This document shows, piece after piece, positions 1 through 64,000 of a stretch of DNA of 64,000 nucleotides. Position numbers and translations under genes: made by a program. The first letter of the stretch is position 1. Each line of letters starts with the position of its first letter. Where the stretch lies: assembly GCA_965112155.1 (NCBI GenBank), contig OZ218104.1. One strand, given 5' to 3'. The notes below the pieces were generated by a model. That model had not been told where the DNA came from and searched no databases. It saw only the letters and a program-made list of their open reading frames with translations. This DNA comes from Podarcis liolepis (taxonomy: Eukaryota).

Positions 1-358
1 ACTTTTCTTTATCTTGGGATGATAAATCTGCTCCAGTTCCCAAGTCCTGCTCCAGTTCCCAACTCCAAGTCCCTCGTCACCTGGAGGTCCCAGCTGCGTC
101 ATAGATCCAGCCAGCCAATCTGCTGGCGGGGGGGGGGGGGTTCATCGAGCTCCCCCTACTGGTGGTTGACCCTTACAGGACTCCCTGCGTGACAGGCAGG
201 AGTCAGATATAGTCCGATCAATTCCAGTGCCTAAGCCAATACTGCTCACATTCTGTAACCAATAAAGTTGTGGCCTAAATTTGCCCAATAACATTAACCT
301 AATATCTGTGTCCTTGTGTCTCATTCATCAACGAGGGGGTGGCCTTGGGGTCTCGACA
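1..358 (+). mobile_element. Probable 3' part of a retrotransposon LTR (solo-LTR-like)
   Basis: GC-richer segment with CCAAT-like motifs, AATAAA at 261-266, and an end at ...GGGGTCTCGACA (LTR-type CA end) before AT-rich intron. Family not identified. Confidence 0.4.
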
Positions 359-1169
359 CGCAAACTTGCTGTGTTTGTTTTTGTTTACACTCATAGGGTA
401 GTGTACTGAAATGAAGCAAATACAAATTTAATAAAAACTTTACCAAATTATAGCTGGTACATAAAAAATCATAATGTAGTACAGCAGGGGAAAAGTCGTC
501 AAATTAATCTAAACCACTGTTAAAAATTTCACAGAAGAGATTCATATTTACTTGCGTCAGTGTGGAACGAGTTCCATTTATGTGGAGGAGCTCACTACTG
601 AAAAGCCCTCATGGCTATGGGCCAGGATCTACTAGAGCAGGGGTTATGGACTCTTTGGGTCCATGTGTACATTTGCAAACTGGATAAACTGTTATGAGCA
701 ACACACACACATACACACTGCAACTAAGCAACTATTCTATTGGCTACAATAGAATGTTTCTTTCAAGACTTATTTCAGCAGGGGGAGGAAAACCTATGGG
801 TGCCAAGGGAGTTCTGCAGGTGTGTCTGTAGGTACCATGTTGGTGACCCCTGCACTAGAGGAACACATAGAATGGTCTTACACTAAGTCAGACCATTAGT
901 CCACCTAGCTCATCTAGCTTTTGTCTATGCCAACTGGCAGTGGCTCATCAAGATTTCAGAAGGGAGTCTTTCCCAGTCCTACCTGGAGATCCCAAGGATG
1001 TCAGGGAACCATTGCTTTGTTGAAGGTGAGACATACCAGTGGGACTGTGTTCCTAATGTCATATTCATTGTGTTTATTTTTATCTCATGATATCTATATT
1101 GTGTATTTAATATTACTTGAAAGCAATATTATAAAGGGAAACTCACAACAAATCTGGTTTTAATTGCAG

Positions 1170-1245
1170 GAGGCCCATGGAATTTCACTTTCAATGTCAA
1201 GTTCTATCCTCCGGATCCAGCACAGCTGACAGAGGACATAACAAG
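1170..1245 (+). CDS. EPB41: EPB41 exon 7 (FERM): [26 protein letters not shown]
   Basis: ttgcag| acceptor, AG|gtctgt donor, 76 nt; peptide matches the 4.1R FERM domain. Confidence 0.96.
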
Positions 1246-2851
1246 GTCTGTAGTGCTCTTAGGAAAGCTAACAATCAAGAAATGTTGTAATTTAGGAAAG
1301 TGTAATGGGAGGCAGGATATAACTGTGACAAATAATGAATGAAATTATAAGATAAAACAACTGATAAATACTCATCAGGATTCAAAGAACTGTGTGCTTA
1401 GTCCCAGAAGCCTAAGGACTCTAAAACTTGCATTTCTGTTTGACAAGCTACGTTATGACGCATGACAAACAGCTTTGGAAAAGAGAGGTGTTTGAAAAGC
1501 TGTTTGTGATACGCTGTTTTTGAATATTTATTATTTATTTAGTTCATAAAATTTATACACTACTTGATTGTAAAAAAACCCTCAACATTTCTTATGAAAG
1601 ATAAAACAGTAAAATCAGTAAAAAAATTACAACCCTGTGTATATGTATGTAGAACTAATGACAGGGAATCCCAAATTCAAAGAGTTATTACATTGCTTGT
1701 CAACTTAGTAACATGACTGACTTAATGTCTGGTAATAAGGGAACTCAGTGGAGCATTTTAGAGAATTTGGAAATAGATTGTGTCCCTGTACAAGTAATAC
1801 CTTCTTTAAAAAACAAACTCCATTCTTTATACTAGCTTACAAACCCATTCATACTTCCAACTTAAAAAAAATTGGGAAAACTGGCCTGTAAAAAGGCAGT
1901 TGTGAGCATGAGAAATTTAAGACTGTAAACCTCTTTAAGCTCTAAACATGCAATGAACAATGGATGGTATCCAGTCTTTCACATGAGTGCTGGAAAGAAC
2001 AGGTGCTCAGTGGCATACCTCTGACTGCACTGTTGGATCTGCAGGTCCATGTCCCATGCTAGGGAAAGTATCTCTGGATCTTGCACTTTCCGGTTGATGG
2101 CGTGGTGGCCAAAAGGTAGCAGGAGGAGGTTGAGTGGCTTGGCGGCTTGGCTGCAGAACTCAAGAGGGTTCCCTCTCCAGGTGTGATCTCCTCTACCAGA
2201 TGTAACCAGGATTCATTGGGAACCTCTTAGACAGGAGTAATTTGTGTACAAGGGCCAGCCCAGACCCGAGAGGCTAGTTTCATTGCTAGGAGGCACAATT
2301 GCAGAGCAACAGTCAGGGACCTGAAGAATCCATCAACCCCTGGGAAAAGAATATGGTGCTGACTGCCCTGCACACCTAGTGTCCGCTCCATTTGCACACC
2401 CAGAGGCTTCTGTATCCCATCTTCCATTTTATTGGATATAGGATCTTGCTCATTATACAGGTCCAGTGTTATTTTCTTGTTGAGGAACTTATTTTATTTT
2501 TCTGCTATCAGTCAGCTGTAAATAACAGAGGAGAAAAGAGACTGAGTGTTATGCTATGTAGTGATAACCAAGTGCCTGTTCCAGATTGTGTAGTATGAGC
2601 ATCCTCACCTGATCGTCGTTGTCTATGTTAAATACAGACAAACAATACTTTATTCATGTGGGTTCTCTGTCCATATGGCCTGGTACAATTTGCAGTCATA
2701 TGAAAGTAGGGGTAGACTGTTCCAAGCGAGAAGCACACTAACATATTTCTAATGAAGAACACTGTTGTGGTGCTAGCCAGCACCAACATCCACTGTTTTG
2801 TCATCAGAATTTGAATTCCCCATTCTGAGGCTTTCTTTTCTTCCTTTGTAG

Positions 2852-3070
2852 GTACTATTTGTGTCTCCAGCTAAGAAAAGACATTCTCAGTGGACGGCTT
2901 CCTTGCTCCTTTGCTACATTAGCTTTGCTGGGTTCTTACACAATCCAGTCAGAACTAGGAGACTTTGACCCAGATCTTCATAGCCCAGATTATGTCAGTG
3001 AATTTAAGCTGGCCCCAAATCAGACAAAGGAACTGGAAGACAAGGTCATGGAACTACATAAGACCTATAG
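2852..3070 (+). CDS. EPB41: EPB41 exon 8 (FERM): [73 protein letters not shown]
   Basis: pyrimidine tract then tag|, AG|gtaatt donor, 219 nt, phase 2-2; ORF 2859..3074. Confidence 0.97.
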
Positions 3071-4784
3071 GTAATTTTAAATTTAGCATTTTTGTATGAC
3101 TTTTTAATGTTTACATTGTTATTAGCTTCATTTTATTGATGCTTATGATACATATTGTAAACCTCCCTGGGATTTTGGATCAATGAGGGGCTGAATAGAA
3201 ATTGAAATAATAAAATTAATATGCTAAAAAGAAATTTCATATAACCTTAAAGGGAAATAGGATCTATGCAAAAGAAAACTGTGAATAGGGGTGCAAAAAT
3301 CCAGGTCCCCAGTAACAATTGGTACCCCAGAAACTAAGTCTGATGACTAGCATTGAGACTGCTGCAGGGGTCAGGAAGCAGATTTTTCTTCATTTGTTTC
3401 TTGTGAGTCGGGGATCATCAGTATGGTGACCTCCTGACGTTGTTGGACAGCAACTCCCACCATTCCTGACCATTGGCCATGCTGGCAGCAACATCTGGAG
3501 GGGGCCATATTGGCTTTTCCTGTTCTAAGTTGCATGCACCAAAAAAAAAAATTAAAATAAGATAAAGTTGAAGAACGTGCAAGTGTGAAGACATGTACAA
3601 GTATTTGAAACCTGTTCTGTGAAGTAGCATCTGACATTTGCAAAATACTTTCAAGGCCTTCAAACATGCCCCCCCCAAATTGGAGATTATCTTTTGTCCA
3701 AAACATTTCATGTGTGAAGCATCCCTTAATTGTGCTACTGTTGGGAATTATTCAAACCCCTGTGTATGGATCTTCAATTGGACTTATGTTTAATTAACAT
3801 AAAAAAATGACATGGAACTTTGCACTGGGTGTGATTTAAGACTCATTTCTAAGCATCTTTGATACTTGAGCTTGGTAAAAAATATTTTATAACAATACTT
3901 GTTACAGTTACCCTGAAGTGTATTTTGAAACTCTTTTCAGTAATAGATTGTGGCTCAATTCTCAATGCACCATATGGCTGGAAGAGACGTCTCATACTGT
4001 TAGGAATAACTTCTATAAATACTCCAGTCCTTCTGTTCCATGAATACACAGCAAGACTAGAAAGGAGGTGGGAGGTTTAAACATTTAAACAAAGCATCTG
4101 TGAAGCGCTGTCTTGCTGTACCACTGAGATGAAGTTTGTTAGTAAAGTTCAAGACAGAAAACAGCCTCATATTGAGCATAAGTTCACATAACTCCATATT
4201 TACTTGTCCCTAGCATGTCTTTTCCCTTAAGTGATTTCGTATGCCCTTGCTTTTAATTTTCAAGAGCTGCAGCTTAGTTCTAAGCCTGGTTACTCAAGAA
4301 ACTGGCACTGTGTTAAGTGAAGTTCACTCCCAGGAAGCCATGCATAAGTTTGTAACCTTAACTGATTTGTTGATTTATTACTTTTTTTTACTCCCCAACT
4401 GTTCCAGTGTTTTTATTGTATACATATCTGAGATACATTTTTCTGGTAGCCTTTGGCCATATGTTTCTGTTTTCTTTAGTTTGTCTAGTTTAATTTGTTA
4501 ACCACATTCTTGCAAGCTAACCTCTTTTGGAGAATCTGTAGCAAATAGATAATTCCTAGGATGTTGTATAACAATAATAATAATTATTTTAGAAAGTTAC
4601 CATTCTAGTGCTAAAGAACTCACTGAAGGGTTAAAAAAACAAGAGATTTGCAGGATCCATTTTTTTATTTCTTTTGATAAATGCATGTACTGTAGTATCT
4701 GCTATTGATTTATTTTTTTTAAAACCACCCTGCGAAATAAGCAAATAGTGGGCTTGCTATATCATTTCCATTATATTTCTGTAG

Positions 4785-4872
4785 ATGTATGACTCCTGCT
4801 CAAGCTGATCTGGAATTTCTTGAGAATGCCAAAAAGCTGTCTATGTACGGAGTTGATCTTCATCACGCCAAG
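4785..4872 (+). CDS. EPB41: EPB41 exon 9 (FERM): [29 protein letters not shown]
   Basis: ctgtag| and AAG|gtagaa, 88 nt; contains the FERM YGV motif. Confidence 0.96.
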
Positions 4873-6973
4873 GTAGAAGAAAATACTTGTTTCATATTAT
4901 AATATTTTTACTTTTAATGTGCAAAGCCCTTGGTTTTCAGCTTCTCCCTCCTACTCTATACCGTGAGTAGGGAGGGTTCTTGGTTTTTATCATGCTCCAG
5001 TAGGTGCCCCTCAGGGTCTAAGATCCCATCCAGAGAAGTATAAGTCTTCTCCCAAGATATTCACAAAGGAGAGCTGGGATGATGTTCCAGCAGTGTCCAA
5101 AACAAGCAAAGGACCATACTGTAATCCATAGACAAAGGCAGGTAACAGTCCCAGGTCAAATCCATCCAGGCAAGGATACAACACAGCAGGCAGAGGAGAC
5201 AAGGTCCTGGTTCAAGAAGCCAGAGACCTATGTTGTTTCCAAGTCAAATGGACAGTGGCCTCCTCGACCACAGCTTGCTCTCAGTGAGTCCTCTATTCTA
5301 GATCCATAGACACATGCTGTGTTGTTACTCTTCAACCTGGACTTGGACCTTTTGGCACTGGCATTCTCAAGGGCTGGGGGTGGGATTTTACTTCCTCCTT
5401 TAACAACACTGATGGTTCTTCAGCAAATCTCCCTCTGGAGATTCCTTCCAGGTGATCCTCAGCACTTGTTCCAATGGATCTTGCCTCCTCCCCTATATCT
5501 TTGATGTATAGGGTGTTGGGTTTGTTCTCTGAGAACTATGTGTATGGTACTGGTTCATGGCTAGGCATGAGAGTTTTGGATTATTGCAACAGAGGTTGAA
5601 GCCAAGGAATTCCTCATGTGATCTAGTTAATCTAATCATACTTGGAATGGGTTTACAGCCTAAAATGTGGTGTCCGCCCTACAGATGACAGAGTTCATAC
5701 CTCATTCAGAAATAACATTCTTGACCATTTAAAAATGGTTGCTATGTATTTGATGTTTACAACCACATAGTAACCAAATCAGTATATCTTTCAATTTATA
5801 GATAAGGGTCTGTTGGATACTTTGGGGTGAATTCATTCCTATGGAATCTGCTGTCACATTTCATTCTGTAGTGTATCTGAGTGACTGTCCCACAAAGACA
5901 TAAGCTGCAATCCTGTACACACTTAGGAGTAAGTTCCATTAAACTGAATGGGGCTTACTTCTGAGTAGACATGTATTTGATTGCTAGCCTGTACACCCTC
6001 ATTGTTCTCTACCCAAAGGAGGGAGTTTCATTAGAACCCATCATTGCTCTAAAATCTCTTGGATTCTGCAGGAGATGTTCCATCATACCCAGTTGCTTTG
6101 AGTTTGTGAGACCTGCTATAGGGCATGGAGCATATTAAATGTATTTTATTGGCCTGTGTGTATTATGCTGCTAGATAAAGTTTTTTAAAATTGGTTTTTT
6201 ATAGTTGATTGTGCATTAGTAGCCTTTGGTTCAGAAAGGTGAGTTGTATTTTCTGAAAAGATCTAAATTTGTCACTGTGTGGCAGAATAATCTTAATGAG
6301 ATGGTCAATAAAAACTCGACTGGAAAGATTTTTAGTATTGATGCTTTTGTACTGAGCCAATCATTAAATAATCAGAGCACAACTGTGACTGCTGGGTGTA
6401 CTAGTATCCTAGTTTCTTTAAAAAAATTAGCTTGTCCGGGGGTGGAAGTTTTTCACTCATCTATTCTATTTCCACTTGAATCTTTCTATTTTTGTGAGTA
6501 GAAAAGTCAGTTCCTGGTAGTGTGTATATATAGCCTAAGTACAATTTTCTTTCTACCCTAGGACTTATAAATAAACTTGCTCATGGCCTTTTTGTCATTG
6601 CTCTTCCGTCTGGGACAGTGATTGTCAGTGACAGGACCTACAGAGGTCCCCCTGATAATCAATTGTTTGAAGATAATGCAGTACAGGACACTTAGGGAGG
6701 AGAGTTTTTCATATAAGAGGTAGTGGAAAGAGTTGTCATGTCTGCAAATACATGTTGGGAGGAATGCTTAAGCAGTTAGTGATTTCTGGCTGTTGAATGT
6801 TTGAAAAGTGGGGAGACAGATTCAGTAGCATCATAAAAATCAAGTAACAGAAGATCTCACTACGGATTCTGGGGCCCGAGAAATGAGTAAGGGGCATAGA
6901 GGGCGAGTGCTTTGAATGCTGAAAAGTGGATTTGCCAACTGTGTGAAGTGTGTTCCGAACTCTGCTTTTGTAG

Positions 6974-7126
6974 GACTTGGAAGGTGTGGATATTACTTTG
7001 GGAGTCTGCTCCAGTGGCCTTCTTGTGTACAAAGATAAATTGAGAATCAACCGTTTCCCTTGGCCCAAAGTGTTGAAGATTTCCTACAAGCGCAGCAGCT
7101 TTTTTATCAAAATTCGACCTGGCGAG
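6974..7126 (+). CDS. EPB41: EPB41 exon 10 (FERM C-lobe): [51 protein letters not shown]
   Basis: ttgtag| and GAG|gtaagc, 153 nt, phase 0-0. Confidence 0.97.
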
Positions 7127-7350
7127 GTAAGCTATGGAGTCATATACTATTTTCATTCCTTTTTTAAAAATCTGACTTCTGTCTAAGAAAAATATTGACA
7201 GAGCAGATGAACTGTTCTGCAGATTGTCCAAATTGTATTGCAGTGGACAGAGGTCTAACATGATAGTTTTCTGGCTTGATACAATGCACTTTATGTGAGG
7301 CTGTCCTCAAACATAGTTTGAAACTTACTCTGTACTGTTGCTCTCTACAG

Positions 7351-7448
7351 CATGAACAATATGAAAGTACAATTGGATTCAAGCTTCCTAGTTATCGGGC
7401 AGCTAAGAAGCTGTGGAAAGTTTGTGTTGAGCATCATACATTTTTCAG
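7351..7448 (+). CDS. EPB41: EPB41 exon 11 (FERM): [33 protein letters not shown]
   Basis: ctacag| and AG|gtatgt, 98 nt; includes the [16 protein letters not shown] calmodulin-binding segment of 4.1R. Confidence 0.97.
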
Positions 7449-7590
7449 GTATGTTTCTTTTCCCCCATCCAATATGACAAATGGTGTGTGTGTGTGTGTG
7501 TGTGTGTAAAAGCTGTACGTTTTTATTCCAGTTGTTGGTATACATTGCCAGGAGTTGGGAAGGAAGCCTCTAATTTGCACAGGAAAACAG

Positions 7591-7775
7591 GAACATAGGA
7601 AGTTGCCTTACACCTAGTGGTCAAACCCTTGGTCCATCTAGCTCAGTATTGTCTACACTGACTGGCAGCAGCTCTCCAGGGTTCTAGGCAAGAGTCTTTC
7701 TTAGCCCTACCTGGACATTCTGGGGACCTTCTGTACACAAAGCGATGATCTGCCACTGAGCTAAGGCCATTAATC
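7591..7775. mobile_element. Squamate short interspersed repeat copy (related copies near 861-1010, 8360-8480 and 19900-20050)
   Basis: Recurrent motifs GGTCCATCTAGCTCAGTATTGTCTACACTGACTGGCAG and CCCTACCTGGA at several places in the window. Confidence 0.55.
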
Positions 7776-7784
7776 TGCAAATGC

Positions 7785-7786
<2 letters not shown>

Positions 7787-7831
<45 letters not shown>

Positions 7832-8140
7832 TTATACCCTGCCCATCTGGCTGAGTTTCCCCAGCCACTCTGGGCGGCTTCCAATCAAGTGTTAAAAACA
7901 ATACAGCATTAAATATTAAAAACCTCCCTAAACAGGGCTGCCTTCAGATGTCTTTTAAAGAGAAGATAGCTGCTTATTTCCTTCCCATCTGAAGGGAGGA
8001 CGTTCCACAGGGCGGGTGCCACTACCGAGAAGGCCCTCTGTCTGGTTCCCTGTAACCTCACTTCTCACAATGAGGGAACCGCCAGAAGGCCCTCGGCGCT
8101 GGATCTCAGTGTCTGGGCTGAACGATGGGGGTGGAGACGC
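7787..8140 (-). mobile_element. LINE (L2/CR1-type) 3' end with (TTA)n tail, reverse orientation
   Basis: (AAT)n at 7787-7830 followed by sequence that is the reverse complement of 16660-16872 (e.g. CATCTGAAGGCAGCCCTGTTTAGGGA, CCCAGCCAGATGGG). Confidence 0.7.
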
Positions 8141-8740
8141 TAATAAAATGTAGGTAGTCAACTTTTACCATTGAAAGAATGAAGAAATGAGAATGTGGTA
8201 ATAGGAATGAGTGCTCATAAAGGGATTTAATTAACTGAGGACCACTGTGGTACAGTAGGGTGGATGAACCAGGGATACGTGGGTTCAGATCTCCACATGA
8301 CTTTCTCAGAACCATCTTGGATGAGTCATTGTCTTCATTCAATGTAATGCTAAGATTATAGGAAGCTGCGTTATACAGAAGCAGACTATTGATTTACCTT
8401 CCTCAGTAGGTTCCCCTGGGTTTCAGGTAGCAGTTCCTCCTAGCCCTTCTGCATGCAAAACAGCTGAGCTGTGGCCTTTCCCCATGGCTTGCTACCCTAA
8501 GTGCAGCTGTTTATTTTTCTCATATGAGTGAATGGTACTCATATGTGGGGGAAATATAGGGGGAGCACTTGGTGACACCATTGGGGTTGTGATGGCCACC
8601 ATGATTTAACTCATACAATTTAAGTTCCTATGGGTTTATCTTATGCAAATAATTGCCACCACGCTGGATCTTATTTGACTCGTCATTATTGGTTTATTAG
8701 TTGGAGATGAGTAATGTGGAAATATTCACATGCATTTTAG

Positions 8741-8913
8741 GCTAACATCCACTGAAGCAATTCCCAAGAGCAGGTTCCTGGTACTGGGTTCTAAATTCCG
8801 ATACAGTGGTCGGACACAGGCACAGACAAGACAAGCTAGTGCCCTGATTGATAGACCTGCACCACAGTTTGAACGGACAGCAAGTAAACGGGCCTCTAGA
8901 AGTCTTGATGGCG
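8741..8913 (+). CDS. EPB41: EPB41 exon 12 (FERM-adjacent): [57 protein letters not shown]
   Basis: ttttag| and G|gtgagt, 173 nt; [12 protein letters not shown] motif. Confidence 0.97.
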
Positions 8914-9675
8914 GTGAGTATCTAAACTTCCCTGCTTTGCTATAGGGACCCCCTTATACCAGTCTTAATCTGTAGATTTTCTGTTTACAGATTCTGCTCA
9001 GAGCTTCGGTTTAATTTGGTTTTCAGATGTTCATATTCGTTTAAAGGTTTTTTCTTTATCAAGTGGTGTTTTCTTTTAAAAATTATTAAATTAATTTGTT
9101 TTACGAGGTTGTCCATGGTATATGCCCTAGGGGAAGAAAGAATGTAGAACTCAGTAACTTATACACAGTTCTTACCACATCCTGAACACATGGGTGCCAC
9201 TGCAACTCCATGGCTTCTCTGTTGGGAAATGTGAGGAGCCGGTTTCTAAGAGCATTGATGCTGGTGTGAGAAGTCACAACATAGGCTCTTCACATTTGGT
9301 CCAAGGTTACATGGGACAAGGCATGATTGGGATTGTAATGAATCCCAAGCTGATGAGATAATGTAAGAACTGGACTCTAAAATTCTGAACGTTCATAAAG
9401 GTAGCTTTTATATTATCCCCCCAAATTAAATGGTGTGCCTTTGAATGCATCCTGTTAATTCTAACTAACAGCTGTACAATTTGAGATAAAATTGTAAACT
9501 ATTTTGGAATGAGGCAAAATTCCACTTTCCATCATTGCCCTGCTGAAACTCAAATTGAAGAACCAACAACAAAGAATAAGAGCAAACAATAATTATATCC
9601 AGACTAAAATCTACAATGTTCTCTTTATATATACTATATCCTGAATATTCTGTAACATGTACACAATTTCTTCAG

Positions 9676-9792
9676 CTAAACGTGGCTCTCAAAAAATAGA
9701 GTTCAAACCCGTAGAGGAGGAGAAGCAGGAGGATGTGGTGTTGGTTGGGGTTCCGGAATCAGAACCTGTGGAACAAATTCGAGAGAAGCCAG
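9676..9792 (+). CDS. EPB41: Putative EPB41 cassette exon 12a: AKRGSQKIEFKPVEEEKQEDVVLVGVPESEPVEQIREKP
   Basis: tttcttcag| and CAG|gtatcg, 117 nt, phase 1-1 matching exons 12/13, open frame, purine-rich. Confidence 0.72.
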
Positions 9793-11604
9793 GTATCGCT
9801 GTGGGTAGCTCTGATTCTCTCTCTCTTCTTGCCTCTGCGGTGCCTTTTCTATCCTTTCATGAGCTGAGACATCTTATCTGAATCTGAAATGCTTCGTATG
9901 TTCTGGCACCCGTTTTTCCCCCTTCAGAGAAATAAAACAATGTCTTAACTGGTCAGAACACAGTTGGCCACTTCTGTACTTCACTCCGTAAAAGCCCTTG
10001 CATCAGCAGTAGCATAGATTTCAGAGGGCTGCCAAAAATGCTTTGCACTTTGAATTAATTGTCAGGTGACTGAAATACAAATATTTGCTCATGCTGTATC
10101 AAATTGCAACATAATGGAATGGAAAGAAAAGAACTTGAGATGGAGCTGTCTCCCCCCACTCCTGCCCCTCACCACCCCACATCTGAATTCTCAGATTGAG
10201 AGCTTTGTAATTGCTGTGCTGGAAAATAATAGATTTGCAACCCTAAAATTGTATTCAAACTCTCCCAGGTGTATAGGACACACTTGCTTCTTTCAGTTGT
10301 TTCAGAATTAATGTTAATGAGGCCTTAAGTTTCTTACGAAAACCTAAGTGTGTCTCTAAAGACATATAATTTTTCATAATACTTTCCCCAAAAACTGATA
10401 CTTAGAAACTGCATAGCTTCTCATCTAATATACATTTGCATTTGCTATGTTAGCGGAGCACATTTCTGTCGTAATGAAAAGACTCTTACAATGGGTCTTG
10501 AACTAGTTTTCAGTTTGGCTTCTTCACGCTAACCTTTCATGTTATTCTGTTATATTCTTATCAACAGGATCTAATCAGAGCATTCTGCTTATTGGTATTG
10601 GGAGCTCCTTTTTAGCTTTATACAAATGAAGTAGGGTTTATCCCTGTACATTTCTTTCTGCATGAATTCATTTTAGAAATCTAGTGGGGGGTTTTTTATT
10701 ATTTGAGCACTGGAGAATCATTTCTTGCGCACAATATTAACATTGCATACTATAAGGCTGAACAAAAGTACTTGAGAGATGTGGCCTCTTACAGAACAAC
10801 ATCTTAGCTGATACAAAAGCATGCTCTTTGTACTTATTTTAGTGTGCAGGTGGTGGAGTTGTGATGGGGATCTAACTTCTTAAGTGACTTTAGACAAACT
10901 GTATTCTCTTCAGATGTGTGCCTCTGTTGTAAATAAGAACAATATAACCATAATGATTGTACCACTAATACACTAAATTCTTCATATAGGTAAAATTTTT
11001 TTTTAAAGCTCTGCCTGTTGGCTGACTATTGGACTTTCGCATTTTAGAGGGAGGGTTGTATCCAGTGCTAGTAATACTCAGAGTAAACCCGTTGAAATTA
11101 ATGGACATGACTAATATATCAAGTGTTAGGATTGTCAAAAGGCAGCAGCAGCCTTGGTAGTTCTTTCACCCTCATAAGTTTGAAGGTTGGTGATCCAGGT
11201 GAGGACATTTTCTGTGGCAACCTCTAATCTATGGAATTCTCTCCATACAGAGGTGCAGCTGGCACTTTCGCAGTATAGCTTTTGTCATACGCTAAAGCTC
11301 CAGCTCTTTACCCTGGCCTTTGACACCTGAGAGAGAGAGAGATTTTAGGTCCCACACCGTTAGTCTGAAATTATTTTTTAAAACTGTTTTAATAACGTAT
11401 TTTTATATTATTGTAGCATTTTCTGGAACCTTAGGGTGAAGGGTAGGTAAGAAATCCAATGAACAGTAAACACCGACAATGACAACAACTTATGTAGGTC
11501 CATTAATTTAAATGGGTCTGCTTTGAGTAAAGCTTTGATACAACCTAGAGGGTTTTAAAAATTGAAATCTTACTGGCGGTTTATTAACTGTGCAATTCTT
11601 CTAG

Positions 11605-11721
11605 CGAAAGATACGCTTGAGAATTTTGAAAAAATAGTGACTGAGGAAGAGCTGAAGTTTGAAGTATTTAAAGTTCCTGTTCCAGAAACAAAATTAGTGG
11701 AATCATTAGAAAAACAGTCAG
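11605..11721 (+). CDS. EPB41: Putative EPB41 cassette exon 12b: AKDTLENFEKIVTEEELKFEVFKVPVPETKLVESLEKQS
   Basis: ttcttctag| and CAG|gtacaa, 117 nt, phase 1-1; 13/39 ungapped identities to 12a. Confidence 0.65.
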
Positions 11722-12106
11722 GTACAAGTGTGACAGCTTCTCATATGAGTGTGGTTTAACATTCCTTTCTGCTTTCTCCCCTGTTGAGAATATTAAGATC
11801 CTAAAGGCTAATATCAATAATATAAGCCCCCACATGATAGTCGCTGAACTAACCATACCATACACAAAAGTATGCAACCTTTCTAAATAAATCAATAGCA
11901 ATTTTATGCTGTATCTGTCTTTGTGTAGTGCATGATTTATTGAAACATATTACTGGAATCTTATTTTTAAAAGCTTAAGATAAGGAATAATAAATACTCT
12001 GTAAGGTTAGCATTCGGGCAAGGCAAGATTTGCCAGCAAATGTAGTCCTAGTAGTCTTTCCCTTTTATTCTTAACAGTTTTAAAACGAATGCATAACTTT
12101 TTTTAG

Positions 12107-12232
12107 CCATACATGTTCTTGAAAAGTTTGACATAAGCCCAATAAAAGAAGAGGAGAAGGAAGAAAAAACAATTGTGGTGCAGAATCTAGAACAAAAACC
12201 GCTATTACTTGAAACAGTTCAGGAGGAGTCAG
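12107..12232 (+). CDS. EPB41: Putative EPB41 cassette exon 12c: AIHVLEKFDISPIKEEEKEEKTIVVQNLEQKPLLLETVQEES
   Basis: tttttttag| and CAG|gtataa, 126 nt, phase 1-1; downstream intron resembles that of 12b. Confidence 0.65.
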
Positions 12233-13778
12233 GTATAACAGTGATAGCTTTTCACACTTGTGTGGCTAATATTTTCTCCTTTGTAGTTAATACACTCTCT
12301 CTTGCTTCTACCACCTAAGAATTCACTAGTGCTCACTGCAGTGACAAAAACTTACTAGTGGCATGGCACTCTCACAGAATGGTATGAGATTTCAAAGAAG
12401 CAACAGCTCTGTTGAGAACTGTTAAAGAAGAATTTAAATTACCATCATTCTTTAAGCACCAAATAGCAATGTGAAAGTTAGGGAACATCCATAGATAGCA
12501 GTTTTGAAAAGGGCTGTATGTAGATTGAATGCCATTCTAACCTTTGCAGAATGCATGCTCTGGGGTGTTTGTGTTTTGCCTTTCCCTTGACTTTACGTAC
12601 TCTAGAGAAATTGCATGATCAGTAAGCATGACCTTCCAGTAGTAGCAGAGTAGGCCCACAGTGTGGAGGGAAAACACAAAAGGTTCCTGCCTTTTGGGAT
12701 CCGTAAAGAACTTAACAGGCAGAGGAGGAAGTGCATGATCCTACAGCCTGCTCACAATTTCTTAACCATACTTAAAGTGCTTCTAGTTAATGATAAAGAG
12801 TGCAAGACATAGATTGGTGTCCAAGATCATACTTTAACTTGAGTAGCTTAGTTTTTTATTATTAAGTATATTTAATTGATTAAACATGTACTTGGTATTT
12901 GAATTTAACCTTTGAAAATGTCTTTTGTGAAGGCAAAGGCTCTTCTGGGGGGACATATACAATTGTGGGCTGATAAGAATTTCTCGGTGCTATTAATTAA
13001 TACTAATACATTTTATGTGTTTTGTGTTGGGGGCAGGAGGTGGTACTGCACTTGCACATTCTCCTGCTTCCTTAGCAGTTTTTCTTAGCGTCCTCTGACA
13101 TTGTTATTGTGTGGTGCCCACCTGCACTGCAAACATGTCAGCAGCCCAATATCATGTAGAAAGAGTCCACATTGTGTCACCTCCTGATGCAAGCATTGAC
13201 CCAGTTTCCAAGAAAGGTTTTGTAGAAAGGTGGTGTAGATTCTCCCATACAACCTAGGGCTTTTGATGCTATCCTCACAGCACAGGAAAGAACTACAGTA
13301 TTGCAAGTCACATCACAAGGGCCATTAGTGTTGAGGCCTGTCCACCATTTTAAACAAGCATGTTTATAGTCAACAAGTTCATATTTTCTTGGGTCTTGGG
13401 TTTTGAGTGTATTGGTATTAGGTAAACAGCAGTAATCTGGCTTTTGTTGTAATATTGGTGATTATTCACACCACAATTAGCTGTTTTTATAAAAACAGCA
13501 TTTGAAATGTCCAAGTGCTTTTACAGTGTGGATTTGACTAGCATTTTAAGTGTGTGGCTCTTGAGTGATATCTAATTTTGGTTTCTTAACTTTTATTCAA
13601 CACATGGTAAAAACAAACTTAGCCTTCCACATTAAACCAGTGCCAGCTGCTTTGCACTTCTTTCTTTTGCATTGCTGTGACTCCTTTCCTCCTGGTTTTT
13701 TCATTCTTTGGGGTCGGATTTTGGGGGTTTGCCTCACTCTCACTCACTCTCACTAAATCAAAATATATTTCTACTCAG

Positions 13779-13984
13779 CAGTAGCAGTGGTTACACCAGA
13801 CCGAAGCCCACGGCCTACATCTGCACCAGCTATTGCTCAGAGCCATGTAACCGAACCAACTCCTCCAGTTGTATCTGAAAGCAAGGAGCCAGTGGTCACT
13901 AAAGCTGAGAAGGAGAGAAAAGAGGTACAACATGAACAAACTCTGCCAGAGAAAACCAAAACAGAGCCTGCTGAAGGATCCCAG
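13779..13984 (+). CDS. EPB41: EPB41 exon 13 (U2): AVAVVTPDRSPRPTSAPAIAQSHVTEPTPPVVSESKEPVVTKAEKERKEVQHEQTLPEKTKTEPAEGSQ
   Basis: ctactcag| (tandem NAG acceptors) and CAG|gtatgt, 206 nt, phase 1-0; DRSPRPTSAPAI motif of 4.1R. Confidence 0.93.
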
Positions 13985-16659
13985 GTATGTTAGACTACCA
14001 GTGTTAAATTATATATTGTTTGCTTGTGTGTGAGAAAAATAAAAAGTTGAAGGGTCCTTTATGTAGGAGTTCATCTCAGTCAGGGCCTATCCAATACACC
14101 TTGTTGCCAAAAGCAGCCAATAAAGGCGTCTCCTTGGCTCACCAGGGAAAGTATACCCTTATTTCCTCTTTGTTGTGTATTCTGGACATAGGTTAGAGTT
14201 GGAATGGCAGATTACACTACTTGCCCAGCCCTCCTGTCACTGCCTCCTGACACAGGAGAACGCTCAAGCTGAACATTTGTCACAGTTGTCCTCAGTGGCC
14301 AAACAATTCCCACTGTGACTAATATGCCATATGAACCTTGTAACCAATACTTTCCAGTAGTCCTTTCTCTTGTCCTGCCTGACAATTCTGCCTAGGTAGG
14401 GGGATGACTGTACTTTCCAACTCTGCATACCTGCAGCTGGAGAGAGTTGCTCACCCTCTGGCTCTTCTGAGAACACAGAGTCTTTGGGTTCCTTCCAAAA
14501 TGCCTGTGCTCTGTCAGAGGGGTCTACTCTGGTATTCACTGTGGCATTTGCAATCAGTTTGGCTTTATTGGTGTCCCAAGTGACTTTGTGAGTTGCTTGT
14601 TTTGTCATACTTGTTTTGATTTCAGTGCTGCATTTGAAAACAGTGAAACATATTTTACTCCCATTGAAATCTGTAGGAGTTAAGGAGAAAATTTTGTTCT
14701 TAAGTCCCATATTGTGGCTGTACTCAGATGTCCTTTGGGCTTGGTGACAACACTGTTGTGATGAGAGGTACAATCTATTTTCTCCATGAAAAGTTCTGAT
14801 TTTAACACTCTTGTTGCAAAGATATGCAACACTTTATACGAGTGTATAGGGACTTATTTGCTATTACAAATTATGGCCTGCTAGTAAGCAAAACCAAAAT
14901 GTATGGCTTGATCATATGACTTGTAATGACATGGCTTGATTGCCTTTGAAATTCCACTAAATCTGGTCAGTGACCAGGCCTATTCTTGAGCTGAGCTTGT
15001 GCATTTACTGCTGCTGAGGTTTGAACTCAGAATCTTTCAGCAGCTACAGAATATCAGTTTATTTGCTTTCCCTGGATTAACAAGTTCTTTTTATGCTGAC
15101 AATTAGACACAGGTTGATTGTCATTCTTTACATGATATAAGAAAATAAACCCTCCATGATAGAAGCTTCTTAGGAGAGGACTACTTTAGCATTTTTCTGC
15201 TCATCTCTTACATATATTTGTGTAATGTACAGTAGAGCATACACTTCGTTTGTTGGTGTGACTTCAGACGGCCATATGGTATAGTTCTTGTGTTCCTATA
15301 GTTCGGAGAAAGTGGAAAAGACAAATGAAATGAGCAAGGCTTTGTAGCATTAATTCTTAAGCCTTTTGGAAGAGGTTGTGTATTTTAAGCTTAAAGAATA
15401 ATCAGGGGAGGGGAATAGGCAAGAGAGGTTTTTGGAAAAGGTGTGAAATTATTTTCTCAGCTTTGGAACTTGTGGGTCATTGAATGATTATGATTGCCAA
15501 CAAGTTCAGGACACTACAATAGGACGCCCTACGATTTGCACTGCATAATTAGCAGATAATTCATTGTCACCAGATACAGTGATATCAGGGAATGGGTCTT
15601 TCCATTGATCATACTCTACTTGTGAGTTCTGTGGAGCATTTAGCTTCCCACTGATGAGTCAATTCCATCAAGGCATTTTTATGACCCAACAGGAAATCTG
15701 AGAGCCAGTTCTCAGGGTCATTTTCATCTCCATTACAGCGCTTTCCAAGTGATTTGTATGGAGATGGTCACATAAGAACCAGAATCTCCATTGATACACA
15801 TTTTCAGCTATTGCAATACCAGCTGAGAAGGCATTTTCAGTGGAGCCAGAATTGACAGCATGAACCAGTTCTTTATTTGTGTGTATATCCAGAAATAGGA
15901 GTAATTCAGATAAAGTCAGTAAGTTGACAGATAGGAACGAATGGAGTTGATAGCACCACCACACAATGTACATTTATTTCAATCATTGTATCCCAAAGGA
16001 TCATGTAGCTAGATTTTCACATAGTAGGCGTTTAGTCTTCTTTCCTCCACCCGAAAGAGCATATCCGTGTACATATATCATGCTTCACTGCAAACCAGAC
16101 TTAAAATTTGGGAGAGTTTCACAGTTGGTTTATGGTGCAGCACGTGAGTCCACTTTCAGATTGTGCACACAAAAACTTTAATACTAAAAATATCCAGTGG
16201 GGCTTGCATGGGAGCCTCTCCAAAAGCTCCCTCGAAATGTCTTATTAGTATATAACTTTTAAAGTTAGATATTTCCTTAAATATGTGAGAAGAGTTACTG
16301 CCTTACGTATATTACTCTTAAACTGGGAATCAAAAGAACTAGACAACTACTTAGTTATTTGTGATTATATTGATGTTTATTATATGATCACGTGCATGAT
16401 GTTTTGAGTTTGATTGCTTTGTGGTATTTATTCGCAGCTGTTACGAAGCTGCATACAAATAAAATAAATAGTTCCACATGCTCAAGGAACTTGAACCAGG
16501 CCATGTGGGAAACTGTTCAGGGTGGGGGGAGAGTTTAGGCAGTATGTTGTGATATTCTTTCCAGTCTACAAAGGGAGAATAAGTGAAAAAACACACTGGA
16601 TGTGTGCAAGCATTTAGGCATGTTTAAAGTAAATTTTGGGATCTTTGGTATTGATCCTC

Positions 16660-16872
16660 GGTAGTGGCGCCTGCCCCGTGGAACGCCCTCCCATGAGATG
16701 TCTGACTTTTCGACATCTGAAGGCAGCCCTGTTTAGGGACGTTTTTAATATTTGATGTTTTGTTGCTTTTTATATATATTCTGTTGGGAGCGGTGCAGAG
16801 TGACTGGGGAAACCCAGCCAGATGGGTGGGGTATACATAATTTTTTATTATTATTTTATTATTATTATTATT
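16660..16872 (+). mobile_element. LINE (L2/CR1-type) 3' end with (TTA)n tail
   Basis: Same family as 7787-8140 and 48840-48950; ends in TTA repeats. Confidence 0.65.
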
Positions 16873-17236
16873 AGCATTATTAAAATGTATTAACCCTTAA
16901 ATTTGATCAGAGAGTGGATAGGAAAATTGAATCTAGAACTTGTTCCAAAATTGTTTTCTTACTGTATTTTATTTCTCTCTATATATTTTATTTCTGAAAA
17001 ATATCTATAAAAACATTACAAAATGTTAAATACAAAGTAAGTTATGGTGAACTAACAAATTGTCACTGTAAAGGTATGGTGTCACTTATTTCTGTAACTC
17101 TTTAAAATCTGCATGTTACTTAATGCATGCTTACAAATGTTTCAAAAACGACTAGCTGTTTTTGAAACAAACCTGTTTTCAACACCCTACTAACAAAGCA
17201 AAAAAATGTTTTTGCCACTTTATTTTTTTAATGTAG

Positions 17237-17293
17237 GTGGGGAAAGTGCATATCGAAGTGTCAGTACCCACCACAAATGGTGACCAAAATCAG
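17237..17293 (+). CDS. EPB41: EPB41 alternative exon 14: VGKVHIEVSVPTTNGDQNQ
   Basis: atgtag| and CAG|gtttgt, 57 nt; homologous to mammalian VEKTHIEVTVPTSNGDQTQ. Confidence 0.92.
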
Positions 17294-17429
17294 GTTTGTC
17301 TGGTTAGGTTGCTTGTATTCTTTATTTTATTTTTTATTTTTAAGGCTGAAAGATGAAAGTTCCAAAATAAATAAATGAACAATTTTTTCCTCCCCCTCCC
17401 CATTTTTTATATAATCTATCACAAAACAG

Positions 17430-17471
17430 CAGCGTGCAGGAAAAGAGGAAGAACCAATAAGAATGAGGAAG
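17430..17471 (+). CDS. EPB41: EPB41 alternative exon 15: QRAGKEEEPIRMRK
   Basis: aaacag| and AAG|gttagc, 42 nt; ends in IRMRK like mammalian exon 15. Confidence 0.9.
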
Positions 17472-18207
17472 GTTAGCTGTTTCTTCACTTTCATCAAAGC
17501 AAAATTACCATCTCATTCATGCATATTTAAAAAGACAGTGTCCTGGTTGCTTCATGTGCCTTTTAAAAAATCAGTAGTTGTTAATTTATGACACTCTACT
17601 CTGTCCAGATGATTTGGACTAGATTTTATACGTTGCAGATAACAACTTAATTCTTGGCTGCTTATAAAAATCTACTCATCCATCCATGAGAACTGTGAAA
17701 AGTCAGCATTTAAGGAAGTGAAAAATGCTTAACTGCAGAAGTAATATAAGAAGGAACAGATTAAAATATTTCAGATTGCATACATATATTTAAGTATATC
17801 ATTTATTAATATTAATAAATACCGATTTTAACCCAGCAGGACATTCTGATGTCCCATGCAGCTGTATTCCTCAAAATGTATTGCCTTCCATAGAAAGTGC
17901 GTGATCATTTCTTTACTGAGAGAGTGCTCACAACACAAATAGGCCAGTGAAGCCCTAGGGACTGTTTTTTTAAAGGGAACTCATTACATTTCCCCATGAT
18001 TCACGAGCAAAACTTTTCATTTCTCTCAGATTCTTCACATGATCTTGTGGCTCCATACCCTACGCCCCATTGGCATATCACAGCTCTCCGAACATTAATT
18101 TAACCTTTTTCGTTTTCCGATTTGCAAATTCCTGCAACAACAACCTTTTAATTTTTTTTGTGCTTTTTTTTTTTTGTTTGTTCCCCCCCTTTCTTTCACT
18201 TTCACAG

Positions 18208-18270
18208 AAAAGATCAAAGAGACTAGATGGTGAAAACATTTATATAAGACATAGCAATTTAATGTTGGAG
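18208..18270 (+). CDS. EPB41: EPB41 alternative exon 16 (spectrin-actin-binding): KRSKRLDGENIYIRHSNLMLE
   Basis: long pyrimidine tract, cacag| and GAG|gtttgt, 63 nt. Confidence 0.97.
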
Positions 18271-18377
18271 GTTTGTATGAATTTGAAGCTTCTTTCGGTT
18301 GCGTTTGCCTGGACCCTCTGCATTCTTTGCTGAACTCTTTTTCCTCCTCTGCTGCTACATTTGTTCTGTTTTTGTTT

Positions 18378-18419
18378 TGCATGCTGTTGCATGAAGACGT
18401 TGAAATAGGCTTTTGCATG
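18378..18419 (+). promoter_or_regulatory. RBFOX (UGCAUG) intronic splicing enhancer triplet downstream of exon 16
   Basis: TGCATG at 18378, 18388 and 18414; RBFOX2 activation of 4.1R exon 16 through downstream UGCAUGs is established in mammals. Confidence 0.85.
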
Positions 18420-21400
18420 CAATAAACATGACACTATACAGCCATTTTTCCTACCTGTTTATATTTTTCTTCTGTTGAATTTACCTGAAAAATATGTGAT
18501 TGGGATAGTTTTTCACTTGAGTGTTTTCTAAAAGCTCAACGACTTGATTACATGGCTGTCTACAAAAAGTCAAGGGCTACGAGGAACCAAGGAAGTAGCC
18601 AGGTTTTCAGACTTGCATTTTGTGATGCCATTCTATTTCCTGTAAGCCCATTACCAACTTGAGAATAGATATTTAATAGGGTTCTGACAGAACACTAAAT
18701 TTGTGCCCTGATCTTTCTTCAGTGCCTTTTCCTTTAAGATACGATGCATGGGTGACTAACTTGTGTCCACCAGATATTGTTGGACTACAACTCCCATCAT
18801 CCCTGACTATTGGGGATGCCTGGGGTTGATGGGAGTTGAGGGTTCAGTAACATCAGAAGGGCAATACTTCCCCTCCTGGTGTATAGAGGGACAGTTGTTG
18901 GTTATAATAGAAGAATCGCTACAAATTAGGAAATACCAGTAGGGTAATAATTTCATTGGGATTAATGAAGCCATCATAAAGCAGTAAATAAATATTTAAG
19001 ATCCTCATAACTCTTTAGGCACTAAACAAAATAAAAGAAGCGTAGTGGTGGAGGAATCTTCCTGGTGGAAAAGCCCACTCTGTAAGTAGGAAGAGGTGTT
19101 ACCTAGATTTCCAGTGTGAATCTGTTGAGTACAGTAGCCTTACTCCAAAGAAACTACGTATAGGATTGCAGCCTTAAATTAGGGCAGACCATGCATGCTA
19201 TATGCAAAAAGTGGTCTAAGGTTGTACCAAAGAGACCATCAATTGATGTTTTTCCTTTTGAAAGAACAAAAGTAAGCAGTTACTCAGGTTTGGATTTAGC
19301 ACTAACTGGAACTCAGGGTACCTTGTAAGGAAGAGTACAAGAAAAGTATTAGCAGAACTGGATATTTAATTTCATATCCTGCATAAGGGAAAGTCATAAG
19401 GGTTTGTCAGTAGAACCCAAATTGAGTAGTAATACCTAGTGATTGGAGAGTATGCTTGTCTTCCATCCCACCCAAAGTTGCAAATCGCCATCTTCCTCTA
19501 ATTTGAGGATTTCTGTCCTGGGCAGCTGACTTCAAAGCTACCTGCAATTTATGTTTATTTTAGTACCAAGGACTGTTTCCCCCACAAACTAAGCTCTGCC
19601 ATCTTTGTGATTTGCAATATATCTAGTAGAATTACTAGGGAACCATGGTCACAATCCACCAAGCAGTTCCGCTTCACCATTTCCATTCTTTTCAGTTCAC
19701 TGAGCTACACTGAGGCTAGGTGTACTGCATTTATTTTGTGTACTTTAGTTTCTGCTGGGGCATTTGTATGCTCTTCCATTTTTTTATGTAAAAGGACAGG
19801 TACTGCTTTAAAAACTAGTGACAGTGACAGGAGATCAAGCCTAAGGAGCATTCCGAATGCATAATTTTTGGATGATCATTGGAAAGTACCTTGTACCAAG
19901 TCAAACAATTGGTCTACTTAGCTTAGTTGTCTTATGCTAATGGGTAATGCCTCTCTAGGTTTCAGAGATAAGTTTTTCCCAGCCGTACCTGGAGATGACA
20001 GGGACTGAACCTGGAATCTTTTGCTGAAGAACATGTACTCTACCACCAAATTAGTACTAATATGATTCTTGGGAGGTATATTCCATCTCCCCCAAATTAA
20101 CAAATCATTCAGTAGTATTTAAAAGCACTGATATTATAGTAGTTTATGTCTTAACTCTGCAAATAATTTTAAAACCTGGAAATAGAATGTCATCACATAA
20201 GCTTTTTCTCTGAATGCATGTTTTAAAAAGTGTAGACAGCTGCTTCCACACAGCAGAGTGGGGCTATTTTCCTCGCATAGGCCATTTGCTATATTTCAAC
20301 TGATTTAACTTTTTTTGTATTTCTTGTTATTCCAGAACCACTAAATTTTATGTTGCTTTGACTACACAATGTAGATCATGGCTACCTTGCCTTCAGATTA
20401 ATACTGATTAAATTTGTATCCCACAGATCTTGGAAGTGTTGAACATTCCAATCATATATTACTGATATTTGGAGATGTGTGGCTTCTTATACTGACTCCA
20501 TTCTTATGTGCTATGTGTTTTTATCCACATTTACAGAAATAGCAGCTAATAGGAGTTTCGTAAACAGTGTCTCTTCTTTTAAAATGCACTAACTACTTTT
20601 TGAAGTTTAATTTAGTGATTTACAGCTTTTGGGTTTGATTGCTACAGTGCAGAACTTTTGGACATCAGTAAAATGGTCTGTAATCCAGTCAAGAAGAGTT
20701 CTTCTGGCAAGAGGTGGTGAAAATTTCACCCATGATAATTTAGTCTGTCCTTTATCTGATAATTTAATCTATTACCTCCTTCCAGTTGAGGTTTAATAAC
20801 TTCATGCACATGTCTCTTTCCAGTACTGTTACCTTCCCGTAGCCATATAAGGCTCTGTATGATCCAGTGCCTACTACCAACTCCCATTCACATGCCTGGT
20901 CTGACTCTTAACTGTTTTGTTGCAGGTGTTCACTGGTCATCAAATAAAAAACAAAAAACCCTCTAATTATAACCTTGATTGTGGTTATTTTTTTCTTTTT
21001 GACTTTGTGTATCGGACAAGCAAGTTCAGTTCCATCTGATTGTGTTTAGGAAAGAAGAGTGGTCCACTGAAGCACTTGAGCGTTTGTCTTATCAGACCAC
21101 AGGGATGATCACAACAACATTGAAAAGAAGCACACAAGACCTAGTTAAACACCTTATGATCTGCCGTTCTCCAGTTTTCAATTGGTGCAGTTTGTCTTAG
21201 ATTTAAATCACCATATGATCCTTTGAAGCAGTGGCACACTTGATAATGAAAAAATCCCTTTTTGCTCTTTCAGGTGGCATGACCTTGCAATGAAGCCCTG
21301 GCAGCCATGGTCCTTCTCAGAGTAGAACCATTGAAATCATAGAGCATGACTTAACTAATTAATTAATTGTATAGGCTTTTGGGGAGGAGGTAGATCTTGG

Positions 21401-22154
21401 ATTATACAAAACTGCCTCAGAAACTATAAAATCTGGCCATTTAAAATATTTTGGAATAAAAACAACCAAGTTTTGTGACACTTTAAAGATGAATATTTAA
21501 TATATTAAAATTCAATTATCATTTGCAGCAAAAACAACAGACTAAAATGCCCGCATTTCTGTAAATATTTCTGGAGTAAAAAACAGCTTTATGACTAGAT
21601 CTCTTAACATGTAAGAGCAGGGATGGGGAATCTTTTCCCCTTCAGATTTTGCTTGCTTTGTCCATGATCTGGGAAGAAGGGGGTTATATTCCTGCTGGAG
21701 AGTCACAGATTTACTGTCACTGTTAGATTCCATTAGTATTGGGTAACCCTGCTTAATGATGAGGCCCTGTTTATGTTAACTGAAACATCATGCTGTATTC
21801 AATGGGACTTACTCCCAGGAAAGCATGTGTAAGATTGCAGCCCGAATCTTGTTGACATCTTCTTACTCAGTCTAATTATGTCCCAGATTGGTACAAATTG
21901 AATTTAATGGATATTGCAATTAAGTAGAAATATGTCTATTTTTAAGAGCCATTTTACATGGTATAGCCTTCCTTCTGGTTGGATCACTTCAGGGGTCTTA
22001 TGACCCAGCCTCGGAAATTTTTCCTGAAACAAGAGGAGCTTGAGGCGTCTCAACAGTTCCCAAAGCAAAAATATAGTCTAAAGGACAACAACACAAAATA
22101 CCTACCTGGGAGTGTTTACCGCACTCCTGTTCCAAGTCTAACTTGGATCCATTA

Positions 22155-22390
22155 CAGTGGTACCTTGGTTTACAAACTTAATCCGTTCCGGAAGTCCGTT
22201 CTTAAACCAAGGCATGCTTTCCCATAGCAGCGGGGGACTCAATTTACAAATGGAACACACTCTACAGGAAACGAAACATGTTCTTATTCCAAGGCAAAGT
22301 TCAGAAACCAAAACACCTACTTCCGGGTTTGCAGCGTTCTTAATCCAAGTTGTTCATAAACTAAGCTGTTCTTAAACCAAGGTACCACTG
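22155..22390. mobile_element. Tc1/mariner-type MITE
   Basis: TIRs CAGTGGTACCTTGGTTTA / TAAACCAAGGTACCACTG flanked by TA on both sides. Confidence 0.88.
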
Positions 22391-23010
22391 TAATTTGAAT
22401 TAGTTTACTCTGAATAGAACTTAGTTGGATACAGCCCTAATGATTCAGACTTTTCTTGGGGCAGTCTGAATTCTCTTCTATATTAATAAGTGGCTTGGAT
22501 GGCTGTTACACTATCTGGAAACTTCTCATATGTAATTACAACAGATGGCAAATCTAGAAGCCATAATAGAAAGTGTTCAGAGTGCAAGCTAGAACACTCT
22601 CAAGTTCTTGAATTCTTTCAGCCCTTAACTTGCAAGGAGGAACTAGGCCAGTCATATGCCCTACACCAGGTTACAAGGGCTCAGTTCATCTTTCAGAGCA
22701 AAATGCTTCCTGCACATGGAAAATTGCCACATATACTGCCCTGTCTTTCCCTCCCCTTCTAAGTATGATAAATCAATCACACTACTGTGGAAAGTGCAAG
22801 GGGGAAGTAACATAATTTTCTGAATTTAGGTTTGCCAGTGACTTAATTGATTTCTGTATAACCTCTGGCATCCTTCCCGAATTATTTTTTCTTGAATTGC
22901 TTAAATCAATGTATGCTAATGCTTTGCAAAAAAAGGATATGCATAAGCTGCTTTTGTGAAGCTCAGTAGTACAGTATATCATAGAAGCAGACACTAGAGC
23001 CAGCTTCTTA

Positions 23011-23102
23011 CAGCACAATCCTATATATGTCTACTCAGAAGTAAATCCCATTGATTTCAATGGGACTTACTCCCAGGTAAGTTGGTAACAGGATTGCAGC
23101 CT
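23011..23102. repeat. Short palindromic squamate repeat (related copies near 5904-5989, 19110-19173, 21790-21842, 36480-36545)
   Basis: Imperfect palindrome CAATCCT...AGTAAATCCCATTGATTTCAATGGGACTTACT...AGGATTG recurring in the window. Confidence 0.6.
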
Positions 23103-23491
23103 TAAAGAAGCTAACATTATTTATCGTGCATTGGGGATTTATAGTTACTTTTATTTAAAAGTAATTAAACATTGGGTGTGTGTTTGGAGAGACAGTGTTC
23201 AATTAATAGTTCTGAGTTTATTTGTTAATCTAGGTAAGAAGATTTCAAACTGAAAACTACTCAAATGATTCACTGGGGGACACCTATAACTCATTAGAAA
23301 ATTATATCCTTTTATTTTTGAGGAAAGAAGAAAAAGTGATATTCCCAATGTGTGTTTAGTTCAGATTGTGAGTAGAGCTAATGGAGCCTGAGCCACTTAG
23401 TGCGGTGAATTTGATAGTGTGAAGGTGGTAAATGCATGTTTAATAAATTTTTCGCTGGTTTGTTTTTTGGCTTCTTTTTCTTAAATGATAG

Positions 23492-23671
23492 GATCTAGAT
23501 AAACCTCAAGAGGGGATAAAGAAGCATCATGCTAGCATTAGCGAACTGAAGAAGAACTTTATGGAATCTGTCCCTGAGCCACGGCCAAGTGAATGGGACA
23601 AGCGCCTCTCAACTCATTCTCCCTTCAGGACCCTTAACATCAATGGACAGATCCCCACAGGAGTAGAAGGA
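23492..23671 (+). CDS. EPB41: EPB41 exon 17 (SAB): DLDKPQEGIKKHHASISELKKNFMESVPEPRPSEWDKRLSTHSPFRTLNINGQIPTGVEG
   Basis: tgatag| and GGA|gtgagt, 180 nt, phase 0-0. Confidence 0.97.
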
Positions 23672-25251
23672 GTGAGTACTTTACATAGCATGGAACTGGT
23701 GATTTGCTTGGCTTTGCTCTTAACAAAACCAGCTTTTTGTTCTCCAGGGAAGTACAGTGCAGGGTGGGGAGGTGGGTGGAATAAACCAAAGGTAATGCAA
23801 TAATATTTATATTTTTGTTATTGATTCCTGTTCTGTATATTGAGCGAGAATTGTTTTCAGATCTTAGCTGACAGTTTTTTGTCATAGCTTTCAAACCACT
23901 TTGCCTGAAGTAATTCTTTTTCAAATCTTGTGAGACTACTGCTGAAGTCAAGGGGTTGAAAAGTCATACTGTGACAACATAAGGTCTTTTTCGTTATAAC
24001 ACATTTCGTGAGCAAGACCCATGTATATATGTATGTCTCAGTCTTTTACTTTCATAAAAGGGTAACTGTTGGGCTCTCTGAATAATAATCAGCTAGTGGT
24101 TCTGTGTTACTTAGAAAAAAAGAAGTAGCTGGATTTGTTTTTGACATTACTACCAACCTTTGCAGTAAAACTGTAGTTTCAGTGGCTTGGATCCAAAGAT
24201 CTTCTTCCATGTGCAGAAAGTGACTTTCACTTGCAAAAGGACTTGCTTTGTGCTTCACGCTATTATGTTACATGAGAAAACGTCTTTCTAAATTCAGCAA
24301 CGTTCTTCTCGTACAAGAATGTATGCTGTTTCTTGCACAAACAGAAGCAGAATGAGAACCGCTATAGAACCTGCTCATTGTGGACCCCCATGCAAGCATT
24401 GTGGAACAGCAGTTATGTTCCATCGGCTCCTGGTTCTTTGGATCCAACCCAGTAACCTGAATGCAATGTTAAATAGCACTGGCTTAGATTAAATGTTTAG
24501 TTCAGTTTGAACAAATACTTCTTCTAATTTAATATTCAAGGCATCTGGCATTTTAAATATTGAGTGAACTTAGAATGTCCAGAAATTACAGTTTGGTGTT
24601 TGTTTAGTGAGGAGATGAGAGGGTATTTTTCAGCTGATTACAATTACGTTTACATTGAAAGATAAAAATATGAATGGATTGATCCTTGTTGATGATAGTG
24701 AAACAGCACACAAAACTTTAAATGTTTGGCTGGGAGTTCTGATTAAAGTAAAGTTTATGCAAGATGTTGTTGAAGCAGACGTTGCAAGTATTGCTTTTGT
24801 AAGAGCTGGATATGTGCAAATTGAATTGTTGATACATTCCCTCCTACAACAGTGGTTATTGTGACTTGAGGGCAATGTTTGAGAATGCTTATTCATTTCC
24901 CAAGTTTGTCTTCCATGAACTGTGCAAATGATCATAGAATTGTAGAGTTGGAAGTAACTCCAAGGGCCATCGAGTAAAACCTCCTGCAATTCTAGAATGT
25001 GCAGATGGCCAATATAGGGATCGAACATTAGACTGGTGGACTTTTCAAGAATTGTAATTAACAATTGTAATAAGAGGCACCTGCAGACAACTACATCTTG
25101 TCTGTAGATGTCTTATGTGGAAGGAAGGCTACCTTTTTATTGTTGCAGTAATCTTGGTAATCTGTACAGTGGGGCTGTGATACTATTATTACTATTGTTA
25201 TTATTCTACATCACAAAACAACTGAACTTTTCATACTTTGTGCATGTCCAG

Positions 25252-25302
25252 GTCAAGCAAGCCACATTTCAGTCCTATGAGAGACAGGTTGGTGGGCCAG
25301 AG
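25252..25302 (+). CDS. EPB41: EPB41 alternative exon 17A: VKQATFQSYERQVGGPE
   Basis: tgcatgtccag| and GAG|gtaaag, 51 nt, phase 0; size and the ...VGGPE end match the recalled mammalian 17A. Confidence 0.85.
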
Positions 25303-26614
25303 GTAAAGCTGCTGTTTTGATATGTGCTTCTGAAGCAGACTTTTGCTGTTGTAATGGCACTGAGCAAAACCAAAACCCTCAACAGCAGCTGCTGAGTGGC
25401 ATTTTCTTTTGGCTGCCTTTTTAAATAGTTTCATCTCTCACAGCCTCCTGTTCTAACACTTTCAAAAAGGATTTGCACTGCTGCAAGCTTTTGCAGCTTT
25501 CAGTTGCTTTTTTTCAGCGCATGGCTGATTGAAAAAGTTGCATGAATATGTTGCCATATATTTAGAGAGAGAGAGCAATTATGAAAGTTTAACTGTACCC
25601 TGTTCTTTTTATGTTGTCTTCCTCTCTTTTCCTGTTTTTCTTTAAACTCTCTTGCATTCTGTATCATTATCATTTTTTTTGCTGCCCAGCCCCCCAGCTA
25701 CTTCCTCCCTGATACCCATCACTTAGGGGTGTGCAAAGACAATGTCCCCAAATATCAGGCTGATCAAAGAAGATTGACTCAGCTGAGAGAGCTGAGAACT
25801 AATTTTTTCCTTTCCTAGATAGCTGCTTTCATTTGCCATACATAGCAAAAATAAACGTATAGAATATGTTTTGAACAGACCAAAACAAAGAAATTCCCTG
25901 TTTTCTAGCTTACACTTAGTTTTCATATACAACTGCAATATAGCTTTGTATTGTGTTATATTCTTTACACACTGGTGACACAGATGAAATCAATGTGGAG
26001 TAACTCCATTCTTTGTAATTGTAACATTAAAAAAATAATATTCCAGCTTATTGGTTTTTCAAGTGACTGAACACTTTGCACTTTAACCACAATATAATTT
26101 TGAAGTGGAACTTTTGATACTATCTTCCATGGCAATATCTTTGACAGAATTCAATTATATTTGCACTACAATTTAAGTATCAAATAATTAATGCCATTCT
26201 GAAGATCAGTGTAGCATAGGAAGTTATGACCAACGTTTTGTACAACAGTGTTTCTCTTTGTAATTCAACAAGGATATTGTTTCGCAAATATTTCTACAGT
26301 TTAATGCTGAAAGATGTATTTTAGCACATGGGTGGAGTTAACATTAAATGGGTTTCTCCACTGAAAACTATTATCAACTTAGGAATAATTTACCCACTTA
26401 GAAAGCACTTCGTATTTGTCCCTATAGTCTGGTCCCAATGTACAGGATTAGTGGATGAATGTATTGAATGCAGCAGCAGAGCACACTTTAGTTAACTTCA
26501 TGTCAATTTCTCTGACTTCTGTCCTTGCACATCCCCGAGTATCATTTTTGAGCACTTTCCACCTGTCATTTTGTTCATCTCTCTGTCTTTCTTGATCTTC
26601 TACCATGAAAGCAG

Positions 26615-26866
26615 ACACTGGAACGTCCTCTGTTAGTGCAGGATGAAGATAATAATAAAAAGCAAGAGACAGCTACTGAGGGAACTTTGCCCGAACAAAC
26701 AAATGAAGAAATCCAGGCAAAGATTTCTATTCAAATTCCTGAAGAGCAGAAATCGCTCAAAACATGCCGCCTGTACTCTAGAGCTTTTCCTTCTCCGCGC
26801 ATTCCCTTTATGATGTCTTTTTTGGTGGTCCTTGCACTGACTGTGTGGTGGCTGGTTTTTCTGTGA
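26615..26866 (+). CDS. EPB41: Putative EPB41 alternative (terminal) exon with hydrophobic C-terminal tail
   Basis: Pyrimidine tract 26565-26600, aag/cag| acceptor in phase 0, open frame TLERPLLVQDEDNNKKQETATEG...IPFMMSFLVVLALTVWWLVFL*. Confidence 0.5.
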   Translation, partial: TLERPLLVQDEDNNKKQETATEGTLPEQTNEEIQAKISIQIPEEQKSLKTCRLYSRAFPSPRIPFMMSFLVVLALTVWWLVFL

Positions 26867-29359
26867 TTTTGGAAATTGAGGGCTTCTGTGAAATATCATC
26901 AAGACTATAAAGCTCTTCAACTTGGCTGAAGCTGCCATGCCTTTTTCCATATTAACCCTTCTGTCTCTAGTTCAATCTTCCAGGGAGTCTTCTGAAACTC
27001 TTCTTTTTTTTAAAAAAAAGTGCACATGCACACACACATTTGCACCAACACTGTTCAGAATACAGTTTGGCATACTTGGAAGAGACACAGTGGATAATCC
27101 TGCAAGCTGCAATATAACAAATACGAAGGTTTTGGCAGTCCTTTTAAGCTCAAACTATGTCGGGCTTTTAACCATGAATGTAGTCAGTTATGTGTTTTTG
27201 ATTTTGGTCTTTTGAGTTCAGCAGGTTGTTGAAAGGAAAAAAAATATGATGATTTCCCTAAAAGATCTCCTCCATATCCTGCAAAACATTTGAGAATTTT
27301 TTTTAAAAAACCAAGCAGCAATTAATTTCAAGAACTGTTTTATGTTCATTGTTAAGATGATTTTATTAAAAATCCTATTCTAAGAGGGCAAGATAAGCCT
27401 ATAACTGCCGCCTGTAATTAAACAAAGCTCTTCAGAAGAATGCGGAGGTGTGTGTCTGTGTAGTAAACTGCAGAGAATTGGATTAATTCATTTAATATAA
27501 ATTGAAATGAATTTCACACCTCACTACTAAAGACTGCTGACACTTCAATCTTAAAGACGTTTGTTTTGGAATTGTGTCTTGAGTATCAGTATGACTGCAT
27601 GGAGTGAGTTAGGATGCCAGATGCTGCTTGGGTAGAAAATGAAGGGAACTTGCATCATTTTCTGCCTGAAATTGGAAGTGAGGGTGGCATATTCTTTCTC
27701 AATCTGCCTTGTGTATAAAACAATACACCAATATGCACCTATGGTTATTTATCTTGCCTGTATGACTCTTCTGTAGATGAAAAGATTGTAACTTCTGGTT
27801 TCTGTTTGTGGTGCGTTTAAGGTGGTAGAAAACCAATCATTTATTAGAAGTGATGCTTAAAAACTGTAATCTTTGCTGTTTTCCAAGTCCAGTTCTTCCT
27901 ATGTCTTTCTGTTTCTTTATCTCTTTTCTGTATCATACTTACTGAACTGTGTTTCACTTTCACTGTAACAGTTATCTGTATGGAAGTAACATGTTTATAA
28001 GTGTGTGCCATGTTTTGTGCATGTTGATGTTCATAGTGTTGATTTCAGTTAAGTTGATCTAACAGTGTAATAGGCATATGTTCAGATGGTAAAACTCTGT
28101 TTGTTTAAACCTTTGCATGTTGCTTGACTCTTAACAGCACCCAGATGTAAATGTCTGGCTAGCTATTTGATATCTACCTTCTTTATCTCATTTTTAAAGC
28201 ATAAAAACATAAAAGGTTTTGGCTAATCACTTGCGCTGACAGGTGAAGGGGTCTTTTACCCAGAGAATATGCTGAGAATTTCATAAATCATTTGAGAGCT
28301 GAGTTATGATAGTCAGCTAGGCTGAGCTACTAGAAGGAAGGCTTATGGGACAGTTGGTTTCATATATTGGGCAAGCTACTTATTAACAGATCAGATTCAA
28401 TTTGCATTCCACTGATTACACATTGTGAATATTATTTTAGATGAATAGAATATGACTTCGGAAAATCATGTTTGTGTATGTGCATATACACAGACAAATG
28501 TAAGGAAAGAAAACGCTATGTGTGTTTGTGTGTGTGTGTGTGTATGTTTGTGACAATATTGAATTACAAATTCTCCTGTAATGTATTGTGTACTCTTAGC
28601 GATGTTGATAAACATCTGTTTTCTGAAACATTGCTGGGGGGAAAGATGTTTAGCCACTGACAGATGGCTTACCCATAATAATAATGTTCAGGAATTTTGC
28701 TTGAGCCATTCTGCTAGTTAATGTAGGTCATCTTGGAATGCTCTGTAGAAAGATAGAGAGCACTTTGGTCACTTTTCAGCCATGCAATTTACCAATGCAA
28801 ATACTTCAACACTTTCATTCACTGCAATCATCTCCTGCTGAGCCCTGACTATAACACATACTGCATTATTTTTATACTTGAAAAATCTCTTGCTCCTTAT
28901 AGTTTGTTGTAGGGTGTTTTCCTCCCCTCCTATTTATCTTGGAAAATGCAGCTTGTAAGGTAGAGAACATAAATGGAAGGCTCTCTCCCATAGGAGCCAG
29001 TTCTGTAAAACAGCTTCAGAATATCTGCCTTTGTGATCTCTATCAAATTCTGTACAGAAGAATGCAAAATATTGAGGAGGGGTAAGAAGTGTAGATGCAG
29101 GAAAGAAACTGGGATTGATAGTCTTGCCATGAAACCTGGGTGCCACGAGACCTTAGTTGCAGAATTTGTGAGCAGTAAGACTTGGAAGCAGGAGTAAATG
29201 TTGAAAAGAGACCATGAAATAAACTGGTGGGAAATTTTCGTTTCCTGATTTCTCCCCCATCAATGTAACTTGATTTTTTTCTGATAGAGGAATTATCAAT
29301 TGATATCAGCCAGTAGCTGACGAATCTGGATGGATTCCTGAGTGGCCTTGGGATGCAAA

Positions 29360-29442
29360 GATGTGGGGTGTGCATTAGTGTTTGACACAATCATTCATAA
29401 TGATGTGGGGTGTGCATTGGTGTTTGACACAATCATTCATAA
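29360..29442. repeat. Tandem duplication, 42-bp unit x2
   Basis: GATGTGGGGTGTGCATT(A/G)GTGTTTGACACAATCATTCATAA at 29360 and 29402. Confidence 0.95.
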
Positions 29443-32400
29443 ACACATTCTCCCTATTATTATAACCTGTGTGGATGCCTTTAGTTCTGCTGCTCATGCA
29501 GAAATGTTAGAAGCTCTGGACCAGTTTTATCAGATGAATTTCAGTTGTTGAGGCCTGAGCATGTGGATAGGGCTATCAGAGGAGTGCATTCTACCACTGG
29601 TTTGCATGACTCATAACCCTTCTGGCTTACAACATTTTCCAGGGAGGAGAGGTCTTAAAGACTATCAGCCAGTGACTGTTCTTCTCTTATGTAAGGTGCT
29701 CAAATAGGTGGTGGCCATGCAACTAAATTCATTCTTGGATTACACATTCTCCACATCTGTTGCAATCTGGTATCTTTACTGAATTTGACATGGAAAGGAA
29801 ACTGTCTTGGTCACCCTAAAAAATGGAGAAGAATGAGGGATTGCAACTGCTAATTCTTGGCAGGTTTCATAGCTTTCATTGACCATGGTATCTTTTTAGA
29901 TAGACTATCTGTTTATTCTGATCACAGCAGTGAGGATCATTTAGTCCAACCCCCTGCAATGCAGGAATATGCAGCTGTCCCATATGGCCATCAAATCTGC
30001 AACCTTTGTGTTACCAGCGCCATGCTCTAAGCAACTGCGCTACCTAGACCTGAAACACTGGAGTGAGAACATCTGGGGATTTGAAGCGAGAGGCCATTAG
30101 TATGCAGTGGAAGTGCTGAAACCATGTTTGTGCTCTATAATGGATTAGATGAACGTAAATAAACTAAAGCTTAATCCAGACATGATGGAGATAATTATGT
30201 AGGATAGTTTCAACTGTTTTGGGAAAGCTGTTCTGGATTTGGTTGCTCTTCTCCGTAAGTCAGGAATGGAAAACCCTTTTGGCTCCGTGAGCCAGATCTT
30301 TATCAGGATCAGCCTCATAGGCTAAATTTGATTGATGATCCTGGACTTGAGGGACCTGGATTCAGATTTTGTCCTCCTTAACTAGATCTCAGATTGCAGT
30401 CTACGTACTTTGCCTTATAGAATCACTAAGTAGGCCTGCATGACCCAGCTCCTTCATCTGTACAGCCAACCCTTAGTTCACTTTTTTTATGTGACACTAA
30501 AGTAGAACCTTTGAAACTGGTTTATGCGTATATGTTCTTCTTTCCCTTGCAAAACTACAGCTAAATCTTTCACTCACTAAATCTTGGAGAGTGCTAAGGG
30601 ATTATTAAAAGATATATCATTTCAGTGGTTTCCACTGTGTAAGTTAGACCACTAAGCCAGTTTGACTCCCTTTGAATGTTCGTACTATATTGCATTAAAC
30701 AGCATACTATAACTTTATACTACACTGCATTAAAAAAATCAAACACCTAAGGAAGGCAAAAATAAATTCTGCAGAAAGTCAGAGAGAGGGAAAAGCTAAT
30801 TTACATAGTTTGATCTGTATTTACATAATTGACCAGTGAGTAGCAGACATACCTGCTTATGGTGAATACATACAAACAAGACTTTTCCCGTGTAAAAAGG
30901 GTGTTCTCACTTCAAGTGTGCTCAAATTTGGCAAAATGTATTTCAGATTTTGCCTACATTTGTAATTTTACATAAGTGCCATCCGGAGGTTTATCACTTT
31001 ATGGAAGCCATTCTTCTCATAATTTTGTGGGACCTTTTTCTGCCTGAGACTTTGGAGAGCTGTTGACTCTAATCTAAGTAGGCAATACTGCACTAAATAT
31101 AACACAGCAATTTGACTAGTAAAAGGCAATGCCTTTTCTTAGGGTGACACTACGCTAGGTGATACTAGAGACTCGGCAGTAGCTGCCCCTCTTCTCCCCC
31201 AACCAGTAGCATATTGTATAATAAAATGTGTGATTATGATATTATTGGGCTCACTTTCCTTGCTCCTCTTCATTGGGCTGCCACTTGTGGGAACATGAAA
31301 ACCTCATTGATATTTGCATTGCACATTTTATGTTACGATTGGGGAGAAGAGAATACACTGGGGATACTGTTTTCAGTGATATCCATGAGATTCCCATAAC
31401 ATCCAGGTGAATTGTTATTTTGTCATGATTTTAATATGTCACAGCGTTGTCTGTGTTGTGATGAGCATATTTATATATTTCTCATTCTCAGTTTAGTGTT
31501 ATGTAAATTCATTGCTGTTTAGCTTTTGCATGATTTTGTCAGGCAAGAGATTGCCATGCTGATTTCATTAGCCTCCTTTTTGGCTTTAAGAAACTACCAT
31601 TGTAGAAGGCTTTGACACGAATTATGAAACAATATGAAATTTTAGAAGCAAATAACCTGCTAGAGGATATTTATTCATTCTTTTTCCTATGAGTCTACAC
31701 CCCATTTCCAAGTCATTTTCTTGCTTCATATATTGCGGAAAACTGAAAGTGATTCTTAATGTGAGCAGTGTGGGAAGTGACATTATTCATGTGGTGCCTC
31801 TTGGATTTCTGGAGACAGCAGAGAACTCCCATTTAAATGGAGCACTTTTTAACTGAGACCTTAAATAACCTTCTGAAGCAACACTGGTACATAATTACTT
31901 CTTTGAACTTTACTCTTGAGTTCTTGTAATATATTTACAAATGCAAATTACAAAGTTATTATTGTAAATACCTATTCCTCTGCAAAGGAAGAAAGCAATG
32001 CATGAAATGAGCATTTTGTGATGTCATAAAGTGTAGATCCATAGAACATATAGTCTTTCATCCTCTGTGTGTGTGTGTGTGTTACAAAATTTTGTTCTAT
32101 TTTGGAGAGGATCGGTTATTTAAATAACTTTTGCTAATAACTTTTCTTCTAAATGGTTCAGCACCTTGAAAAGTAAAATTGTGATAGCTTTGTTGTTGTT
32201 GTTGTTGTCTTTGAAAAGAGTAACTTTAATCCATGGCAGCAAACTCCTATTTAAAATGCAGTTATGATTTTGCTTATTTTTACTTCAAATTGGAATTAGC
32301 TATTCCTTTGTTTTATTGACTGGTCACTTTTCAGAAACAAATCCATCTCTGGTGGTAGTCAGTTTGTTAACAATTTTAATATCTGCCTAATATATCCAGA

Positions 32401-35400
32401 TATACAAATTGCAGTTAAAAATTAATGGTAGTTTTGCTTGAAAGTGTTACCCTTCTTCTTCTGTAAGAATGGACAATTGAACAGTTATGCTAAATTAGGG
32501 ATTTCTATTTTCTGCTTCATAATACTTCTTGCTCAAGTACTTTTGACAGCCCTGTTGAGATTGGATGTTGGTCTATGGAATTCTAACTGGTGAGTGTGGT
32601 ACATTATAAAGTTAACCCCTACTTAATTGCTAAATGCACACTTTTAAGCACTTTTTGATGTGTCGTCTTCTGCACAGACTTTCAATATAGGGGATAACCT
32701 AATACTATTGCTACACAGCATGAAATTCTTATTGGATCAGCTGGTTAGAATTTCTACATAATTTTTTATAGTAATTTTTTATATATATTCAGGATGCATC
32801 ATCTTATGCCTGTGAGGCTTTTATGACAGTAATGCATACTTGAGCAGCTGCACCATTTTAAAAATTGTTACTGGGGAGATCTAAGATTTTGGTATAATTT
32901 AAATGCATGTAGTTGGGCAAGGCAGAAATTACAAGTGTAAGTAAGTAACAAAGCAGGACCAATCCTTGCTGCTTTTGCACTAAGCAATATTAGTTTATCC
33001 CCTACTTGATTATTATTTTATTTTATTCTGGTGCTACCTTTATGTATACGCTCTACCTGATCCAAAAGCCCACCAATAATGGCCTTCCCCATTTGCTGCA
33101 ATGTCAACAATTGTATCACACACTGTGGTGACACGCACATGGGGATATCAGTCAATGAAGAAGTGCATCAGAGTTCTATTAGGCACAGTGAGCTTCTGGA
33201 TCACCACATGTAATATAGCAACCAGTTGGCATTATTCAACTCCCCACAGGCTTTGGCTTACAAAGAAATTCAGGAAACACTGCATCTTGTGTCTTTTTTT
33301 GCCCCTGTGTAAATTATATATGTATATGTGGCTTTAGCAAAACTGCTGCAGTATCTTATGCCAATGTGTCAGAAACAAATGGTCTGATTCCTTTGGAGGC
33401 TATCCATCTACTTGATGAAAGTCGTGTCTTGGCACCTAAAAAATCAGTCCATTTGGGTTTTGATTTAGTTTTTTTAATACCTTTTTTAAAAGTGGGTATA
33501 GTAGGGAGAAGCTTGGTAAGATCAGATATTTTGGTTCATGCACCAGAACGTGTTGCTGTCACAGATATGGCTAGCTGCTCATGTGTAGCTGATATTTGTG
33601 TGATCACTTAGAACCTTGGGAGTTCTGGATTGAGGCTCTGGGCATAAGAAGGAAACTTCTTTCTCCCTGACTAATCTCTTAACTCTCCGCCAGGCTATTT
33701 TTCTCTTTTATATTGTAATTTTATGTTGTGAACCACCCTGAGATCTGCAGGTATAGGGCGGTATATAAATTTAATAAATAAATAAAATAAATAGTGCTTT
33801 CTTATGTATACAAATGAATACACCCTTGAGCAGCAGCGTGCTAATGCAAGGGGCTTATTAGGCTTAAGATCTTGGGAATCCCAAGTGTAAAAGTGTGTGT
33901 GTGTGTGTGTGTGTGTGTAAAAGCATTCACCTTCTCAAAGAAGCTAATTTTGGCTGGTGGTGCAATCCGGTGGCAAGAAAAAGTTGTTCCCACCAACTGA
34001 TCTTATCAATGCTTCTCCCACCCCCTCAGATTTGCATGTGGCTGACCATTTGCAGCTATTGTGTGTTGAAAACATGTTTGCTTTATAGATGCCTTTTGAG
34101 TATTTATATTTTGATCATTATTCTCAATCAAAATTGCAATTTTTTTGCAGACTATTTCCTAATTTCCCAGACATTTAGCAAGTTATTCCTAATGCAGACA
34201 GTTGTCTCTCCCATTGAGCAAAGTTTGTTCAAATTCACTAAGTCTGATTTCTGGCTCTTAAAAATATCAGGCGCTGGATTCAGGCATAGAGCTCTCAGCG
34301 GTTGGTTTGACCCTGTGGAACGAACCCTGTGAAAAAGCTGCTGTGGAGCTGGAAGGGTAAAATTAGGGTTAGACCCATCTGTACACTTAGCACAGCACCC
34401 CGAGTGCTATGAGAAAAGCCCATCCTTTGAGCAAGGCACATATTTACTAAACTTTGTATCAAGGAAGATGGAAGGGGTTTTTGGAGCCAAATGAATGGAT
34501 CTGTTCCTTCCTTACATAGGATCCTGCTTTAACAATTGCAGTGTAAGCAAAGGGCTGTGCATCAAAATTTACAGCCCTGTGTAGGATCATGTTGAGTATT
34601 CGATTGATTAGATTTTTAACATAAAATGGCCAGCTCCCAAAATACTTGTATTAAACAAGTTCATGGGGGATGGTTTTTCTGCTCATATGACTGACATATA
34701 ACCCTAGGTTATAACCCACCATTGTAAGATACTAATATTAGGTGCTATATATGTTACTTATTTTTAAATGGCATACTATTGTAAGATGTCTTGAGGGGTA
34801 TAAAGCTGTTTATAAATATAGATAAGTAAATCCAGTTCCAGATGTAGAAATTTTGCCATGGGGGGGGGGGAGTCTCCACTGCTACCCGCTTCTCCCTGAT
34901 TGTGAATAACCGCTTTTGAGCTACTATAATTATTTATCATTCAGTGGTGTTTAAGTGAGGGAAGCCTAGGGAAAAGATAGCCTTAGTCATCTAGATTTTA
35001 TTTAAAAGGGAACAGGACATAAAAAGGGAAAAATCTTAAGGTGCAGATGGATATGAAATTTGAAATACAAGCAGTGAGGAAATATGATAATGTTGGCAAC
35101 TATGCCCAATCACCATTTCTTCATATCATTTATGGGTTGTAGGGAGGCAATATATGGAGTTCCTTGGGCCCAGGGGCACACTTTTAAGCCACAAAGTACT
35201 TACACCTTCCCCCCTCCCTGGCCAAACAAATAAAACACGCCAAAAAATTCAGGTAGCACTTGCTAAAACACACAACCAAGAAAAGGCCAATCCTACAGTT
35301 AACAAATTGAAGGCCTTGATGGGAGCTGAGTGGATGTCTGAATGTGGCTTGGTGCCCTTTCTCCTGTTTGTAACACACACTTACATATGCTGCAGAAAAA

Positions 35401-35420
35401 ATCTTATTCAAACCAAGCGC

Positions 35421-35599
35421 ATTTACCTTCCCACCGCAGTGGTACCTATTTATCTACTTGTACTGGCGTGCTTCTGAAGTACTAGGTTGGCAGGAGCTGG
35501 GGCAGAGCAACAGGAGCTCAGCCTGTCATGTGGATTTGAACCGCCAACTTTATGATCAGCAAGCCCAAGAGGCTCAGTGGTTTAGACCACAGCGCCACC
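35421..35599 (-). mobile_element. Sauria SINE, 5' half, reverse orientation
   Basis: Reverse-complement similarity to 62511-62690 (GGTGGCGCTGTGG...GCAAGTAGATAAATAGGTACC). Confidence 0.8.
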
Positions 35600-35774
35600 T
35601 GCATCCCAGTGAAGGAGAAAAAGGTGGTGGAAGGAAAGAAACAAGTTGAGAGAAAGAGAGAAAGGAAAGAAGGGAAGACGTAAAGAACAGGGCAGGAAGG
35701 CAGCCAGAGGATGAATAGATGACAGGAAAGAGGTGAAGGGTGAAGGAAATTGTGATACATTACATTACCATATC

Positions 35775-35977
35775 CAGTTGTACCTTGGAAGTCAAATGGA
35801 ATCCGTTCGACTTCCAAAACGTTTGGAAACCAAAGCGCAGCTTCTGGTTGGCTGCAGGAAGCTTCCGTTTGACTTTTGAAAATCATTCGAAAACCGGAAC
35901 GCTCACTTTTGGGTTTTGATTGTTTGGGAGCCGATTTGTTTGGTAGCCAAGGTGTTCAGGATACAATGTTATGACTG
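35775..35977. mobile_element. Degenerate Tc1/mariner-type MITE
   Basis: CAGTTGTACCTTGG...ATGACTG-TA ends and internal AATCCGTTC, similar to the other MITEs. Confidence 0.6.
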
Positions 35978-38507
35978 TACAGGATGAAGAGAGGGCACTT
36001 TACCATCCATTCTTCTGACTTCTTTCCACCCTCTGCACCTCCCTAAAATAAACAGATCCACTTTAAAATAAATAATTAATTAAAATAATTAATCCACTTC
36101 CCATTAGTAGTGAGGCCCTAGTTTTGCTAGGAGGGAAGATCCATCCACAGCTTTTTGCTCTTGCAGCTAAAGATGGTCATCGTTCAATAGGATTTCCAGG
36201 AAACAAGCTAACAGTTTTGAATGAGAGTAGGAAGCAAGCTCAGCTTCCCTGTGCTGTGGCTGTTCATGCCCGTTATCAAATTACCTAATATGCAATGCCC
36301 TGACCAGGCGTTTCCTATTGCTTGATAGTGAGTAGTTCCCATACAAAAGCACAGTTCCTGCTGCCTACTGAGGGCTTGGCAGGGAGGAAGGTGGAGGGTA
36401 TGATGCTGTTTGCCACCCCCCTAATCTGCTGCCCAGAACAGTTGCTCCCCTCCTCAATATTATTCCCGCATTTGATTTGGTCCTGAGTAAATCTATGGAG
36501 TTCAGTATCCCTTTTTCTCATGTATATATAGGATTGCAATCTTAAGTACACTTCTTTTGCTTGCATATAAATACAGAAAGAAGTGCTAAATGAGATATAG
36601 TTGTCTGGTTAATCTTGAAAAAAGTAAGGTTTTTTTTAAGCTCACCCTTTTTTGTGCATGTACATTGAGTATGCATGTGCATTTGCAGATACCAGGGCAA
36701 AATTCTAAAAAACTTATTTTAAAGGAAATAAGTGTTCCTTAGACTGTTTATCATTATTCAACTGCTTTATCCCATTACTAAATAAAGCAGAGTTTAAGAA
36801 TAATTTATGTTTTGTATTCTGCTATATAAACATCCACTTGCTTATTTGATTGCCTGTACCAACCATCCTTTCCACTAAATGTGGAAAATTTACTTTTGAA
36901 AAATATCATCCTATTTAAAACTGTGGTCTGTGATTTACATATGCGGCTTATAGCTTTCTCTTTCCCCCTTTCCTGTTAAGATTTTCCTACTTACTATGCA
37001 CGTTTTCTGGTATTGTGCATGTTTTAACTCTTGTCTTTTCTTCTGTTACTATTCCTTTCCTTCAAGTTCTAGCTAGAGGGCTCGCAGAGATGTACGAAGA
37101 CCTAGTTGAGAACTTTCTAACAGGCGCACGATGGAAGACAGAATAGCACCAGCCTTGGTTAAATCCTCTGGCTTGGCACAGTCTTCCAAAGTATCTCAGG
37201 TGCTATGGACACACTTGCTTTCTTTTAGGGAGGTTGGATTTCTTTGTTTCACATCATCTTTTTTTGTTACTCATTTTACAGTAAAAGATCCAAAGAACTC
37301 ATTGCTTGAGAACTGCAGCATTTCAGCGATCAGATATGATATTCAGACAAACAGCACCATTGCAAACGGTTAAATAATGTGCTCACATCTGGTGTGATAT
37401 CGTCTTAAGGCTGCAGTGTGGTTTCTGAATGTGGCATATGTATGTTTGGGGCTCTCTTGTCATGACTCTTACAAAACAGTAATATTGTCTGCTTTAAAGT
37501 TATACTTGATGTGTTCTGCAATGCTGGAAGCATCAGCAACTGTGATGGCTCCTAGAGGTGCATATAAAAGTAGACATTCCAACTCATCAGAACTTTGGCC
37601 ACATGGAAAAGGCATTGTATCCTCAAACTTTCTTTGGAAGAAATATAAGCTTTCTAAAGTCATATAGAACTTTCTTCTGCATGGATAATATATTTTTTCA
37701 ACATACAGCAATAAATGTGGTTTCCCCTTCTCTTTATGGAAGTCTTTTTAAAGGAATTGATCATTCTCAGTAAGGTGAAGACAACCCTTTAATACTTAGT
37801 TTTTAAAAGAATCACTGCCTGCTTAGAAATGGAAATAGTGCAGATGCAGAGAGGTCTAGGCATGTCACAAACGTCAGCCATTCTCCTTGTGCCAATGAGG
37901 GCCAATGTGGGACTATAGAAGACTTGTGTGCAGCCATAGGGTGAGGATAGGGGGTGCAGTGTTGGAAAGATAACCCATTTCTCCTGTGCCATTTTTCTTA
38001 GTTAATGCTCACACCGAAGCTGCCATTTGCTGAGGAGGGGAAAAGATAGGTTCAGGATGGCTTTCTGTCTCATTTCCCTGCCACTGTTAATACCAGCTTT
38101 GTGGAGAGAATAATTTAAAACCAGGGAAACAGCACAGGGGAAGATGGTTTCCCTCTGCCCCCTTATTGTTGCTGCCCCAGTCCAGTTTGGGGGTAGTCTG
38201 AAATCCATTAGATCTCATCTGGTTTGGCTTGATACACATGGTGATCCCATCATATCTGTGTGTATTAGACAGCACAGGCAGTGATGTTTGAATCTCCCAT
38301 CTCCAACGTATTATTGCCCTGCTGGCAGAGACAAGGGAAGGAAGAGCAGTTGAGAGGACAGTGACATCTTGTCCCCACCTTGTCAAAAAGCAGAGCAGGG
38401 TGTCTCATCCTGGCCCTGGAAGTTCTGCTGTCAGGATATGCAATGCTGTCAATTCCATTGTGTCAGGCCTACCTGCAACTTGGCCATTTTTCAAAACACT
38501 TGAAGTA

Positions 38508-38748
38508 TAGTGGTACCTCGGTTTATGAACTTAATCGGTTCCGGAAGTCCGTTCTTAAACCGAAACTGTTCTTAAACCGAGGCGCGCTTTCCCTAATGAG
38601 GCCTCCCACCGCCGATGCCCTTCCACCGTTCGGATTCTGTTCTTAGACTGAGGTAAAGTTCTCAAACTGGGACACTACTTCCGGTTTTCGGGGGTTCATA
38701 AACTGAATATTTCGTAAACAGGGCTGTTCTTAAACCGAGGTACCACTG
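38508..38748. mobile_element. Tc1/mariner-type MITE, same family as 22155-22390
   Basis: AGTGGTACCTCGGTTTA / TAAACCGAGGTACCACTG TIRs, TA flanks, shared internal TTCCGGAAGTCCGTTCTTAAACC. Confidence 0.88.
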
Positions 38749-38883
38749 TACTGATCTTCTATTGTGTGGATTGCAATAGGTTGCATATAGGCCCTTTCAA
38801 ATTGACATGTGCTAAAATGGTCTATGTTTCTAGTGTGCCCTGTTCCTAATTTCTGGCCTTTTTGTGTATTCATTTCATTTTAG

Positions 38884-39360
38884 AGTGCGAGTGACTCTCC
38901 CTTCAAAGAGGATCTGGATGCAATGGCAGAGGGGGGAAATATTACCTCTCACTTTGAATGGGAGGTCTCAAAGCACTCAGTGGCCCTTAGTGAGAGCCCA
39001 GTGTCAAGCCCACAGGAGTCTGCACATACTTGTGAATCTGACACTTCTTCCGCAAGCAGCAAGGAGCAGGAGAAGCAGGGTGCTGCTGCTGCTGCCGCTC
39101 TCAGTGAGAGCAAGGAAGACCTAAGGTGTGGAGAGGGATTTTACTCAGATGTGGAGAAAGAGGCTGAGGACTCAAAACAGGATGAGATGGAAGTCTATAA
39201 AATCCCTTCTTCACCTCCATTGCACCTCCACGAACAAGAGGAGGAAGCCTGTGATGTTGAAGGGGGAAAAGGGGCAAGTGAGCCACTTAGCGAGCTAAAT
39301 GGAGAATGTCACAGCTCAAGTATTGATAATGAGTTTCCTGCCCTCATTCGCTGTTTCCAG
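38884..39360 (+). CDS. EPB41: EPB41 large alternative exon (17B-like), acidic and Ser-rich: SASDSPFKEDLDAMAEGG...SSSIDNEFPALIRCFQ
   Basis: cattttag| and CAG|gtagta, 477 nt, phase 0-0, open frame (ORF 38923..39489), located just before exon 18. Confidence 0.85.
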
Positions 39361-40521
39361 GTAGTAAATGTGAACTTGAAACACCTCTCTTTGCAGTCTT
39401 CTCTGCTACATTTTCGGAGCCATTCTACAAACACTGCAGCAAGCATATGTCATAAATCCATAAAGAAGGATTATGTTTTGATGGCCTGAAATATTCCCCA
39501 AACTAATCAACCACTTAATCTCCAGTCTATAGGAATGATTCCCCTCCTCTACAAAGTAGATGTATATTTTATTAAAACAATTTTTTAAAAAGTATTGTCT
39601 CCTGACTCAAGCAGAATATATTTAAAAGAAAAGGAAACCAATTCTAAAAGGCATCAGATTTTATGAGATAGTGCTAAATGTCTTCTGTGTGTTGTAAATA
39701 CATTGCAGAAAATATTGAGCTAAAAGCAGCCAGAGCCGCAAGTCTTTCCATTTACAAGAACAAAACATAGCTCTTTGAGTCTATAGTCATCTGATTTGGA
39801 AATCTCTGAGGAAACACCTGCATTTACCCATCAAAGTAAAAAATAAATAAAAATTGCCTGCTCCAGTGTTCTTAACAATCCCATCTGCTAAAATACCTCA
39901 ACATTTGATCTGGGAATAATCAAGGTGATATCTGTCAGACTTTGAAAAGGTGAAGGGAACATAACAGAGTGGGAAAAGCCTGGTGGTGCTCTTACTAATA
40001 TTACATTCTCTTTTGATTAATTATCAGGTGGTGGCACAGCTGATTTTTCTTTTCCTGTTATTCTTGAAATTTGTATATCCATAAATAATGATCTGATGCT
40101 GATTTAATAGAAGCTACTGGACTCTACACATCTCACACTGGCTGGAAATCATACATTTGTATAATCTCTTAATATACTAGCATATTAATCAGACTTGAGC
40201 TCCTCCTAACCATAAAGATTCTTATCCGCATGCTAAATTTGGCTTACCCTTTTAACTATGAAACAGTTTCCATATTTTAGTTTGCAGATGGTCACATTTG
40301 GCCAGGAAGCTAGGGGGAAAATGTTATTTGTATTTTATCTCCAAACATTGACAGATGACTTTCCAAAATGTGCCTTTAGTGCAAACAACATAGCAATTGA
40401 AATTTCTATATGGAGTCCATTGTGCTTTTATCAGATCAGTATTGGAATGGTTGTCAGTAATATTGTTAGAGTTTAATGGTACTAAATGTGATTTCTCTCT
40501 CTCTAAAATCCTGTTTTGTAG

Positions 40522-40650
40522 CCACCCCTTGTGAAGACTCAGACAGTTACTATCTCTGATGTGTCGAACACGGTGAAAAGTGAAATTCCAACGAAAGAAG
40601 TTCCTATTGTCCATACAGAGACCAAGACTATAACTTATGAAGCTGCACAG
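40522..40650 (+). CDS. EPB41: EPB41 exon 18 (CTD): PPLVKTQTVTISDVSNTVKSEIPTKEVPIVHTETKTITYEAAQ
   Basis: ttgtag| and CAG|gtaggc, 129 nt. Confidence 0.97.
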
Positions 40651-41434
40651 GTAGGCTGTTTCATAATCTGGTGGTACAGTTTTATTGTAGTGTAAATAGT
40701 CTCAGTGAAAATTAGAAAATTTGATTTCAATGGGACAAGCTTACCTGAGAGGAGCTTCACAGGTTTAAATTGTTGTGAGAAATACCACTGTTGACACCAG
40801 TGCTTTCTGCACCGAACACAAACATAAATACATATCTGGGAAGTCTGATCGGGCTTGAGTTTTCAGACTTTTGTACATATATGTATGGCATCTAGGCTTT
40901 CCCTCTTTGCTGCAGAAAAGAGTGGTATAATGCTGTTTCCCCCCCTGCATCGATCACAATGAGTAGAGCTTCCCAGACTATATGAGGATTGTGCCCACTA
41001 TGCTTGCACAATAGCCACAACACTCATGGAAGGCACAAAGAAAGGGAAGAAAATGTGCGTTAATAGGGGAGGCTGCAGTGGTCAAAGACAGCTATTTGAA
41101 CCTGAACCTTTAGATTGAACTTGAACCTTTAGACCTTTACAATCTTTACATCAATTTTAAAACATATTACATTAATTCCAAAGCAAGATTGCAGCCCCAA
41201 TAAAACTTTCTAGAAGTTTTGATACTCCAACTGTCTTCTTGATTATTAACCCTTTAGGAGAAATTTAATGAGGGAGTTACTTCCTACCCAGTGGATATTG
41301 ACTTTCTGGGGAGAAGTATCAAAACTGAAAGTAGCTTGTGGCTTCTGAGCATGTAGTTTTCATCCTCATGCATTCATTATAACTTGTGTGAGCATATATA
41401 TGCCAAGTTTTGTGTCTGTTTTGCTTTCCCTATA

Positions 41435-41677
41435 CAGTCATACCTCGTGTTGCGTTAGGTTCATGTTGCATCTTTTTGGCTTGCGAACGTGGCAAACCCG
41501 GAAGTGTATACTTCCGGGTTTCGACGCATGCACAGAAGCATTCTTCGCGCTTCACACATGCGTAGAAGCGCTCTATTGTGCTCTGCACTTGCTTAGAACT
41601 GCTGCTCTAGTTGCGGACTTTTCAGGGTGCGAACAGCACCCCGGAATGGATCGTGTCCGCAACTAGAGGTACCACTG
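41435..41677. mobile_element. Tc1/mariner-type MITE with internal palindrome
   Basis: CAGTCATACCTC / GAGGTACCACTG ends with TA flanks; internal AAACCCGGAAGTGTATACTTCCGGGTTT; CpG-rich. Confidence 0.8.
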
Positions 41678-42099
41678 TATACAATACCATGTTCCCCAAA
41701 GTGAACTAGTATCAGTGTCAGAATTCACTCTGACAAGGCTTCATGTTTTCTGCAGGCCACAATGAAGTGTGTAATGCACCTCCTTGTCAGTTTTTGATGG
41801 AAGCTTTGATTTATTGCTACCCAAGGCTGTAGAGAAGATCTGAGTCCTATGACCAGCTCACTTTAACCCTGCCACCTAGGGCAGGCTAATAAGACTCAGA
41901 TTATTGTATCACTGTGGGAAAGTGTTCCAATTTGAAAAGTCCCTGAATGGGGGGGGGGGACCTACCAACTTGGACTGAGCAGTGCTGACAGGTTGATTGA
42001 GTGGTTGGTGGTGGCAGAGTTGCAGGAACTCTTAAGAGAAACCAATTTGAAAGAGTAAGTCCAGTTGGTTCAGGGCAGATTTGGGCATTTCAGCCTCTT

Positions 42100-43100
42100 T
42101 TGTTGCCCCTCGTGTATTATCTGAAAGGGAAAGTGTGGTCCGGCACATTCTTTTTGATGTTCCATATAATAGACCATCATATCCTTTGGGGGCATCTTAA
42201 TCAGTTAGGATTTGGAGGCATTGCTCTGGAGTGGTTCTTCTCCTACATGATTGGTCAGAATTGGAAGATAGCAGTGGGTGACTATTGCTCAACCCTTTGG
42301 GGATTTATATTGTGGCATAGCAAAAAGTTCCATCTGTGATCTCTTCTGTTTTTTAGTATCTATACACAGATACTTCACCCAATCATTCAACAGTTTTGGA
42401 GTATCTTAAGTATGACACCCTGCTTTACCCCCCGCCCCCCAATCGAATCCAGGAGTAGCTAAGTCTTCCCTGTTCATCTTAATGAACCAGCCTCTACTGG
42501 GTTAGAGAGTTCTTCATGAGGCTTCACTCTCCTTAGAGTAGCAAATATACAGCATAGGAATGCTACTTAACCTTGCCTTGCTCCTTGATCTCAGGTGGCA
42601 GTCATGATGAGGAACACTCTTTTTAATCATTTTGCTTGGTGAGCTGACTACACCCTTTTTTCTCTTATAAGGATTTTACTTCAGTCACCCATGCTTTGTT
42701 CCCATTTAGATTATTGCAATGTGCTTACTTATCGCTGCCTTTTGAAGTCTGGTTGGAATTCAGCTGGCACTGAATGTGGTAGCTTCCATATTAAACGAGG
42801 GAGGGCCCCAGACAGTGTAGAACTCCAGTCCTGGCTTCACAGCATGGATTACCTATTTGTTTCAGGCCAGTTCAGCATGTTGGTTCTGACTTTTAGAGCC
42901 TTCATGCTTTAGGAACTAATTTCTCTAATGTATTTCTCTAATCTCTGCATTCCACCTGCTAAAATAAGGTTAGCAACAATACAGGGTAAGGCTTTCTCAG
43001 TGGCAACATTTTCTGTATGGAATACACTTCTTCAGAAGAACTGCTTGGATCTATCCTTTTTATTTTTCTGTCTGCGTGTTAAAAAACTTTTTTCATTTTT
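42100..43100 (+). mobile_element. Decayed L2/CR1-type LINE reverse transcriptase region
   Basis: Remnant peptides IDHHILWGHL..LGFGGIALEWFFSY and LDYCN, typical of L2/CR1 ORF2. Confidence 0.7.
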
Positions 43101-44759
43101 AAATGCATTTCCCATTTAGCTGGTGAGTGTACTATGCAACATTTTTTTCCTCTTGGAGTTTCTTTAGGAGGAATGTTGGGATATGAATTTATTTATTTTT
43201 TAATTGGCCCTTTTTAGTTTTAATGCTTTTGAACTTTTGAGTGAAACATTTTGGTAGTGCCTTTTGAGTGCAAGTTGACAGAGAATTACGTTTATGACCT
43301 GGCACATGTCCAAATTCTGTTCCTAAATAGCTGGTATAGAGCTTAGCTATCCACTACATGTTTTAACATTATCTGCATTTGTAGAGGTTGATATGTTTTG
43401 AATATAGCTTCACATTATAAAAATCCCTCTCAACTTCATGTATAAGTAGGTTTTGGTCAGCTCTGGCATGGAGGTTTACTGGCTGAGTTAAAACAATTTC
43501 TGTGCTATTTTGTGCCAACCATACAAGGAATAGCCACACATTCTAGAGCTGACTCCACCTGAGAGATGCTTAAAATGTCCTCATCACATTTGAATATGTT
43601 GAAACCTTGGAAATTCTGTGATATCTGTTGGATGCTGCTTCCACCTAGTGGACACTCTGAAGGTATTGCATTTGATATTTCAGTAAGTTTCACAAACCCT
43701 TGTAAAATATTAATTAATATGTAATTCTAATGAACAAGTACATGAGCAGATATTTCACTGTGGCACAAATATGTTTAAAGGCAGACTAAGAAATAATTGG
43801 TGGCGTTCTTCCAGTCTGAGATGGCAAACCAGGGGAAACATCCGTTTGCTGAAGGAACCTGTGCATAGCTAATTTTTTCAGTCTAATCTGTCATGGTGAC
43901 CCTTGGAAGTTTTTTTATTGTTAGACTACACTTAAACACGTACACACACTATCAGGGTCATTGTTTGTAGTTAGTTTTTACTAAAGAAAAAAAAGAGCTT
44001 TCTTTTTTAGCATAGGAACAAACACCTGGGTTTTTAAAGCTTTCTTTTCCCCTTCAAAAAGAGGTAACCACCTGCCCCAACACATACTATGGCTATCCTC
44101 TTTGAGCCAAGTCTCTCCTTTTATTTCATTATGTTTGTGTGGCTATCCAGCTCCAGAAGCAGGACTGAGGCTCACGCTACCATTGTGGCAACAAGGAAGT
44201 AACTCTGAGGGTGCTACAAGTTTTGTCAAACAGCTCACTAACCAGATTCTGAGGAAACAAAGCATTGTTGTTCAGCAGGTATTAAACCTTGGTGTTGAAT
44301 TAAGATTTGGGGTTTTTTAGTTTGTTTCTGCACAGCAGCACCACTGTTGGTGCTTAGATGTTCTGACACATTAGGCACATATGAGTTTTGATGCACCTTG
44401 CTCTGCATAAGCTTTCTTGTACCTAAAAATGGTTGAAATGTTGCACTGTGCTACCAAAACATATTTTATGTAGTTATCTAGCCCTTTTTGTTGAAAGACT
44501 GGTTCACGTTGGAAATGTGACTGGAAAGTGTGCTTTCTCTGGGGAACCTTCGTATCGCATTACCTGAGGACTAAGAGAAAGGGCAAAAGAGAGTGGCAAA
44601 AACCTGGAGAAATTCTTACCTTAGCAGTTTTGTCCAGTTCCTAGCCCATGCAACATGGAAAGCATAGTATCTGAATTAGAGACCACAGCTGACAACGGAT
44701 TATATTGTTGTACCAGACATTTTGCTCCCTGACCCAGTTAGCTGAGCTAAACTCAAAAG

Positions 44760-44993
44760 TATAATGATGGGGACATTCAGGCTTATCGCTTGCTGGGGGT
44801 CTTCATGGCCAGCTGCCATGGATTTAGCTATATTTTTATGGTTCTGCTCCTACCTACAGGGTTGTTTCCAAAAAGTAGTCACGGGAGACACTGTTCAGTG
44901 CCATGGGAGCTTTCCTGTAGTGTCCTGCAGGGTTCTGTCTTATTTAAGATCTCAGTGAAGCTGCTGGGAGTTGTCATCAATATGTAGATGACA

Positions 44994-45077
<84 letters not shown>

Positions 45078-45790
45078 GAATCAAAGGAGGCAGCTGAGGT
45101 GCTAGACAAGTGTTTGTGGGGTGTGGTAGGCTGAGTGGGGGCCAACAAATTGAAAGTGAATCCTAAAAAGATAGAGAGGTGTTATGAGTTCCAAGTTCTT
45201 GAATCTAGGAGGTAGGAAAACTTCCACTTGTAGATGGGATTATACTACTAGGAGCAGGTTCATGGCTTGCAGGTCCTGCTGGATTCAACATTGTTACTGA
45301 AGGCCCGGGTGGTCTTTGCGGCTAGGAGTTCCAGCTATGTTTGCTTCACCAGCTAGGGCCCCTTTTGGATTGAGATTACTTGACTACAGTATTCTGTGCT
45401 CTGGTTGCTTCTGGATCATTGCAGTGAGTTCTACATAGGGCTGCCCGTGAAGATGACTTGGAAACTTCAGCTGGTCTAAAATGCAGCAGCCAGTTTATTC
45501 ACTGTGGTTGCCTTTGGAACTCATATAACCCCTGCTGTAAAACAGCTGCACTGGTTTCCAGTTTGTTTCTGGATTCAGTTCAGGATGCCCACACCAGTGT
45601 TTAGAGCCCTAAACACCTTAACCCCCAAATATCTGAGAGACAACCTCCTTCCCTACAGACCCTGTTGGGGGTTAAGATCTTCAGAGAGTGCCCTACTGGT
45701 AGTTCCACCATCCATGGAAGTTTGTGGGGTGACCTGAAAGAGAGCATTCTCTGTGGCAGCCCCTAAGCTGTGGAATTCCTTTCTCACAGA
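44760..45790 (+). mobile_element. Decayed L2/CR1-type LINE ORF2 3' part
   Basis: LWFCSYLQGCFQKVV, QYVDDT (YADD-like), HITPAVKQLHWFPV, RAFSVAAPKLWNS remnants. Confidence 0.8.
44996..45075. repeat. Compound microsatellite (CT)n(CA)n
   Basis: Directly visible. Confidence 0.98.
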
Positions 45791-46248
45791 GGGGTTTGGT
45801 TTGGTGAAAGGTGAAGATGCACCTCGTTGCCCTCACCTTTGACAGCTGAGACATGGATTTTCAGGATCCACCTGATTCCTGTGGTTGCATTTGGTACTGT
45901 TTTTAATACTGAATTTTAAATTCTTATGACTTGCTGGTGAATAAGTCCTCCAGACCCCACAGAAGGCGCAAAGGAGAGCGTGGAAACCCGATGCTTCTTC
46001 ACTAAGGCTTGCCATATCTAATTCATGTAGTGCTAAATTATGGTTTAATGTTTTGTGTGAAGACAACCAATAGTTGCAATCCTGTGCCACATTGATGCAG
46101 ATTTGAATAGTAACATTAAATTATTGCAAATTTACCAGCAGCCTTCTGGCTCATTACACTTTGCTGTTGTAGCCTTCTCTGCTGAACAAACAACTCTCTC
46201 TAGGTGAGCAAGGAGATAATTTATACTTGTTATGTATCTCTGCCATAG

Positions 46249-46350
46249 ACTGATGATGGCAGTGGGGATTTAGACCCTGGAGTTCTGCTAAGTGCTCAGA
46301 CCATCACTTCAGAGACCACCAGCAGCACTACCACTACTCAGATTACGAAG
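46249..46350 (+). CDS. EPB41: EPB41 exon 19 (CTD): TDDGSGDLDPGVLLSAQTITSETTSSTTTTQITK
   Basis: gccatag| and AAG|gtaaaa, 102 nt. Confidence 0.97.
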
Positions 46351-48439
46351 GTAAAATACAATAGTCTCAAGTGTGTGACCTCACTGATAAGCTATTTGCG
46401 TTGATAGGGAATGAGTTGTACAAACTCTAGTCTCTGTCTGTCTTTGGGTGACCCTTCTCTAATGGGATTGGCAATTTGTGGCACATCAGAATTTTACTGA
46501 CTGTAGGGCTCGTGTCTGCTTCCTTTTACTTGTCCTGTCAGTACTCTAGATGTGACACAGTCACCAGTGATGCTTCACTTGAAGGTTTCAATCTAGGACA
46601 AATGGTATTCAGAATACTGTTGAACAGGATTTTCCCTACCATTTTCAGCTTCTTTCCAATGGTATGGAAAGAAGCTGATGGGAACAAATCTCATTAAACA
46701 TACATAACCTACCTTTTCCCCTAACGTGGAACTCAAGGCAGCATACATACTGTCCTCAGATGGTCTATCCAGACACTGACCAGACCCACCTGGATCTTTC
46801 TAGCTTGGAGAAATGCATACTAACCCCACTTTGAACATCTTTCAACACGGACGTCTTTTCCCAAGCTAGGTACACAGGTGTTTCCAATTTGGGAGCTATT
46901 CACAGGAGGTTCCATGTTGTTAAAGTAATAAGTGGGTAGCTACCCCGAGAAGAGACCATTAGCTAACATTATCTGGGACACAGGATTCATTTGAAATAAC
47001 CAATAGAGCAAGCTCAGCACACTGTTGCTGGCAAAAGAAATGGTGTTTAGCCGTATGTGTCTAGCATATTCTCTCTGCTGGGGCTAGCCTACATTAAAGG
47101 ACCCATTATGTTTTAGAAATCAAGGTCAGAGATTGCTGAGAAACACAAATTGCCACTAGAGATTGCCAATAAGCACAGATTACTACTGACCTTTGTACAC
47201 TAGATGATAGTACTAAAACAGAAAGCCATCTCCAATACCAAGTCATTCTAAAGCACAACAAATATATTTAGATAAGGCTTCAGTCATTATGTGGTCCCCC
47301 CCCATAGAAGCTGCTTCACTTTGCTTCCATACTCCACGGTCCCTCAAGATGGCTGTAATACTGGAATGTTCATATGGTTCAACCAACCTGATTGTGTTAA
47401 CGAGCCTATATGGATTTCAGATGACTAATGTGGAAAGTGGCTTTCAAACATTGTAGCTATTAGGTGCAGTGATACCACGTGGAAATAATTCCAGATAGTC
47501 TTCACAATATGTGGCAAGCTTTACTACTTGGTGGAGATCTCTCCAGATGCATCACTTGTGAAAATGTGTGGCAGAAAAATATATATGCCACGTGTGTTGC
47601 AATACAGTTGACCCAAACGAACATGTAGTAGAGCAGCCAAATACAAGATAGTCATTATTTTTACCTCTTGTTTGCAGATGTGCTCTCCTCCAGCACCAAT
47701 GTTACTGCTACTTGTTAGAAAAGCACCAAAGTTGAGGGCATCAAAGCTGCAGTGAGCTTTTTCTTGAAGGCAGCCACCAGAAAGAATTCAAAGGCAGCTT
47801 TGTTTAAAGGAAATGTATTAGTCAAGGAAGCTAAAAGACCTCTCTGTTTTGAGGGATGATGTGACTGACAGTTCAATGGTTCCCTAATCTCAGTTATCCT
47901 CAATCCCATTAACTTGACCCTGGAAGGGAAATCCTGGTCCATGTTCCAGAAAGAATGCTTTAATGTTCATTGTCACCATCCTGTACATTACTCATTCTAG
48001 AATAGTTGCCACTCTTGCAACTTAAGTGATGTCTACAATCTTTATGAGTATGAAAGCTGGTTTCACTTAGAGAGGTATCACCACCCCACTTCTCTGACAT
48101 TATTTGCACAGAACCCTGTGGATTCAGCCTGCTCTTTCTTTGGGGCTTTACTTCTAATTAGGTTTAACTGAGTAATTGCCTCTACCTTTATACCGTTGCT
48201 CTTTGGTAGGGCAAGTTCACATATTACTTAAGGGAAGGGGCAGGAATAACATAATGAGCACCATTCTTTCCTAGGGCTTGAAAACATGTAAACCAGTAAA
48301 GTGAAAAAGGTCTTTTGTTTCAAGTTCCTTTGAGTTAATGAATAGTCTAACTTCTCTTTTCCTTGTCATTGATGTTGCCATCATTTTTCTTTATAAAGGT
48401 TTTTCTTATTTTGGCTCATCTAATCTTTCCTGCTCTCAG

Positions 48440-48569
48440 TGCAAGATCTAAGTGCTGTTCTGACCATTCATACTTGAAGATATGTGTCTAAATGGAAATT
48501 CCTCCATCTCTTTTTTGCATTCTTAGGATGTCAGCCGAGAAAAGTAATTTCTGAAACAATTTTATTTTG
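48440..48569 (+). repeat. Intronic direct repeat copy 1 (~130 bp) containing a candidate micro-exon at 48527
   Basis: Closely similar to 50091-50232. Confidence 0.9.
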
Positions 48570-48837
48570 GTCTCTTAGGGAGCCCCTCACTGGACAACCT
48601 CTCCAATAATAGGAAGATAAGCAACTGTTTGTGTAACTTAGCTTAAAAGAGAATTCCATAAACACTGTTGGATTAAAGGATGGCTTTCTCCACAGTTTAT
48701 CCTCCAAAGTACTGGATATTTATAGGTCCATGTCTTCCTCCTGAGGGGAATTTATATTTAATGTTTAGGTGTTGCATGGTTTCACTTAATAATGGAGAAG
48801 TATTCTTGTGTTAACACAGATAAAGGCATTTCAGCAT

Positions 48838-48838
48838 G

Positions 48839-48886
<48 letters not shown>

Positions 48887-48950
48887 AATAATACCCCACC
48901 TATCTGGGCAGCTTCCAACACATTTAAAAACATAATAAAACATCAACCAT
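48838..48950 (-). repeat. (TTA)n microsatellite with adjacent LINE-tail remnant
   Basis: (TTA)n followed by ATACCCCACCTATCTGGGCAGCTTCCAAC, related to 7830-7920. Confidence 0.75.
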
Positions 48951-50090
48951 TAATAGCAACAATCTGATCCAATATTAAAAAGACACAACAACTTTTAAAT
49001 TAAACAACTTATATCAAAAAAGCAATATTCAATCATCCATTGAAATCTAATAGTAAACAGTAAAATTAAGCATCAGCATATAATAAAAGTTTATGCTTAT
49101 CAATTACAATAAAGAATTACTAATCTATAATCAATAAAATAGCAAATCACAGTGCATAAAATACCACAAAACATACAAAAAGACATTAAAAGGATCAAAT
49201 TGATACACAATCTAAGGTTTTCTGGGCTCCATTTCATTTGGACTAACAGAGTGAGAAGGCGAATAAATTTGCCAGTAGGTTAGGATGATGAGATTATGAA
49301 GGAATTGTGCTGTTAAGCATTTCTGTTCATCTTCCACAGCATTCCTTCAATGACTAGGTTTGTTGCTTATACACCTTTACCTCTCTTTGTTTTTGTACCA
49401 GTTCTCCTGGTGTATAAGAAGTGTGTGTTTGAATCTAAGAGTTTTCTGCTAGCATGAATTTGGTTGAAAGTGGAACTGTGACTTTCAGTCAAGTAGATAA
49501 AGTTTATTTTTAAAAAGGACTAAAGACGCATCTCAATTGTCCAGTGGATTTTTTAAAGTATCATTTTTAATACAAGTACTTGTATTTACAAGCACTGTCT
49601 TAAGGCGAATTCCCCTCTTCTTTCTCAATCAGGAATTGATGCTTCCTGTAACATTATCTAAAAGAAAGATTGCAGAATCTAAAAACAAAATATGTTTTTA
49701 AAACATGTTTTTTCATAAAAACTGTTGCTTTTATTCATATGTATGTGTAGTTAAACAACTAAAACACAATGAATCCACTATGATTTCTCTAATTGGGTGG
49801 TAGTCCGAGTAGAAAGACAAATGTTAGCAGGACTGTTTCAGATATTACTTTCCCCCCATGTAGATGTGACCATTCATCTTATCAGACCATAGGACAAAAA
49901 CTTTTTCTCTACTTGCTCTTTCTTTTTTTGTACTTGCTCTTTGTCTTTCCTCTCCCTCTATTTCTCTTAATGTGGAACTAGCTTTTTATGCAAAAACTGA
50001 ATAGGGAAAGGAGGAAACAAAGATGTATATCTTTATAATGAGTAGGTCAGTTATTAAGTGGACACACAAACTTTGTGTCTGATAAAGGTC

Positions 50091-50232
50091 TGCAAGATCT
50101 AAGTGCGGTTCTAACTATTCATACATTGAAGATACGTGTCTATATGGAAATTCATCCATTTCTTTTTCTTTCTTTTTTTGCATTGTTAGGATGTCAGCAG
50201 AGAAAAGTAATTTCTGAAACAATTTTATTTTG
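50091..50232 (+). repeat. Intronic direct repeat copy 2 containing a candidate micro-exon at 50190
   Basis: Closely similar to 48440-48569, with a longer pyrimidine tract. Confidence 0.9.
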
Positions 50233-50527
50233 ATGTCCTTTATGTATTCTTACGTGTGCTGTAGTCTGCTTTTCTTAGGAGCCAGTATAGTCCTGAATGT
50301 TAGCTTTGAATCAAAGGAGTCTAGCCCAGGCTAGAGTGGAATCTAACATGTCTCCATTTCAGATCCCTGTTTTGAAAAAAAGGAGATAGTGTCCCTGAGA
50401 GCTTGGTCACTATTGTGGGTTTGAACAAGCTAAGAATTGTGTAAAACGCAGCTACCATTGGGAGCCATATAAGCACAACAAACCTGTGATAGCAGTTATC
50501 ACACACTCCATTCACATTTCTCACTAT

Positions 50528-50931
50528 GGCCTGATTCATATGTCTTGCTAAGCTAAATCATGGCTTAGCATAAGCATGTGGACTTCTGGGAAGGAAATTG
50601 CAGCTTCTTTGCTCCTTCTCAGCCATTCTGCTGCTGTGCTGAGTTGAGCCGAGCGACAGCTTGGTATAGAGTATCATTGGAAATTGGGATTGTGGTTTAT
50701 GTCTCTTCAAACTAAGCATGAGCTGTAACCAAAGCTTGTCCTATTGCTTATGGCTCATGGTTTGCCTGGAAGAGTTAAGCCACGAGCCAGGGTTCAGATG
50801 ACACTAAACCAAACCATGGCTTAGCTCAGCACAGTTCATCAGCAGAATGACCAGGAAGGAGTGAAACAACTGCAGTCTCTTCTCCAGGAGCCCCTGTTCT
50901 CTTATGTTCACCATGATGTGCAAACCAGGCC
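50528..50931. mobile_element. ~400-bp fold-back (palindromic) non-autonomous DNA element
   Basis: GGCCTG...CAGGCC ends; arm 50590-50650 is reverse-complementary to 50815-50890. Confidence 0.6.
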
Positions 50932-51156
50932 TGTGACAGCAGTAGGAAAATCATTTGCATATCTATTAAGCTTACAGTCATAGGAATTTGGTTGTCAAAG
51001 AGTGATATGCATCTAATCTAGATCTAATTATGAACCATTCCTGCTGACTTGACCTTTTGGTTGCTCTGATTGATTAACTAGGCTTGTTTTTCTCTTTAAA
51101 ACTATTTTTTTAACATTTTGGCATTGTTGCATTGTAAGCTGTTTGTTCTCTCGTAG

Positions 51157-51237
51157 ACTGTGAAAGGTGGAATTTCAGAAACACGAATTGAAAAAAGAAT
51201 TGTCATCACAGGAGATGCAGACATTGATCATGATCAA
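51157..51237 (+). CDS. EPB41: EPB41 exon 20 (CTD): [27 protein letters not shown]
   Basis: tcgtag| and CAA|gtaaga, 81 nt. Confidence 0.97.
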
Positions 51238-51782
51238 GTAAGACTTTTAGTGTAGTGACTATTCTGAGTATGTGCACATTGTTTCTGGCACTTTTATCAA
51301 TGGAGCAGTTGGCAGATCAAATATAAGATATATTGCATGACCTTTGGGGTCTCCAGAGGGATTTGAAAGTTCACCCATGATAAGATTCTAGCCAGATTCT
51401 GAACTCTGCCAACCTTTAGTGCATAGCTTTCATTCTATACTGAAGAGACACTGCATTACCCTGGCCTTTGACATCTGAAATACATTTTTAAGACCTTCCC
51501 TATTTTTTTTTGTATTGTAAACTGTTTTAACTGGTTTAAATATCATATTTTTATATTGAAAGCTGCCCTGTGACCTTGCGGTGGATCAGAAAAAGAACCC
51601 AATAAATAAGCCACAACCTTGTTGCCCTAAATTGATCCAAAAATGTTTTCCCTAATGATAGGTTGCAAACCTTCATTACTATATGGAAAGTAGTTGGTAA
51701 AGTTAGATCGTGATAGGAAGCAAAATGTTGTTGCCCTAAACTTGATTCAAGATAGTTTGTTCTTTATGCCATCTTTCTTCAG

Positions 51783-51878
51783 GTTCTGGTACAGGCCATC
51801 AGAGAAGCAAAGGAGCAACACCCAGACATGTCTGTGACCAAGGTGGTTGTCCACCAGGAGACTGAGATTGCAGAATAA
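51783..51878 (+). CDS. EPB41: EPB41 exon 21, last coding part: VLVQAIREAKEQHPDMSVTKVVVHQETEIAE* (exon continues to donor at 51907)
   Basis: cttcag|, TAA at 51876-51878, CAG|gtagtt donor after 51907. Confidence 0.96.
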   Translation, partial: VLVQAIREAKEQHPDMSVTKVVVHQETEIAE

Positions 51879-53676
51879 ATAGCAAGACCAGCTACATATA
51901 TTATCAGGTAGTTTTCTTTTTTCCTTTTTGTTGTTGTTAGCACTGCTGCATCATGAAGCGTTGCAAGGTTTTCACCTAAGTCACAACTGAAGGTTGTTTA
52001 TTTCTAGCAGTTTTCAAGGAAAGCCTTTTCAAAATTTGTGCTTGGTACATTTTGACTCTGTCCTTGCAGGACTTTTAACAGGGAAGGCTCAGCAGCTGGT
52101 AGATGAGGGGCCAGGTCTGGACTTTTAATTCCTGTTTCGTAGGTCAACACTCCAGCCCCAATATATGACAAAGTGCTTCCATGTGCAAGAGGTCAGCCTG
52201 GCTCTGGTTGTAACTTTTCAAATCCGCTTGAAAGTTAGCTGCCACTAAGACTAGAGCAATGACACTAAATGCGTAGACTTAAATAGGCTGGGCCTGCACA
52301 ACATAAAGCCCACAGGGACAATGTGTAACTTCAGCTTTTGTAGCCTTCTAGGGCTTGCTCTCAAACCATTACATGTGGCCCATAAGCCACAAAGTGACTA
52401 AGTGAAGGATTTGCTTAAAGAGCTCATGTGCTGTTACAGTTGTTGCTAGAAGAAGTTCACAGGGTCAGAGGTCTGTCCCACAATTGCCGTGACATTGCAA
52501 CGGATGCTAATGAAAGTTCCACTTCCTTCTCCATATGCTGTCATGTATCTTTTAAATACATCACAAGTGTCTGCATTTTATTACCATGGATAGTTAATGT
52601 GGTATGAGTGCATGGGCAATTAATAGAACTCACAGTTGTTTGAGTTTGCAGTCTTGCTGTAGACTTAACTACGATTTTGGGTGCCCATTGCAAGCTAACT
52701 GCTTTTTGTGGAACTGAACTCTGAACTCCCTTGGTCCACAAACAATCACATACCACCCACATGTAATTTTGAACCTCCATGCTTGGTAGTTGGATCCTGA
52801 ATTTAGGAGGGAGAGCCCCATCCTTTTAGCAGCCTTTCCTGCCTTGGGCTATTCAGTGTGGCAAGAGCCCTCTCCACAAGTCTTGACACTGCTTGCTCAG
52901 GTTTCCCACTGGGTGTTCCCCTTATGTGTTGGGTACATTGCCAACACTCAAAGAATGTTAACTTGAGAACTGCACAGCTTTGCCAACTTTATTCCACCAG
53001 TGAAATTCAGCTTACTCTGTCTAGTCACTTTTGATTGGCTGCAGCAGAGCTTATTAAATCTGAGTGAACAGGAACTAGGCACTTGTAGAAAGAGGCCTCC
53101 TAATGCTACATATTCACAGAGCAGAATGCTCAGGTTTGAGGTATGCATTAATGCACCCAAGAAGGTATATCATGGTCAGCTTAGGGAACCTGGTTTGTGG
53201 GAAAGTGGCATTCGGCAAACTTTCCTGGACTGCATATTCATTGCAAGACAGGAAATGTAAGTACATTTACTGAGGAAGCATCTAGGGCAGGGACCCTAAC
53301 AAGTTCAAAATAAAAAAATGCGATAATGAGGCAATGATCAAAAACTTATAAAACTGGCATCTGAAAAGCATATTTAAACTTACAAGTCATTCTCAAGCAC
53401 TTGAGTAGTATGTGCACATAATATAACAAGGGGTACATGGCAGCTTGGTTTCATTGCTACTTCTGATGGAGTGGAATGGGACTAATTCTCATCTCTGTGT
53501 GTGTACTTCGGTGCTGATACCTAAATACACAGACCTCTTGCTGTGTGTGAAAGGTGTGTGCATGTGTGCATATGGCGATGGGCAGGAAGATACAGACAAT
53601 TTACCAGCAGATGTTTCAGAATTTCAGACTTGTTTTCTACTGATTGGTAATTTAGCATAAATTTGTGTTTCCCTAG

Positions 53677-56600
53677 GCGATGTCTGTTTCAGTCTGCGAA
53701 GGCCACCCGACATATACCAGCAAAACTACAAGGAAGCAACCTTGGAGCACCATGACCTCAAACTTGCCAGATTTACTCTCAGTCAAACATTCTATCATTT
53801 ATTACTAGGAAGTTGTGCTTTTTGATGTTTACTTCGGATTCTTCTGGATCCTTTTTGATTATCATTTTTATATTGTGACCGACAGTATGCCATACTTTTC
53901 ACAGTACTGATTTTTTTTTTACAGTTTTGCAATCCCCCACTCCACTTTTTGCATTTTTGCATTTCCTTTCCCACCACCTTTTCTGGATCTGTATTATGAA
54001 GTCAGAGGCCCACACAAAAAGAACATGTAGAGCTTATCGAAAGTGATTGCCTTTGATTGAACCTCATTGCCCTTCTTCCTTCTTTTCCTCCTCAAGCAGT
54101 TTGCATTCTCACATAACTTTGAACATGTTATAGTGTGGGGGTCTCAGTGACCTAGAAGTGACCCCTCTTGCCTGAGAAGTCAGGAAAACACTTGTGCAAT
54201 GCTTTGTCTTGGCTCTTGTGGATCTGAGATATATTCAGAATTTCCTAATCACAGCTATTTTATATATGCCAGGCGCAAATGTGCCTGCCCTCTTTTCCTC
54301 TGGATTTCCCTTGCTTTTTGTTGGTTTGTCAGCCCCTTAGATGCTTGAATATAGCAGGGGGTTGTGGTATTTGCACAGGTATTTCAGTAGTAGTCTAGAT
54401 TCAGAAATGATGGAAATTGCTTCACCTTTTATACTGTGAATTCTAGAGGTTTTAATCAATTGTGACAAGGCACCATGTTTTTCCAGCTCTCTCCTTTTTT
54501 CTTCTTTGCACTCCTTGGAATACTAAATCTCTTGTAAATTCACTCTCCTATTTCCCCCCTCTTTTTGTTCTCCCTTAAATTAAGCCTATTAGAATTGTGT
54601 GTTTAAGAGGTGTGGGCTCTACACACTATGAAATAGGCTGTAATTTATAACAATAGGATGGGGTGTTCATTTATTTTCTTTTTTCTCCTTCCCAATTGTT
54701 TGTGTTTTGAGTTTTTGTGGTTTTGGTAGCATAGTTTTAAAATCATTGGTTTTTAAAGCACTATTTAAACTTGGCACACTGGTAACATATCACAGGAAGG
54801 GATAAATGAAGCACAAGTCATCCCTTAGAGACAATCCAGCATTCCTAAATCTGTATTCTTTAAGCAGGCAATTACAAAGGCATCATCAGTATTGTAGATT
54901 GTTTCCAATGATTGCTGTTAAAAACTAAGCCTGTACATGTTGCAAGTCACTTAATGCTCCTTATAAGACAATATAATAATTTGCAGTTCTTCTTGTGCAC
55001 AGTCCCTAGAGCATACTACTGTTGCACCTCCTTCCTTTGAGTCATTGAGGTCGTACAAAACTTATTGCATAAGGCTGCTGAAATGAATGGTGGAGGCTGC
55101 ATTGCTACCATGCTAAATGAAACAACAAACCCCAGGATTGGCTGCAGTTCTCAGGATCTTAACCTAGGTGTGTTCTGGTTGGCTATCACTAGAGAATGTT
55201 GAATGCCATAAAAAAAAAATCCAAATCAGAACAAGAGCAGATTTAAGTTAGTTTTTCTCTGTGTGGGTTTGTTTCTACCCAAAGTAACTTTTTCTTCTTA
55301 TGACTTTAAAAGTACACTTTTAAAACAAATCTCGTGAAAGGTAGTTGGTATCAGTACTCTTAACTGGGAAGCAGTTTCATTTCCTTTAAATGTTTTCCCC
55401 ATGTAGGAAGAATGAGAGGATTCCAAATTGGGATGCAACATGTTCTTCACAAATAAGATGAACTTCCTCTCCATGCTTAGTTGAAAGATTTCCTTGGCAA
55501 CACTAAAAACTGCAGGCTTGTTCTTTCCTTCCAGCAGCATGTAAAAGTTCTGTAGAATTATGAGTGATATTTTTTCTGAGAGGCATGAAGTTGAAATTCT
55601 TTTGAGTGTACCATCTAATAGCTGAGGGGTGGGATGAGGGCTGATTCTAGCATTTAAGTGAAGAGGAATGCCTTCTGCTGTTTAAAGAAAACAAGAACAC
55701 ACATTGAAAAGAATCTGATTTCAGTGAAAACGAGCAGTTGTGTGGAAGCTATATTATCATACCGCATGTCTACTTTCCCCCTCAGTTTTGAGTAGGTTTC
55801 AGTTAGGGAGTTAATACAGTCTTATTTAGAGTTCGAAAGCATTATGGACATATAAGAGTTTAGCACTGCTCAATCAGCTTTACTCCAATGTGCTCTGGGG
55901 TCCCGTCAGCCACAACAAGCCTTCAGTGGTTGTCATCTGATGCACTTACCTGTGTGTAAAGCCCAACTAGAAACAATAGATTCCTTCCAAGTGAACAAAC
56001 TCGAGCTGTAACACTATTTGTGGGTTTCTATATGCCCTTCTCTTTACAAATAGAACTAATGGGCTACCTTCCTAAAAATCTTAGACTGAACTTTTAAAAA
56101 TAAAAAATCAACCCATAGCACTTAAAAATGTATTTATTGTGGAAGACAATTTTGGTTGTGTCGCTTTCTCTAGTGCATAATTCTTCTGCAGCTTCCTTTT
56201 CCTCTGCTATTAAAAGCTTTAAACACCAGCTATAAAATAGTTCCTTAATTCTAAAGAAGGCTTCTTTATCAAATCTCAAACCTTACTACAAGTGCAGCAC
56301 TGTTACACATTTATTAATAGAATTATTGCTTTTTCAGTATGTTATTTGAAGGTATGTCTTGTCCTTCCTTGAGCTGTCACTCAGCATGATTTTTAACTTT
56401 TTGTATCCTGTGGCTAACTAGCTGGTGAAGTCCTGTTCTATTTTAAAACTCTACTTTCAGACACTTCTTTTGCATGAAGTTTGGATTTCCCATTAAACAG
56501 GAATTTACTCTTATCTAATCAAGGGCATGCTTCTCAGATTGTCCCTTCTCCTGACCACTGACCTACCTATTGCTTTTCCAGTTTAAGAGCTCACCACCCC

Positions 56601-58745
56601 TTGTGTGCAGGAACCTCATCCAGCAGACACATTGCCCCTCCCCACCAGTTTTGCGCATAGGGTGTGTTTAAGTGGGGGTGATTCCGACTTTCCATGCACC
56701 CCAATGCTCTCCTGTCCTATATGGACATCTGATGTTAGCTTCTTTTGCACATTCCCGTCTTCCCCTTCAGGGTGTAAATATTTGGCATTGCTTAAAAATC
56801 CACTCACATCTCAATCATTCAGAATCACAAGGGAAGAAAGCAAGTGTGAGAAACAATCTTGGGAGGAGACAATAGAAATGCAACTGGGCAGACATAACTC
56901 TGAAGGTAAATTACTAAGTAAATAACTCATTGAGGGAGACCCAAGTTTCTTTTTGAAATAGTTTTTTAATCCATCACAGACCCTCTTGGCAAAAGTCTAA
57001 GGCATTTAGAACTAACAGCCTTAGGTGATGGAAGTTGGTCTTGCTTTGTCTGATGAGTAGTAAGCTTTCCGTCTCCAACAGAAGATGCCCTACCTTCCTT
57101 TAGGTTCATTCAAGACTTTCTGTACTCTGCACAAAACAGAAGAAAAAAGTCTGCACTGAAGTAACCCAATTCTGCGGCAAGAAATGCTGAATTCTGCTAC
57201 TTGTATAAAGTATGCAAATCAAGCACATTCATATTACCTTTGTGCCATGTATTTTGCTATTTACTCCCACACTATATCATTTCTGCTTCTGATCATTGTA
57301 GGGAGAGAAGCACAATGCTTTTACAAAGTACTCCCTTCTTTAATGACTAGAAAACCTATTCAATGATTCTCCCGGTTTCTAGATTTCAGCAGACATTACC
57401 CATACACTTGTAAACTTAGTGTTAATAAGTCCAGAAGCTTGCTTAAAAAAAACAACACCTTATTATTGGGCTTCTTAGAAAGCTAAATCACAACATCCCC
57501 CCCCCCCAGCCTTCAATATGCTCCCTTTGCTATAGGGAAAACTTTTCCTTAGCATCTGGGCTTAAAAATAGCCACTGACATGGTTACCTGTGGTAAGGAA
57601 GAAACACCTGGCTACCAGGCAGAGAGTACCCTTTGTCAATAGACAAAGTTGGTTCTTATCCATTTCAGGCTGCTTATGTGCCATAAGTAACCCACATATG
57701 CATGGGCAGACAGACCAGTGGAAACAAAACCAATTTCTTTTGAACTATTTGCTGAGCTGGCTTACCTTTTCAAGTTTGGTGCTGTGAAGGCCACTTAGAA
57801 CCAGGATGGTGAACTGGTGGCCCTCTAGATGTTGTTGGACTCCAACTCCTATCAGCCTCAGCCAGCATAGCCAGTGCTCCTGGGAATGATAGTCCAGCAA
57901 CTTCTCAAGGGCCACAGGTTCTGTATTCCTCACTTAGGACTAAGATACCAGAGATGCATCCCTCTGATTTATCTGCCACCAACATGGGGAATTGCTGTTT
58001 CTTGTAAGTGAGCTGCCGGCACCCTCAAATCCACCACCATCACATTAATTGCCTGTAGAATAAATTTGGTTTCTAGAGGTCTTCGGAATTCCTGGGGGCC
58101 AGTGCTACCATTAGGGCAGTAAATGAAATATGGTCTATTTATTTATAATGCTGAGATGGCAATATGTTCCCAGTAACTTCCTCCCTCATCTATGAGATTA
58201 TCCGGAAACTGTCTTAACTGTATAGTAAATGAAAGCTATTTATGTATGAATGTGTGTACAGAAGGAAGGGCAGCAGGATGGTAATCTATACTGACCAAAC
58301 TGGGAATAAAAATTGCAGCTTCACTTGCCAGACAGAAGTGGGCAGCCAGCTATTAAAATTTTTCTGGGTTTTATTTGGGGGAGTGTTCATAAACTGTGCT
58401 TTGCCATTTTCCTATAATGGACAATTAAATATTTGTGTTCTGACGGGGTTTTTGTTGTTTTTTTACACATTCAGTCACAAATTATTTCACTGCAGATATG
58501 AAGGAGCTTTGTAAAAATTTTAAGACAATGGTGAATTGTATAGAATAGCCGATTATTACTTTCTTTGGGGGTGGGAGATAGGAACAGACGGGGTGGGGAA
58601 GCAAATCTTTATAGCTTAAGTAGCTGTTATTTTGAACTTTTGTAGTCAAAGGGAAAGTAGATGTAGCATTTAGACGTGTTCAATCTTGCTACTTGTATTG
58701 CATTTTTTCAATAAATTTTCAAATAAAAGATGGCATTTCTGATTC
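53677..58745 (+). other. EPB41: Probable EPB41 non-coding last exon (3' UTR)
   Basis: tttgtgtttccctag| acceptor after the exon 21 donor; U-rich, repeat-poor sequence; paired AATAAA at 58710 and 58722. Both boundaries are inferred. Confidence 0.55.
58710..58727 (+). terminator. Tandem polyadenylation signals
   Basis: AATAAA at 58710-58715 and 58722-58727, upstream TGTA elements, U-rich downstream. Confidence 0.55.
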
Positions 58746-60140
58746 TCCTTTGAAGCTCTACTTTTCCAGCACATTCTGAACTCATATATTGTTGCATCTT
58801 AATTATTTTATCTGCACATACAGCTTGAGCAGGGGTGTTTGTTGATAGCACTGATATCTCCAATTTCTTGGTCAGCATGGTAGATTTAAGATCTTTCATG
58901 GTATAATATATTTATGTTTTAAAATAAATGTTGCTTGGAGACATTTTAGGTAACAAGCAACTAATAATTTTATAAATAATAATAAATAAATGAGTGGTAC
59001 CAGTGCATGATGCCACAGGTCATACAGTAGTATCCATCATCCTTTCTGCAGCTGCATAATAACATGAGAAACCTGCTGCTGGATTCGTCCAAAGGCCCAT
59101 CTTGTCCAGCATTCTGTTCCCACAGTGGTCAACCAGATGACACGGGCAAGCTTGCAAGCGGAGCCTGAGCGCAACAGTGCTCTCCCAGTTGCTGCAGTTG
59201 AAAATGATTGCTTTAAGAATCTCACTCCCTTTAGCAATCACCCTGTTGAATGATGTTGTCTGCGCGGACATCAGATTTCATGCACGACCCTGAATGCTGC
59301 AGATTGATTCAATGTTGTACACAGCAGGGCCACCTGGGGGAGCACACTGCAAAGTTTGGGATCTATCAAACAGGATTCTCTGGTTCCTTGCAAACCTGGG
59401 AAAGTGCACACATCTCCTCTCCATAGTGTAAAGGGCTCCTCTTGGAGAGCTAAAGCACACCACAATCTAGAGAAACTTCTGTTTTGAAATCTTTGTTTCC
59501 ACATTTTGTCTCTTAACTTTTTGGTGATGCTTTTGTCAGGTTTTTTTCTCCTAGATTCAAGGGAACAGTTTTTAATGCAGCCTGCAAATTATCCTCAGCG
59601 TCTGGGAGAAATCTACATGGTTCACTGAAGCTACCAAGCACCTGACTCTGAAGCCATCTTTTCTCCCCCTGAACTCAGCAATGTTAATGTTTCTCCTTCA
59701 TCTCAGCAGGACAGATGTCAAAGAATTCTGAAAGAAACAGGGACTGCCAATGTGTGCTTATTTGTCCCATGTCTGGAATGAAAATCAATTCATGCAAATG
59801 GTTTCCCTTGCATTGAAAGGATTGTGGTGAAATAAAGTATTAGCAACACAAAGTAATAATTATGTAAAATGTTTAAGGTATGCAGTTTTGGCATAGCGGA
59901 CAGATAATAGCTTTGGGCAGAAGGTGAACTGCAGCTGAATGGAAATATTGCTGCATGCGATGAATGCAGGATGGAAAAGAAAACAACGCCTTCTTACATC
60001 TGTACTGAGCAGTGAGTCCAGTCAGACTGAAGTTTTGTCATCCAATGAGTCTAGTGTAGGGCAGCCATGTGACTTATGTTATGGTGGTTAGGACCTCTAC
60101 TTGAAGGGCTGTTTGGTCCAATTCTAGTTTTTAAATGTAA

Positions 60141-60432
60141 GGTGGCGCTGTGGTCTAAACCACTGAGCCTAGGGCTTGCTGATCAGAAGATCCACGGTTC
60201 GAATCCCCGTGATGGGGTGAGCTCCCATTGCTTGGTCCCAGCTCCTGCCAACCTAGCAATTTGAAAGCACATCAAAGTGCAAGTAGCGGCTTAGTCATGC
60301 TGGCCACATGACCCGGAAGCTGTCTGCAGACAAATGCCACCTCCCTCGGCCAATAGAGCAAGATGAGCGCTGCAACCCCAGAGTCGTCCACGACTGGACT
60401 TAACGGTCAGGGGTACCTTTACCTTTACCTTA
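60141..60432 (+). mobile_element. Sauria SINE with internal deletion
   Basis: GGTGGCGCTGTGG head, B-box-like GGTTCGAATCC, (ACCTTT)n tail; lacks a central segment present in 62511-62860. Confidence 0.9.
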
Positions 60433-60835
60433 AACTTCAGGGAGATCTGAAGGGGCCTCAAAGTTACCTGGTCACAGTTTTCCCCATTATAGTGAGATGT
60501 ACTCAATAAAATTAGAGCAATTATGTCTACATTTGCATCTTTTCAAATGAATTAGCACTTTATCCTCTTTTGTCCTCTTTATTGGAGATGGTTTAGTTGA
60601 CCACCATATTCTTGAGACTGTGCAAGGTTAAGGGAGATCCTTTTGGGTATCATTCTGTGTGCATCTCAGTCTTGGAATGGGCAGTATTGGTGAAACTGGC
60701 AAGACACAATTACTACTGTGGCATAGCCAGCCCCACATAACCAACATGCATGCATCTAATTAATGCATGAAGGGGTTAAAACCGTAGAGAAAGCTGTTCT
60801 GCCAGATTTAGCTCACCTTGGGAGGGATGAGGTAA

Positions 60836-62500
60836 CACAGCACAACAAATGTTGACAAAAATCATGCCTCTGTAGATTTTGAGGTGCCGAATATGACACT
60901 GAAAACACAAAATTGGCTACTCATTCTTAGAGATCTGCAATAGTTTATTGTATAATCGAGGATTACATACATACATCATGTACTGTAAAAGCCAAGCCAA
61001 GTTTGCAGTCATGTTTGTAATACAGAGACATGTCCTCATCCGGTTCCTTCCAGTTTTCTGTCCTGACATTCCCAAGGAAGTTAGTTGACACCAGACCAAG
61101 CTTTTTTCCTCGTCATTCTGAAGCAGGTTGTTGAACATCTCATCTTTGAGGAGCTTGTTGATCTGATCCACAAAAACTCCGTTTTTAATTTTCACTTTGC
61201 TGAGTCAAGGGAACTTGTCAGCCAGGTATTTGAAAGCTGGTCCAGTTTGGTCCACTGATTTTAAAAAAGTTTTTCACCAGACTGAAAAAAGTTTTTCACC
61301 AGATTTTAAAAAAGGTTTTCACCAGGCTTACCTGGCTACAAGCTGGGGGTGGAGCAAGGCTCAGTAAAGAGCTGATTCACTTCGGCCAGGATCACTTGTT
61401 TTTCTTGCCAGGCCAGGTTCTTCTCTGGACTTCCTCAGGTTAGTTCCTCTGTGGGGTTTGGGGCTGCAGTGCGCCCTGCTATGCCTCTTGCAGGCGGCAC
61501 CTCTTCTACAGCTTTGGGGGTGGGATGGGGGCCCTCTCTCCGGCAGCAGAGGCCTCAGCGCTGCTCTGCAGCCAGCCAGCCGAGCTCTGGGCTGCTGTCA
61601 AGGCCTCTGTTCATATCTAGATTCTAGAGGAATGTTCACAAGTCGAAGCACCTACTGGAATCGTACGTAAGTAGAGCCATACGTAAGTCGAGGTTCCACC
61701 GTACTTCATATATTCCAGCTGCACAAAGTCACCACAGAGATGCCAGCCTTACTTGCTGTATTGAATACAGCCGTAACAGCTGTTTTTAGGTTGCTGTGGG
61801 TTCCATGTAGACAGTGTGTCTGACTGGGATGGAGGGAGGTCTGTTTCCATTATGCAGCAACACCGCCTTGACTCTGGAGACTCAATTTTGAGGAGTCTAT
61901 GAATAGTCACCATTCTTGTGGGTCATGTGTGATTCCGAGGACATTCATCAGGCCATCTACATCATAGCAGAATACAAGGCCATCTTACACTCTGAAGTAA
62001 GGTGTAGGCTGCTCAGAACGAGCGTGAAACGAAGCCGCTCAGACATTTTCCTTGACGATTCCATTGCTGAAGTCTTGATCCCGGTAACTCCGCTTTGCCC
62101 TTGGACAGTTCCAGATTGCGAACAAGATTGCTCGGTAGTTCTTGTGTAAGAATGTGTGGTAGATGTATGGATCATCATTAGACACCAAAGGCTGCAGAGA
62201 ACCCGACGTCAGTTTGCCTCCCTTGTCTGAACCTATGGAAAATTCTTTCGGAGGTTCAGGAACAGAAAGTCCTCCAACTTTTCGGAGTTGATTGGAGAAC
62301 AGATGGTATATTCGGGTACGCTCATGATTGATGGAGATGGATTGAGGATTAACTAAATTAAAATGTAAACCTCCTGTCCCACGTGTGTGAGAAATATGAG
62401 AGTAAACAGGCTGTGAAGGGCTGTAAACGCCTATTAAAAACTGCACATGATAATACTGTGCTAAAAAAGGCATTCCCCTTTTCTCTCACATAGGAGAGAA
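60836..62500 (-). mobile_element. Decayed Chapaev (CMC superfamily) DNA transposon with transposase pseudogene
   Basis: Minus-strand frames give GLSVPEPP, PHILTQELPSNLVRNLELSKGKAELPGSRLQQWN, FCYDVDGLMNVLGITHDPQEW*LFIDSSKLSL/KAVLLHNGNRPPSIPV, GWHLCGDF and GPAFKYLADKFP*LSKVKIKNGVFV; candidate terminus taa|CACAGCACAACAAAT at 60836. Confidence 0.82.
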
Positions 62501-62510
62501 TGCCTCTTTT

Positions 62511-62860
62511 GGTGGCGCTGTGGGTTAAACCACAGAGCCTAGGGCTTGCCGATCAGGAGGTTGGCGGTTTGAATCCCTGCGATGGGGTGAGTTCCTGTTG
62601 CTCGGTCCCTGCTCCTGCCCACCTAGCAGTTCGAAAGCTTGTCAACGTGCAAGTAGATAAATAGGTACCGCTCTGGCGGGAAGGTAACCGCTGTTTCCAT
62701 GCACTGCTCTGGTTCGCCAGAAGTGGCTTAGTCATGCTGGCCACATGACCTGGAAGCTGTACACTGGCTCCCTCGGCCAATAAAGCAAGATGAGCGCTGC
62801 AACCCCAGAGTCGGCCACAACTGGACCTAATGGTCAGGGGTCCCTTTACCTTTTTTTACC
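62511..62860 (+). mobile_element. Near full-length Sauria SINE
   Basis: GGTGGCGCTGTGGGTTAAACC head, GCAAGTAGATAAATAGGTACC core, CCTTTACCTTT tail. Confidence 0.92.
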
Positions 62861-64000
62861 AAATACATCTGTCAGGTATGGCTGTTGGATGCTATCAGGA
62901 TGAAAAGGTTTTTATCACCTGTGACATAGGTGTGCCAAAAATTAGGGGTACTGCACTCTCCATTTCGTCTCTGTCATTTGTTGGCAATCTGACCATCTCT
63001 CTTATCTAGTCAGTGTATTTGTTATTTACCTTTTGTTGTTGTTTAAAAAGAAAAGATCGTTATAATGTCATTCAAATTAAATCTCGGTCGTATAAAGCAG
63101 AAATCTGGAGAAGAACGTCTTCGTTTTTGCCTCTCCCTTTTTGCCTATCTGTTGAAAAATTATATCTGTTGACAATTTTCTTTTGATGGGATTCAGCCAT
63201 AATAAGTTGTTCAGAGGCTCTTTAACAAAACCTTTTTTAAAAAATAGCCCCCCCCCAGTTTTTATAACATCAAATAATAGTACAAAATACAACGATGCAG
63301 TATAGAGCATGTAATTCACATCAAGATTGTTTACATATTTCATTGATCACTCTTTAAGAAAACTTTGTTCTAATTTGTGTATACAATGTCTTGTAGCTTG
63401 ATCAAGCCAGATAATCACATCAGACCATTGGCATAAAAATAAGCTCTTAAATCCAGGAAAGAAAATCCACCCTTTTCTCTAAGGGTACACATTATTTTTA
63501 ATTTAACTCTTGTTCTATTTTATTTTTACTATCCAGTATAAAGCCACTAATGTTTTGTTGCCATTTGTTCAGTTGGCCTCCCCCCACCCCCGTGCCTTCA
63601 TTCAGCATGTGCTGTAGTAAAAAAATAAAAAAAATTCTTGGAAGTATTTTCATTTTGAGAATGGCTGTTTTATCTAAAAAAGGAAGTTTCAGCTTTTTCC
63701 AGTCTTATCTTCTTTAATCCTAGATTCCATCCTAATTCAGCTTGTATAAATCTTTTTTTTATCTTAAAACACCATCGCCAAATAACTAGTGGCTTTGTTA
63801 TGAATTCAGTGTTCACAGTCCAGTAGTGTTTCTGTTTTATCTGCATTTATTAGATTTTAAAATTCTTTAGTTAGGCTGCAGTGATATAAAATGATGCAGG
63901 GGAATTGCACCTGTTGGTTTGGGCCAGTGGATCATGGCTGAAGACATAGAGCCTCGTGTCCTTTGACAGAGGTGACCCCCCCCCCTACATCACACTGTAG

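What the first reader, a model, noticed from the sequence alone, without database searches (positions are those of the whole stretch)
9676..12232. Array of three tandem-duplicated, frame-preserving cassette exons between EPB41 exons 12 and 13
Seen: three purine-rich segments of 117, 117 and 126 nt. Each has an AG acceptor, a CAG|GTA donor, phase 1-1 matching the 12/13 junction, and no stops. Peptides 12a and 12b align without gaps (A1 K2 E9 EEE14-16 V21 V24 VPE26-28 VE32-33; 13/39). 12c shares the LE.F, EEE and terminal S pattern. The introns after 12b and 12c are also alike (GTACAAGTGTGACAGCTTCTCATATGAGTGTGGTTTAACATT vs GTATAACAGTGATAGCTTTTCACACTTGTGTGGCTAATATT). Known: canonical human 4.1R joins SLDG directly to exon 13. 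Inference: exon duplication created a modular acidic E/V/K/P-rich spacer of up to 120 aa between the membrane-binding FERM and spectrin-actin-binding domains, tunable by combinatorial or mutually exclusive splicing.
Basis: partly seen in the sequence, partly recalled or inferred. Interest (0 to 1): 0.8.

Follow-up and report, generated by a model that had tools for sequence, protein, structure and literature searches.

The report
Conserved triplicated cassette exons in 4.1R
Three small, related exons between exons 12 and 13 of the red-cell skeleton gene EPB41 (protein 4.1R) are real, expressed and alternatively spliced in this lizard, but the same three exons are already in public gene models of many birds and a gecko.

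Summary
Exons 12a (9676-9792), 12b (11605-11721) and 12c (12107-12232) have AG/GT borders, lengths divisible by three and one open frame, the phase-1 frame of the exon 12/13 junction. Stranded RNA-seq shows every predicted junction. Exon 12 joins 12a in both samples. 12b and 12c are each included or skipped, and they also occur together. Splicing is therefore combinatorial, not mutually exclusive.

The tandem-duplication origin is supported. Profile-profile comparison of the three ortholog sets gives P of 1e-5 to 3e-8 and beats every column shuffle. 12b and 12c also share about 50 nt of downstream intron.

The array is old and already annotated. The same three cassettes, in the same order, occur in a gecko protein fragment. 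They also occur in all 120 listed bird 'protein 4.1' entries, out of 1340 significant hits. The array therefore predates the bird-squamate split.

AlphaFold2 predicts the cassettes to be disordered, and no Pfam family covers them. I infer a splice-tunable acidic linker placed directly after the FERM-adjacent domain.

I found no paper that describes these exons. Whether turtles, crocodilians, amphibians or mammals have them could not be tested here. Novelty is low and interest modest. The scan's earlier notes held nothing on this feature.

The parts
8741..8913 (+). EPB41 exon 12 (end of the FERM-adjacent domain, ends ...SRSLDG, phase 1 out)
   Evidence: Translation; tblastn with bird protein 4.1, 90% identity; the Pfam FA domain ends just before the cassettes in the gecko ortholog; junction reads to 9676
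9676..9792 (+). Cassette 12a, 117 nt, 39 aa; near-constitutive in the two RNA samples; the most conserved of the three (67% identical to birds)
   Evidence: junction reads exon 12->12a 16 and 15, 12a->12b 14 and 3; orthologs in gecko and birds
9654..9675 (+). Acceptor-side intron flank of 12a, conserved between squamates and birds
   Evidence: Database ORF calls that read through the exon borders keep the same residues upstream (N-M-C/Y-T/P-I/V-S-S) in squamate-like and bird-like sequences
9793..9806 (+). Donor-side intron flank of 12a, conserved between squamates and birds
   Evidence: Read-through ORFs all continue G-I-A/T/S-V after the exon
11605..11721 (+). Cassette 12b, 117 nt, 39 aa; alternative (included and skipped)
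   Evidence: Junctions 12a->12b, 12b->12c and 12b->exon 13, plus the skip 12a->12c; orthologs 46% (gecko) and 51% (birds) identical
11722..11775 (+). Intron element directly after 12b, paralogous to the one after 12c
   Evidence: Local alignment z=7.7, p<=0.0005
12107..12232 (+). Cassette 12c, 126 nt, 42 aa; alternative (included and skipped)
   Evidence: Junctions 12b->12c, 12a->12c and 12c->exon 13, plus the skip 12b->exon 13; orthologs 81% (gecko) and 41% (birds) identical
12233..12282 (+). Intron element directly after 12c, paralogous to the one after 12b
12552..12737 (+). Cluster of three TGCATG (RBFOX-type) motifs 320-500 nt downstream of 12c; candidate splicing enhancer, not tested
   Evidence: Poisson P about 3e-4 for this stretch and about 0.1 after scanning the whole window; two of the copies lie in a local 16-nt repeat (D18)
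13779..13984 (+). EPB41 exon 13 (phase 1 in, phase 0 out)
   Evidence: junction reads from 12b and 12c

Best explanation
The window carries the 3' two-thirds of the EPB41 (protein 4.1R) gene of a squamate. Between exons 12 and 13 lie three paralogous cassette exons, 12a, 12b and 12c. They arose by tandem exon duplication before squamates and birds diverged and have been kept in frame since then. All three are spliced into mRNA. 12a is included in nearly all transcripts sampled. 12b and 12c are each included or skipped independently, so the insert is 39, 78, 81 or 120 aa long. The insert is acidic, rich in E, V, K and P, and predicted to be disordered. It sits directly after the FERM-adjacent domain, at the start of the variable V2/U2 linker that leads to the spectrin-actin-binding domain. 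Inferred, not shown: the cassettes act as a length- and charge-tunable flexible spacer. Also inferred: weak donor sites and conserved intron elements control the 12b/12c choice, including the roughly 50-nt element that 12b and 12c still share.
For: Exon anatomy and the single open frame. Stranded RNA-seq junction reads for all six junctions in two samples, plus spliced contigs from two other organism labels. Gene identity: tblastn of bird protein 4.1 finds exons from 1163 to 51875, and the ortholog has FERM_C and FA Pfam domains. One-to-one orthologs of 12a, 12b and 12c occur in the same order in Sphaerodactylus townsendi and in all 120 listed bird protein 4.1 entries, out of 1340 hits. Paralogy: hhalign gives P=7.7e-6 (12a-12b), 1.7e-5 (12a-12c) and 2.7e-8 (12b-12c), and 0 of 100 column shuffles reach the observed scores. 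The 13 columns upstream of the poly-E run alone give z=4.1-5.9. Exactly three copies exist in the window. Constraint: identity to birds is 67% for 12a, 51% for 12b and 41% for 12c, against 52% for constitutive exon 13. Disorder: AlphaFold2 pLDDT is 40-50 with no secondary structure across the cassettes. Regulation: the 12b:12c coverage ratio flips between the two RNA samples (about 16:6 versus 5:14 reads, approximate Fisher p=0.005). The shared intron element gives z=7.7.
Against: The function is inferred only; no binding, mechanical or tissue data exist. The tissues of the two RNA samples are unknown. Junction counts are small (1-16 reads), and junctions with fewer than 3 reads are not listed, so rare exon 12->13 skipping cannot be excluded. 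E-rich composition inflates alignment scores; the shuffles and the N-terminal-only test reduce this problem but do not remove it. Within this genome alone, 12b versus 12c is not significantly similar at protein or DNA level.
Confidence: 0.8

Rival explanations
1. The three exons arose independently by separate exonisation of intron sequence. They look alike only because each was selected for the same acidic, low-complexity composition and the same splice phase.
For: Within this genome the DNA similarity of the exons is not significant, and 12b-12c protein similarity is at chance. A poly-E core aligns easily.
Against: Profile-profile scores beat all column shuffles. The non-acidic N-terminal 13 columns match in fixed register (z 4.1-5.9). 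The exons have the same phase and nearly the same length. 12b and 12c share flanking intron sequence. No repeat-element pile-up overlaps the exons; the multi-copy read depth lies at 10992-11175 and 11360-11543, both in the intron.
Confidence: 0.08
2. The cassettes form a mutually exclusive exon cluster: one and only one of them is used per transcript.
For: Tandem-duplicated exons often behave this way. The 12b:12c ratio flips between samples.
Against: Reads join 12a to 12b (14 and 3) and 12b to 12c (6 and 3), so the cassettes co-occur. Bird models carry all three together. No docking/selector-type inverted match to the shared intron element was found.
Confidence: 0.03
3. The cassettes are not a passive spacer. 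They carry specific regulatory or binding motifs, so that inclusion switches a particular interaction or phosphorylation. Candidates are the conserved basic-basic-x-S/T site at the start of 12a, next to the known kinase-target region of the FA domain, and the invariant Q-I/F-R-E-K-P end of 12a.
For: 12a is more conserved between lizard and birds (67%) than constitutive exon 13 (52%). Positions such as K-R at 2-3, E-F at 9-10 and the C-terminal motif are nearly invariant. Review PMC10887211 states that phosphorylation in the FA domain regulates FERM and SAB interactions.
Against: No partner or kinase is known. AlphaFold2 shows no ordered element. 12b and 12c tolerate in-frame length changes in the E-run and at the C-terminal end.
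Confidence: 0.3
4. The exons are tolerated splicing noise with no selected function.
For: The encoded sequence is disordered, low-complexity and matches no domain family.
Against: Frame, order, number and splice borders are kept between squamates and birds. 12a and its intron flanks are conserved. Inclusion levels are high.
Confidence: 0.04

Closest known systems
Predicted 'protein 4.1' isoforms of birds (RefSeq/GenBank models, e.g. Ara ararauna, Haliaeetus, Falco, Tyto, Pygoscelis, Pyrgilauda) and the Sphaerodactylus townsendi entry UniRef100_A0ACB8FSV5
   Same: They carry the same three cassettes at the same site (after ...SRSLDG, before exon 13), in the same order and with one-to-one orthology.
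   Different: The bird cassettes are 39, 43 and about 31-37 aa with longer E-runs; the lizard and gecko cassettes are 39, 38-39 and 42 aa. These are automatic models, and I found no paper that describes or names the exons.
Known alternative exons 14, 15 and 16 of mammalian EPB41 (V2/U2 and SAB region)
   Same: They are small frame-preserving cassettes in the same linker of the same gene, and their combinatorial use yields many 4.1R isoforms. Exon 16 skipping and inclusion are also seen here (loose ends).
   Different: Exons 14-16 lie after exon 13, are not paralogs of each other and are conserved in mammals. According to the exon map I recall, mammals have no exon between 12 and 13. PCR across exons 12-16 in alpaca erythroid cells gave only the products with and without exon 14 (PMC9926112).
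Camelid 4.1R(90): a proline/glutamate-rich 'PE' insert in exon 13 plus the exon 14 cassette (PMC9926112)
   Same: It is an unordered acidic P/E-rich extension of the V2 linker that enlarges 4.1R. It was studied in relation to ellipsoidal red cells.
   Different: The camelid PE lies inside exon 13 and is not a separate exon. In that study PE alone did not change ternary-complex formation; the e14 cassette did. No such assay exists for cassettes 12a-c.
Tandem-duplicated, differentially spliced disordered-module exons such as the titin PEVK exons (from general knowledge, not tested here)
   Same: They are arrays of short, phase-compatible, duplicated exons that encode P/E/V/K-rich disordered modules, and the number included is set by splicing.
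   Different: Only three copies exist here. There is no sequence relationship to titin, and no mechanical role has been shown.

Membership tests
EPB41 / protein 4.1R gene | FERM, FERM-adjacent, spectrin-actin-binding and C-terminal domain exons in order, with the best match to 4.1R rather than to paralogs | tested here: met
   tblastn of bird 'protein 4.1' finds collinear exons from 1163 to 51875 at 79-100% identity in the domain exons. Pfam FERM_C and FA are found in the gecko ortholog. Exon 13 carries the R-S-P-R-P-T-S-A-P-A-I motif shared with bird 4.1. Paralogs were not compared explicitly.
Cassette (skipped/included) alternative exons | Canonical splice sites, plus reads for both the inclusion and the skipping junctions | tested here: met
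   Met for 12b (inclusion 9792|11605; skip 9792|12107) and for 12c (inclusion 11721|12107; skip 11721|13779). For 12a only inclusion was seen, so 12a is not shown to be alternative.
Tandem exon duplication-derived exon array | Adjacent exons of equal phase and similar length with sequence similarity beyond composition | tested here: met
   All three are phase 1-1 and 117/117/126 nt long. hhalign gives P of 7.7e-6 to 2.7e-8, and 0 of 100 column shuffles reach the observed scores. The N-terminal columns alone give z 4.1-5.9. 12b and 12c share a flanking intron element.
Mutually exclusive exon cluster | One and only one exon of the array per transcript; no reads joining two members | tested here: not met
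   12a-12b and 12b-12c junction reads occur in both RNA samples. Bird and gecko models contain all three.
Mutually exclusive exon cluster | Competing RNA structures (a docking site complementary to selector sequences next to each exon) | tested here: not met
   None of the 25 longest of 55 inverted-repeat pairs in 8900-13800 involves the shared element after 12b or 12c; the other 30 pairs were not displayed.
Intrinsically disordered linker module | No predicted stable fold, low-complexity composition and tolerance of in-frame length change | tested here: met
   AlphaFold2 pLDDT is 40-50 with no helix or strand over residues 92-210 of the gecko fragment. There are no significant Pfam hits. E-run and C-terminal indels occur among orthologs. 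This rests on prediction only.
RBFOX-regulated exon | Conserved UGCAUG elements downstream, and dependence of inclusion on RBFOX proteins | not testable with these tools
   Three TGCATG motifs lie 320-500 nt downstream of 12c. Their conservation in other species and any RBFOX dependence could not be examined.

The most novel reading that the evidence does not exclude
The array is a disordered linker module that is at least sauropsid-wide and that mammals lack or lost. The 12b/12c choice is set tissue-specifically by a paralogous intron element that has stayed alike in both copies since the duplication, which predates the bird-squamate split. The resulting change in spacing between the FERM/FA and spectrin-actin-binding domains contributes to the larger 4.1 variants and the distinct membrane-skeleton mechanics of nucleated, ellipsoidal sauropsid red cells.
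Probability: 0.2. Interest if true: 0.5.

Novelty: already known. Interest (0 to 1): 0.25.

Why it matters
Biologically it is an ordinary, though tidy, case of tandem exon duplication giving a splice-tunable disordered linker. The orthologous exons already sit in public bird and gecko gene models. What remains is a descriptive gap. Nobody appears to have described these cassettes in print, dated them, or asked whether they explain the long-known multiple large protein 4.1 variants of avian red cells (Granger and Lazarides 1984, 1985, cited in PMC2114562). The paralogous intron element after 12b and 12c is a small, testable lead for splicing regulation.

Tried and rejected
1. I looked for a fourth or relic copy. 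An HMM built from all cassette orthologs, run against all six-frame ORFs of the window, found only the three exons.
2. I looked for a docking/selector RNA structure. No listed inverted repeat involves the shared 12b/12c intron element.
3. A 16-nt, 94% complementary pair joins 12a (9722-9737) to intron position 13055-13070. About 0.14 such pairs are expected by chance (my own estimate), so I did not pursue it.
4. Apparent direct repeats link the 12a region to 12714-12763, but they are not collinear, so I treat them as chance.
5. Pfam on the three peptides gave nothing significant. Two sub-threshold Ig-like hits on 12c (E 0.013 and 0.069) are well below the curated cut-offs.
6. A search with the gecko fragment found only itself and one short unnamed ORF, because of the tool's length filter. 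That result says nothing about other taxa.
8. The listing of cluster members gave no organism names for the short read-through ORFs.
9. Four literature searches for a description of exons between EPB41 exons 12 and 13 found none.
11. The third homologous-protein search was left unused, because no query within the length filter could bring non-avian full-length proteins to the top.

Full report
**What is in the sequence**

The region was read directly and checked by script.
- Exon 12 of a protein 4.1 gene ends at 8913 with ...SRSLDG and leaves one base of a split codon.
- Three segments follow at 9676-9792 (117 nt), 11605-11721 (117 nt) and 12107-12232 (126 nt).
- Each segment is preceded by AG and followed by GTA. 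Each is a multiple of three in length.
- Each is open only in the frame that continues the split codon. The other two forward frames carry 1-5 stops each.
- Exon 13 begins at 13779 and ends at 13984.
- The acceptors of 12b and 12c are TAG. None of the three donors (GTATCG, GTACAA, GTATAA) has the consensus G at +5. That is typical of regulated exons.

**Gene identity**

tblastn of two bird 'protein 4.1' proteins retrieved later finds collinear exons from 1163 (FERM) to 51875 (the last coding exon). Identity is 79-100% in the domain exons. The gecko ortholog has Pfam FERM_C and FA domains, and the FA domain ends just before the cassettes. The gene is EPB41 (4.1R), on the + strand.

**Expression**

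One search for sequencing runs offered two stranded bulk RNA-seq runs of a closely related organism label (X23, X24). It also offered contig sets from two further organism labels (X13, X14). I laid them on 8600-14100. All gene reads have the first mate on the minus strand, which fits a + strand transcript in a standard stranded library.

Junction reads (X23/X24), all with GT..AG borders:

| Junction | X23 | X24 | Spliced contigs |
|---|---|---|---|
| exon 12->12a (8913\|9676) | 16 | 15 | none |
| 12a->12b (9792\|11605) | 14 | 3 | X13 and X14 |
| 12a->12c (9792\|12107) | 1 | 0 | X13 |
| 12b->12c (11721\|12107) | 6 | 3 | X14 |
| 12b->exon 13 (11721\|13779) | 5 | 0 | none |
| 12c->exon 13 (12232\|13779) | 2 | 4 | X13 and X14 |

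- No exon 12->exon 13 or 12a->exon 13 junction reached the listing threshold of three reads.
- So 12a is included in nearly all sampled transcripts.
- 12b and 12c are true cassettes that can be used together or singly. The cluster is not mutually exclusive.
- Coverage of 12b against 12c flips between the two samples (bin depth 13.0 v 4.8 in X23, and 4.2 v 11.1 in X24). With approximate read counts this gives Fisher p of about 0.005, which suggests sample-specific regulation.
- The tissues are unknown and the counts are small.
- The tool drops reads that resemble human DNA without notice, so depth on the highly conserved exon 12 is not reliable.
- Loose ends at 13984/13985 show exon 13 joined either to exon 17 (D-L-D-K-P-Q-E...) or to exon 16 (K-R-S-K-R-L-D-G-E...). 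That is the known variability of this gene.

**Relatives**

The three exon peptides were aligned by reference (A1). The profile was scored against 1.84 billion cluster representatives and gave nine hits.
- Two hits have three matched stretches each.
- P0001 is a 304-aa fragment later identified as Sphaerodactylus townsendi, UniRef100_A0ACB8FSV5. It runs exon 11-12, 12a, 12b, 12c, exon 13.
- P0003 is a 931-aa full-length 'protein 4.1' isoform of Ara ararauna.
- The other seven hits are short unnamed ORF calls that read 12a through both splice borders.
- They show that about 20 nt upstream and about 15 nt downstream of 12a are conserved between squamate-like and bird-like sequences.
- A word search with the macaw cassette region (residues 549-664) gave 1340 significant proteins. 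The best 120 are all bird 'protein 4.1' isoforms: parrots, eagles, falcons, owls, penguins, storks, hoatzin, cuckoo and passerines. All 120 match 99-100% of the cassette region, and the between-exon segment was extracted intact from 118 of them.
- Splitting those segments gives clear one-to-one orthology in conserved order.
- Identity of the lizard peptides to birds is 67% (12a), 51% (12b) and 41% (12c), against 52% for constitutive exon 13. Identity to the gecko is 85%, 46% and 81%.
- The array therefore predates the squamate-bird split and has been kept in frame since.

**Duplication**

- Within this one genome the evidence is modest: 12a-12b z=3.8, 12a-12c z=4.2, and 12b-12c is not significant.
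- With ortholog profiles it becomes strong. hhalign gives P=7.7e-6, 1.7e-5 and 2.7e-8, and none of 100 column-shuffled controls per pair reaches the observed score.
- A poly-E core could drive such scores. I therefore scored only the 13 columns upstream of it, in fixed register. The z values are 4.1, 5.1 and 5.9, with p<=2e-4.
- The shared module reads roughly A-K-x-A/x-L-x-x-F/V-E-x-x-P-I/V, then an E-run, then K-x-V-V-x-V-P, then a P/K/E-rich tail.
- An HMM of all copies finds exactly three copies in the window.
- The first 50 nt or so of the introns after 12b and 12c are alike (z=7.7).
- The exons themselves have diverged to near-chance DNA similarity since a duplication that predates the bird-squamate split. 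Intron similarity that survives this long is best explained by selection on a splicing element kept in both copies. This is inference.

**Nature of the product**

- AlphaFold2 was run on the gecko fragment with 23 bird sequences as the alignment. It gives pLDDT of 40-50 and no secondary structure across all three cassettes and exon 13.
- Pfam has nothing significant on the cassettes.
- Orthologs differ by in-frame changes in the E-run and at the C-terminal end.
- The product is thus a disordered acidic insert of 39-120 aa placed directly after the FA domain.
- A spacer role is inferred.
- A more specific role is a live alternative: a basic-basic-x-S/T site at the start of 12a and the invariant end of 12a.

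**Comparison with what is known**

- I found no paper that describes exons between EPB41 exons 12 and 13.
- The closest functional parallel is the camelid 4.1R(90), with a disordered P/E-rich insert in exon 13 plus exon 14 (PMC9926112).
- In that paper, PCR across exons 12-16 in alpaca erythroid cells gave only the products with and without exon 14. This fits with mammals lacking these cassettes.
- Avian red-cell protein 4.1 has long been known to exist as multiple variants (Granger and Lazarides 1984, 1985, cited in PMC2114562). Whether cassettes 12a-c contribute to them is untested.

**Limits**

There is no dN/dS and no test of intron-element conservation.
- The length filter of the word search kept full-length squamate, turtle, crocodilian, amphibian and mammalian proteins out of reach. 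The taxonomic range beyond squamates and birds is therefore unknown.
- The earlier scan notes returned concern other parts of this window and did not bear on this finding.

**Verdict**

The duplication origin and combinatorial use are supported, and mutual exclusivity is rejected. The feature is ancient and already present in public gene models. Novelty is low and interest modest.

Noticed in passing
window 11075-11106 and 11498-11529: This is an inverted pair of SINE-like fragments (32 nt, 84% complementary, 391 nt apart) in the intron just upstream of 12b. Both attract large multi-copy RNA read pile-ups with loose ends from other genomic copies, and apparent 'skips' of about 380-388 nt that are not splicing.
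   Followed up: partly
window 12552, 12612, 12732: Three TGCATG motifs lie within 186 nt, 320-500 nt downstream of 12c, and two of them sit in a local 16-nt repeat (GAGRAAKTGCATGATC). They could be an RBFOX-type enhancer like the one known for EPB41 exon 16.
   Followed up: partly
window 38884-39486: A 201-aa open frame matches residues 888-1067 of a long bird protein 4.1 isoform at 35% identity. It is probably the large alternative exon of the 17b type.
   Followed up: partly
window 9776: An A>T difference occurs in all 12 reads of RNA sample X24 and in none of 26 reads of X23. It is the third base of codon 34 of 12a and changes Q to H, so it is a non-synonymous polymorphism inside the cassette. 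In contrast, 12201 G>A in 12c is synonymous and present in both samples.
   Followed up: partly
window 13984/13985 (loose ends): RNA reads and contigs continue from exon 13 either into exon 17 (at 23492) or into exon 16 (about 18208-18270). Exon 16 is therefore alternatively used here, as in mammals.
   Followed up: no
window 9654-9675 and 9793-9806: The intron flanks of 12a are conserved between squamate-like and bird-like sequences. This shows up in database ORF calls that read through the splice sites. It is unusual for an exon that looks constitutive in the sampled RNA.
   Followed up: partly
window 26612-26866 and 48440-50232: Earlier first-reader notes on this window propose a tail-anchor exon and a duplicated intron-19 module with a stop-carrying micro-exon. 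I did not examine either of them.
   Followed up: no

Follow-up and report, generated by a model that had tools for sequence, protein, structure and literature searches.

Positions 26615–26866 of the window form a conserved coding stretch of EPB41, the gene for protein 4.1R. In database models this stretch serves as an alternative last exon, and it probably yields a tail-anchored 4.1R, with the ER as its most likely first destination. The window is the whole stretch of DNA that was analysed (64,000 nucleotides), and it was identified as EPB41 of a Podarcis lizard by mapping a RefSeq protein onto it; all features described here lie on its + strand. We call the stretch the TM exon and the protein that ends in it the TM isoform. 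The encoded peptide is 100% identical to the C-terminal end (residues 745–827) of the RefSeq protein XP_053254549.1, annotated as 'protein 4.1 isoform X26' of Podarcis raffonei. Mapped to the window, this protein gave an EPB41 exon chain in which the FERM and FA regions and exons 13–16 are followed by exon 17 (23492–23671, the second half of the SAB domain), exon 17A (25252–25302, 51 nt) and the TM exon. Exon 17A, the usual partner of the TM exon, has an internal donor after 25287 that produces a 36-nt form, 17A'. A Pfam scan of isoform X26 found FERM_N, FERM_M, FERM_C, FA and SAB, all above their cut-offs and all encoded upstream in EPB41, and found no 4.1 CTD. The CTD exons 18–21 (40522–51878, by protein mapping) sit downstream, and their span is dropped by the TM isoform. 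Also skipped is an exon 17B-like exon at 38884–39360, whose splice acceptor is present. It shares 29% identity with the 17B of a bat cluster (P0136; pairwise E 6e-05 for the insert), so that its conservation is much lower than that of the TM exon.

The TM exon opens behind a pyrimidine tract and a tandem AAG/CAG acceptor (26585–26614), whose main site lies after 26614 and whose alternative site, after 26611, adds one Gln. Its 83 codons (26615–26863) run to a TGA at 26864–26866, so that the tract, the acceptor and the open frame described in the sequence-only reading of this DNA are all present. Three parts can be distinguished. Residues 1–35 (26615–26719) form an acidic, weakly constrained linker with an internal acceptor before 26642; residues 36–62 (26720–26800) form a conserved, net basic juxtamembrane part with a K[IV]SI-x-[IM]PEE motif and Cys51 (26765–26767); and residues 63–83 (26801–26863) form a predicted transmembrane tail-anchor helix that runs to the stop. 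The earlier reading had quoted an acidic part, a basic part and 21 uncharged terminal residues. The latter stand, but the quotation had skipped 11 residues between the first two parts, AKISIQIPEEQ, and this segment contains the best-conserved motif outside the helix.

Of 257 matches in a pattern search of metagenome contigs, one proved to be a genuine relative. This contig, L002, belongs to a metagenome collection; it comes from a vertebrate, bird-like host and contains part of EPB41. L002 keeps the order exon 17, exon 17A, a second conserved alternative last exon (25690–25818 in the lizard, hereafter the FFLS exon) and TM exon. The TM exon itself is identical at 204 of 252 positions (81%), and the aligned block ends at its stop codon: beyond it, identity falls to 222/443, near background (46% in a shuffled control). 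Upstream, the final 90 nt of the intron match at 83 of 93 aligned positions, and the AAGCAG acceptor to 26614 and the in-frame upstream join are conserved in L002 and in the spliced models. The coding frame is the only one open throughout, the other reading frames of the TM exon containing 3–8 stops. Compared with L002, dN/dS was 0.68 in the linker, 0.25 over residues 36–83 and 0.21 in the helix, all three values coming from one sequence pair with few changes (5.0 synonymous and 4.0 non-synonymous in the helix) and no significance test. Purifying selection on the TM exon is shown directly, as are its sequence, its conservation and its use in spliced models. The dS of the TM exon was 0.42, against saturation in exon 17, so that constraint at the RNA level also contributes to the conservation.

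Such a low dS, together with a highly conserved flanking intron, is typical of regulatory exons, and could indicate an unproductive 'poison' exon, where splicing continues past the stop, the transcript is lost to nonsense-mediated decay and the peptide is incidental. The nearby poly(A) hexamers, which are only weak, would also fit this explanation: the candidate signals in the window are two ATTAAA matches at 27365 and 27417 (27365–27422), and L002 has an AATAAA about 500 nt past its stop, at a distance similar to that of the lizard ATTAAA in a weakly alignable stretch. However, from fish to human the 83 codons remain open and end at a fixed stop. Substitutions in the tail are hydrophobic only, the helix dN/dS is low, and conservation ends at the stop codon with no conserved donor beyond it. 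A poison exon is thus improbable, and we consider the TM exon almost certainly a real coding last exon.

The species range of the tail was examined in protein databases. A protein search with the tail gave 101 scored matches among 133 candidates. In this match set, which was selected for carrying the TM tail, all 89 named full-length proteins terminate exactly at the helix; going by their names, they represent 4 species of lizard, 9 of turtle, 46 of bird and 10 of mammal. The other 12 matches are unnamed Logan ORFs from unspliced genomic sequence, and in 11 of them a W stands directly past the tail, as would result if a TGA in that position had been translated as Trp. A tenth turtle and further mammals, including primates, were added later. 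The human TM-tailed model (TrEMBL A0A2R8Y7N0, 565 aa) combines an 80-kDa-type start with FERM, FA, exon 17, 17A and the TM tail. Profile searches extended the range to the frogs Staurois and Anomaloglossus, to models of the pipefish Vanacampus and Festucalex that end at the helix, and to unnamed fish-like ORFs. A bonefish model places the tail segment directly ahead of the 4.1 CTD, and predicted joins are odd in two of the three named fish models, one of them P0157. From lizard to mammal the TM exon is about 70% identical. The database models come from automated annotation, in part by projection of one onto another, and are not independent witnesses of expression; the distribution of the sequence nevertheless indicates that the TM exon likely dates to the bony-vertebrate ancestor. 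Conservation of helix and stop, which had been proposed as a check in reptiles and birds, was confirmed and reaches further, from bony fish to human. Likewise, the proposal that a splice choice would give a FERM- and SAB-containing 4.1R with a C-terminal anchor and no CTD agrees with spliced models from teleosts to human, the anchor being predicted. Among the matches listed, TM-tailed models of rodents came from squirrel, ground squirrel and porcupine, but none from mouse or rat; this could be due to clustering or to a real loss.

The last 21 residues of the TM exon, IPFMMSFLVVLALTVWWLVFL, are uncharged, with a best 19-residue Kyte-Doolittle mean of 2.45. Of the 109 + strand frames in the window that stay open for at least 60 codons, 4 end in a 19-residue stretch with a mean of 2.0 or more, and 1 of 133 frames does so on the - strand. 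Because long + strand frames end in this way at such a rate, chance could account for a hydrophobic tail taken by itself, and the evidence for the TM exon is its conservation across species, not its hydrophobicity by itself. The earlier reading had warned that read-through into a T-rich intron can mimic a hydrophobic helix. The frame counts lend that idea its one argument, but all of the cross-species evidence stands against it: with frame, stop and acceptor conserved, chance read-through was rejected and its probability is negligible. Within isoform X26, the most hydrophobic window is the terminal one, whereas isoforms without the tail peak at a Kyte-Doolittle value of 1.3; the N-terminus is acidic, and hydropathy gives no signal peptide or other transmembrane segment.

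The predicted helix was then compared between proteins. In database models it is 19–21 residues long and is directly followed by the stop. In a set of 131 proteins with the tail pattern at their end, chosen by their last five residues, none of the 39 distinct last-19 stretches contains D, E, K, R, H, N, Q or P, and 129 have a Cys about 12 residues ahead of the helix. The juxtamembrane part carries a net charge of +1 to +5 in the 12 proteins checked, and across the 12 rows of an alignment from fish-like to mammal sequences S38 is invariant and E43 nearly so. AlphaFold, run with a 12-row alignment, returned one confident helix at residues 62–82 (block pLDDT 83–97) and a disordered linker (pLDDT about 44–57); the program models no membrane. 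The tail has a TM-tendency sum of 26.8, which we take to be high and in the TRC40-type range. The Pfam scan assigned no family to the tail or to the FFLS exon, and a PDB search with the tail returned a single match (E 0.85), which was disregarded, and no solved relative.

A translated tail need not span a bilayer. It could act as a degradation signal, as a monotopic or lipid-droplet anchor, or, ending in V-F-L, as a PDZ-type ligand; the helix has no residues following it, and hydrophobic C-termini can serve as degrons. These functions are improbable here, to about the same degree as a poison exon, for 19–21 uncharged residues with a basic patch ahead and a Trp near the far end have been kept across bony vertebrates, and a degron or PDZ ligand needs no such length and order. 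According to these predictions, the TM-tailed 4.1R would very probably be inserted in a membrane.

Another use of the exon would be as a short in-frame cassette leading to 17B or exon 18, with the TM form as a minor by-product. The GC donor noted in the sequence-only reading, CAG/GCAAAG after 26716, exists, but the 102-nt cassette derived from it is unsupported: in L002 the donor is AAG/GTTTCT, 6 nt beyond the GC site, where the lizard has AAG/ATTTCT (26717–26730). GC donors usually need a G at +5, which GCAAAG lacks. As a main route the GC donor was rejected, being weak and not the orthologous donor. A cassette spliced from the GT site is represented by the L002 donor itself and by the porcupine model P0138, in which the first 36 TM exon residues are joined to 17B and the CTD. 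Nevertheless, the GT is missing in the lizard, and Ile replaces Val at the donor codon in 7 of 110 TM-ending models, namely all 5 lizard models and those of a softshell turtle and a sparrow; from this pattern of replacements, the GT donor and with it the cassette option were likely lost more than once. The part of the exon beyond the donor is, moreover, more constrained than the part before it (dN/dS 0.25 against 0.68). That the cassette is the main use is very unlikely, slightly more so than either a poison exon or a non-spanning tail, and the reading we prefer is that of a last exon encoding a membrane anchor.

We then considered how the ends of 4.1R are chosen. Among 137 exon-17-bearing proteins, a sample biased by the tail query, 103 have the TM tail at their end, 19 terminate in FFLS, 13 carry the CTD and 2 run into intron 17. 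The TM exon had been thought compatible with joins to exons 17 and 17A; 17A or 17A' precedes it in 102 of the 103 TM-ending models, so that exon 17 is not its usual direct partner. The tandem acceptor, with its extra residue, is used in 11 of these 103 models and the internal acceptor before 26642 in 14, and we infer that this variety, like that of 17A and 17A', comes from RNA junctions. The FFLS exon has 42 codons, ends in RELRTNFFLS before its stop and contains no transmembrane segment; its dN/dS against L002 (4052–4180 of that contig) is 0.15, the mammal version ends in RELRAKFFLS, and the 19 proteins with this ending include those of great apes. By eye, the end of the FFLS exon resembles the ISELKKNFM helix of exon 17. 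A further possible end is given by read-through of the exon 17 donor (23672–23803), beginning VSTLHSMEL in the lizard. An ending VSTLSSDQL, followed by a stop, was seen in two bat proteins, P0130 and P0134; P0134 is a spliced ORF from a short contig of Logan.

The intron after 17A (25303–25690) is strongly conserved in L002 and contains two GCATG words about 220–240 nt downstream, as well as several YGCY words. Judged by these features, it is likely a splicing control region for the choice of tail. Exons 17a/a' are muscle-enriched. They are described as tissue-specific in the accessible part of PMC2148212, and UGCAUG is over-represented downstream of exons enriched in muscle and brain, for the most part no further than 200 nt away, according to the portion available of PMC1950531.

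These elements can be combined into a proposed isoform. Exon 17 would be spliced to 17A (or 17A') and then to the TM exon, with cleavage in the intron that follows. The product would run headpiece-FERM-FA-SAB-linker-basic patch-TM, without exon 17B and CTD exons 18–21. Its FERM and spectrin-actin-binding parts would remain cytosolic, held to the bilayer by their own anchor and no longer via the tails of band 3 or glycophorin. Lost would be the CTD partner NuMA, bound by exons 20–21 of 4.1R (PMC2148212, as far as accessible), and, according to the sequence-only reading, ZO-2 binding as well. Because the helix is very hydrophobic and no residues lie past it, we infer post-translational insertion via the TRC40/GET route, with entry at the ER; tails of higher hydrophobicity are handled by TRC40 and those of lower hydrophobicity by EMC (PMC5788257, in part). 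Since the helix is short and carries bulky WW/F residues in its outer half, the protein would be expected to reside in the ER/SR, the nuclear envelope or the Golgi and not in the plasma membrane, whose helices are longer and have smaller outer-half residues than Golgi ones (part of PMC2928124). An early secretory or nuclear-envelope location is somewhat favoured on these grounds. Cys51 may be palmitoylated. Regulation of muscle or brain type might be linked to 17A, and a bias of the TM isoform towards muscle, heart and brain is a tentative suggestion. Still more speculative, and rather unlikely to hold in full, is an ancient three-way switch after 17A between CTD, FFLS and TM anchor, in which the TM form would be integral in the ER/sarcoplasmic reticulum or nuclear envelope of 17A-positive tissues (muscle, heart, brain) and tie spectrin-actin and FERM-bound channels to an internal membrane. 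If so, a membrane-tether role of 4.1R, invisible to anti-CTD antibodies, would have been missed for decades.

Protein searches of the lizard's own genome found the tail at the EPB41 locus only, and a profile scan of 4.1G-like (C3, near 60432400) and 4.1B-like (C8, near 47584200) loci, covering 30 kb from the SAB exon onward, found no homologue of the tail in the introns from SAB to the first CTD exon; the comparison comprised these two paralogues. The three best other paralogue profile matches were rejected as CTD pieces brought into the profile by P0157. In the literature, the list of all known 4.1R exons in PMC2148212 contains no such terminal exon in its accessible part, nor do the available sections of a 2024 review (PMC10887211) mention 17A, 17B or a terminal exon. 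PMC8408529, PMC2014790, PMC4696171 and PMC12946277 hold nothing relevant to a TM isoform in the portions available. No publication describing such an isoform of 4.1R was found in the open literature, a coverage that excludes the main 4.1R splicing papers (Huang JBC, Baklouti 1997, Parra 2004) and supplements. XP_053254549.1, A0A2R8Y7N0 and many more database models share the exon and its stop and are named only 'protein 4.1 isoform'. Provisionally, we regard the TM isoform as real, ancient, already present in automated annotations including human, and seemingly unstudied.

Textbooks present protein 4.1R as a peripheral link from membrane proteins to spectrin-actin. A form with its own anchor would alter how knockouts are interpreted, and likewise the protein's non-erythroid roles in heart ion handling, in muscle and at the nuclear envelope. 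The TM exon is more conserved than the published exon 17B (about 70% against 29% identity), and the isoform that it ends would be missed by CTD-directed antibodies and by exon 17–18 primers.

Canonical 4.1R, with its tissue-specific exons 14, 15, 17a/a' and 17b, comes from the same gene and has the same FERM, FA and SAB domains; it ends in the CTD, whereas the TM isoform ends in a predicted transmembrane helix. A second comparison is with group b of Baines, presumably FRMD3/4.1O and FRMD5. In the part available of Baines 2006 (PMC1459144), this group comprises FERM and FA proteins with a C-terminal signal-anchor and is set apart from the true 4.1 proteins. The TM isoform resembles them, as they are described there, in its cytosolic FERM-FA head, its C-terminal transmembrane segment (predicted here) and its lack of a signal peptide. 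However, group b proteins are encoded by separate genes, two in vertebrates and one in invertebrates according to the same pages, whereas the TM isoform is a 4.1 splice form that keeps SAB. None of them was found among the tail matches, which gave no evidence of homology between the tails; with SAB and CTD exons at its locus, the TM isoform is built like group b and is not a member of it. With tail-anchored proteins that use the TRC40/GET or EMC route, as far as described in the accessible part of PMC5788257, it shares an arrangement in which most of the protein precedes one hydrophobic helix at the very C-terminus, insertion by such a route being predicted here.
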